From Chloroflexota bacterium (lineage in GTDB: Bacteria > Chloroflexota > Dehalococcoidia > Lucifugimonadales > Lucifugimonadaceae): a DNA stretch of 34,590 bases. The translations under genes and the position numbers were made by a program. This document shows, piece after piece, positions 1 to 34,590 of the stretch; within the stretch, counting starts at the first letter, position 1; each line of letters opens with the position of its first letter. The notes beneath the pieces were generated by a model that saw only the letters and a list, made by a program, of their open reading frames with translations, was not told the origin of the DNA and ran no database searches. The stretch lies in contig PBHC01000004.1 of assembly GCA_002719295.1 (NCBI GenBank), forward strand, positions 3,240 to 37,829. Direction: 5' to 3'.

Positions 1-1023
1 CCAATGTGTCAGTATTCTTCTGAGGATGGCTTCTCTAATAATTGGCACATGGTTCATTTAGGATCTAGAGCAGTTGGAGGCGCAGGATTAGTTATGACTG
101 AAGCCGCAGCAGTAGAACCTGAAGGCAGAATAAGTCCATGGGATTTGGGAATATGGAAAGATGAACATATTTCTGGATTAAAAGAAATTACTAATTTTAT
201 TGCATCACAAGGATCTACTCCTGCAATACAAATTGCTCATGCTGGTAGAAAAGCATCTACAAAAAGACCTTGGCAAGGTAGGGGCAAAATCCTAAAAGAA
301 GATGGAGGATGGGTGCCTAAAGGCCCTAGTGCAATTGCATTTGATGAAGAATCTCAAGTTCCTGAAGAGATGTCGAATGCAGAGGTTCAAAAGATTATTG
401 ATAAATTTGTTTCTGCAGCTCAAAGATCTGTAGAAGCTGGATTTAAATGCATTGAACTACACTTGGCGCATGGATATTTAGCGCATGAATTTTTTTCTCC
501 TATATCAAATACTCGAGAAGATGAATATGGGGGTAATTTTGATAACAGAACAATTTTTGGTGTTGAAATTGCAAAAAATATACGAAAAGAAATTGGAGAA
601 AAGATTCCTCTATTAGCAAGGATTTCAGTTACTGAATATCATAATAATGGATGGGATACAGACTCCTCTATAAGGTTATCTAAAAAGCTAAAAGATGCTG
701 GAGTGGATATGATTGATTGCTCTTCAGGAGGAAATTATTCGGAACAAAAAATTGAACTTGGTCCTGGCTATCAAGTACCGTTGTCTAAAAGCATTAAAGA
801 AAAAGCTGAAATACTTACAGGAACAGTTGGATTGATAACTGAAAACAGGCATGCTGAAGAAATTTTAGAAAACGGAGAAGCAGATGTTATCTTCTTAGGC
901 AGAGAATTATTAAGAAATCCATACTGGAGTCTATATGCAGAAGGTGAAATAGAAAAATGGCCTGTTCAATATCAAAGATCTTTTGAAGGTTCAAATAAAA
1001 TAAATTATATTAGAGAAACCTAA
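1..1023 (+). CDS. NADH:flavin oxidoreductase / Old Yellow Enzyme, YqjM/NamA-like (5' truncated by window edge)
   Basis: The frame is open from base 1 (CCA ATG TGT CAG TAT = PMCQYS, the YqjM-type motif). It also has QIAHAGRK, ELHLAHGYL, REDEYGG and GRELLRNPYW. Confidence 0.9.
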   Translation, partial: PMCQYSSEDGFSNNWHMVHLGSRAVGGAGLVMTEAAAVEPEGRISPWDLGIWKDEHISGLKEITNFIASQGSTPAIQIAHAGRKASTKRPWQGRGKILKEDGGWVPKGPSAIAFDEESQVPEEMSNAEVQKIIDKFVSAAQRSVEAGFKCIELHLAHGYLAHEFFSPISNTREDEYGGNFDNRTIFGVEIAKNIRKEIGEKIPLLARISVTEYHNNGWDTDSSIRLSKKLKDAGVDMIDCSSGGNYSEQKIELGPGYQVPLSKSIKEKAEILTGTVGLITENRHAEEILENGEADVIFLGRELLRNPYWSLYAEGEIEKWPVQYQRSFEGSNKINYIRET

Positions 1024-2279
1024 ATTGTCTCAAATCCAGTGTAAGGAACGAGCACCTCTGGAATAACTATAGATCCATCTGGCTGTTGCCCATTTTCTAT
1101 TATGGCAACCCATATCCTAGGTAAAGCTAATCCTGATCCATTTAATGTATGGGGGAATGATGTAGGTGAAGATTGAGTTTGTTTATATCTTGTGTTGTTT
1201 CTCCTAGTCTGAAAATCAAAACAGTTAGAAATTGAAGATACTTCTAACCACTCTTTTGATCCCGCAGCCCAAACCTCAATATCAAAAGTAATACCAGATT
1301 GAAATCCTATATCTCCAGTGGACAATTGAATCAGTTTAGAGGCTAGACCTAATCTATCACATAAAGTTCTTGCATGTTCGATCATTTTATCTAAATCTTG
1401 CATAGAATTTTCAGGTTCTACAAACTTAAACATTTCTACTTTAAAAAATTGATGTACCCTCTTGATACCCCTAATGTCTCTACCTGCAGAAGTATGTTCT
1501 TTTCTAAAACTTGGAGTTCTTGCTACATAACTTAATGGCAACATTTCAGGCAATATAATTTTACCTTGATGTAATGCATTTAAAGAAACTTCAGCAGTTG
1601 GTATTAACCACAAATCAGTTTCTTCGTCTCTATATAAATTATCCTTAAATTTAGGTAAATTTCCGGAACCTATCATAGTTTCTTCTTTAACTAAATACGG
1701 AGGATCAATTTCAGAATAACCAAATTCATCGGTGTGAGTATCAACCATCCAATTCATTAGAGCTCTATGCAATCTAGCTCCTTTTTCTTTAAGAACAAAA
1801 AACCTTGCTCCAGAAATATTTGCCCCAGCTTCTAAATCTAAAATATCTTTTTCAGGCCCAATATCCCAATGTGGAATAATGTAATCTTCTTCCTTGAGAG
1901 ATCCTCTAATATCGATTTCTATGTTTGCAGAGTCATCTTTTCCGACAGGTACTGAATCATGAGGAAGATTAGGGATTTCTAGCATAATAGCTCTTAAGTT
2001 ATTATTGATTCTGCTCAAATCATTATCAATATTTTTTAATTCATCTGATAGATTTTTTATAAAAGAAGTTTCTTCATCTGTAGGTTTTCTTTTTTCATTA
2101 CCTATAGTTTTTGATATTTCATTTCTCTGAGCTCGTTTTTTATCTCCTTCAGTAATCAAAGTACTTCTAGAATCACTTAGAGAAATAATTTCATCTAAAT
2201 TCGAAACATCATATCCTCTATTCAAAAGACCTTCTGAATATAATTTTTTATTCTCTATAATTTTTTTTATATCTAACAC
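1020..2279 (-). CDS. serS: Serine--tRNA ligase
   Basis: N-terminal coiled-coil arm plus LIPTAEV, RGIKRVHQFFKVE, EVSSISNC and HTLNGSGLA. The GTG start overlaps the lysS stop (TAGTG). Confidence 0.97.
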   Translation of the reverse strand: MLDIKKIIENKKLYSEGLLNRGYDVSNLDEIISLSDSRSTLITEGDKKRAQRNEISKTIGNEKRKPTDEETSFIKNLSDELKNIDNDLSRINNNLRAIMLEIPNLPHDSVPVGKDDSANIEIDIRGSLKEEDYIIPHWDIGPEKDILDLEAGANISGARFFVLKEKGARLHRALMNWMVDTHTDEFGYSEIDPPYLVKEETMIGSGNLPKFKDNLYRDEETDLWLIPTAEVSLNALHQGKIILPEMLPLSYVARTPSFRKEHTSAGRDIRGIKRVHQFFKVEMFKFVEPENSMQDLDKMIEHARTLCDRLGLASKLIQLSTGDIGFQSGITFDIEVWAAGSKEWLEVSSISNCFDFQTRRNNTRYKQTQSSPTSFPHTLNGSGLALPRIWVAIIENGQQPDGSIVIPEVLVPYTGFETI

Positions 2280-3772
2280 TATTCTCTTGACCTTAACTGA
2301 GGAAATAATAAAACTTCCCTTATTTGATCTTGTTCTGTTAGCAACATTACAAGTCTATCTATTCCAATACCAAGTCCTCCAGTTGGAGGCATTCCATGCT
2401 CTATAGAAACTAAAAAGTCTTCATCAAGTCTATCTGCCTCTTGATCACCTACATTTTTTCTAAGATTTTCTTGTTCAATAAATCTATTTCTTTGATCTAT
2501 TGGATCATTTAATTCTGAAAACGCATTGGCTAACTCATGTCCTAAAACAAACGCTTCAAATCTTTCAACAATTTCCTGAGATCCTGGTTTTAATTTTGCT
2601 AAAGGTGACATTTCTATAGGATAATCAAGTAAAAATGTTGGCTTTATTAATTTTGTTTCAACTCCCTGAGAAATAAGCCTATCTAATAGTACTCCCCATG
2701 CCTCTTTAGAATCAGCAACATATCCTTTTTCTATCATTATTTTTGATAATAGATCACTTGTCTTGAATTCTAGAAAATCAATTCCTGTATTGTTGATTAT
2801 AGTCTCTCTCAAATCTACTCTGTCCCAAGGTGGAGATAAATCAATATATTTATCTTCAGAAATCTTAATTTTAGTTGTTCCATTTACTTCTTTAGCGACA
2901 AATGAAACGAGATCTTCAACCATTTTCATTACTGTATTATAATCCTCATAAGATTCGTATGATTCCATAGTTGTAAACTCAGGATTATGATCATGATCTA
3001 TACCTTCATTTCTAAATAGTCTTCCTATCTCATAAACTTTTTCAATACCACCAACAATAAGTTTTTTTAAATGTAATTCTGTCGCTATTCTTAAAAATAA
3101 TTTTTTATCTAGTGTATTATGAAAAGTTTCAAAAGGTATAGCTCGACCTCCTGCAGGAATATCTACCAGAATAGGTGTTTCAACTTCAAGAAATCCTCTA
3201 TTATTCATAAAATTTCTTACAGATGAGACTATTTTAGATCTTTTTATAGCAATCTCTTTTGATTCATCATTGGAAATTAGATCTAAATATCTTTGTCTGT
3301 ATCTTATTTCATTATCTTTTAAACCAGACCACTTATCAGGTAAAGGCCTAATTGATTTTGTAAGTAAAACTATTTTTTTAAGATCTAGTGTGATCTCTCC
3401 TCGTCTAGTTCTAAATATAACTCCGTCAACACCTATAATATCTCCTATATCTAAAAGATCTAAAAATTCTTTAGAGATATCATTTTCTTCGTCTTTATAA
3501 TGAAGTTGAATTTTTCCTGTTTGGTCTTTTAAATCAAAGAATACAACTTTACCCATACCTCTTTTAGCCATAATTCTACCTGATATAGAAAAAATTTCAG
3601 TAGAAATATTTTTTCCAGATTCTTCACTGCCTATAAATAAATCAACAATCTCTCCTATAGATTTTCTTTCACTGTCCCAACGACTTGGATATGGATCTAT
3701 ATTTAAGCTTTTTATTTTCTCAAGCTTTTCAATTCTATCTTTTATGATTCTGTCTTCTGAAGGGTTTTCCAT
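2279..3772 (-). CDS. lysS: Lysine--tRNA ligase (class II)
   Basis: YRQRYLDL, LRIATELHLKKL, FRNEGID..HNPEFT, ERFE, ELANAFSELNDP and GMPPTGGLGIGIDRL. Confidence 0.98.
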   Translation of the reverse strand: MENPSEDRIIKDRIEKLEKIKSLNIDPYPSRWDSERKSIGEIVDLFIGSEESGKNISTEIFSISGRIMAKRGMGKVVFFDLKDQTGKIQLHYKDEENDISKEFLDLLDIGDIIGVDGVIFRTRRGEITLDLKKIVLLTKSIRPLPDKWSGLKDNEIRYRQRYLDLISNDESKEIAIKRSKIVSSVRNFMNNRGFLEVETPILVDIPAGGRAIPFETFHNTLDKKLFLRIATELHLKKLIVGGIEKVYEIGRLFRNEGIDHDHNPEFTTMESYESYEDYNTVMKMVEDLVSFVAKEVNGTTKIKISEDKYIDLSPPWDRVDLRETIINNTGIDFLEFKTSDLLSKIMIEKGYVADSKEAWGVLLDRLISQGVETKLIKPTFLLDYPIEMSPLAKLKPGSQEIVERFEAFVLGHELANAFSELNDPIDQRNRFIEQENLRKNVGDQEADRLDEDFLVSIEHGMPPTGGLGIGIDRLVMLLTEQDQIREVLLFPQLRSRE

Positions 3773-3904
3773 AAATTGATTTTCTTTTATTATTTGTATT
3801 AAGTAATTTTATAACTTTTTTTTGTAGAAGCCTTAGTAGATTTTCAGTTCAGATTTAGTTTAATATCTAATATTATTATTTTTAACAAATAAAATTTAAT
3901 TTAA

Positions 3905-4438
3905 ATGAATATAAAAAAACCCCAAAACATAAAAACAAAAAGATTAACATTAAGACCAATAGAAATCGAAGATTTAGAAATCATTCAAAATTATTCTATT
4001 GATGAAGAATGGCATAGATTTTTAGACTTTCACACTAAAGAAAGCGTAGAAGAATTTGTCCACAAAGCGGTTAACTCTCCCTGGGAAGAACATGCTAGGT
4101 TTTCTATTTTAATAAATAATCAAATGATTGGAGGGGTAGGTCTTTATATTGAAATGAAAGAAAAAAGAGCTGAAATAGGATACTCATTGTCCAAAGATTA
4201 TTGGGGTAAAGGGATAATTCCTGAAGCGGTAACAAGAGTTATAAAATATGGATTTGAAGATTTGGGACTTGAAAAAATTTTTGCTCAAACTGACTTAAGA
4301 AATAAGCCTTCTCAAGAAGTAATGAAAAAAATGGGGATGACAAAAGAAGGAATTTTTCGAAAACATGCAATTGCTCAAAATAAAAGAAGAGATATTATTT
4401 ATTTTTCTATATTAAAGTCTGAATGGAGAAAGAAATAG
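3905..4438 (+). CDS. GNAT N-acetyltransferase, RimJ/RimL family
   Basis: TKRLTLRP, AEIGYSL...YWGKG and N..S..VMKKMGMTKEG..RKH. Confidence 0.88.
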   Translation: MNIKKPQNIKTKRLTLRPIEIEDLEIIQNYSIDEEWHRFLDFHTKESVEEFVHKAVNSPWEEHARFSILINNQMIGGVGLYIEMKEKRAEIGYSLSKDYWGKGIIPEAVTRVIKYGFEDLGLEKIFAQTDLRNKPSQEVMKKMGMTKEGIFRKHAIAQNKRRDIIYFSILKSEWRKK

Positions 4439-4441
4439 TTT

Positions 4442-5194
4442 TTACCAGCAAGTCTCTCCTCCATCAATTACTAATTCTGAACCAGTAACCCAAGAAGATT
4501 CATCAGAAGCAAGGTAAAGAGCCCCATATGCGATATCCTCAGGTGTTCCTAGTCTACCCATTGGAGTCATTGCTAATCTTTCATTCCTAACTTCATCTAT
4601 AGAATGAATGTCTTCTGTCATGGGTGTATCTGTAAATCCAGGGTGAATAGAATTTGATCTTATATTATATTTTCCGTACTGAGCAGCAATTGTTTTCGTA
4701 AATATTCTAGAAGATCCTTTTGATGCATGATAGGCGGTTGAACTTCTTGCACTACCAATTAATCCAAAAATTGAAGAAACATTAATAATTGAACCTGATT
4801 TATTTTCTTTCATATTTCCTATTACATTCTGTGTACCAAGCATAACTGCGGTAGAATTTACAGAAAAAACTTTATCCCATTCATTTTTTTTCATTTCTTC
4901 AAAATTTGACCTTAACGACATCCCTGCATTATTTACTAAAATATCGATTTTATTCCATTTATCTAAAATACTAGTAACACAATTTTTCCATTTATCTTCA
5001 TTTGAGACATCAAAATTAAAAGTAATTAGGTCTTCATTAGAATTTATTTTATTTTCTATAGATTTCAATTTATCCAAATTATTATCTATTACGCAAATTT
5101 TAGAACCTTCTTCATAAAAAATTTTAGAAATTGCCTCTCCAATACCCGATGCTCCCCCAGTAATAATACTAACTTTATTTTTTAAGCGATTCAT
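4442..5194 (-). CDS. Classical SDR-family oxidoreductase (start revised to 5194, MNRLKNK)
   Basis: TGGASGIG, NNAG, YHASK catalytic motif and IHPG. An AGGAG Shine-Dalgarno (5200-5204, minus strand) precedes the ATG at 5194. The longer ORF-track start overlaps the divergent gene. Confidence 0.9.
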   Translation of the reverse strand: MNRLKNKVSIITGGASGIGEAISKIFYEEGSKICVIDNNLDKLKSIENKINSNEDLITFNFDVSNEDKWKNCVTSILDKWNKIDILVNNAGMSLRSNFEEMKKNEWDKVFSVNSTAVMLGTQNVIGNMKENKSGSIINVSSIFGLIGSARSSTAYHASKGSSRIFTKTIAAQYGKYNIRSNSIHPGFTDTPMTEDIHSIDEVRNERLAMTPMGRLGTPEDIAYGALYLASDESSWVTGSELVIDGGETCW

Positions 5195-5276
5195 ATAAAC
5201 TCCTAATATTAAATAACTTAGAAAAACTTTATCATAAAAAAAAAATAATTTATCATAAAAATAAAGAAAATTAAAA

Positions 5277-5657
5277 ATGGTACAAAATCCAATAAATTTT
5301 GGTTCAAATAAAAAAGATACAAAAACAGAAAGACCATGGGGAAGTTTTGAAATTCTTTGCAAAGGACCAGGATATCAATCAAAAAGATTAACAATAAATC
5401 CTAAAAGCAGACTGTCTCTTCAAACTCATAAGCATAGAGATGAAGAATGGGTAATCGCCAGAGGAACAGCTCAAGTTACTGTTGGAGAGAAACAAACTGT
5501 TCTAGGCAAAGGAGAATCAGCGAGTGTGCCAAGAACTATAGCTCATCGCATAGAAAATATATCAGAAATAGATCCGTTAGAAATTATTGAAGTTCAAATA
5601 GGTGACTATATCGATGAGGATGATATAGAAAGACTAGACGATGATTATGGAAGATAA
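5277..5657 (+). CDS. Stand-alone cupin, mannose-6-phosphate isomerase type II C-terminal domain
   Basis: RPWG, RLSLQTHKHRDEEW, HRIEN and IIEVQIGDYIDEDDIERLDDDYGR match the C-terminal cupin of ManC/AlgA. Confidence 0.88.
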   Translation: MVQNPINFGSNKKDTKTERPWGSFEILCKGPGYQSKRLTINPKSRLSLQTHKHRDEEWVIARGTAQVTVGEKQTVLGKGESASVPRTIAHRIENISEIDPLEIIEVQIGDYIDEDDIERLDDDYGR

Positions 5658-5662
5658 ACCTA

Positions 5663-6271
5663 TTAGTTTTGCTCCATAGTTATATTTTCATTCTCATTTT
5701 CAGCAGGATCATCAAGCAAATCTAAACCGCTTCTTACCTGACTCAAAATTGTTGCTATTCTTTCCTCTAAAGCATATAAAACTTCTTTAGCATAATTATC
5801 TGCACCATCTCTTCTATCTGCAGAAACTTGCTCTGACTCTTCTAGCATTCTACTTGATTCTTGTTGTGCATTTAGAATAATATTTTCTGATTGAGATTGT
5901 GCATCATTCACTATTTCTTCAGATTTTTTGTTTGCACCTTCAACTATAGAAGTTTCTTGAATCATAGCTTCAGCTTTTTCTTCCGCAACAGACAAAATTT
6001 CAGCAGCATCTCTTTTTGCTATTTCTCTCATAGTAGATGCTTCTTCGTCAGCATAATTTCGTATTCTTGCAGCTTCTTTATCAGCTTGATCAATAATAGC
6101 CTCTTTTTGCCTTGAAACCATTCCTGCTTCATCAAGTTCAGATGGTAATCCAGATATTATTTGATTTACAATATCCATGGCCTTTGATTTATCTAAACCT
6201 TTTCCAGGTATCAGTGAATTTGAATCACCTATTAATTTTTCTAAGTTTTTTAGTTCTTCAATAATATTCAT
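5663..6271 (-). CDS. Coiled-coil protein, DivIVA/SepIVA-like family usually found after coaD
   Basis: Long Ala/Glu heptad repeats, LPSELDEA and GADNYA..L..LE. It sits directly after rsmD-coaD. Confidence 0.65.
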   Translation of the reverse strand: MNIIEELKNLEKLIGDSNSLIPGKGLDKSKAMDIVNQIISGLPSELDEAGMVSRQKEAIIDQADKEAARIRNYADEEASTMREIAKRDAAEILSVAEEKAEAMIQETSIVEGANKKSEEIVNDAQSQSENIILNAQQESSRMLEESEQVSADRRDGADNYAKEVLYALEERIATILSQVRSGLDLLDDPAENENENITMEQN

Positions 6272-6327
6272 ATTTCCTCCATATAAGTAAATTCTATTTC
6301 ATTGATACATCAAAATACTTTAATTTT

Positions 6328-6813
6328 TTAAGCGGATTTTTTTATTCTTTCCATAAAAGGAGGCAATACATGATCTGGAACTAAAGAACTTACATCTCCT
6401 CCTAACTGAGCTATTTCTTTTACCCTGCTAGAACTAACATACTGATATTTCAATGAGGAAATCAAACAGACTGTATCTATATTTGAATTCATTTCTCTAT
6501 TTGTAAGCGCCATTTCTCTCTCATACTCAAAATCAGCACCTATTCTCAATCCTCTAATAATCACACTAGCTTCTAATTCTTCTGCTAAGTTAACGGTTAA
6601 ATTATTAAATTTGATTACATTAACATTGTTTAATTTTGATATAGTTTCTTGAATCATCTGTACTCTTTCATCAACATTAAAAATAACATTTTTCATTGAA
6701 CCTGAATAAACACATACAGTAACCTCATCAAATAATTTTGATGCTCTTTCAACAATGTCATAATGACCTCTTGTTACAGGATCAAATGTCCCTGGATAAA
6801 TGCCTTTTACCAT
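6328..6813 (-). CDS. coaD: Phosphopantetheine adenylyltransferase
   Basis: YPGTFDPVTRGH, IIRGLR..DFEYE and VSSSRVKE. Confidence 0.97.
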   Translation of the reverse strand: MVKGIYPGTFDPVTRGHYDIVERASKLFDEVTVCVYSGSMKNVIFNVDERVQMIQETISKLNNVNVIKFNNLTVNLAEELEASVIIRGLRIGADFEYEREMALTNREMNSNIDTVCLISSLKYQYVSSSRVKEIAQLGGDVSSLVPDHVLPPFMERIKKSA

Positions 6814-6823
6814 AATTCCCTTT

Positions 6824-7336
6824 TTAAGAAGAGTAAACGGAGATCATAGTGTCTCCATATTTTTTTTCTTGTATTTTTTTAAATATTTTATACTCTTCAG
6901 TTAATTTTATTCTAGATGAATGTTCTAAAAATAACTTAGTTTTTTCATGCGTAAGTTTGTAATTTATTAGCTGATCAAAAATTTTTTCAAAAGGAATTTG
7001 ATCATATGGAGGATCAATAAAAATATAATCAAAAAGCTTATCTAATTTATTTAATTGATTTTCACAATTTGCCTTTATAACAGTTGACCTTTCAGCAAAG
7101 TTTAATTTATTTAGTTTTTGTCTAATTAATCTTAGAAACTCATGATTTATATCAACAAAATAACAATTTCCAGCACCCAGATCTAAAGATCTTATTCCAA
7201 CGCTACCAGTTCCTGAATAAAGATCTAGAAAGTTTTTTTTCTCTAAATTTGAATGACCTATCATAGAAAATATAGCTCCAAGAACTTTTGATGTTGTAGG
7301 GCGTAAATTTAGATTTTTATGCTGTTGTTTTTTCAA
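6824..7336 (-). CDS. rsmD: 16S rRNA m2G966 methyltransferase RsmD family
   Basis: LRPTT, LDLYSGTGSVG, IFIDPPY and KKYGDT. It is adjacent to coaD. Confidence 0.88.
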   Translation of the reverse strand: MKKQQHKNLNLRPTTSKVLGAIFSMIGHSNLEKKNFLDLYSGTGSVGIRSLDLGAGNCYFVDINHEFLRLIRQKLNKLNFAERSTVIKANCENQLNKLDKLFDYIFIDPPYDQIPFEKIFDQLINYKLTHEKTKLFLEHSSRIKLTEEYKIFKKIQEKKYGDTMISVYSS

Positions 7337-8306
7337 GGTTAGTTTCTATCATTTCAAAATTTTCTCTAAGATTTAGAATAAAAAATTCAATTATATTATC
7401 AATGTTTTCATCTGATCTAAAAATTTTTAATCTTAATTCTTTGGAATTTTTAAACCCTTTAGAATAATAAGATAATTGTTTTTTTATTTGTAAATCTACA
7501 ATTCTTTCAGAAAAAAAATCTTTCATAAGTTCAATATGAAATGAAATATCTGAAATGATTTTATTTAATTTTTCTTTATCTGATAATTTTTGATAATTAA
7601 AGTTAAATATCCATGGATTTCCTATTGCTGCCCTTCCAATCATTACTGAATCACATTTGGTAAATTGAATCATATCATCAGCATCCTTAAATGACTTTAT
7701 ATCCCCATTCCCAGTAACTGGAATTTTTACTTCATCAACTATTTTTTTTATAATTTCCCATTTTGATAGTCCTGCATATCTTTGATTTCTTGTCCTAGGG
7801 TGGATAGTTATGGAATCGATTCCTTCATCTTCTAACATTTTTGAAAATTCTAAAGCATTTTCATTTTCGTCATTCCAACCACTTCTAATTTTTGCCGTTA
7901 GTGGAATTTTTGTTGCTTGTCTCATTGTTTTGACCAATTTAGATGTCTCAGAAATATCTTTCATTAGTGCAGAACCTTTGCCCTTTTTAGTAATTTTAGG
8001 CACTGGACATCCCATGTTTATATCAATAATATCTGCACCCATATCTTGCAAGATAACTGATGCTTCAGACATTATTTTTGGATCACATCCTAAAAGCTGC
8101 ATAGCAATGGGTTTTTCTCTTTTATAAAAACTAGAAATTTCTTTTGTTCTATTTGATTGGTTATATACTAAAGATGTCGCATCTATCTCTTCAGTTGTTA
8201 CAAATCCAGCATCATTTAATAAACATATTTCTCTGTATGGTGAATTTGTAACTCCAGCCATTGGAGCTAATCTTAATTTATTTTTTTCTAGAAGTTTTTT
8301 AATCAT
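7317..8306 (-). CDS. dusB: tRNA-dihydrouridine synthase DusB family (start revised to 8306)
   Basis: LAPMAGVT, DINMGCP, KIRSGW, IHPRT, GNGDI and MIGRAAIGNPW. The ATG at 8306 lies just after the upstream gene's stop. Confidence 0.9.
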   Translation of the reverse strand: MIKKLLEKNKLRLAPMAGVTNSPYREICLLNDAGFVTTEEIDATSLVYNQSNRTKEISSFYKREKPIAMQLLGCDPKIMSEASVILQDMGADIIDINMGCPVPKITKKGKGSALMKDISETSKLVKTMRQATKIPLTAKIRSGWNDENENALEFSKMLEDEGIDSITIHPRTRNQRYAGLSKWEIIKKIVDEVKIPVTGNGDIKSFKDADDMIQFTKCDSVMIGRAAIGNPWIFNFNYQKLSDKEKLNKIISDISFHIELMKDFFSERIVDLQIKKQLSYYSKGFKNSKELRLKIFRSDENIDNIIEFFILNLRENFEMIETNLEKTTA

Positions 8307-8307
8307 A

Positions 8308-8889
8308 TTAATAATTATCAAATAATATATTTGATAATTTCTCCCCTTGAGCTGCGTATCCAACTGATCTATGAATTTCATTTCCATTTTTATCAAAAAT
8401 TATATAAGTAGGAGTACTTACTATTTCATAAAACATTAATGCCTCAGTTACATCTTCTAAATATCTATTTGAAACATCTACTATCAAAAAATTTACATTT
8501 TCAGAATGCTCTTCTTTTAAATTTTTCAGAGCAACTTCTCCCATTTTGCAGTAAACACAACTTTCACTCCAACCTTCTAAGAAAGTAGGCTTCCCAGAAT
8601 CGATAATATTTTGAATTTTGGATAAATCTGTGACTATACCCATTTTTCTATATTGAGATTCTCGCATTAATTCAAATGTTTCAAATATACCTAGATTAAA
8701 TCTAAGATCCTCATAATATTCAAATTCATCATTGTTTTTCCACAATGAATAATCATTTTTGAAAGTTCTTACAAGCTCACTATTCGACTTTTCAAATTGC
8801 TGGATTTTAAATGTGCTTTCAGCAACTTGATTAGTTGAATTACAAGAAATCAAAAATAAACAATAAATAATTATTAAAAAAAATTTCAT
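8308..8889 (-). CDS. Predicted lipoprotein with C-terminal thioredoxin-like domain
   Basis: Signal peptide with lipobox LISC, a W-S-E-S-CVYC redox motif, and a STPT cis-Pro region followed by FDKNG. Confidence 0.75.
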   Translation of the reverse strand: MKFFLIIIYCLFLISCNSTNQVAESTFKIQQFEKSNSELVRTFKNDYSLWKNNDEFEYYEDLRFNLGIFETFELMRESQYRKMGIVTDLSKIQNIIDSGKPTFLEGWSESCVYCKMGEVALKNLKEEHSENVNFLIVDVSNRYLEDVTEALMFYEIVSTPTYIIFDKNGNEIHRSVGYAAQGEKLSNILFDNY

Positions 8890-8896
8890 AAATTAA

Positions 8897-10321
8897 TTAT
8901 ATTTGTTTTGAACGAGCAAGAAAAATATTTGGGATAAGAGATATAAGCAAAAAGAATACTGAAGAGAAATAAATAAATTTCCAAGCATTAAGAAATACAT
9001 TCATTGAATCTTTATCTAAAGAATTTAATCCGGCAATATCACCATTATAATTAGCTCCTATGATTAAAAATGCTGTCAAAATCAATGTAGATAATGTTTG
9101 ACCAAATGTATTTCCCATATTTCTAATAAAACTTATTATTGACGAAACAAATCCAGTTAAACCTTTATCTAATGAACTATATGTCAACGCCATATTTGGA
9201 GATCCCCAAAATCCCATTCCTAACCCACTTATCAAAAGAATTACAGTTATAAATGATTTTGAGGTAGTTGTATTAAATTGAGATATAAATATATAAGAAA
9301 AAATCATTAATGAAAGACCAAAAATAATAAATTTCATTCTTCCAAATTTATCTGAGAGCCTACCTCCTAAACTTGCTGCAAAAGCCATGCCTAACGATTG
9401 AAAAATCAACATCAAACCAACTCTTGATTCATTAATATTTAGCAACCCTGTCAAAAAAATTGGCATCATTATCATATTTGCAGACATAGCTAAAAAAGCA
9501 AAAAATCTAGTATTTACAGCAATGCTGAAATCTTTAATTTTAAATAAATTAAAGTTTAAAATTGGATTACTCGATCTAATTTCTGTATAAATGAAAAGTA
9601 AAGCAAAAGGAAAAGATAAGAGAACAAATAAAAGTGCATAGTTAGAAAAAATATCCTCGAATGTTAAATTTTTCATTCCTAAAATAATAAAAATTATGAA
9701 TCCTATGCCAAAAATAGTTCCTTTGTAATCAAATTTTTGATTCTTTTTTATACTAGTTTTTAAATTATCTTTTCGTAATAAAAAATAACCCAATATAAAA
9801 GCTAGAATCATTGGAAAAAGTAAAGATAAGTAAACAAGTTGCCATCCAAAGTTATATACAATAACCCCTCCAATTACGGGACCTACAGTTTGGCCTAATC
9901 CTACAGTTGTACTCATAAGTCCTAATGATTTTCCTCTTTCATTTTCAGGAAATAAATTAGTTACAATTGCTCCTCCCACAGCTTGTCCCATTCCAGAACC
10001 TATAGCCATAATTATTCTTGAAAAAATCAAAATAAAGAAATTTGGAGAAAAAAAACCTATTGTTGTTCCTAAAATAAAAAAAGCTAAACCAAACATATGT
10101 ACTTTTTTATGACCAAATCTATCAGCAATAGATCCTGCAGGAAGCAATATTGCCGTAACTGTAAGAAGATGAATAATAACCAACCACGATACTTGATGAA
10201 TTGAGGTCTCAAAGTATACTGAAATTTCTTTTAGGGATATTAGAATTGCTCCCATGCTCGATACGTTAACAAAAAGAGCTATTGCAACGGCAAAAAAAGC
10301 AAACCACTTATAATTATTCAT
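8897..10321 (-). CDS. MFS transporter, DHA2-like (about 14 TMS)
   Basis: Motif A GSIADRFGHK, ERGKSLG, GPVIGG and a second GRLSDKFGR. Length is 474 aa. Confidence 0.9.
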   Translation of the reverse strand: MNNYKWFAFFAVAIALFVNVSSMGAILISLKEISVYFETSIHQVSWLVIIHLLTVTAILLPAGSIADRFGHKKVHMFGLAFFILGTTIGFFSPNFFILIFSRIIMAIGSGMGQAVGGAIVTNLFPENERGKSLGLMSTTVGLGQTVGPVIGGVIVYNFGWQLVYLSLLFPMILAFILGYFLLRKDNLKTSIKKNQKFDYKGTIFGIGFIIFIILGMKNLTFEDIFSNYALLFVLLSFPFALLFIYTEIRSSNPILNFNLFKIKDFSIAVNTRFFAFLAMSANMIMMPIFLTGLLNINESRVGLMLIFQSLGMAFAASLGGRLSDKFGRMKFIIFGLSLMIFSYIFISQFNTTTSKSFITVILLISGLGMGFWGSPNMALTYSSLDKGLTGFVSSIISFIRNMGNTFGQTLSTLILTAFLIIGANYNGDIAGLNSLDKDSMNVFLNAWKFIYFSSVFFLLISLIPNIFLARSKQI

Positions 10322-10365
10322 ATAAGAAAGTATGATAGCACAGCAAAATCATTGTTGATCATGAA

Positions 10366-10803
10366 TTATTTTTCTAATTTTTTAAACATTTCTATATGTT
10401 TTATACCCGCTTCAAGAAATATCTTCCCTCTTTCTTTATAGTCATGATTTTTATAAAATTTCATAACATATTCCTGTGCATGTAGAGAGATTTCATTTAT
10501 ATTTTTTTCAACTGCTTTTTTTTCAAGAAATAGCAAAACTTTACTTCCAACTCCAGTCCTTCTAAACTGAGATAAAACAGCCATTCTACCAATTTTAGCG
10601 AAGCTTTTGTTAGAAAGAATAAGTCTTCCTGTCGCAACAGGTTTGTTATCAACTAAGGCTAATGCATGTATTGATATATCATCATATGGATCTAACTCTT
10701 CTTCAACTGGAACGCCTTGCTCTTCTACGAAAACTTTTTTACGAATATCAAAGCAGTGGCTAATTTTATTTGATTCTTTTGCATCAATTATTTCAATTTT
10801 CAT
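10366..10803 (-). CDS. GNAT acetyltransferase, ElaA/YjcF family
   Basis: IRKKVFVEEQGVP, KIGRMAVL..FRRTGVG, LHAQ and FLEAGIKHIEM. Confidence 0.9.
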   Translation of the reverse strand: MKIEIIDAKESNKISHCFDIRKKVFVEEQGVPVEEELDPYDDISIHALALVDNKPVATGRLILSNKSFAKIGRMAVLSQFRRTGVGSKVLLFLEKKAVEKNINEISLHAQEYVMKFYKNHDYKERGKIFLEAGIKHIEMFKKLEK

Positions 10804-10902
10804 TAATTATAAATATGCTGTGTTTATTAGAAATATATATTTTACGTTTATATAAATCTATAATAAGATAACTAAAAATATAGGAATGAAGTATAGGGAC
10901 TT

Positions 10903-12003
10903 ATGAAAATTACAAATGTAAAAGTAGAGTTATTCGATTGGAAAACAGAACCTTGGAAAACAAATGATCATACACAATTTGGAAATACTGTACAACTAGG
11001 AGTAGTAACAGTAGAAACAGATGAAGGAATTTCTGGAAATTCTTTTTTGGGATCATCAAGAGTTGGTGCAGATCACCATGCTCCTGGATTAATAGAGTTT
11101 ATTAAACCTATTATTATGGGTAGAAATCCACAGGATATAGGAGCAATTTGGTCTGATCTATGGAAAATGAATAGATCTGTTTCAACTTATGTTATTGGAG
11201 CAATAGATATTTGTTTGTGGGATATAAATGGAAAAATTGCAAATCAACCCATACACAGATTAATAGGTACATGTAAGGAAACAGTTCCTGTATACTCATC
11301 TACTGCATTTCATGAAACAAAAGAACAATACGCAGAAGAAGCTTTGATTTTCAAAAATAAAGGTTGGACTGCACATAAAATTCATCCTCACGGAAACCCC
11401 AGTTATGATATTGAAATTTGTAAAGCTGTAAGAGAAGCAGTTGGAGATGATATGAAACTAATGCTAGACTCAATGTGGGCTTATCAATACGAAGATGCAA
11501 TAAGAGTTGGAAGAGCAATAGAAGATTTAAATTTTTACTGGTACGAAGACCCTTTAGTTGAAGAGGACATTTATAATTATAAAAAATTACACCAAAAATT
11601 GGATATTCCAATTATGTCAACAGAATATGCTCCCGGCAGATTTTATGGCATGGCTGAATGGATCACTGAATATGCTACAGACTTCTTAAGAGGCGATGTT
11701 GCAGTTACTGGAGGAATAACTCCAATGATCAAATTAGCAAACTTAGCAGAAGGATTTAATATGAAATGTGAAATCCATCATGGAGGGAATTCATTAAATA
11801 ATGTTGCTAATTTACATGTAACAATGGCCGTACCTAATTGTGAGTTTTTTGAGTTTTTCCCTTGTACGGGAGCTAATATGTTTGGATTAGTAGAGGATAT
11901 TAATTTTGATAATGGTTTCGTTACAGCTCCTACAAAACCTGGATTAGGGTATGAAATAGATTGGGATCTATTGAAAAAAGGGCATACTGCTACTCTTGAA
12001 TAA
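10903..12003 (+). CDS. Enolase-superfamily enzyme, mandelate racemase subgroup (paralog 1)
   Basis: VETDEG, AIDICLWDINGK, metal ligands MLD/WYED/STE, EIH and PTKPGLG. Confidence 0.9.
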   Translation: MKITNVKVELFDWKTEPWKTNDHTQFGNTVQLGVVTVETDEGISGNSFLGSSRVGADHHAPGLIEFIKPIIMGRNPQDIGAIWSDLWKMNRSVSTYVIGAIDICLWDINGKIANQPIHRLIGTCKETVPVYSSTAFHETKEQYAEEALIFKNKGWTAHKIHPHGNPSYDIEICKAVREAVGDDMKLMLDSMWAYQYEDAIRVGRAIEDLNFYWYEDPLVEEDIYNYKKLHQKLDIPIMSTEYAPGRFYGMAEWITEYATDFLRGDVAVTGGITPMIKLANLAEGFNMKCEIHHGGNSLNNVANLHVTMAVPNCEFFEFFPCTGANMFGLVEDINFDNGFVTAPTKPGLGYEIDWDLLKKGHTATLE

Positions 12004-12005
12004 GC

Positions 12006-13109
12006 ATGAAAATTAAAAATATAAAGTTAGATGTTTTTGAATGGAAAGGAACTCCATGGAAAACAAATTATCGAAATATTTTTGGACAAAATGTAAACCT
12101 AAGTGTGTTGAGCATAGAAACTGATGAAGGAATAACAGGAAATTCTTTTTTAGGCTCTTCAAAAGTAGGCTCCGAACATCACAATAAGAACATAATAAAT
12201 TTTGCTAAGACTTTTTTAATAGGAGAAAATCCTCAAAATATAGGGAAGATTTGGAATCATTTATGGAAAATGAACAGATCTCTATCATTAAATTCCATAG
12301 CCTCAATAGACATAGCATTATGGGATATTAATGGAAAAATTACAAATCAACCCATTCACAAGCTATTGGGAAGCTACAAAGAAAAAGTCCCTGTTTATAG
12401 CAGTACACCATTTCATAAAGATATAAAAGATTACGTCGATGAAGCTAGGTTTTTTAAAAATAAAGGATGGACTGCGCACAAAATACATCCTCACGGGAAT
12501 CCTTATAAGGATGTAGAAATTTGCATTGCTGTAAGAGAAGAAGTTGGAGAAGATATGAATCTAATGCTTGATTCAATGTGTGCTTATGATTATGAAAATG
12601 CATTAATGGTAGGGAAAGCCATCCAGAAATTAAATTTTTACTGGTATGAAGATCCTTTAGTTGAGGAAGATATTTACAATTATAAAAAATTGAATGAAAA
12701 ATTAGATATACCTATAGTTTCAACAGAATTTATCCCAGGCAGGCTATATTCAATTCCTGAATGGATCCGTGAAAAATCTACCAATATCGTGAGAGGAGAT
12801 GTAGTGGCTATGGGAGGAATCACTCCTCTTATTAAACTTACCAATATTGCTGAATCCTTTAAATTAAAATGTGAAATTCATTCAGGTTCTAGTAATTCTA
12901 TGGATAATGTTGCTAACCTACATGTAATTATGGCTTCTCCAAATTGTGAATTTTATGAATTTTTCCCTTCTACAGGAGAAAATAGATTTGGGTTAATAAA
13001 TGAAATTGAGTTTAAAAATGGGTATGTTCATGCTCCCAAAAAACCTGGTCTGGGCTATGAAATTAATTGGGAAGAATTAAAAAAAACATACATTGGAACT
13101 ATTGAGTAA
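12006..13109 (+). CDS. Enolase-superfamily enzyme, mandelate racemase subgroup (paralog 2)
   Basis: Same motifs as the upstream gene and colinear with it over the full length. Confidence 0.9.
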   Translation: MKIKNIKLDVFEWKGTPWKTNYRNIFGQNVNLSVLSIETDEGITGNSFLGSSKVGSEHHNKNIINFAKTFLIGENPQNIGKIWNHLWKMNRSLSLNSIASIDIALWDINGKITNQPIHKLLGSYKEKVPVYSSTPFHKDIKDYVDEARFFKNKGWTAHKIHPHGNPYKDVEICIAVREEVGEDMNLMLDSMCAYDYENALMVGKAIQKLNFYWYEDPLVEEDIYNYKKLNEKLDIPIVSTEFIPGRLYSIPEWIREKSTNIVRGDVVAMGGITPLIKLTNIAESFKLKCEIHSGSSNSMDNVANLHVIMASPNCEFYEFFPSTGENRFGLINEIEFKNGYVHAPKKPGLGYEINWEELKKTYIGTIE

Positions 13110-13160
13110 AAGGATTTAAAGGGAATATAATTGAATAAACAATTATTTTAGGAGCTCATT

Positions 13161-14009
13161 TTGGTAAATGGTGGATTTTTTGGAAATATTTCAAATACAA
13201 TTCAACTAATGAAATCATGTGTAAAGGTACTAAAAAAAGATAAAGAACTTATCTTATTTCCTATTATGGCTGCAATTTTTGTTATTGTTTTATTAGGATT
13301 AATTTACTCAACAGGATCCATAGATTTATCTGCTGCTAATGAAGAAGAAATGTCAATCTTGCCCGTTGCAATATTGATTTTTGGTGCAAATTTTATAATT
13401 GTATTTTTCAACTCAGCCTTGATATCTGCTGCTTTAGAAAGATTAAGAGGTGGAGATCCAAATATTTCATCAGGTCTAAGCCATGCTTTCAAACATATTC
13501 ATCATATTTTCTTTTGGTCTATTATTGTCACAATAATGGGTCTGATTTTTGCCGCAATAAAAGCCAATGGGAGGCAAAGAGGTGGTTTTGGCGGAATGAT
13601 GACTCAAATTTTTGCAAGCTTTTTAGAAGCAGGTTGGGCTATGATGACTTTTTTTGTAGTACCAATAATAGTGTCAGAAAACATAAGTCCATTATCGGCA
13701 ATTAAAAGATCCTCAAGTTTATTTAAACAAACATGGGGAAATCAGGTTGCAGCGAACTTTGGTTTTGGTATTTTTCAAATAATAGCCATTCTAATTAGTC
13801 TTGGCATTGGTTGGTTTTTTGGACTAATTAATGGGACTTTAGGTATTGCAATAGGATTATTGTGCGCAACCACTTCAATATCTATAATTTATACTCTTGA
13901 AGGAATCTATAAAGCTGCTTTATATGAGCATGCTCTAGGAGAAAAACCATTAGAATTTGAAGAACAAGATCTTAGAACTGCTTATAGGGCCAGTTCTGCA
14001 ATGGCTTAA
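13161..14009 (+). CDS. Conserved membrane protein, DUF6159-like
   Basis: VLKKDKELILFP, FFNSAL, W.MMTFFVVP and AIKRS..LFKQTWG. TTG start follows an AGGAG Shine-Dalgarno. Confidence 0.7.
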   Translation: MVNGGFFGNISNTIQLMKSCVKVLKKDKELILFPIMAAIFVIVLLGLIYSTGSIDLSAANEEEMSILPVAILIFGANFIIVFFNSALISAALERLRGGDPNISSGLSHAFKHIHHIFFWSIIVTIMGLIFAAIKANGRQRGGFGGMMTQIFASFLEAGWAMMTFFVVPIIVSENISPLSAIKRSSSLFKQTWGNQVAANFGFGIFQIIAILISLGIGWFFGLINGTLGIAIGLLCATTSISIIYTLEGIYKAALYEHALGEKPLEFEEQDLRTAYRASSAMA

Positions 14010-14011
14010 AA

Positions 14012-15115
14012 TTAAGCAAATCTTTTATGTGAAAAAGGTTCTATAGGAATCTCAGTTTTTTTAGACATTAGATTATCTAGAATCAATTTACCCATTGCTG
14101 GACCTAAAAGAATGCCTTGCCTACCAGTACCAGAAGCTAGGTATAAATTTCCAAAATCTGATTTTGATAATATTGGAGATTTGTCAATTGCTAATGGCCT
14201 GAGACAAGCTGTTTGAAGAACTAACTCTGCGTTCTCTAAAAAAGGAAAAACTCTGATTAATGATTCCATAATTGACTGAAGTCCAAAACTGGATGGGTTT
14301 TCGTCAAATCCTACATCCTCTTCAGTTGTTCCTGCCCAAATTAATCCATCTTGCTTTGTGGTCACATAGTTGGGGCCCCAATGAAATCCATTTTCAATAA
14401 TTTGATCACTTTTTAATCTTAATATCTGACCTTTTAATGGTCTTATAGGAATATCAAAACCAAAAGATTTAGCAAAATTTGAACTCCAAGGTCCAGCTGC
14501 TAGCAAAACATGTTCTCCGATAATTTCTTTATTATTTAATGTTGAAATAATAATAGAATTATCATTCTCAATTTTAATATTTTTCACTTCGGAATTAAGT
14601 ATTTTTACTCCATTTTTTTCTGCCGCAATACTTAAAGCTAATGTTAATTTATAAGGTTCTACCCCACTAGAAAGTTTTGTCACAAGTGCGGACATGACAC
14701 TAGGGCCTAATCTTTTTTCTATTTTTTTCAAATCATCTTTAGAGCACCATTCATAAATATCAGAATTAGAATTTTTTTTGTAGATTGACATTAGATCTTT
14801 GTCATCTTCTTCATTCAATGCAAGTTCAAAATTTGGGTAAGTCCTGTATCCATAATCTATTCCTGAAATTTCTGGGATTTCGTTTGCAAGCGATTTATGC
14901 AATTGATAAGAATATTTGCTTATTTGATTATAAGGATCATTATCTTCAAGGCCTACATGAGGTGTAATTCCTCCATAAGCAAATCCAGATGCATGACTTG
15001 CAATTGAATCTTTTTCTATCAACAGAACTTTTTTTCCCTCATTTGAAGCATAATATGCTGCAGAGCAACCTACTATTCCTCCTCCAATAATTACTATGTC
15101 ATATGAATTGTTCAT
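14012..15115 (-). CDS. FAD-dependent oxidoreductase, glycine oxidase/DAO family
   Basis: GGGIVG, AAGPWS, IRPLKGQI, ACLRP and GILLGPAMG. Confidence 0.88.
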   Translation of the reverse strand: MNNSYDIVIIGGGIVGCSAAYYASNEGKKVLLIEKDSIASHASGFAYGGITPHVGLEDNDPYNQISKYSYQLHKSLANEIPEISGIDYGYRTYPNFELALNEEDDKDLMSIYKKNSNSDIYEWCSKDDLKKIEKRLGPSVMSALVTKLSSGVEPYKLTLALSIAAEKNGVKILNSEVKNIKIENDNSIIISTLNNKEIIGEHVLLAAGPWSSNFAKSFGFDIPIRPLKGQILRLKSDQIIENGFHWGPNYVTTKQDGLIWAGTTEEDVGFDENPSSFGLQSIMESLIRVFPFLENAELVLQTACLRPLAIDKSPILSKSDFGNLYLASGTGRQGILLGPAMGKLILDNLMSKKTEIPIEPFSHKRFA

Positions 15116-15141
15116 TAGTTTAATGTTTGTTTAAATATATT

Positions 15142-16629
15142 CTAATTATTCATCATTTTTTCATAAAGCTTTAAATGAGAATCTATTAATTCTTTATGAA
15201 TTTTATGATTTTTTTTGTCAGGATAATATTTTTCTTCTATTTCGGTATCAAAATCTTCAAAATTTCGTATTTGACCCAAAGCTTTTAGAATCATTATTGC
15301 CACGCCTTTTCCAGTGTCTTGATTATCTTTTGAAATATTTATTTCCTTATTTAAAACATCAGATGTAGTTTGAATCCACCATGGTAAATTTTTAATTGCC
15401 CCTCCGCTTGCTATAACTTCTGAATCATCATCTAGAAAGTCTTCTAAAATTTTATAAACCAAAAATAATCTATAACTAATAGATTCTAAAAAAGACTGTA
15501 ATATTTCTATAGAAGTATTCGAATATTTCAATCCAGAGATTATTCCTTTAGAATTATTTGACCATCCTAATGCTCTTTCTCCTAATAAAAAAGGTAAAAC
15601 TGTAATTCCGTGCGCTGCTGGTTGTAATTTTAATAATTCACTATTTAAATTTTCTAGTTTTGGAAGTTTTAAATTATTATAAGCCCAATTAATTAGATTA
15701 CCTCCTTCTGAAAATGAACCTCCAAGAAGTGAATAGTTATTTAGTAATCTATAACACCATAAACCTTTTGGGACCTCATTTACTTTTGAATCTAAAAGTA
15801 TTCTTATCGCTCCTGTACTCCCTACAGTAATAGCAATTTTTTTTCTTCCATAACACCCACTTCCAATTGTTGCTGCCATACCATCACCAACAGATAAAAA
15901 AAATGGAGTTTCTGATAACTTTTTCCATCGCTTTGAGTAATGATTATTTAGACCTTTTTCATAGTCATCATATGGTCTTAATACAGGTAATTTATCCTCT
16001 GAAATATCCAGGTAATCAATTAAATCAGAATGCCATTTCAATTTATTTTTATCTAATAATCCGCTCCAAGAAGAAATACTATAGCTAGCTTTAAAATTTT
16101 TATTTTCAAACCATTTTGAATAAATATAAGTAGAAAAATCAACAAATTTATCAATATCTTTAAAATTCTTTTGATTATCTCTAATCCACATTATTTTTGA
16201 AGGAATATAAGAAGTGTGCTGCGCTGCTCCAGTTTCTTGATGAAGTATAGTTTCGTTAAAATCTTTCTTGATTTTATAAACTTCATTATTTGATCTAGTG
16301 TCAGCATATGTATATATTGGAGTTATAGGTTTTCCATCTTTATTTATACCCAATAGTGTGCTGGCCATAGAATCTAAACCCACCCCTACTATTTCTTCTA
16401 TATATCCTTCAGCTTTTTCTAAAACAATATCGATAGATTCTTCAACTATAGATCTCAAAATCTCTGGATCCTGTTCTGAAGTTCCATCATTTTTACTTAT
16501 TATGCTATGCGGTATAGATGTAGAAAATTTTGGTAAATTATTACCTTCTAAATCAAAAATTGAGGTTTTTACAGATGAAGTTCCTATATCAACCACAATT
16601 ATTGATTCTTTTATTTTTCTTTGATTCAA
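15142..16629 (-). CDS. gntK: FGGY-family carbohydrate kinase, gluconokinase-like
   Basis: DIGTSSVK, YTYADTR, GDG.AA.IGSG, TVGSTGAIR, GLWCYR and PFLLGERA. Confidence 0.75.
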   Translation of the reverse strand: MNQRKIKESIIVVDIGTSSVKTSIFDLEGNNLPKFSTSIPHSIISKNDGTSEQDPEILRSIVEESIDIVLEKAEGYIEEIVGVGLDSMASTLLGINKDGKPITPIYTYADTRSNNEVYKIKKDFNETILHQETGAAQHTSYIPSKIMWIRDNQKNFKDIDKFVDFSTYIYSKWFENKNFKASYSISSWSGLLDKNKLKWHSDLIDYLDISEDKLPVLRPYDDYEKGLNNHYSKRWKKLSETPFFLSVGDGMAATIGSGCYGRKKIAITVGSTGAIRILLDSKVNEVPKGLWCYRLLNNYSLLGGSFSEGGNLINWAYNNLKLPKLENLNSELLKLQPAAHGITVLPFLLGERALGWSNNSKGIISGLKYSNTSIEILQSFLESISYRLFLVYKILEDFLDDDSEVIASGGAIKNLPWWIQTTSDVLNKEINISKDNQDTGKGVAIMILKALGQIRNFEDFDTEIEEKYYPDKKNHKIHKELIDSHLKLYEKMMNN

Positions 16630-16716
16630 AATATTAGTATCTATTTTTTTTGTATTAGGTAGGATTATATATATATTTTACTATCCATTTTTTGATAAGG
16701 ATTACATAAAGTAAAA

Positions 16717-17928
16717 ATGTTTTTACAAAATATAAAAATAAAAGAAAACTTATTATTTAAAAATAAAAAATTTCAAAGCTTAATGACAGGATTTTTCTTT
16801 TTTATATGCTCTGAATGGATAGAAAGATTATGTTTAAGTTGGTTAGTTTTAAAATCAACTAATTCAATCTTCGCAACACTTGTTTCATTTGCAATAACTC
16901 AGGTTGTTCAAACTATTTTTTCCCCTTTCACAGCCGCCGCGGCGGATAAATTTGGAAGGAATAAAATTATTATTTTAGTTGGATTTACAAGGTTTTTTGT
17001 ATTATGCATATTTGCATTATTAGTTTTTCAAAATAAAAATTTCTTATTACTCGCTTATATTGCATCAGGAATGACTGGAATAACAAGATCATTTGTAGTT
17101 CCTGCTATACAAGGAAGTGTAATTAACTCTGTTGGAGAAAATCAAAAAATTACAGCAATGTTAATTTATTCAATGATAATGAGATTTACCGGAGTAATAG
17201 GATCTCTATTAGGAGGAGCTTTTTCAATATTATTTGGAATAGAACAGGCTATTTTATTATCAGGTTTATTTGGATTGATAGGATCAATTATTTTATTAAT
17301 AAAATCTTCAGAATTCAATGAAGAAAAAAATTCAGGCAATTACTTTAAAAATATAAAAGATGGACTTAAGATAGTTTTTGGTAATTTTTATACTAGAAAT
17401 TTATTACTTTTTGCTGGAATTGTTGAAATTTTTGGATTTTCTATTTTTAGTTTATTATCATCAATAACGAAATTTATATTGGAATCAGAAATAGGGATTC
17501 TAAGTATTTTGCAAACAGCAATATCTATTGGAGGATTTTTAGGTATTTTAGGATTATTTAGATGGAAAGATATAAACAAAGCACACTCTATAGTAACAGT
17601 TATTTCTCTGATTTTTGGTTTGTCTATACTAATGATCGCGCTAATAAATAATTTATATCTAGCTATTTTTTTCTTGGCTATTGTAGGTGCTTGTGGAGCC
17701 AGCTTTGATGCAGTTCAATGGACCTATCTTCAAAAAAATGTTCCTCCTCAATTAAGAAGCACAGCCGTTTCTGCATGGTTTATAACTATAGGATTAGGTT
17801 GGGTAGGACATCTTTTGATAGGCTACATGTCGGATAAGATAAGTTTGAATTTTTCTATTTTATTTACAGGTAGTATTTTGATTTGTTCATCATTTATTTT
17901 CTTTATAATTAATAGTAAGGATAAATAA
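16717..17928 (+). CDS. MFS transporter (about 12 TMS)
   Basis: AADKFGR motif A, about 12 hydrophobic segments and QKNVPPQLRS. Confidence 0.85.
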   Translation: MFLQNIKIKENLLFKNKKFQSLMTGFFFFICSEWIERLCLSWLVLKSTNSIFATLVSFAITQVVQTIFSPFTAAAADKFGRNKIIILVGFTRFFVLCIFALLVFQNKNFLLLAYIASGMTGITRSFVVPAIQGSVINSVGENQKITAMLIYSMIMRFTGVIGSLLGGAFSILFGIEQAILLSGLFGLIGSIILLIKSSEFNEEKNSGNYFKNIKDGLKIVFGNFYTRNLLLFAGIVEIFGFSIFSLLSSITKFILESEIGILSILQTAISIGGFLGILGLFRWKDINKAHSIVTVISLIFGLSILMIALINNLYLAIFFLAIVGACGASFDAVQWTYLQKNVPPQLRSTAVSAWFITIGLGWVGHLLIGYMSDKISLNFSILFTGSILICSSFIFFIINSKDK

Positions 17929-17941
17929 ATCAATAATTATT

Positions 17942-18631
17942 TTGAAAAATAAAATTAAGATAATCTCTATATTTTTTTTCCAATTTTTTGGATTATTCTT
18001 CTTTGTAGATACAATTCAAGCTCATCAACCATTTGGTATTAATGATAAAACAGAAAAAAATTATATAGAAATAAGTGATGCAACAGTATCTCATGCTTTT
18101 TATGGAGAGTTTGTAAATAAAGATGAAGAAATGATACTTGATTTTAAATTAAAAGAAGGCGATACATTTGATTTCAGTTTATTAATACCAAATCTGGAAC
18201 CTGAAAATCTAAAAGACTCAAGTGAATTCCCTTACCTATTAATTAATGATGTTAAGTATTTACCTAATCAAACTTCAAATTTTTACGAACCCTACAGCAG
18301 AATGAATCTTATAAGAATAATATCTGAAAGACAAAATATAGAAAAAAATACAGATATAAATGTAAAAGTCATTTCTAGAGGAAATACAAGATATGTTTTT
18401 TCAATCGGATATAAAGAAATATTTAACAATACCTATGCATCAGGTAATGTTAGAAGGTTCAGCATGAATGATCTAAACGAATGGTATAACAGATTATATA
18501 CCCCTGATGCTATTGAAGAAAAAAATAATTTAACCTTTATATTAGCCATTTTAATTGGGTTTACTGTTTTTCTTAGTGCAGTATTTTATTATCGACAAGA
18601 CATATTAGAAAAATTTAATAACAATCATTGA
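17942..18631 (+). CDS. Hypothetical exported protein with C-terminal membrane anchor
   Basis: N-terminal signal peptide (IQA-HQP), a soluble middle and one C-terminal hydrophobic helix. Confidence 0.65.
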   Translation: MKNKIKIISIFFFQFFGLFFFVDTIQAHQPFGINDKTEKNYIEISDATVSHAFYGEFVNKDEEMILDFKLKEGDTFDFSLLIPNLEPENLKDSSEFPYLLINDVKYLPNQTSNFYEPYSRMNLIRIISERQNIEKNTDINVKVISRGNTRYVFSIGYKEIFNNTYASGNVRRFSMNDLNEWYNRLYTPDAIEEKNNLTFILAILIGFTVFLSAVFYYRQDILEKFNNNH

Positions 18632-19644
18632 AATCTAAATTTATCGGAAGTTTTGTTAACTATATAAACCAAAGACATCATAACTGGAACTTCAACTAAA
18701 ACACCTACAACAGTAGCCAGAGCAGCACCAGAGTTAATACCAAACATTCCTATAGCAACTGCTACAGCAAGTTCAAAAAAATTTGAAGTTCCAATTAAAC
18801 AAGCAGGAGCAGCTATCTTATGAGGGAGTTTTAAAATATAGGCTGAAAAATAAGCCAATAAAAATATTCCATAAGTTTGAATCAAGAGCGGAATTGCAAT
18901 TAATATTATAAGCAAAGGAGAATTTATGATTTTTTCCCCTTGGAATCCAAATAACAAAATTACAGTAAGTAGCAAACCTTGAACTATAAATGGTTTAAAT
19001 TTTTTATTAAATTTATTCAACCTTGAGATATTTTCTTGCAAAATAAATTTCCTTGTAAAAAAACCAAGAATCAAAGGTATTAAGACATAAAGTATAACTG
19101 AAATAAGTAGAGTGTCCCATGGAACTATAATCGAAGTCACTCCTAAATATAAAGCAGCGATAGGAGCAAATGCAAATATCATAATTATGTCATTTATAGA
19201 AACTTGCAATAATGTATAATTTGGATCTCCTTTAGTAAGAGAACTCCATACAAAAACCATTGCTGTACAAGGGGCAACTCCCAATAAAATCATACCTGCT
19301 ATATATTGCTTGGAATCATCCGGAGATATCAGGTTTACAAAAAATACTTCAAAAAATAGAATCCCAAGCATTGCCATAGTGAATGGTTTAACTACCCAAT
19401 TGATAATCAAGGTAAGTAATAGACCCTTAGGACTAGACTTAAAATCTAATATTTTTAAAAAATCTATATTTACCATCATAGGGAAAATCATTACCCATAT
19501 AAAAAAAGCGATAAGAAGATTTACTTTTTGATATTCCAAATCAGCAATAAAGTCAAAAAATCCTGGAATTATAAAACCCAATATAGTTCCAGATATGATG
19601 CTTAAAGCTATCCAAACTGATAAATATTTTTCAAAAATGCCCAA
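18625..19644 (-). CDS. acr3: Arsenite efflux transporter, Acr3 family
   Basis: FEKYLSVW, INWVVKPFTM, APCTAMVFVWS, SNFFELAVAVAI and GVLVEVPVM. Confidence 0.95.
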   Translation of the reverse strand: MGIFEKYLSVWIALSIISGTILGFIIPGFFDFIADLEYQKVNLLIAFFIWVMIFPMMVNIDFLKILDFKSSPKGLLLTLIINWVVKPFTMAMLGILFFEVFFVNLISPDDSKQYIAGMILLGVAPCTAMVFVWSSLTKGDPNYTLLQVSINDIIMIFAFAPIAALYLGVTSIIVPWDTLLISVILYVLIPLILGFFTRKFILQENISRLNKFNKKFKPFIVQGLLLTVILLFGFQGEKIINSPLLIILIAIPLLIQTYGIFLLAYFSAYILKLPHKIAAPACLIGTSNFFELAVAVAIGMFGINSGAALATVVGVLVEVPVMMSLVYIVNKTSDKFRFQ

Positions 19645-19713
19645 TTATAATATGAAAGTTTATAAAATGATCTTAGACCAACAAATCATTTATATATTAG
19701 ACTAAAGTTAAAT

Positions 19714-19890
19714 TTACTTATAGTACTTTTTATACAATTCTAAAATTGATACTTCATCAGTTTTTACCGATAAATCTTTACCAAGATTTTCATTTTGAAA
19801 ATTTTCTGCAAGAATTCTGTGCTGAACCTCTTCTTTATAACTGACTGAATTGAAAAAATTTTGACTAGCTTTAGCAATTAATGAAAACAA
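19714..19890 (-). CDS. Small hypothetical protein, 58 aa (not in ORF track)
   Basis: GAAAGG Shine-Dalgarno 6 nt before TTG. It reads MFSLIAKASQNFFNSVSYKEEVQHRILAENFQNENLGKDLSVKTDEVSILELYKKYYK* and fills an otherwise long gap. Confidence 0.55.
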   Translation of the reverse strand: MFSLIAKASQNFFNSVSYKEEVQHRILAENFQNENLGKDLSVKTDEVSILELYKKYYK

Positions 19891-19968
19891 TTTGTACCTT
19901 TCTTTTTTAGTATTTATTAAATGCTAAATCTGAAATGCCAACATATATATAGATAAATGTTAAATATT

Positions 19969-19987
19969 TGTTACGAAATTAGTAACA
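19969..19987. promoter_or_regulatory. Inverted repeat TGTTAC-N7-GTAACA, candidate operator
   Basis: Perfect 6-bp arms in the intergenic region upstream of the 58-aa ORF and acr3. Confidence 0.3.
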
Positions 19988-20108
19988 TAAAGTCTTTTGT
20001 GTCTAATTGCGAATGACTAATTAGAGAATTTTTAGTATAAATCTCAAACGAATTGCGATCATTTTACTACTTAATATTTATAAATAAAAATATTTTACGG
20101 TATTCGTA

Positions 20109-20999
20109 TCAATCTCCCAGCAGTGTTGACATTGTGACTCCAAGGGAGTCTGAGATTGATTTAAGCGAGCCTAGGGATACGTTTTGCTTTCCTTGCTCCA
20201 CTGCGCTTATAAATGTTCGAGCAAGTCCCGATTTCTTTGAAAGCTCGCTTTGGCTAAGATTTCTGTTTTTTCTTACCGTATGAATTTTATCTCCTAGTGA
20301 CAAAAGGACTGATTCTAAAGGCATCAAGGCGGGATTTGTTTCAACAAGAGAGTTTGCAACATATGTTGCTTTTAATGGATCGTCTGCAAAACCGTCAATA
20401 TACCTGTTGGTATCTTTTATCAATGATGCAGCGGGGCCTCCAATAATAACTTTAATATTTTTATTTAGTTCCTTAATGGATTGAATGGCCTCTTCAAGTT
20501 TATTGTTACTATTTGGAAAAGTAGATGATAAAAGAACAAAGTTAGGAACGGTTGTGTCTATATATTTTATTAAATCTGCATTTGGGATAGAGCTCCCTAA
20601 AAGCTCTACATTCCATCCGTCCCATCTAAAAAAATCTGCAGTCATATACAAACCAATCACATGAGTGTCATCCTCTATAGCCGACATAGATATTTTCATT
20701 CCATTTGGAGTAGGAAGCCTAAAATTGTTTCTAACCCTATCCATTAATAAGAGGCAAAATTGAGTCGCTCTATGCTCTTCAGTAATCAATATTTTCCCTT
20801 GATGCCATAAATTGCCTATATGGTTTAGAGAAACTCTAATCAAATCAAGGTAAATAACAGCAGGTGACCATTGCTGAGAAATCAACATTCGGGAAATTAA
20901 ATTAGCCTGATTATAATGACCATTAACCAAACTTGAAGTAAGCTGCTTAGAAACAGCCTGAATTTCAGTTTTAGGTGGCACGTACCAGTTTGAATTCAT
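20109..20999 (-). CDS. Cobalamin-binding transcriptional regulator: B12 cap domain + B12-binding Rossmann domain + C-terminal XRE HTH
   Basis: W-x9-EH (WHQGKILITEEH), DTHVIG base-off His motif and VIIGGPA. C-terminal RKNRNLSQSELSKKSGLARTFISAVEQGKQNVSLGSL is an XRE/Cro HTH. GAGGG Shine-Dalgarno present. Confidence 0.88.
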   Translation of the reverse strand: MNSNWYVPPKTEIQAVSKQLTSSLVNGHYNQANLISRMLISQQWSPAVIYLDLIRVSLNHIGNLWHQGKILITEEHRATQFCLLLMDRVRNNFRLPTPNGMKISMSAIEDDTHVIGLYMTADFFRWDGWNVELLGSSIPNADLIKYIDTTVPNFVLLSSTFPNSNNKLEEAIQSIKELNKNIKVIIGGPAASLIKDTNRYIDGFADDPLKATYVANSLVETNPALMPLESVLLSLGDKIHTVRKNRNLSQSELSKKSGLARTFISAVEQGKQNVSLGSLKSISDSLGVTMSTLLGD

Positions 21000-21026
21000 A
21001 TACCCTCATTTACTACTTACATGATT

Positions 21027-21035
21027 AGTATATCA
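21027..21035 (-). promoter_or_regulatory. Candidate extended -10 promoter (TG-A-TATACT) for the B12 regulator
   Basis: TGnTATACT about 27 nt upstream of the ATG at 20999. Confidence 0.4.
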
Positions 21036-21115
21036 GACAAATAATTATTTTTGCACAATATCTACATCTTTTATAAGAATATATAAGTATAAACAATTTA
21101 TAAAGGGGCAAGAAA

Positions 21116-21286
21116 ATGTCAATGTTATTAAAAATGTGTCCTAACTGTAAGGGCGACTTAATGGATATGGTAGATCAAGATAATTTTAGTATCTATAAAT
21201 GTGCTCAATGTTCGAGAGAGTTTTCAAAAGAATTGTTTAATAAAAAAGGAAATCATTCCCATGAAAATAGCTTCCACAAAGTCTAA
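21116..21286 (+). CDS. Small zinc-ribbon protein, 56 aa (not in ORF track)
   Basis: AAAGGGG Shine-Dalgarno, then MSMLLKMCPNCKGDLMDMVDQDNFSIYKCAQCSREFSKELFNKKGNHSHENSFHKV*. It has two CxxC pairs. Confidence 0.8.
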   Translation: MSMLLKMCPNCKGDLMDMVDQDNFSIYKCAQCSREFSKELFNKKGNHSHENSFHKV

Positions 21287-21431
21287 AGATTGCAAATTAT
21301 GCTCATTGCCAAAAGAAGAGCACATTTCAGATAAATCTTTTGGAGGAGTTTTAATTGGGTGTAAATTTGAAAATAATTTATTTAAAAATTATGTAAATAA
21401 TTTGAAAGAAGTTGTTAGTAAATGGATTTAG
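21261..21431 (+). CDS. Small Cys/His protein, 56 aa (start revised from 21201 to 21261)
   Basis: AAAGGA precedes the ATG at 21261. MKIASTKSKDCKLCSLPKEEHISDKSFGGVLIGC... gives C-x2-C-x6-H-x12-C. It overlaps both neighbours. Confidence 0.6.
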   Translation: MKIASTKSKDCKLCSLPKEEHISDKSFGGVLIGCKFENNLFKNYVNNLKEVVSKWI

Positions 21432-22144
21432 ATAATAGAAAAATAATTGCCTTTGGAGCAAGTAGTGATATGGCTAAATCTTTTCTTGAAAATAAATCTA
21501 TTGCAAACAATGAAATTTATGCCATCAGCAGAAATGAAATCTCTGTAGGTCAAAACATTAATTTCGTTAATGTTAAAAATTACATGGATGTATCAGAGGT
21601 AATCAAAGATATAGAAATAGAAAACAGTGAAATCTCAGTTGTAAATTTTGCAGGATCTGTAAATTTAAAGCCTCTTCATCTAGCAAAAGATGAAGAGATG
21701 TATGAAGTACTTGAAATTAATTTAATGTCTAATTTTAGGATACTTACTAGTTTACTAAAAAATAATATGAAATCACTTAGCTATGTTTGCTTCTCCTCCG
21801 TAGCAGCAAATTATGGATTACCTAACCACGAACTCATTTCTGCTGCTAAATCCGGGGTAGAAGGCTTAATAAGATCTTGTGCAGCCACATATGGGTATAA
21901 AAATTATAGATTCAATTGCATAGCACCTGGTCTAATAGAAACAAAATTATCTAAAAGAATGATTTCAAATGACAAATCAAGAGAGATGGTTAAAAACATG
22001 TATCCTCTTAAAAAGATCGGAGCTCCAATAGACATTGAAGAATGTTTACTTTGGTTGCTTTCCAATAGTTCATCATTCGTTACAGGGCAAACAATCAGCA
22101 TAGACGGGGGATTAAACAATATAAATTCAAGGATTTTACAATAA
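21422..22144 (+). CDS. Atypical SDR-family oxidoreductase
   Basis: GASSDMA, FAGSVNLKP, FSSVAA, ISAAKSGVEG (no catalytic Tyr in YxxxK), RFNCIAPGL and VTGQTISIDGG. Confidence 0.85.
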   Translation: MDLDNRKIIAFGASSDMAKSFLENKSIANNEIYAISRNEISVGQNINFVNVKNYMDVSEVIKDIEIENSEISVVNFAGSVNLKPLHLAKDEEMYEVLEINLMSNFRILTSLLKNNMKSLSYVCFSSVAANYGLPNHELISAAKSGVEGLIRSCAATYGYKNYRFNCIAPGLIETKLSKRMISNDKSREMVKNMYPLKKIGAPIDIEECLLWLLSNSSSFVTGQTISIDGGLNNINSRILQ

Positions 22145-22269
22145 TGAAAGAATATATTACCAAAACACCTAACTTAGATTATTCATATGATAACAATGTT
22201 GAAAACTTTATTTCTATAAATATAGAAAATGAGAAATATAATAGGTTGCTTCAAGAATTGTTTCATTAA
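22144..22269 (+). CDS. Possible small protein, 41 aa, coupled to the SDR
   Basis: TAATG stop/start overlap with the SDR. It reads MKEYITKTPNLDYSYDNNVENFISINIENEKYNRLLQELFH*. Confidence 0.35.
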   Translation: MKEYITKTPNLDYSYDNNVENFISINIENEKYNRLLQELFH

Positions 22270-22355
22270 TAAGTAATAATAATCTTAAAAAGCTTGAGTT
22301 GATTCAATAGGATATACAAGATTAGAATATAATAATTTCCATAATATTTTCTAAA

Positions 22356-23567
22356 ATGGCCTACTACTCAGATCTATTTAACTTAAAAGAAGAAAAGTTT
22401 TTTAAAAATCTAGCGCTATCAAGTATATATATTTATACTATAAGATTTATTGATTTTGCTTTAATAACCTGGGTATTAACTAATATAGCTAAAAGCCCAT
22501 CAAGTATTGGATTCCTTGTTTTTGTCAAATTTGCTCCAATGGTTTTTTCAGGTTTTATTTCAGGATGGTTAGTTGATAAATTTGCAAGATTAACTCTTAT
22601 TCGAGCTGTTATTGTTCTTACCTCTATGTATCTTTTATTTTGGTCCATATATCTTTTTTTATTTGACCCAAGTTTAACTGTTATTTTTCTACTAACATTT
22701 ATATCAGGAATATTAATAAGCTTAGATATCTCATCAAGACAATCTTACTTGGCAAATTTAGTTGGTAGAAAAAACCTTAAGGCTGGTATAGCTCTAAATA
22801 TAATTTTATTAAATGCTGCATGGTTTATAGGTCCAAATATCGGAATGTTTTTTATGAACTTTATGAATCTAGATAAACTATATTTAGTTCTCGTATTTGT
22901 TAATAGTATAAATTTATTATTTTTATATAAAATGCCTAAGTTATCTATTTCAAGATCAGAAAAAAATAAATACTCAGGGATAAGCAAAGGAATAAATTTT
23001 GCTCTCTCTAATAAAATTATATTTTCTACCCTTCTGATAATCTCTGTAGGAAACTTAACAGCATTCACATTCGAGTCAATGACCCCTTATTTTGCAAGAT
23101 TTATTTATAATGCAACTCCTGAACAGTTTTCTCTTATGATTTCTCTACAAGGGCTAGGCGCATTAATTGGGTCAATAATTTTTTTCCCTTTATTAATAAG
23201 AATTACAAGACCTGGAATAATTTTTGCAATGTCAACAATTATGCTGTGTATTGGAAGTTTCATTTTTACGACAAATAACTCATTTTTATCTGGGTGTATT
23301 ACTGTAGCAATTTTAGGTGCAGGGACAACTTTTTTTATGAATATGCATTCTAGAATCCTATTATCTCAAACCCCTAACCCTCTAAGAGGCAGAATACAAG
23401 GCTTAGCTCAACTAGGGATAGGATTTTTTCCAATTGGAAGTTTATTAGTTGGTCTTTTAGGAGACAATATTGGTATTCTTAATAGTATGAGAATATTTTC
23501 ATACGTAGGGATAATTACTACTGCAATAATATTAATATTCTTCAAAGAATTAAAAAATAAATTATGA
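22356..23567 (+). CDS. MFS transporter (about 12 TMS)
   Basis: GWLVDKFAR motif A, SRQSYLANLVG and LRGRIQG. Confidence 0.87.
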   Translation: MAYYSDLFNLKEEKFFKNLALSSIYIYTIRFIDFALITWVLTNIAKSPSSIGFLVFVKFAPMVFSGFISGWLVDKFARLTLIRAVIVLTSMYLLFWSIYLFLFDPSLTVIFLLTFISGILISLDISSRQSYLANLVGRKNLKAGIALNIILLNAAWFIGPNIGMFFMNFMNLDKLYLVLVFVNSINLLFLYKMPKLSISRSEKNKYSGISKGINFALSNKIIFSTLLIISVGNLTAFTFESMTPYFARFIYNATPEQFSLMISLQGLGALIGSIIFFPLLIRITRPGIIFAMSTIMLCIGSFIFTTNNSFLSGCITVAILGAGTTFFMNMHSRILLSQTPNPLRGRIQGLAQLGIGFFPIGSLLVGLLGDNIGILNSMRIFSYVGIITTAIILIFFKELKNKL

Positions 23568-24394
23568 TAAATAAAATAAAAAAAACTTTTTATATTAATA
23601 CTCTTATTATTGCTACTATATTTTTATTTTTCGGATGTAGCAACACATCAGATAAAGAAGATAAAACTATAGCCGCAACTCAAAACAATCAACTCAGAGC
23701 CTCCAATCAAATGCTGATGGAAGATAAAGACTATTCGAATATCTTTTGGATCAAGGGAACTGGTTCAGTTAAGCAAAAGCAAGATATTGTTGAGGTAAAC
23801 ATGGCTATTGAAAATAGAGATAAAGAAATAATAAATGCTACTAAAGTTGTTAATGAAAATATAAGTAAAATTATTAAGATTGCAGAAACTATTGGAATTG
23901 AAAAAGATCAAATAGTAACTTCAGAATATTCTATTACCCCTGTAACTAGATGGGTTGAAAAAGAAGATGAATATGGAAATTATGGAGAGAGTCAAATTAT
24001 TGCTTACAAAGTTTATAATTCTGTGATAATAAGTTCAGAAGATAAAGATAAAATAACTAATTTTATAGATAAAGCAAGTCTAGAAACAGGCAATTCATTT
24101 AGGGTAAATAATATAAGATTTAAAGCTAAAGTGAATGATGAAAATAAAATTTTAGCGAGAGAAAAAGCAGTCGATGACGCTACTAGCAAAGCTAAATTTT
24201 ATGAAAAAGAATTAGGTATAAAACTTGGAAAAATAATATCTTTTGAAGAATTTCAACCAGGTACTCCTATCAATAAATCTGCTTATGATATGCCTATGAT
24301 GAGAATGTCAGCAGAAGCAATGCCATCCACAGAATTATTTGCAGGGGAATCTGAAATAATTAGTGAAGTTTATATAGGATTTGAAATAGAATGA
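23564..24394 (+). CDS. SIMPL (DUF541) domain lipoprotein
   Basis: Lipobox FFGC, GTGSV, AREKAVDDA..KA and LGIKLGKI. Confidence 0.85.
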   Translation: MINKIKKTFYINTLIIATIFLFFGCSNTSDKEDKTIAATQNNQLRASNQMLMEDKDYSNIFWIKGTGSVKQKQDIVEVNMAIENRDKEIINATKVVNENISKIIKIAETIGIEKDQIVTSEYSITPVTRWVEKEDEYGNYGESQIIAYKVYNSVIISSEDKDKITNFIDKASLETGNSFRVNNIRFKAKVNDENKILAREKAVDDATSKAKFYEKELGIKLGKIISFEEFQPGTPINKSAYDMPMMRMSAEAMPSTELFAGESEIISEVYIGFEIE

Positions 24395-25050
24395 AGGTAA
24401 AGTTTTTATTATTTTTTTCAATATTATTAATAACTTCATGCAATCAGTTAGAAGATGATTACAACCTTTGTGATTCTAATAATTCTCTATGTACATTTTT
24501 TGAGATAAAATATCCAGAAATTTCTCAAATTACTGATGATAATGCACAACTAGCTGTTGAAGACTTAAATACTTATAGAATGTTAAGCAAAAATCACGAA
24601 GATGACATTAAATCAAATTCTGTTTTTGATTCTTATACAGAAATTTTTATACCCAGATTTTCCTACCATATATTAAATTTAGAAGGTTTAGAAAAGTTAT
24701 GGTTTGGACTTGCATTATACCCACTTGATTACAAAAATAATCTTTCTAGCGTAATAGATTTTTTTTATAGTGATGTACAATCTCTAAATGAAACTTTATA
24801 TGGGAATTGCACTAAGGATAAAGGTTCATATTTAGATTCAAAAAACAGTAAAATTTATAACTGCTTAAAAGATGGTGTAAAAAGTTACGATTTTTGGGTT
24901 TCTGATGAAGAATTTTTGTGGCGGATGAAATGTGTATGGGAAGATGATAAATTCGAAGGCATAAACCTAAATATAGTAAAATCTGAAATTGTAATATCTT
25001 CTGATACTTGCAGAAAATCATTTGAAAGCTTTAAGTCAAAAATTAATTAG
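24391..25050 (+). CDS. Hypothetical lipoprotein
   Basis: Lipobox ITSC and six further Cys that could form disulfides. ATGA overlap with the SIMPL gene. Confidence 0.65.
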   Translation: MKVKFLLFFSILLITSCNQLEDDYNLCDSNNSLCTFFEIKYPEISQITDDNAQLAVEDLNTYRMLSKNHEDDIKSNSVFDSYTEIFIPRFSYHILNLEGLEKLWFGLALYPLDYKNNLSSVIDFFYSDVQSLNETLYGNCTKDKGSYLDSKNSKIYNCLKDGVKSYDFWVSDEEFLWRMKCVWEDDKFEGINLNIVKSEIVISSDTCRKSFESFKSKIN

Positions 25051-26282
25051 ATTTTACTCGTTTTAAAATAATCAACAGCTTCTTTTAAAGAATCAATAAA
25101 GATGTCTATTTCTTTATAAGTATTATAGAGATAAAAGCTTGCTCTACAAGCTGCAACAATTTCATATGATCTAACTAATGGCATTGCACAATGATGTCCT
25201 GTTCTAATAGCAACTCCATATTTGTCTAGAATTTCTCCAATATCATGTGGATGAACAGAATTATGTGTAAAAGAAATTACCCCTCCTCTATTATTCATAT
25301 CAATAGGCCCAATAACTTTATAATCAGGTAATTCTTTTATTTTATCTAAAGCATAGCTTGTTATTTCATCCTCATGCTTTGCTATATTATCCATACCCAC
25401 TTCAACTAAATAATCTACTGCATAACCTGTAGCAATCGCATCTGCTATATTTGGAGTTCCAGCCTCAAATTTATAAGGTAAATCATTCCATTTTGCACCT
25501 TCATAAGTTACTTCTGAAATCATATCACCACCAAAATAAAAAGGATCCATCTTATCAAGTAAATCTTCTTTTCCAAATAGAACTCCTATACCAGTAGGAC
25601 CTAGCATTTTATGAGCAGAAAAAGCAAAAAAATCACAATCTATTTCTTTCATATCAACTGAAAAATGAGGAGCACTTTGAGCTCCATCTAAAACTAATAT
25701 CGTACCATTTTTCTTAGACATTTCTCTTAATTCATGTATGGGATTAATGACACCCAATACATTAGACATATGAGTAATTGCAATTATTTTAGTTTTTTTA
25801 TCTATAATTTTTTTAGCATTATCTAGATCAATTCTTCCTTCTAAATCATGATCTAAGTATCTTAATTCAGCATTCTTTTCAAAGCACAATTGTTGCCAAG
25901 GCACTAGATTTGAATGATGCTCCATTCTTGAAACTACAATATTGTCCCCCTGATTAACTTCTTCTTTTAAACCTATTGAAACAATATTTAAAGACTCACT
26001 TGTATTCCTTGTCCAAATAGTTTCATTTGGGGACGCATTAATAAAATTAGCAACCTTTACTCGTGAATTTTCATATTCGTCGGTTGCTTCAACAGATAAT
26101 TTATGAACACCTCTATGTACATTTGAATTGTAGTTAGTGTAATAGTCATTTAATGACTGAATTACTAAATTAGGTTTCTGAGAAGTTGCAGCATTATCTA
26201 AATATACAAGCTTTTTATTGTTCACTTGTCTATCTAATATTGGGAAATCATTTCTTATTTTTTCTATATTGAAATTTGCCAT
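25047..26282 (-). CDS. sufS: Cysteine desulfurase, SufS group II
   Basis: YLDNAATSQKP, MEHHSN, DGAQ, SAHKMLGPTG (PLP Lys), FEAGTP and RTGHHCAMP (catalytic Cys). Confidence 0.96.
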   Translation of the reverse strand: MANFNIEKIRNDFPILDRQVNNKKLVYLDNAATSQKPNLVIQSLNDYYTNYNSNVHRGVHKLSVEATDEYENSRVKVANFINASPNETIWTRNTSESLNIVSIGLKEEVNQGDNIVVSRMEHHSNLVPWQQLCFEKNAELRYLDHDLEGRIDLDNAKKIIDKKTKIIAITHMSNVLGVINPIHELREMSKKNGTILVLDGAQSAPHFSVDMKEIDCDFFAFSAHKMLGPTGIGVLFGKEDLLDKMDPFYFGGDMISEVTYEGAKWNDLPYKFEAGTPNIADAIATGYAVDYLVEVGMDNIAKHEDEITSYALDKIKELPDYKVIGPIDMNNRGGVISFTHNSVHPHDIGEILDKYGVAIRTGHHCAMPLVRSYEIVAACRASFYLYNTYKEIDIFIDSLKEAVDYFKTSKI

Positions 26283-26303
26283 AATTTTTCCTGAGATACT
26301 TAT

Positions 26304-26312
26304 ATTTTAACA
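26304..26312 (-). promoter_or_regulatory. Candidate extended -10 promoter (TG-T-TAAAAT) for sufS
   Basis: TGnTAAAAT about 21 nt upstream of the sufS start, with AGGA in between. Confidence 0.4.
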
Positions 26313-26331
26313 TTAAATACCAAAAAAATTA

Positions 26332-26340
26332 TGTTATTAT
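26332..26340 (+). promoter_or_regulatory. Candidate extended -10 promoter (TG-T-TATTAT) for the Cys leader and yeeE operon
   Basis: Ends 8 nt before the leader ATG at 26349, with no Shine-Dalgarno in between. Confidence 0.5.
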
Positions 26341-26348
26341 ACAAGTCT

Positions 26349-26420
26349 ATGAATATAAGAAATTTAACAAATAACGGATGTATCTGTTGCTGTTGTATGA
26401 ACAGCTCCAGGTTTCTTTAA
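26349..26420 (+). CDS. Cysteine-rich leader peptide, 23 aa: MNIRNLTNNGCICCCCMNSSRFL
   Basis: ATG at 26349, then TGT ATC TGT TGC TGT TGT at 26379-26396, and TAA at 26418-26420. It lies directly upstream of a sulfur-transport operon. Confidence 0.85.
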   Translation: MNIRNLTNNGCICCCCMNSSRFL

Positions 26421-26479
26421 TTTGTTTTAATTTCAAAAATAATACAAAATTTAGAAACCCCTTAAACGGGGTTTTTTTT
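26379..26479 (+). promoter_or_regulatory. Putative cysteine-responsive ribosome-mediated attenuator
   Basis: A Cys codon run is followed by an antiterminator pairing, GGTTTCT (26410-26416) with AGAAACC (26453-26459), which competes with the terminator stem. Confidence 0.78.
26453..26479 (+). terminator. Intrinsic terminator in the leader of the yeeE operon
   Basis: Stem AAACCCC (26455-26461), loop TTAAAC, stem GGGGTTT (26468-26474), with a T8 tract at 26472-26479. Confidence 0.8.
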
Positions 26480-27721
26480 ATGGAAAATTTAATGTTAAAA
26501 ACAGAAAAAATAAAAGTATCAAATCAAAAAATCTTAGGTTGGTTATTTTTTGTACTAGTATTTATATTCTCTTTTGCGATATCACAAAATAATTTCTCTG
26601 ATGCGGCTATTTGGATTGCAGCATGTGGATTAGGTTTCACTCTGCAAAAATCTAGATTTTGCTTTGCATCATCTTTTAGGGATTTATTTATGTTTGGATC
26701 TGGTCATAATATGAAGGCTGTACTTTTAGCAATGTCTATAGCTTCTGTAGGTTTTGTGGGAATATTAAAATGGATATTGCCAGATCCTGTTCCAGGCGAA
26801 TTTCCTTCTTCTGCACATGTGCTTCCATTTGGTTTTTCCACATTAATTGCAGGTACTGTTTTTGGCGTAGGCATGGTAACAGCAGGAGGATGTGTTTCAG
26901 GGACAATATATAGAATAGCAGAAGGGTATGTTGCTTCAATTGTCACAATGATAGGGATTTTTATAGGCACAATTTTATTAGTAATCACTTGGGATTTTTG
27001 GTGGGATAATTTTATAAGCAATGAACCAAAAATCTTTCTACCCTCAACTCAATCCATAGGTTATGGATTTTCATTATTAATTACTATGCTTGGAATTATT
27101 TTAGTATATTTCCTAGTTGTCTATATTGAAACAAAATCTGGTGTTGGCAGTTTCTCTATATCAAAAAAATCTGAACTTAAATCTAAAAGTTTCTTTGAAA
27201 CAATCAAGCAAAATATTGATACATTATTCTCAAAAAGCTGGACAGCTTACTCTGGAGGAATTGCTCTTGGGTTTATTGGAATAGTTTATTTTCTATTTCA
27301 TTCTCCACCAGGTGTAACCGGTGAAATAATGAAACAATCAATGAATATTGCTCAAGGTATAAACCTTTCAGACGGACCTTTAAAAGGAATAGCTTCACTT
27401 AGCGGGTGCTTGGGTTCTAGTATAGAATCAGGTATTATATCTCATACTTTCGTAAGTACAGTAGGAGTGTTCTTTGGAGCCTTAGTTTCAGCATTGCTTT
27501 CTCAAGAATTTAAAATAAGAACTCCAAAAGAAACAAAAAGATATGTTCAATCATTATCTGGAGGAATTCTCATGGGATACTCTGCAAGCCTTGGAATCGG
27601 TTGTACTATTGGGGCATTCTTTTCAGCAATACCTTCATTCTCTTTATCAGGATGGCTTTTTGGAATAAGCCTTGCAATGGGGGCATTTATTGGAACTAAA
27701 ATCATTAAATTTATAGGATAA
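26480..27721 (+). CDS. YeeE/YedE-family sulfur-compound (thiosulfate-type) transporter (start revised to 26480; 26492 is an alternative)
   Basis: Two sulfur-transport repeats with the conserved Cys motifs SRFCF, AGGCVSG and GIGCTIG. The ORF-track start at 26378 runs through the leader and terminator. Confidence 0.92.
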   Translation: MENLMLKTEKIKVSNQKILGWLFFVLVFIFSFAISQNNFSDAAIWIAACGLGFTLQKSRFCFASSFRDLFMFGSGHNMKAVLLAMSIASVGFVGILKWILPDPVPGEFPSSAHVLPFGFSTLIAGTVFGVGMVTAGGCVSGTIYRIAEGYVASIVTMIGIFIGTILLVITWDFWWDNFISNEPKIFLPSTQSIGYGFSLLITMLGIILVYFLVVYIETKSGVGSFSISKKSELKSKSFFETIKQNIDTLFSKSWTAYSGGIALGFIGIVYFLFHSPPGVTGEIMKQSMNIAQGINLSDGPLKGIASLSGCLGSSIESGIISHTFVSTVGVFFGALVSALLSQEFKIRTPKETKRYVQSLSGGILMGYSASLGIGCTIGAFFSAIPSFSLSGWLFGISLAMGAFIGTKIIKFIG

Positions 27722-27723
27722 AA

Positions 27724-27975
27724 ATGAAAAAAATAAATGAAATAAACTTAATTAAAATTCCAGTAAAAGATCAATTATTAAGAATAAATGAAATCTTAGA
27801 AGAACTATTTTCTAGTAATGGTGGCATCGGAAACTGTAGTAAAACAAAAATACTAACGACTGATGAATTACTTGTAAAGTATATTCCACCAAAAGCAGTC
27901 GAAAAAAAAATCAAAATAAAAATCAAATATGTTGATGATATCTGGCACATAACTTTAGAAAAGGAACAAAAATGA
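27724..27975 (+). CDS. TusA-like protein lacking the CPxP motif
   Basis: Aligns by eye with the next gene: IPPKAVEK vs IPPQALKR, WHITLEK vs WKITLTK, LRINE vs LKTNE. Confidence 0.65.
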   Translation: MKKINEINLIKIPVKDQLLRINEILEELFSSNGGIGNCSKTKILTTDELLVKYIPPKAVEKKIKIKIKYVDDIWHITLEKEQK

Positions 27976-28208
27976 GTAATGAAGAAATAAAAAAATTGGA
28001 TCTTAGGGGTGAAATTTGTCCTTATCCAATGCTCAAGACTAATGAAGAATTAGATTCAAATAAGGATATAAATATTCTTGAAGTCATCACAGATCATTCT
28101 CCTGCTCTCTCAACTATTCCACCACAAGCATTAAAAAGAGGTTATGAAGTTGAAATAGATGAAATCGATAACAGTGAATGGAAAATAACTTTAACAAAAG
28201 ATAATTAA
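27972..28208 (+). CDS. Sulfur carrier, TusA/YeeD/YedF family
   Basis: LDLRGEICPYP, LEVITDH and IP..A.KRGY. Confidence 0.93.
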   Translation: MSNEEIKKLDLRGEICPYPMLKTNEELDSNKDINILEVITDHSPALSTIPPQALKRGYEVEIDEIDNSEWKITLTKDN

Positions 28209-28223
28209 ATATAAGGGGGACTT

Positions 28224-29132
28224 ATGAAAAAATTATTAATAATTGGATTTGCAACAATTGGACTCTTTTTGGGCTGTTCGTCAGAAGGATCAGACTCTGG
28301 GTTTAGCAATAGAGGATATTCTAGTACAGACAAGCTAGTATCTGCTGAATGGCTAAATAATAATCTAAAAAGTGTAAAAATAATAGATGTAAGAAAAGCA
28401 GAAGATTATGACACAGGGCATATTCCAGGTGCAGTTAGATTGACTCCAAATGAAGTTTTTCAATGGGAAACTGAAGATGGAGTTAAAGGGATGTTACCAT
28501 CTAGCAATCATATATCAGAAGCTCTTTCGTCTGTAGGAATAGGGGAAAATGATACGGTTATTTTTTATGACGGCAATAGTAACTTGTGGGCATCAAGAGG
28601 ATTATGGGCACTAGAGGTTTATGGGCATCAAGATTCTAGATTACTTGATGGATCTTGGGCTTACTGGTCAGAAAATGGATACCCTATAAGTACTGATAGT
28701 CCTTCTATTTCAAAAACTAATTATAAATTTTCGGGCACACCAAACTCAGACTTAATAGCCGACTGGGAAGAAATATTAGAAACAGTTGATGACCCTTCAA
28801 AAATTGTTTGTGACACTAGAAGCCCTGATGAATATGCAGGTAAGGATGTAAGAGCTGACAGAGGAGGTCATATTCCAGGAGCAGAAAATGTGAACTGGGT
28901 TAATGCTGTTGATGAAAGTGGACAATTCCTAGATGCAGATAAATTAAGTAGCATTTATGAAAGCAAAGGAATAAAGACTGAAAAAGCAGTTTATACACTA
29001 TGTCAAACCGCAGTGAGAGCTACTCACACCTGGTTTGTTCTACAAGAGCTTTTAGGTTATGACAATGTAAAAGTTTATGATGGCTCTTGGATTGAGTGGG
29101 GTAATTCAGAATTACCTATAGAATCAAAATAG
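28224..29132 (+). CDS. Tandem-domain rhodanese (sulfurtransferase) with lipoprotein signal
   Basis: Lipobox FLGC, two GHIPGA motifs, active loop CQTAVRA and VYDGSWIEW. AAGGGGG Shine-Dalgarno present. Confidence 0.92.
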   Translation: MKKLLIIGFATIGLFLGCSSEGSDSGFSNRGYSSTDKLVSAEWLNNNLKSVKIIDVRKAEDYDTGHIPGAVRLTPNEVFQWETEDGVKGMLPSSNHISEALSSVGIGENDTVIFYDGNSNLWASRGLWALEVYGHQDSRLLDGSWAYWSENGYPISTDSPSISKTNYKFSGTPNSDLIADWEEILETVDDPSKIVCDTRSPDEYAGKDVRADRGGHIPGAENVNWVNAVDESGQFLDADKLSSIYESKGIKTEKAVYTLCQTAVRATHTWFVLQELLGYDNVKVYDGSWIEWGNSELPIESK

Positions 29133-29135
29133 GTT

Positions 29136-30044
29136 CTAATCTGAAGTTTTTATTGCATGAATAATTGCTTGATATGTGACTTTAATAGTAGCTGCAAAAA
29201 GTTGGTCTATTGATAACTTTGATTCAATTTCATTTGTAGTTGCTGCAAAAAACAGATCTCCGTCATTAGAAGTATGCGATGGCCTTACTGATAAAGCTAG
29301 GCCATCATGTGCTGCTACTGCTAATCTTTTGCAATCTACTTTGCTTATTTTTGAGTTTGTAAAAATAGCTCCAATAGTTGTATTTTGAAATCCTCTTTTT
29401 TCAGGTTTTCCATTTATATATAAATCTAAAGAATCGTAAATTTTTCCATTTTTTTTTGGCCCTGCTATAATTTTTCCATTTTCAGGATCAACAATAGAGC
29501 CCAAAGCATTTACGGCAACCAAACAAGCAATTGATGTTCCGTCATCAAAATCGTGAAATGAAAATCCAAGACCACCTTGCATACTATATTTAGTTCCTAA
29601 TAACTTACCTACTGTACAACCAGTACCTACTCCAACATTCCCAATTTCAAATTCATTAGAAGCGTTTTGTGCAGCTAAATAACCATGTTCTGTATCAGGT
29701 CTAACTGAAGAGTTTCCAACACTTAAATCAAAAATCACAGCAGAAGGAACTAAAGGAATTGTGTTACCTCCAAACTTAATACCAATTCCTTTTTCTTCAA
29801 GAAATTGTACAACTCCGGATGAAGCATTTAATCCAAATGCACTTCCTCCTGTAAGTAGAAGTCCGTTGATATTTGGAGCAGTTGCAATTGGATCTAAAAG
29901 AGCTATTTCTTTGGTCCCTGGAGCTCCTCCTCTAATATCAATTGAAGCAATAAGAGGGACATCAGAAATAATAGCTGTGCAGCCAGTTTTATTTTCTTTA
30001 TCTGTCCAATGCCCTATTTTAATTTCATTTATATTTGAATTCAT
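29136..30044 (-). CDS. P1/S58-family (DmpA-like) peptidase
   Basis: IGHWTD...TGCT, RGGAPGTKE, LTGGSAFGL, NTTIG autoprocessing site and HT..DGD. Confidence 0.9.
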   Translation of the reverse strand: MNSNINEIKIGHWTDKENKTGCTAIISDVPLIASIDIRGGAPGTKEIALLDPIATAPNINGLLLTGGSAFGLNASSGVVQFLEEKGIGIKFGGNTIPLVPSAVIFDLSVGNSSVRPDTEHGYLAAQNASNEFEIGNVGVGTGCTVGKLLGTKYSMQGGLGFSFHDFDDGTSIACLVAVNALGSIVDPENGKIIAGPKKNGKIYDSLDLYINGKPEKRGFQNTTIGAIFTNSKISKVDCKRLAVAAHDGLALSVRPSHTSNDGDLFFAATTNEIESKLSIDQLFAATIKVTYQAIIHAIKTSD

Positions 30045-30134
30045 TTTAGATAAAATCTAGTAAACTATATAAGAATCATGGTTTCATTTTATAAATAAAT
30101 AAATGATATAGCGAATTTAATCTTCGGAGGGATA

Positions 30135-31043
30135 ATGAAAAATACAAATTACTCAGGAATATATAGCATACCAGTTACTCCTTTTAATGAGGATAGGTCC
30201 ATAGATTTTAAGTCCTTAAGAAATTGTATTGAATATTTCATAGATAAAAAAACTGATGGAATTTTATTGCCTGTTAATGTCTCTGAGGCATCAAAATTAT
30301 CTGATAATGAAAAAAATCAAATTTTGGAAGAAGCTATAAAAGTAACTGAGGGAAAGGTACCTATAATAGCAGGTGTAACTAGTTCTTCGACTGAGCATGT
30401 TTTAGAAAGATCTAAATTTGCAGAGCAACTTGGAATTTCATCAATAATGGCAATGCCTCCAATGGGATATGCTTCAGAAAAAGATTTTTACAAATTCTAT
30501 GAAGATTTATCTAAAGGGATAAATGTAGATATCTGGATCCAAAATAATAAGATGCCTGCAGGACCTACTGTTCCAAATAAGATATTGATCAAAATTATAA
30601 ATGAAATAGATAATGTTAGCTTCTTAAAAGAAGAGAGTGGGAACTCCTCTCAAGTACATACAATTATAAAAAATAATTGTAAGGAAAACCTAAAATCTAT
30701 AATGGGGGGTGCTGGAGGAAGGTTCATAATTGATGAATACAGAAGAGGCTCAAATGGTATTATGCCATCAGGACACATGCTAGAAGCTCATAGGGTTCTA
30801 TGGGATAGTTTGATTTTATCCAAAGAGAATGAAGTTAATACTGATGCAATTGAAATATGGAATAAAATGTTAGAAGCTTTAAATTTTGAGTTTATGTATA
30901 GCGTCAGTGCTTATAAATACTTTTTTTGGAAAAGAGGAATTATAAGAACAAATATATCTCGTGAACCTTTTAAGCAGTTAGATGATTTTGACATGATTGA
31001 GGCAGACAGAATTTTAGATAGATTGGAAAATAATTTTTTCTAA
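30135..31043 (+). CDS. DapA/NAL-family enzyme, probably not DapA itself
   Basis: PVTPF, PIIAGV and Schiff-base Lys in FLKEE. It lacks GTTGE and the YNxP Tyr. Confidence 0.85.
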   Translation: MKNTNYSGIYSIPVTPFNEDRSIDFKSLRNCIEYFIDKKTDGILLPVNVSEASKLSDNEKNQILEEAIKVTEGKVPIIAGVTSSSTEHVLERSKFAEQLGISSIMAMPPMGYASEKDFYKFYEDLSKGINVDIWIQNNKMPAGPTVPNKILIKIINEIDNVSFLKEESGNSSQVHTIIKNNCKENLKSIMGGAGGRFIIDEYRRGSNGIMPSGHMLEAHRVLWDSLILSKENEVNTDAIEIWNKMLEALNFEFMYSVSAYKYFFWKRGIIRTNISREPFKQLDDFDMIEADRILDRLENNFF

Positions 31044-31102
31044 AAACAATTCTCTATCTCAATAAAAATATATATAATCCTGATAAAATTGAATATACAT
31101 TA

Positions 31103-31179
31103 GGGCGATTAGCTCAGTTGGCTAGAGCACCTCGTTTACACCGAGGGGGTCGGGGGTTCGAGTCCCTCATCGCCCACCA
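31103..31179 (+). tRNA. tRNA-Val (anticodon TAC)
   Basis: GGGCGAT/ATCGCCC acceptor stem, AGCTCAGTTGGCTAGAGC D arm, CCTCG-TT-TAC-AC-CGAGG anticodon arm, GGTTCGAGTCC T arm and encoded CCA. Confidence 0.98.
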
Positions 31180-31242
31180 CTTTCTTATTGCAATTTTCTT
31201 ATTCATAGTCCAAAATTTATTTAAAAAATGAGAGGACTTATT

Positions 31243-31857
31243 ATGAATAATAAAATTTTTGGATCTATGATGATTTTTGGTCCAATAGTATCGATGCTTT
31301 GTTGGATTGCTTTCTTTCCTGATAATTATCAACTTAATGCAGGTGAAGAGCTAGCAAAACTTGCAGAATCAAAAAATTCAGTTGTTTTGGGAGGTTACCT
31401 TGCAACAATATCTACAGCTTTAATGATTCTTGGATTATATTTTCTAGCTAAGTCTATAAATACTGATAAATCTATTAGCTCTAATCTAGCTGAAATTAGT
31501 GGATTAATAATTTTGCTAACCTTTCCAGTTCTTGTTGGCTTACAAGGAATTGGCATAGCAGCTCTAGACGCTGCAGATAGAATTGATGCTGGACTCGCTC
31601 AGGGAATTTTAGAAGGTGCAAGAGGTTGGGATACATCTTTGAGCTTTATAATGGGAATCAGCTGGTTTATTTTGGGTATTGCTCTAACTATGAAGAAAAA
31701 GTTCTACACTGTGATTAGTGCTCTATTTGCAATTGCTGGAGTATGTGCAATTTTAGATGCTTTCGTTGAATTTGAAATTTTTGCAATCATAGGATGGATG
31801 GGTGGATTTTTATCCATGGTAATAATGGGAATTCTAACTGTAATGAATAAAGAATAA
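31243..31857 (+). CDS. Hypothetical integral membrane protein (about 6 TMS; start revised to 31243)
   Basis: GAGGA Shine-Dalgarno precedes ATG 31243, and the protein has multiple hydrophobic helices. Confidence 0.7.
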   Translation: MNNKIFGSMMIFGPIVSMLCWIAFFPDNYQLNAGEELAKLAESKNSVVLGGYLATISTALMILGLYFLAKSINTDKSISSNLAEISGLIILLTFPVLVGLQGIGIAALDAADRIDAGLAQGILEGARGWDTSLSFIMGISWFILGIALTMKKKFYTVISALFAIAGVCAILDAFVEFEIFAIIGWMGGFLSMVIMGILTVMNKE

Positions 31858-31941
31858 ACTTTAGCAAAAATCACCTTTTTTGTTTAAAAAATTAATTCAT
31901 AATTTAAATTAATAATTTTATTTAATTGAAAAGGAAAAACT

Positions 31942-32949
31942 TTGGCTAATAAATTAATAGATTATAGAGAACATGATAAAAATTTCTGGTATGAAGAATT
32001 AGAGGAATGGGTTCCTAAAAGAATTTATGATTGCCATATCCATATGCTTAATAATAGCTTGATTGATGATTCAAGTGAGCATAAAAATGTCTTCCCTGAT
32101 GCCGACTTAGAAGGCATTAAAGGTTGGCATGAAACAGTTTTCCCAAATAGAGATGTAAATAATTTATTCCTTGGAAGACCTGCTTTAGGTACAAGGATAA
32201 ATGAGTATAATGATTGGCTTTTTAATCAGATCAAAGGGAATCCTCTAACTAGAGCACATCGACTCACAACTCCTGCAGATTCTCTAGAGGATATAGAAAG
32301 TGATATAAAAAATAAAGGTTTCCAAGGGCTAAAGGTATATAGAATGTATTCAGTTACAGGAGATATGGCAAACTGCACGATTGAAGAATTTCTTACACAT
32401 GAACAGTTAGAACTCGCTAATGAATTAGGTCTTTGGGTAACTTTGCACATGTCAAGAGAAGATGGATGCGGAGATGAAAAAAATCTAAAAGACTTAACTG
32501 AATTTACAACTAAAAGATATCCAAATATAAAATGGATTCTAGCTCATATAGCAAGATCTTTTACGTATAGGCCTATAAAACGAGGTATAGATACATTGAA
32601 AAACCTTCCAAATATTTGGTACGACCTATCAGCAGTAACTGACATAAGGCCTTATATAACATTATTTAGCGAAGAAAATCATAAAAGGATTTTCTATGGA
32701 ACTGATGCTGTGGAATCTGTGTCTTTTCATGGAGCTTATTCTGCCTTTGGGCATGCTCATCAACAAGTAGAAACAGATAATATCCCTTCATTAAAATTTT
32801 CTCATACCACCAATAGACCATTAATCTGTATTTATGAACAATTAATAGCTATGAAACAAGCTTCTATAATTTGTGAATTAGATAAAAATCAACTAGAAGA
32901 TATTTTTTGGAGAAATGCCGTAAGAGAGTTTAATGTTCCTTGGGATTAA
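31942..32949 (+). CDS. Amidohydrolase-superfamily (Amidohydro_2-like) protein, paralog 1
   Basis: DCHIH metal motif, GLKVY, TLHM, ILAH, YDLS and FYGTD. Confidence 0.85.
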   Translation: MANKLIDYREHDKNFWYEELEEWVPKRIYDCHIHMLNNSLIDDSSEHKNVFPDADLEGIKGWHETVFPNRDVNNLFLGRPALGTRINEYNDWLFNQIKGNPLTRAHRLTTPADSLEDIESDIKNKGFQGLKVYRMYSVTGDMANCTIEEFLTHEQLELANELGLWVTLHMSREDGCGDEKNLKDLTEFTTKRYPNIKWILAHIARSFTYRPIKRGIDTLKNLPNIWYDLSAVTDIRPYITLFSEENHKRIFYGTDAVESVSFHGAYSAFGHAHQQVETDNIPSLKFSHTTNRPLICIYEQLIAMKQASIICELDKNQLEDIFWRNAVREFNVPWD

Positions 32950-32951
32950 AT

Positions 32952-33956
32952 ATGAAAAGCTTGTTTGAATACAGGGCAAATGATAAAAATTTCTGGTATG
33001 AAGAATTTGAAGACTGGATTCCTAAAAGAATTTTTGATAGCCATGTACACTTAATCAACAATGACATAATATCCAAAAATAGTATTCATAAAGATATTTA
33101 TCCAAATGAACCTCTTTCAAAGATAAAAGAATGGCATAGAACTGTTTTCCCTAACAGAGAAGTAAACAGCTTGATTATAGGAAAGCCTCTTATTGGGACA
33201 GATGTAAATGCGCATAATGATTTTATCCATAGTGAAATTAATGGAGATCCATTGATCCGATCTCATAGACTGACTACTCCAAAAGATTCACTTATTGATA
33301 TAGAGAGCGACATAAGAAAAAAGGGCTTTCAAGGCTTGAAGGTATACAGATATTTTTCATCAACAGGAGATCCAAATGAATGTTCTATAACTGATTATTT
33401 ACCCCATAATCAATTAGAATTAGCAAATGAATTAGGGTTATGGATAACTTTACACATGGCTAAACAAGACGGATGCGGAGACGAAGAAAATCTAAAAGAC
33501 CTAGAAGAGTTTACAACAAAAAGATACCCAAATATAAAATGGATTTTAGCTCATATAGCAAGATCTTTTACATACAGACCAATAGAAAAAGGAATAGATA
33601 AATTAAAAAATTTACCTAATATTTGGTACGACCTATCTGCTGTAACTGACATAAGACCATTTATAACTTTATTTAATAATGAAAATCATAAAAGAATTTT
33701 TTATGGAACGGACGGAATTGAATCCGTTTCTTTTCATGGTGCATATAATGCATTTGGACACGCCCATCAACAATTAGAAACAGATAAAATATCTTCCTTA
33801 AAATTTTCCCATACCACTAACAGACCAATAATATGCCTATATGAGCAATTGATAGCTATGAAACAAGCATCGAAAATTTGCGAATTAAATAAAAATCAAA
33901 TTGAAGATATTTTTTGGAAAAATGCTATCAGGGAATTCAATATTCCTTGGGATTGA
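32952..33956 (+). CDS. Amidohydrolase-superfamily protein, paralog 2 (start revised to 32952)
   Basis: DSHVH and the same downstream motifs. ATG 32952 aligns with the start of paralog 1. Confidence 0.85.
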   Translation: MKSLFEYRANDKNFWYEEFEDWIPKRIFDSHVHLINNDIISKNSIHKDIYPNEPLSKIKEWHRTVFPNREVNSLIIGKPLIGTDVNAHNDFIHSEINGDPLIRSHRLTTPKDSLIDIESDIRKKGFQGLKVYRYFSSTGDPNECSITDYLPHNQLELANELGLWITLHMAKQDGCGDEENLKDLEEFTTKRYPNIKWILAHIARSFTYRPIEKGIDKLKNLPNIWYDLSAVTDIRPFITLFNNENHKRIFYGTDGIESVSFHGAYNAFGHAHQQLETDKISSLKFSHTTNRPIICLYEQLIAMKQASKICELNKNQIEDIFWKNAIREFNIPWD

Positions 33957-34461
33957 TTCCTTTACTAGATTTCCAATCTTTAAAATCTTTTTCATTAACT
34001 AGATAAGACCAATGTAAAAGAGACTGTTGTATCCTGGGGCTTACATTGAAACTTTCAGAAATTGGACATCCCTCGCGATATAATTTTGTATATATTGTAT
34101 TTTTCCATCTACCATTTTGACCACAAAATGCTTTCCATCTTTTTATTTGTCTTTCATCATCTTCATGTCTTCTTCCCAAAAAAAATTTACAATACCACTC
34201 AAACCATCCTCTAGGATCGTCTTCATGTATCCATCCTTTTTCTTCCCATTCTTTTTGAGTTTGGCCTGATCTAATCTTAAAAAAATTTATATTACTTATG
34301 TAATTTGATGAACAATAATAAGATTCATCTAAACCTTCAAACCAATCACTCGGAAAGTTATTATGATCTATTAATTCTGCAAAATAAGTACCCCCAAAAA
34401 TCCCTTTATGCAGCATCTCTTTTGGGGTAAGCATAGGTTTAAATTCTTCTAAAATATCCAT
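33937..34461 (-). CDS. Conserved hypothetical Trp-rich protein
   Basis: FKPMLTPKEM..G.FGGTYF, DPRGWFEWYC.FF.GRR..DDERQIKRW and SPRIQQSLLHW. Confidence 0.75.
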   Translation of the reverse strand: MDILEEFKPMLTPKEMLHKGIFGGTYFAELIDHNNFPSDWFEGLDESYYCSSNYISNINFFKIRSGQTQKEWEEKGWIHEDDPRGWFEWYCKFFLGRRHEDDERQIKRWKAFCGQNGRWKNTIYTKLYREGCPISESFNVSPRIQQSLLHWSYLVNEKDFKDWKSSKGINPKEY

Positions 34462-34476
34462 TTTCTTAAAAATTAA

Positions 34477-34590
34477 TTATTTAGTAAAGTAATCCCATCT
34501 TAATCCAGAACGATCTAAAATATTTTCTAAATCATATTCTAGCAAATAACCCTGTTTTATAAGTTCTTTCGAGTATTCAGATATTAATTT
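34477..34590 (-). CDS. 3' end of a gene cut by the window edge, resembling the tail of alpha/beta-hydrolase-domain proteins
   Basis: Open frame [37 protein letters not shown]. The family call rests only on the L..GYLL..D...I..R....WD pattern. Confidence 0.45.

Follow-up and report, generated by a model that had tools for sequence, protein, structure and literature searches.

What decides when an uncultured marine Chloroflexota bacterium transcribes its yeeE operon, and why should a reading frame of only 23 codons, with a run of cysteine codons in it, end shortly before a predicted intrinsic terminator directly upstream of yeeE? The window considered here, i.e. the whole 34,590-nt stretch of DNA that was analysed, suggests an answer that rests on sequence elements, on their conservation and on the alternative folds open to the leader RNA. 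Taken together, these make it highly probable, in our judgement, that the region is a ribosome-mediated transcription attenuator of the trp/his type, which would sense the supply of cysteinyl-tRNA and gate the genes yeeE-orf83-tusA-rhodanese; from these observations we infer that the leader is translated from a leaderless start, that transcription stops at the T-run and that the whole responds to cysteine.

The genes at stake are those of sulfur uptake and transfer. The first, yeeE (Sulf_transp, PF04143; E 6.8e-60), occupies 26492..27721 (like the other parts of the leader and operon, on the + strand) and is followed by an 83-aa ORF with no Pfam match (27724..27975), by a TusA/YeeD-type sulfur carrier (PF01206; E 3.7e-18; 27972..28208) and by a double-rhodanese sulfurtransferase (PF00581; 28224..29132), with which the operon ends; the gene beyond it lies on the opposite strand. 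The 83-aa ORF shows a weak likeness to the neighbouring TusA (BLASTP E 0.001, 24% identity over 63 residues) and is retained in the same genus and in genus g6, and TusA is present beside yeeE in each of the 44 loci long enough to show it, six more being too short. YeeE together with YeeD is described as importing thiosulfate for sulfur assimilation (PMC11073785), and the operon probably serves thiosulfate uptake and handling; no PAPS reductase or sulfite reductase families were found in this genome, which is 81% complete. Where yeeE itself begins bears directly on what counts as leader. An ATG at 26480 abuts the T-run of the terminator, yet it is an unlikely start because a TAA follows it in two relatives (L004 and L005) and it is out of frame in a third (L003), so that the conserved codon at 26492 is probably the true one. 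Mechanical gene calling, by contrast, stretches yeeE upstream to an ATG at 26378 and thereby swallows the attenuator, and gene calling passes over the leader ORFs because they are so short.

The leader ORF (MNIRNLTNNGCICCCCMNSSRFL) comprises 23 codons plus a stop, from the ATG at 26349 to the TAA at 26418-26420 (26349..26420). Its putative sensor, read directly from the sequence, consists of five Cys codons within six (TGT ATC TGT TGC TGT TGT; 26379..26396), which occupy 26379-26381 and 26385-26396; both the ORF and the position of its Cys codons had been given correctly in the preliminary description of this stretch. Among 14 aligned leaders from two genera the start codon does not vary, an ORF of 16-31 codons was found at all 26 loci analysed, and runs of 3-6 Cys per seven codons occur at 32 of 63 yeeE loci, with TGT and TGC swapping for one another among relatives within the run. 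At two loci (L006 and L007) an indel shifts the frame after the Cys codons and the nucleotides GGTTTCTTTAATTTGT are nevertheless retained, implying that this part is conserved as RNA and not as peptide.

The retained nucleotides form the 5' strand of the predicted antiterminator (26410..26425), which includes the stop codon of the leader; its 3' strand, ACAAAATTTAGAAACC (26444..26459), overlaps five of the seven bases of the terminator 5' arm. In this pairing GGTTTCT (26410-26416) faces AGAAACC (26453-26459), and AATTTGT (26419-26425) faces ACAAAATT (26444-26451). The competing structure is a predicted intrinsic terminator (26455..26479; -9.4 kcal/mol), built from the arms AAACCCC (26455-26461) and GGGGTTT (26468-26474) around a TTAAAC loop, with a stem of 7 bp, four of them G-C, and a run of eight T residues (T8) at 26472-26479. 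Both paired segments and the hairpin with its T8 run, proposed earlier from the sequence alone, lie where they had been placed. The two structures are almost equal in energy here, -10.4 against -9.4 kcal/mol, and 5/7 terminator-arm bases pair upstream at the former value, which only 4 of 300 shuffled sequences matched. The folding energy of the entire 171-nt leader is -39.3 kcal/mol (z = -4.4), a value equalled by a single shuffle among 200. The terminator is the sole consensus helix of the 14 aligned leaders, with all eight of its pairs retained in every one, and the GGTTTC/GAAACC core of the antiterminator is likewise paired in 14/14. Classical covariation in these 14 leaders, which come from the two alignable genera, is uninformative for both structures because the antiterminator-core and terminator pairs are invariant there; thus, of the two features whose conservation in relatives had been proposed as a check, the Cys runs were borne out and stem covariation had nothing to report.

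How would these elements work as a switch? Transcription would probably start at or within a few bases of the AUG at 26349, so that a ribosome could load on the 5' end of the RNA. With Cys-tRNA in plentiful supply, this ribosome would reach the TAA at 26418 and cover GGTTTCTTTAATTTGT, leaving 26444-26459 unpaired and allowing the hairpin at 26455-26474 to form, whereupon RNA polymerase would halt at the T8 run, 12 nt 5' of the yeeE start codon. With Cys-tRNA scarce, the ribosome would instead stall with its A site somewhere within 26379-26396 and its front edge short of 26410; GGTTTCT could then pair with AGAAACC as soon as the latter is made, sequestering five of the seven bases of the terminator 5' arm and permitting read-through into yeeE. 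The modelled footprint geometry is consistent with this sequence of events, in that the antiterminator 5' strand, at -8 to -4 nt from the stop codon, would be covered by a terminating ribosome, whereas 16-31 nt separate it from the Cys codons. Two findings count against the model: the two structures are nearly equal in energy, as given above, and with a ribosome modelled at the last Cys codon the minimum-energy fold of the full-length RNA is the terminator.

A small hairpin, GCTGTT (26389-26394) with AACAGC (26400-26405), had also been pointed out as overlapping the Cys codons. It is present and predicted to form in this leader, but neither such a leader-internal (1:2) hairpin nor the wider leader-internal pairing is conserved, with 66.7% of cells paired among relatives versus 65.1% in shuffles. 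A leader-internal 1:2 hairpin is not universal among ribosome-mediated attenuators. Such a hairpin is expected in the trp model, however; its lack of conservation here is a point against the attenuator, and a leader that escapes translation might be read through.

Does the same logic hold at loci whose leaders have diverged? The leaders fall into about a dozen groups that share no sequence relation, each keeping a stretch complementary to the 5' arm of its own terminator, and the complementary stretch varies with that arm from group to group (GGTTTC/GAAACC, AGGGG/CCCCT, GGGGTC/GGCCCC, GCAAC/GTTGC). When the modelled ribosome stood at the run's first Cys codon, the terminator 5' arm had 5-9 bases paired upstream at each of 26 loci (-8.2 to -33.1 kcal/mol); when it stood at the stop codon, just 0-5 were paired (0 to -3.2 kcal/mol), and between 0 and 17 of 300 dinucleotide shuffles per locus matched both measures. 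Folding with and without the ribosome footprint, one of the checks suggested at the outset, therefore returns a working switch at 26/26 loci that outperforms shuffled sequence. The distance from the stop codon to the terminator arm is held at 27-37 nt in these 26 loci. Distant loci are weaker: 35 of 300 shuffles matched L069 and 135 of 300 matched L074, and at L069 and L070 six to seven arm bases are still paired with the ribosome at the stop codon. At three loci (L014, L019 and L052) the masking geometry is less clear, as the antiterminator strand precedes the stop codon by 23-38 nt and would sit to the rear of a terminating ribosome. Nonetheless, the core of the original reading, that the 3' end of a Cys leader ORF doubles as an antiterminator strand competing with the terminator, is upheld across several genera and families.

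The distribution of the element was assessed with a fixed rule, namely an ORF of at most 45 codons with at least three Cys within seven codons, ending just before a terminator in the leader zone. This arrangement was found at 32 of the 63 distinct yeeE loci of the same taxonomic order, with the ORF ending 27-50 nt before an intrinsic terminator, so that about half of the order's yeeE loci are without it; since related genomes are non-independent samples, such locus counts should be read accordingly. By group, it is present at all loci of the window's genus (11/11), of g6 (5/5), of g5 (7/7), of g17 (1/1) and of f42 (2/2), at both loci from named MAGs (2/2), and more sparsely in g7 (2/12), f45 (1/3) and f26 (1/2), the runs themselves reading CICCCC, CCCSCC, CMCCC, CLCCC or CCNCCCC, among others, depending on the group. 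Some g7 loci carry instead a Cys-free ORF of 20 codons that runs through the terminator before yeeE. Outside this order, but within the class, the rule picked out none of 25 yeeE loci, and in this genome it picked out none of the upstream regions of 861 other genes; the latter run also passed over yeeE itself, whose mechanical ORF start at 26378 displaces the search window. When the whole 1.27-Mb assembly was scanned in six frames for four close Cys codons, 56 places came up; eight of the others were inspected, and each of them falls within a long ORF read out of frame (GCTGCT runs). Neither the inspected places nor the fixed rule revealed a further Cys-run leader in the genome. Parts of 25900-27900 are contained in nine sequencing runs, eight of them recorded as RNA, and contigs of four marine or aquatic metatranscriptome runs (two studies), compared with 25000-29300, cover pieces of yeeE, tusA and rhodanese; none covers 26296-26583, and contigs of this kind cannot show RNA ends, so that they carry no information on where the leader RNA starts or ends, or on whether it exists.

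The means by which a ribosome would enter so short a frame had gone unremarked in the preliminary description, which recognised the ORF but not its probable leaderless translation. A probable extended -10 promoter, TGtTATTAT (26332..26340), lies 8 nt 5' of the leader start codon, a spacing from which the transcript would begin at or beside the AUG, and the message is therefore probably leaderless or nearly so. An alternative promoter, TTAACA (26307-26312) separated by 17 nt from TATGTT (26330-26335), would leave about 6-8 nt of 5' UTR. The spacing recurs among relatives: a -10 box (TAnnnT) is found 6-9 nt 5' of the start codon at 24 of 28 loci, 15 of those 24 have a TG one base upstream of the box, and several loci have an exact TTGACA at a spacing of 17-18 nt. 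No Shine-Dalgarno sequence precedes the leader ORF, whereas in the same genome AAGGAG stands before metY. An in-frame ATG at 26331, upstream of the leader start, is best read as part of the promoter (the TG of the extended -10) and not as a start codon.

The metY gene deserves attention in its own right, as a leader of the same build but with a run of Met codons (MELFRFTMNMNMMMMTFSEGEA) lies upstream of it in the same genome, at 16701-16832 of contig C17. Of 19 metY loci examined, 13 retain this Met-run leader, and every one of these belongs to the genus; no SAM-I riboswitch was found in this 81%-complete genome. Codon identity would thus appear to follow the pathway, with Met replacing Cys before metY. 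Side by side, the Cys leader and its Met-run counterpart suggest that the lineage makes regular use of such mini-genes for regulation.

Could the arrangement nonetheless mean something else? Perhaps the attenuator responds to the general rate of translation or ribosome availability, to tRNA modification or to oxidative state, and not to cysteine specifically. That no conserved 1:2 hairpin was found would suit this view, as would the Cys-free ORF that runs through the terminator at some g7 loci, which implies that translation-dependent control without Cys exists in the family; but Cys codons are enriched in every leader group, the rule singled out none of the 861 other genes, and Met codons stand in for Cys before metY, all of which leaves a general sensor improbable. 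Slightly less probable still is that the short ORF encodes a functional Cys-rich micropeptide, binding metal or sulfur or acting as a sulfur carrier, which is co-expressed with the operon while the terminator is incidental or only tunes it. The Cys cluster is indeed the best-conserved feature of the peptide, and the operon handles sulfur through Cys-persulfide carriers. Outside the run, however, the peptides of different groups share nothing, the frame changes after it in L006 and L007 with the RNA sequence kept, every stop codon lies at the antiterminator strand or close to it, and a sulfur-binding peptide leaves the Met-run twin before metY unexplained.

A more radical view would dismiss the ORF as a chance frame, downstream of a plain promoter and with a terminator that is constitutive or controlled by a protein, or would take the leader for a riboswitch-like RNA that binds a small molecule. 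Out-of-frame Cys runs are, after all, common in the genome (the 56 places above), and a search of the leader against Rfam 15 returned nothing at gathering score and, with a loose E-value, sub-threshold matches only, including two classical leaders with which the element shares no sequence homology: Phe_leader (RF01859), with 26.4 bits where the gathering score is 55, and Trp_leader (RF00513), with 13.9 bits where it is 41. Yet the ORF is kept across leaders that have no sequence relation, no conserved structured RNA was found besides the terminator, and a leader of just ~130 nt whose sequence is not conserved between genera is unlike a ligand-binding aptamer, so that we consider either version very improbable indeed. 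Finally, the +2 frame might be the relevant one, either as a leucine leader (YLLLLY) or as an N-terminal extension of YeeE from the ATG at 26378: TGY repeats read there as YTG (Leu), TGT/TGC swaps are silent in that frame too, and in the window it is open from 26378 into yeeE. Against it, 11 of 26 loci have no start codon before the run and 8 of 26 have a stop inside it; the operon has no leucine link; and the extension, which would need translation through a terminator, is broken in relatives, whose open frames range between 410 and 449 aa and in which the first ATG is followed by a TAA or by a change of frame. On the strength of the missing starts, the in-run stops and the broken extension we rejected both the Leu frame and the extension, whose likelihood we put close to nil. 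The attenuator that reads Cys-tRNA supply thus remains the reading we prefer.

With which known systems should it be compared? The classical attenuators of amino-acid operons, such as E. coli trp and Salmonella his, as portrayed in bioRxiv 10.1101/834739, likewise combine a short leader with many codons for the amino acid that is sensed with mutually exclusive antiterminator and terminator, a stop codon at the antiterminator 5' strand and a T-run just before the first structural gene; the element described here is a new instance of this switch type. It would differ from them, so far as that account goes, in sensing cysteine, in controlling an operon for sulfur uptake and carriage rather than a biosynthetic one, in its probable leaderless start with no Shine-Dalgarno sequence, in having no conserved 1:2 (pause) hairpin and in its lineage, the Chloroflexota. 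The same source describes mycobacterial polycysteine leaderless sORFs (the Ms5788A class, or ‘Cys ribulon’), in which stalling at Cys codons activates downstream sulfur genes (Canestrari et al., bioRxiv 10.1101/834739). There, too, a leaderless short ORF (probable in our case) carries a run of Cys codons ahead of sulfur genes, and the best-studied mycobacterial operon also has a thiosulfate sulfurtransferase (rhodanese). As described, however, that mechanism is translational, the Cys tract masking the Shine-Dalgarno sequence of the following gene by forming a very stable duplex with it, and transcription beyond the start being unregulated, whereas here a canonical intrinsic terminator with T8 faces a competing antiterminator, and the bases after the T-run and the yeeE start region are unpaired in the predicted fold.

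A further comparison is the uORFC-8-2 motif before cysS in Rhodobacterales, presented as a predicted ribosome-mediated attenuator with two tandem Cys codons (Brewer et al. 2021, PMC8632094). It shares with our element a Cys-codon uORF and a U-run terminator, and both are known from comparative analysis only; its target, by contrast, is cysteinyl-tRNA synthetase in Alphaproteobacteria, as against 4-6 Cys codons, a probable leaderless start and yeeE-tusA-rhodanese in Chloroflexota. Candidate Cys leader peptides before cys operons of Actinobacteria (Seliverstov et al. 2005, PMC1262725) are also short ORFs with Cys runs near the stop codon, upstream of sulfur or cysteine genes; they have no terminator hairpins, the authors having suggested Rho, whereas here terminator and antiterminator are explicit and conserved. 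Our literature search returned no description of such an attenuator for yeeE or for Chloroflexota, in keeping with the preliminary description, which had nevertheless placed its precedents in Actinobacteria; the cysS motif of Rhodobacterales shows that precedent exists outside that phylum too (PMC8632094).

What, then, would the element mean for the organism? Most likely, the operon is switched on at cysteine shortage, both in this uncultured marine Chloroflexota and in many of its relatives. Leader-peptide attenuation would thereby come to include cysteine, a sulfur-uptake operon and the Chloroflexota, and a leaderless start would be found combined with a classical terminator switch; if true, this would be the first cysteine attenuator of the terminator type to have broad comparative support. 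More tentatively, and with slightly less than even confidence, we propose that streamlined marine Chloroflexota run their sulfur economy via a small set of leaderless, ribosome-read attenuators, with Cys codons governing thiosulfate uptake and Met codons governing metY, which would take over the part that protein regulators and SAM riboswitches play elsewhere, the cells seemingly being without assimilatory sulfate reduction. The element would offer a handle on how uncultured, genome-reduced ocean bacteria time the import of reduced sulfur, and, if the proposal is true, levels of charged tRNA would directly set reduced-sulfur uptake in an abundant ocean lineage.

Upstream of the yeeE-orf83-tusA-rhodanese operon lies what sequence comparison and folding models support well as a real, conserved attenuator of the terminator/antiterminator type, built around a Cys-codon leader peptide. 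In the window, whose G+C content is 30%, the leader ORF (MNIRNLTNNGCICCCCMNSSRFL) runs on the forward strand from the ATG at 26349 to the TAA at 26418-26420 and carries five Cys codons within 26379-26396. GGTTTCT near its end (26410-26416) is complementary to AGAAACC (26453-26459), a pairing extended by AATTTGT (26419-26425) opposite ACAAAATT (26444-26451), and the terminator hairpin AAACCCC/GGGGTTT (26455-26474) comes with a T8 run at 26472-26479; re-reading of the sequence gave the same coordinates for every element as the preliminary description. The genes that follow are yeeE (PF04143), an 83-aa ORF without Pfam match, a TusA-type carrier and a double rhodanese. Because the 5' neighbour, a class-V aminotransferase/cysteine desulfurase, is divergent, the hairpin cannot serve to terminate that gene's transcript. 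The full leader fold beats 199 of 200 shuffles (z = -4.4), and no Rfam family reached its gathering score on the leader. As for the start of yeeE itself, comparison with relatives makes 26492 more likely than 26480, since TAA comes directly after the first ATG in two related loci (L004 and L005), and in a third (L003) that ATG is out of frame. Mechanical ORF finding (26378-27721) prolongs yeeE in the 5' direction to the ATG at 26378, across the terminator and into the leader, and automatic annotation may therefore conceal the attenuator behind a false N-terminal extension. Elsewhere in the window (20109-20999, reverse strand), a 296-aa protein combines N-terminal B12-binding_2 and B12-binding domains with a C-terminal XRE-type HTH_3, a domain order unusual for a B12-dependent regulator.

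How distinctive is this arrangement within the genome? Cys runs by themselves are not rare, as a six-frame scan of the 1.27-Mb, 81%-complete assembly returned 56 places; the eight others inspected all lay within long ORFs, read out of frame. A fixed rule was set for short ORFs in gene leader zones: no more than 45 codons, three or more Cys among seven codons, and an end that lies anywhere from 10 nt inside to 60 nt ahead of a hairpin that has a T-rich tail and an energy of -8 kcal/mol or better. It picked out none of 861 other genes, in a run that skipped yeeE itself, whose search window is shifted by the mechanical ORF start at 26378. A stricter scan, confined to terminators immediately before a gene, gave seven places, and amino-acid-run ORFs were present only before yeeE and metY (the latter twice, on duplicated contigs). 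The assembly holds duplicated pieces, with identical stretches on the contig pairs C1/C20, C11/C17 and C12/C19.

A YeeE relative is present in 21 of 61 related genomes, in 39 of 152 genomes of the family (7 of its 19 genera), in 35 of 401 sampled for the order and in 47 of 401 sampled for the class. From these sets, 63 distinct yeeE loci of the order were gathered, and the rule selected 32 of them: every locus in the window's genus g1 (11/11) and in genera g5 (7/7), g6 (5/5) and g17 (1/1), 2/12 in g7, 0/2 in g4, 0/1 in g11 (where the sequence contains Ns), both named MAG loci (2/2) and, among the families, 2/2 in f42, 1/3 in f45, 1/2 in f26 (a contig end cuts the other locus), 0/1 each in f24, f7 and f16, 0/2 in f15 and 0/10 in f50. 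By eye, L013 (contig end), L074 (tail short of the T criterion) and L054 (Ns) have the appearance of members that the rule misses. The rule selected none of 25 yeeE loci in further orders of the class, and the yeeE-tusA-rhodanese cluster persists whether or not the leader is present. The leaders sort into roughly a dozen groups mutually without sequence likeness (for example, MNIRNLTNNGCICCCCMNSSRFL, MITKYSNKNINCCCSCCETPRVSSV, MINNQQNCICCCCTSLNRGITARMFIH, MKNITNSNCCCCTPLNGVI, VKKLEVNHMCMCCCPG, MIFLNAHLTDCLCCCTTSEEMAP and MLNCTGCCNCCCCAHPLEEQG); in the 26 loci analysed they have 16-31 codons, 4-6 Cys and 27-37 nt between stop codon and terminator 5' arm, and that of L069 has 21 codons. In L024 and L025, from named Chloroflexota/Dehalococcoidia MAG records, YeeE is 77-79% identical to the window's, and the leaders (VKKLEVNHMCMCCCPG and MKINLTSCVCMCCSPP), promoters and terminators have no sequence in common with g1; either leader turnover would be much faster than that of the gene, or the gene would have been transferred. 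Several g7 loci (L016, L041-L044, L046, L048 and L051) have yeeE without a Cys leader. About 60-130 nt before the gene they show a TACACT -10 box, 7 nt and a TTG-start ORF of about 20 codons (e.g. MRKSPADRGYFLSRTFRKRN) that, read by eye, crosses a CCCCG...CGGGG hairpin with a T-rich tail, and this ORF may be a different, translation-coupled leader.

Is the leader conserved as a peptide, as RNA, or as both? In the 14 alignable leaders of g1 and g6 (alignment A1), the start codon is invariant, and TGT and TGC are exchanged among relatives. An indel in L006 and L007 alters the frame 3' of the Cys run with the bases GGTTTCTTTAATTTGT retained, which argues for conservation as coding sequence in the Cys run alone and as RNA in the 3' part of the ORF. 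A Leu run read from the same bases in the +2 frame was rejected: of 26 loci, 11 lack a start codon in that frame and 8 have a stop within the run. Upstream, 24 of 28 loci have a TAnnnT box at a distance of 6-9 nt from the start codon, in 15 of these with TG one base upstream of the box, and an exact TTGACA at 17-18 nt occurs in several loci; the window's candidate extended -10 is TGtTATTAT (26332-26340), 8 nt from the leader ATG. No Shine-Dalgarno sequence was found before the leader, and metY of the same genome has AAGGAG. These spacings, together with the missing Shine-Dalgarno sequence, suggest that the leader is probably translated from a leaderless or nearly leaderless start. An alternative promoter, TTAACA-17-TATGTT (26307-26335), would leave about 6-8 nt of 5' UTR, and the in-frame ATG at 26331 falls inside the promoter under either promoter reading.

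The switch was modelled first in 26 of the 32 positive loci (L021 and L040 were omitted for their Ns; L069, L070, L072 and L079 were done later), with the nascent transcript up to the terminator loop as the RNA folded in the stall model. In 26/26 loci, placing the ribosome on the first Cys codon lets 5-9 bases of the terminator 5' arm pair upstream (-8.2 to -33.1 kcal/mol), and placing it on the stop codon leaves 0-5 arm bases paired (0 to -3.2 kcal/mol). When the spacer is dinucleotide-shuffled, both observed values are matched in 0-17 of 300 cases per locus (4/300 for the window's). The cysteine-attenuator layout put forward in the preliminary description, which proposed folds with the ribosome footprint masked as a check, is supported by these folds and by the conserved leaders. 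Counted from the Cys codons (first base of each), the window's antiterminator strand lies 16-31 nt downstream; relative to the stop codon it lies at -8 to -4 nt. This position would leave it exposed when a ribosome stalls at the Cys codons and covered when a ribosome terminates at the leader stop codon.

Complement and terminator arm change together from group to group (GGTTTC/GAAACC, AGGGG/CCCCT, GGGGTC/GGCCCC and GCAAC/GTTGC), which is comparative evidence for the antiterminator. Within A1, the GGTTTC/GAAACC core and the terminator are each paired in 14/14 leaders, and because these pairs hardly vary, covariation statistics are silent for and against. Support from the folds of the later-modelled loci is mixed, as shuffles reach the observed values in 1/300 (L079), 14/300 (L072), 16/300 (L070), 35/300 (L069) and 135/300 (L074) cases, and 6-7 arm bases remain paired with the ribosome at the stop codon in L069 and L070. 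The small hairpin GCTGTT/AACAGC noted in the preliminary description is predicted in the window, but the leader-internal pairing that it is part of is not conserved (66.7% of cells paired vs 65.1% in shuffles), so the element may lack a trp-type 1:2 hairpin. In the window, antiterminator and terminator are close in energy (-10.4 vs -9.4 kcal/mol), and hence the choice between them would have to follow the order of synthesis.

Leader-peptide attenuation is already known, and the yeeE attenuator, as predicted here, adds a case to it. The proposed mechanism is the same as that of the classical trp/his attenuators as outlined in bioRxiv 10.1101/834739. For cys operons of Actinobacteria, Cys-run leader peptides were predicted, in that account without terminators (PMC1262725), and in mycobacteria such peptides were shown to control translation by unmasking a Shine-Dalgarno sequence, the model operon including a thiosulfate sulfurtransferase (bioRxiv 10.1101/834739) much as the yeeE operon has a rhodanese. 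Upstream of Rhodobacterales cysS, a uORF with two Cys codons and a terminator was predicted (PMC8632094). A literature search with poor coverage of subscription journals turned up no account of this kind of element for yeeE or for Chloroflexota.

YeeE and YeeD are described as taking up thiosulfate for sulfur assimilation (PMC11073785). In the 81%-complete genome, neither the PAPS-reductase nor the sulfite-reductase family was found, nor was cysK/cysM at the family cut-off (best 66.3 bits vs 344), and the organism may be dependent on reduced sulfur sources. Its single PF01053 enzyme with the size of MetY, encoded on each of two duplicated contigs, is preceded by what reads as a second attenuator of the same build (C17 16701-16832, in locus L064 from about 1330, with an identical copy on C11): a promoter TTGACA-18-TATACT, 7 nt, the ATG of a 22-codon leader with a Met run (MELFRFTMNMNMMMMTFSEGEA), a GGAGGGGG stretch opposite AAACCCCC/GGGGG with T7, followed by a Shine-Dalgarno sequence ahead of metY. 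Of the 19 metY loci examined, 13 retain the Met-run leader, and every one of these 13 belongs to the genus. Upstream of metY in L103 (family f15), there is a mixed Met/Cys leader, MSMCNTSVCSTLHCCSSSQIVR, whose 3' end duplicates the terminator 3' arm (ACAAATTGTGAGG) and could pair with the terminator 5' arm. This match of codons to pathway, Cys before a sulfur-uptake operon and Met before metY, ranks as the strongest of the indirect arguments that it is the codons that are read.

Follow-up and report, generated by a model that had tools for sequence, protein, structure and literature searches.

A candidate reduced-sulfur uptake operon with a four-cysteine YeeE-type channel, a cysteine-less TusA-like protein and a putative lipoprotein rhodanese in marine Chloroflexota

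Layout of the locus

The window, by which we mean the whole stretch of 34,590 nt that was analyzed, belongs to a MAG of the marine Chloroflexota/Dehalococcoidia with a small genome and a GC content of 30%. The genome is 81% complete, and the gene absences reported for it below are therefore provisional. Four co-oriented genes on the plus strand constitute the operon, encoding a YeeE-type channel (26378/26480-27721), an 83-aa TusA-fold protein (27724-27975), a 78-aa TusA carrier with a CPxP motif (27972-28208) and a tandem rhodanese of 302 aa (28224-29132). The list of ORFs bears out the co-oriented arrangement with gaps of 2, -4 and 15 nt described in an earlier reading of the DNA (hereafter the sequence-only reading), the second junction being a 4-nt ATGA overlap. 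Shine-Dalgarno-like stretches, namely AGGA, AAGGA and AAGGGGGA in this order, precede the three downstream starts. The operon is adjoined by a gene for a SufS-type desulfurase (selenocysteine lyases belong to this family as well), and this neighborhood is limited to the genus. No regulator gene adjacent to the operon was found among the Pfam families of the neighboring genes, and the sole Rfam match in the window was a tRNA.

The channel and its subfamily

The first gene (26480..27721, plus strand) encodes a sulfur channel with the domain order of YeeE/TsuA, which matched PF04143 (Sulf_transp) over its whole length (model positions 1-310) with 203.7 bits against a gathering score of 27. The gene itself is real, but the start assigned to it in the sequence-only reading, 26480, needs correction. 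Because in three close orthologues (L001, L002 and L005) the ATG corresponding to 26480 either lies in another frame or directly precedes a stop codon, the second ATG at 26492, which yields a protein of 409 aa, is probably the true start.

The alignment with PDB 6leo (E = 8.3e-22) paired C22, C91 and C293 of StYeeE with C61, C138 and C375 of the channel, and these three residues were invariant in all of the 35 homologues. The fourth cysteine, C310 in an SGCLG motif, was present in 22 of the 35 representatives and in 76 of the 78 metagenome homologues, so that both the three conserved motifs and the extra one, as first noticed in the bare sequence, are genuine. When the two halves of the channel were compared with each other, C61 aligned with C310 and C138 with C375, albeit weakly (E = 5.4e-4, probability of 30%). 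According to the StYeeE structure report (PMC7449682), loops LA and LB, which bear C22 and C91, are on the cytoplasmic side, loop LD with C293 is on the periplasmic side, and helix H7 inverts the orientation of the second half. Given this topology, C310 in the LC loop would be, by analogy, on the outer side of the membrane.

The channel missed the cut-offs of both NCBIfam TsuA models by far (NF041049, 96 bits vs. 645; NF052577, 121.3 bits vs. 400). The N-half is followed by the C-half as in TsuA, and a single collinear HSP connected residues 52-404 with residues 15-329 of P0117, a TsuA representative that passes the TsuA cut-off. The score against the YedE/FdhT model, NF033796, was 193 bits in two separate stretches, under the cut-off of 350. 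All four proteins that exceeded this cut-off have the C-like half first, and the HSPs to P0085 and P0122 were permuted relative to the N-C order of the window protein. Of the 88 representatives that had been scanned, 77 entered a quick IQ-TREE analysis together with the window protein and 12 locus proteins (90 rows), while P0015, P0018, P0049, P0063, P0064, P0073, P0074, P0076, P0087, P0090 and P0103 were left out. The four YedE/FdhT proteins formed a separate clade with a support of 100%, apart from the channel, while the TsuA representative had a long branch (2.29) and an uncertain placement. Placement of the channel within the selenium-linked YedE clade had been named as an observation that would speak against a role in sulfur relay; the opposite half order and the separate clade exclude it. 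By alignment and phylogeny, the channel is a member of a distinct YeeE subfamily with a fourth pore-loop cysteine.

Two TusA-fold proteins and a rhodanese

The 83-aa protein (27724..27975, plus strand) alone gave no Pfam match. Nevertheless, the TusA fold was recovered by profile and structure comparisons. The hhalign comparison with the TusA of the same operon gave a probability of 97.2% (E = 3.4e-11, 73 columns), and 6 of the 14 homologues individually matched PF01206. The AF2 model (pLDDT 82.5) displayed a beta-alpha-beta-alpha-beta-beta arrangement, and its best Foldseek matches were the SirA-like protein 3hz7 (TM 0.70/0.77), E. coli TusA 3lvj_C (0.64/0.68) and the YeeD part of 8k1r. The position of the CPxP cysteine is occupied by V, I, A, P, L or M in 14/14 homologues, and the only cysteine of the window protein is in an insert found in two of the 14 aligned sequences, which agrees with the initial description as a TusA-like protein lacking CPxP. 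Judging from these alignments, the TusA mode of sulfur transfer is not open to the protein, despite its fold. Its gene was directly downstream of the channel gene in 30 of the 30 metagenome loci possessing it, even where the TusA-rhodanese pair has moved, and the protein most likely docks on the channel as a partner without catalytic activity. Co-folding of the channel and the 83-aa protein gave a score of 0.00, which, being without controls, has no bearing on binding either way.

The third gene (27972..28208, plus strand) encodes a TusA-family sulfur carrier of 78 aa with a CPYP motif, which scored 65.6 bits against PF01206 (cut-off of 28.6). Cys16, Pro17 and Pro19 were invariant in 14 orthologues. 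The scores were below the equivalog cut-offs of both YedF (52.7 vs. 79) and TsuB (26.2 vs. 147.5). In the whole genome, this gene was the single match to PF01206.

The fourth gene (28224..29132, plus strand) encodes two rhodanese domains, detected as two stretches matching PF00581 (119.2 bits), with an active-site loop, CQTAVRA, bearing Cys260 in the second domain. The best PDB match was 3hwi, a thiosulfate sulfurtransferase of the Mycobacterium tuberculosis type (185 bits). The N-terminus has the features of a lipoprotein signal: a basic n-region, then a hydrophobic core, and Cys18 at the end of a lipobox. Cys18, Cys196 and Cys260 were conserved in 11/11 orthologues, the lipobox is retained even in distant homologues, and the genome encodes the lipoprotein maturation enzymes Lgt (180 bits) and LspA (112.5 bits). 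The rhodanese proposed earlier to be exported is thus a predicted lipoprotein.

A cysteine-codon leader and a terminator upstream of the channel gene

An ORF of 23 codons, MNIRNLTNNGCICCCCMNSSRFL, is present on the plus strand at 26349..26420, and its translation contains a run of five cysteines (codons at 26379-26396). A weak promoter-like site (TTAACA, 17 nt, TATGTT; 26307..26335, plus strand; 9/12 matches in a consensus scan) is located just upstream, within a block conserved among the genus loci. The cysteine run was conserved in 7/7 aligned upstream regions, including those of L003 and L004, where the remaining leader sequence has diverged. Of the 64 metagenome loci, 20 had small ORFs with a cysteine cluster ahead of the module, against approximately 2.4 expected. 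No Rfam family matched the leader.

The leader is followed by a terminator-like hairpin (26453..26479, plus strand), which consists of AGAAACCCC, a loop, GGGGUUUUU and a U-run. A 9-bp stem containing GC pairs appeared in every fold, and the hairpin was conserved among the aligned loci, where the loop changes were compensating. The sole G-rich, Shine-Dalgarno-like stretch before the channel start falls within the 3' arm. A candidate antiterminator arm, GGUUUCU (26410..26416, plus strand), ends 1 nt ahead of the leader stop codon and is complementary to AGAAACC (26453-26459). This pairing was not robust: the 7-bp alternative was part of the minimum-energy structure only when a ribosome was masked at the first cysteine codon, while the terminator remained the minimum-energy structure in simple folding with the ribosome at later cysteine codons. 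The combination of five cysteines in 23 codons with a subsequent 9-bp stem and U-run has the pattern of a leader-peptide attenuator, and the hairpin with a U-run behind the leader suggests classical transcription attenuation. As the codons in question are UGU/UGC, we infer that the switch responds to the cysteine supply.

Conservation of the neighborhood and expression

A survey of the neighborhood revealed that the genes are co-conserved. Among 41 relatives, 16 genomes were YeeE-positive and 13 of them shared the same four-gene order. One further contig ends after the second gene, another genome has the order TusA-rhodanese-YeeE-p83, and G039 possesses a different lipoprotein where the rhodanese would be. 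Of the metagenome loci, 30 had flanks of 2 kb or more on either side; TusA was found in all 30, a rhodanese in 27 and the cysteine-less paralogue in 15. The rhodanese carried a lipobox in 24/30 loci by pattern and 25/30 by eye; two loci had only a signal-less rhodanese and three lacked a nearby rhodanese. The module of YeeE, TusA and lipoprotein rhodanese recurs on metagenome contigs of 29-74% GC. In the literature searched, we found no description of this operon type, the four-cysteine YeeE subfamily or the cysteine-less TusA partner.

Metatranscriptome contigs (at least 95% likeness; 17 of the 20 at 99% or more) spanned 27381-29030, 27523-28220 and 27834-28313. Together they bridge all three gene junctions, consistent with the co-transcription assumed at the outset, although a single transcript is not provable in this way, and such libraries can contain DNA. 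The region comprising the end of the leader and the 5' end of the channel gene (26368-26601) was without cover in four RNA-library runs.

Sulfur metabolism of the host and its relatives

The suspected lack of assimilatory sulfate reduction was supported in the genomes searched: PAPS_reduct and NIR_SIR exceeded their cut-offs in 0/13 genus genomes, and neither was found in the genome of the window. Among the 41 relatives, the channel was present in 14 of the 21 genomes without NIR_SIR but only 2 of the 20 with it. The corresponding numbers for 151 genomes of the order were 10/36 without and 4/115 with sulfite reductase; 26 of the 36 sulfite-reductase-lacking genomes were also without the channel, and related genomes in these counts are not independent of each other. 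A CysK/CysM-like gene was detected in 10 of the 13 genus members but not in the window's own genome (81% complete), in which MetY was found. The route to cysteine appeared to be incomplete, as CysE was not found in the 13 genus members. SepCysS, considered as the missing route through tRNA-dependent synthesis, was rejected (best match of 30.6 bits vs. a cut-off of 365).

Relation to known systems

The operon resembles TsuA-TsuB (YeeE-YeeD) of E. coli and Spirochaeta thermophila (PDB 6LEO, 8J4C and 8K1R) in the Pfam family, half order and three pore cysteines of the channel, in the small CPxP protein of the TusA family encoded in the same operon, and in the presumed assimilatory purpose. On the other hand, the channel of the window, with approximately 28% identity, is far below both TsuA cut-offs and is distinguished by an additional hydrophobic segment at the N-terminus, a central insertion of approximately 35 residues and the fourth loop cysteine. 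Furthermore, the operon adds the cysteine-less TusA paralogue, the lipoprotein rhodanese and putative leader control by cysteine; the YeeD paper mentions rhodanese 0 times. Overall, the operon is best read as a variant of the TsuA-TsuB kind.

The leader has a precedent in Ms5788A/Rv0815A, mycobacterial polycysteine sORFs upstream of cysA2 which attenuate the rhodanese operon (10.1101/834739); in both cases a short ORF with a cysteine run precedes an operon encoding a thiosulfate sulfurtransferase. The mycobacterial element is portrayed there as leaderless and translational, hiding the Shine-Dalgarno sequence, whereas the window has a terminator hairpin with a U-run that covers a G-rich stretch in addition. 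The YTD cluster of sulfur disproportionators and cable bacteria (YedE-related, TusA, DsrE-like, Chp1 and Chp2) likewise combines a YeeE-like channel and TusA with further sulfur-transfer proteins. In contrast, the window, from an aerobic marine heterotroph, has no DsrE-like or Chp gene, and its accessories are the rhodanese and the cysteine-less TusA.

Proposed function and alternatives

The conserved neighborhood, the missing sulfate pathway, the non-YedE channel, the leader and the RNA contigs across the junctions support the scavenging of reduced sulfur suggested in the sequence-only reading. We propose, with a probability of about 0.5, that the operon serves the uptake of reduced inorganic sulfur (thiosulfate, polysulfide or other sulfane sulfur), is induced upon cysteine starvation, and belongs to a host unable to reduce sulfate; thiosulfate or sulfane sulfur would be the substrate. 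The lipid-anchored rhodanese on the outer face of the membrane would bind sulfane sulfur as a persulfide on Cys260, leaving sulfite outside in the case of thiosulfate. Through a putative Cys-to-Cys relay, the sulfur would then pass to the outer pore-loop pair, C310/C375, and the inner pair, C138/C61, and be accepted by the cytoplasmic TusA carrier on Cys16. A precedent for such a route is SoxT1A, by which sulfur from a periplasmic carrier is brought in for use in the cytoplasm (PMC11582611). From TusA, it may be delivered to a CysM-like cysteine synthase, O-acetylhomoserine sulfhydrylase or cofactor pathways requiring sulfur. With plentiful charged Cys-tRNA, the ribosome would reach the leader stop codon and the terminator would form; a ribosome stalled on the cysteine codons would permit the alternative pairing, and transcription would continue. 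The operon would thereby compensate for the lost pathway from sulfate to sulfide, and import of sulfane sulfur alone would suit a cell without sulfite reductase.

How the sulfur crosses the membrane is the matter on which the closest alternative differs. A tentative proposal, which may well turn out wrong, is that the four-cysteine YeeE is not an ion channel but a transmembrane persulfide wire, in which the rhodanese strips the sulfane atom, the atom moves from C310/C375 via C138/C61 to TusA, and the cysteine-less paralogue is a fixed cytoplasmic docking or gating subunit. The TsuA authors (PMC7449682 and the YeeD paper) favor a mechanism in which thiosulfate crosses as an intact ion, with the cysteines guiding it, and is then decomposed by YeeD. 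A plain channel of this type, with thiosulfate decomposed on TusA in the cytoplasm and the rhodanese either preparing the substrate (e.g., thiosulfate from sulfane sulfur and sulfite) or having a side role, would still be assimilatory and cysteine-controlled. The collinearity with the TsuA representative, the three retained cysteines and the CysM-like enzyme of the genus fit such a channel, as do the mechanism demonstrated for E. coli and S. thermophila and a cable-bacteria model, outlined in PMC13047784, in which periplasmic rhodaneses form thiosulfate that enters via YeeE. We nevertheless consider the plain channel rather unlikely: it leaves no role for the fourth cysteine or the tightly linked lipoprotein rhodanese, the channel is far from both TsuA cut-offs, and cytoplasmic decomposition would release sulfite in a genus in which no sulfite reductase was found. 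CysM of E. coli uses thiosulfate.

The remaining alternatives change the element, the purpose or the direction of transfer. Import of selenite or selenotrisulfide for selenophosphate synthesis, as in YedE/FdhT-YedF, would explain why the models of this related system within the superfamily are the top-scoring NCBIfam ones for the channel (193 bits) and the carrier (52.7 bits); selenium is used by the organism, whose SelD contains an in-frame TGA, and a potential selenocysteine lyase relative, SufS, is next door. The rhodanese also weakly matched NF040901, the model of ExtH, which is a rhodanese-like lipoprotein of a Geobacter selenite/tellurite reduction operon, encoded in a cytochrome and porin cluster and not known to adjoin a YeeE channel. 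The two share a lipoprotein signal and, presumably, extracytoplasmic action, but the score was 72 bits against a cut-off of 200, and those of the channel and carrier were likewise under their cut-offs (350 and 79). The YedE/FdhT proteins are circularly permuted relative to the channel and form their own fully supported clade, SufS does not neighbor the operon outside the genus, and the leader is rich in cysteine codons. Nor does the channel follow SelD, which was absent from 4 of the 16 channel-positive genomes (97, 95, 87 and 85% complete) and present in 22 of the 25 channel-negative ones. A selenium function is therefore improbable. We give still less credence to sulfur import for dissimilatory oxidation or for reporting external sulfur to a regulator. 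Such roles are ascribed (PMC11582611) to the YeeE-like SoxT1A and SoxT1B of Hyphomicrobium denitrificans, which work with TusA; SAR202 relatives have been linked to the oxidation of sulfite and thiosulfate (PMC9416657; see also PMC5864207). In the SoxT systems, the donor is SoxYZ and the repressors are SoxR/sHdrR, while the window has a putative rhodanese donor, a cysteine-codon leader befitting biosynthetic control and no adjacent regulator gene. A search of the genome (81% complete) for the DsrE family gave no gene, the operon TusA was the only one detected, and the CCG-domain proteins present are not diagnostic of an sHdr system. The direction of transfer is unreadable from sequence, and PMC11582611 discusses zero-valent sulfur movement for some YeeE/YedE-family proteins; however, the export of sulfane sulfur for detoxification or delivery to a surface acceptor via the rhodanese is the least probable of all, as induction by cysteine starvation is opposite to the need of a detoxifier and the link with the loss of sulfate reduction points to acquisition.

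Thiosulfate import by YeeE-type proteins was shown only recently, and the pore cysteines may either guide the ion or carry sulfur covalently. The four-cysteine subfamily, with its putatively symmetric cysteine set across the membrane, coupled genetically to a presumptive surface rhodanese donor and TusA acceptor, is a sharp test case. Small-genome marine Chloroflexota that yielded no sulfate-reduction genes are enriched for the operon. This distribution suggests that the cells draw on thiosulfate or sulfane sulfur and parallels SAR11, known for its dependence on reduced sulfur. If true, the persulfide wire would explain how streamlined SAR202-related ocean bacteria without sulfate reduction meet their sulfur needs, and the leader with its terminator would extend cysteine-sensing attenuation beyond mycobacteria. 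A homologue of the cysteine-less TusA-like protein is encoded by a cultured relative, Candidatus Lucifugimonas marina, and should the complete operon be verified in it, experiments would come within reach.

Layout and expression of the operon

The host of the window is a MAG of 1.27 Mb (81% complete), and the window has a GC content of 30%. The ORF listing bore out the four co-oriented genes proposed by the sequence-only reading, namely those of a YeeE-type channel (26480-27721), an 83-aa protein (27724-27975), a TusA carrier (27972-28208), and a rhodanese (28224-29132), all on the + strand with gaps of 2, -4, and 15 nt. A Shine-Dalgarno-like motif precedes the start of each of the three downstream genes, and the rhodanese gene, the last of the operon, stops 3 nt short of a convergent S58-peptidase gene. 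The Pfam scan named three of the four proteins: the channel (Sulf_transp, 203.7 bits), the TusA carrier (TusA, 65.6 bits), and the rhodanese (two rhodanese domains, 119.2 bits). Because the ATG aligned to 26480 cannot open the channel gene in three close orthologues (L001, L002, and L005), the conserved start is probably 26492. The ATG at 26480 (region 26480-26494), located immediately 3' of the terminator U-run, is itself conserved, and in the three orthologous loci it heads a mini-ORF of just 1-5 codons ahead of the real start (ATG-TAA in two). It may be a start-stop element influencing re-initiation.

Near-identical contigs were found in four metatranscriptomic runs from two studies. Single contigs cover 27381-29030, 27523-28220, and 27834-28313, so that all three gene junctions are bridged, albeit this falls short of proof of one transcript, and RNA libraries can contain DNA. 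One contig (run X1) lacks a base at 27959, a position close to the 3' end of the 83-aa gene and shortly ahead of the TusA start; this gap may reflect strain variation or an error in the contig.

Conservation of the four-gene module

The channel was present in 16 of 41 related genomes, and a survey of gene neighborhoods, which the sequence-only reading had proposed for this YeeE subfamily, supported the module: the four-gene order is identical in 13 of the 16. Among the others, the contig stops early in one, the order is TusA-rhodanese-channel-83-aa protein in another, and the third (L011 in genome G039, from a related family) lacks both the rhodanese and the 83-aa protein and has a 373-aa lipoprotein of no assigned family after TusA (103-1224, - strand). 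In genome G009 (L022/L025), one frame carries 1-193 of the channel gene and a second frame 198-407, and many X stand in the translated loci, pointing to a frameshift in the gene or to poor assembly.

A metagenome scan retrieved 80 loci with GC contents of 29-74%, and neighborhoods were counted in the 30 loci flanked on both sides by at least 2 kb. TusA was found in all of the 30 and a rhodanese in 27, the latter bearing a lipobox in 24 loci by pattern and in one more by eye. The 83-aa protein was found in 15, always encoded immediately 3' of the channel gene even when the TusA-rhodanese pair was upstream or on the opposite strand. The lineages free of it often possess a second rhodanese without a signal upstream.

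Cysteines and phylogenetic affinity of the channel

C22, C91, and C293 of the solved S. thermophila protein (TsuA) align with C61, C138, and C375 of the window protein, and all 35 homologues retain these three. The extra SGCLG motif, also pointed out in the sequence-only reading, supplies C310, which is present in 22 of the 35 representatives and kept in 76 of the 78 metagenome homologues with the column covered. According to the structural report on TsuA, four loop elements display pseudo-222 symmetry, the conserved cysteines are confined to loops LA, LB, and LD, and C22 and C91 face the cytoplasm while C293 is periplasmic (PMC7449682). A weak half-versus-half profile alignment (E 5.4e-4) placed C61 opposite C310 and C138 opposite C375. 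From this alignment, the loop symmetry, and the known sides of the TsuA cysteines, we infer that C310 would belong to the fourth loop and be placed on the outer side, giving two cysteines per leaflet.

The top NCBIfam model for the channel was selenium YedE/FdhT, with 193 bits against a cut-off of 350 and the match split over two stretches. Among 88 of the best 150 YeeE/YedE-family representatives scanned (fragments and long fusions excluded), only four passed the YedE/FdhT cut-off and one a TsuA cut-off, and none of the 20 best-ranked passed either. The YedE/FdhT class carries its two halves in reverse order relative to the window protein, which gave permuted HSPs with representatives P0085 and P0122 but one collinear HSP with the TsuA representative P0117. 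The reverse half order relative to TsuA, i.e., circular permutation, was seen in 26 of the 88 (within P0028-P0143), including all four above the YedE/FdhT cut-off; the publications consulted do not mention it. In a quick tree of 90 rows with the halves re-ordered, the window clade (17 rows, 100% support) was nested in a 31-row clade of collinear proteins (99% support), and the four YedE/FdhT proteins formed a separate clade elsewhere (100% support). Thus, from both half order and tree position, the channel does not cluster with the selenium-linked YedE clade, a grouping that the sequence-only reading had named as evidence against itself.

SelD, whose gene has an in-frame TGA, occurs widely, and its presence does not track that of the channel. 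The gene in the window's genome (contig C12, 34886-35812) has one in-frame TGA, as do most of the 34 genomes, among the 41 relatives, in which SelD scored over the cut-off; SelD itself is therefore probably a selenoprotein.

The 83-aa protein and the rhodanese

The 83-aa protein alone matched no Pfam family. Its profile matched that of the neighboring TusA with a probability of 97.2% (E 3.4e-11, 73 columns), and six of 14 homologues individually matched PF01206. The AF2 model (pLDDT 82.5) has a beta-alpha-beta-alpha-beta-beta order, and its top Foldseek matches were a SirA-like protein, E. coli TusA, and the YeeD part of the YeeE-YeeD structure. These three lines identify the protein as a TusA paralogue. 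The CPxP cysteine, whose absence had been recognized from the sequence, is missing in all of the 14 homologues. The paralogue evolves faster than its operon neighbors (47-75% versus 77-96% identity). Its relatives, publicly annotated as hypothetical or TusA-related, come from Chloroflexi and SAR202, one of them belonging to Candidatus Lucifugimonas marina.

The rhodanese is nearest to actinobacterial and Thermus thiosulfate sulfurtransferases (3hwi, 185 bits). Both lipobox and active-site cysteines are conserved in 11 of 11 orthologues, and Lgt and LspA are encoded in the window's genome.

Cysteine leader

An ORF of 23 codons, five of them for Cys, stops 33 nt 5' of a 9-bp hairpin, which, with its U-run, abuts the channel gene. 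The Cys run is retained in seven of seven aligned upstream regions, two of which have diverged in other sequence. Small ORFs with at least three Cys in six codons, no more than 450 nt upstream of the first gene of the module, occurred in 20 of 64 metagenome cases against 2.4 expected from the background rate. The leader end can form a 7-bp alternative pairing with the terminator 5' arm, and in simple folding this beats the terminator only with the ribosome at the first Cys codon. In mycobacteria, polycysteine short ORFs are reported to attenuate a cysA2 operon at the translation level (10.1101/834739), whereas the window leader is followed by the hairpin and U-run.

Sulfur physiology and the role of the operon

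No PAPS-reductase-family or sulfite-reductase gene scored over the cut-off in any of the genus's 13 genomes, of which four are at least 90% complete; the sequence-only reading had proposed a check for assimilatory sulfate reduction. Both genes are present in larger-genome relatives. Among the 41 relatives, the channel occurred in 14 of the 21 that lack NIR_SIR versus two of the 20 that carry it. When 151 genomes were sampled evenly across the order, the channel occurred in 10 of 36 without sulfite reductase versus four of 115 with this enzyme, related genomes not being independent, and the genus-level tally was roughly 6/19 versus 4/67. Most genomes without sulfite reductase are also without the channel. 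A CysK/CysM-like gene was detected just below the cut-off in 10 of the 13 genus genomes, and CysE was found in none of the 13. The window's own genome possesses MetY, no DsrE was found in it, and the TusA of the operon is its sole TusA.

Altogether, the sequence-only interpretation was upheld in every check run, and we consider the finding real. Assimilatory uptake is the role we favor for the operon, with a probability of about 0.75. Within that role, we give roughly even odds to a covalent relay along the system, and uptake of whole thiosulfate is about half as likely. We would class the operon as a variant of the TsuA-TsuB type, lying outside TsuA by NCBI criteria and containing no YedE/FdhT protein. 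It is distinguished from TsuA-TsuB by the four-cysteine channel and the fixed cysteine-less TusA paralogue, and further by the operon-encoded lipoprotein rhodanese and the cysteine leader.

Neighboring genes and assembly

A SufS-type cysteine desulfurase (25047-26282, - strand; TIGR01979, 577 bits) is encoded divergently from the leader with no adjoining sufBCD. This position is kept in the loci of the genus and not in L003, L004, and L015. SufS and the operon could be under a common intergenic control region, or SufS could pass sulfur to the operon's TusA. A 219-aa predicted lipoprotein of no Pfam or NCBIfam family (24391-25050, + strand) also lies beside SufS in L005 and L006 (51-67% identity). 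Contigs C11/C17 and C12/C19 of the window's genome gave duplicate matches with identical scores (MetY at 672.1 bits and a 973-aa CCG-domain protein, each found two times), which suggests duplicated contigs in this assembly, of which the stated contamination is 4.3%. Elsewhere in the window, a 296-aa protein (20109-20999, - strand) comprises B12-binding_2 and B12-binding domains followed by a C-terminal Cro/C1-type HTH, which is an uncommon domain arrangement among cobalamin-dependent regulators.
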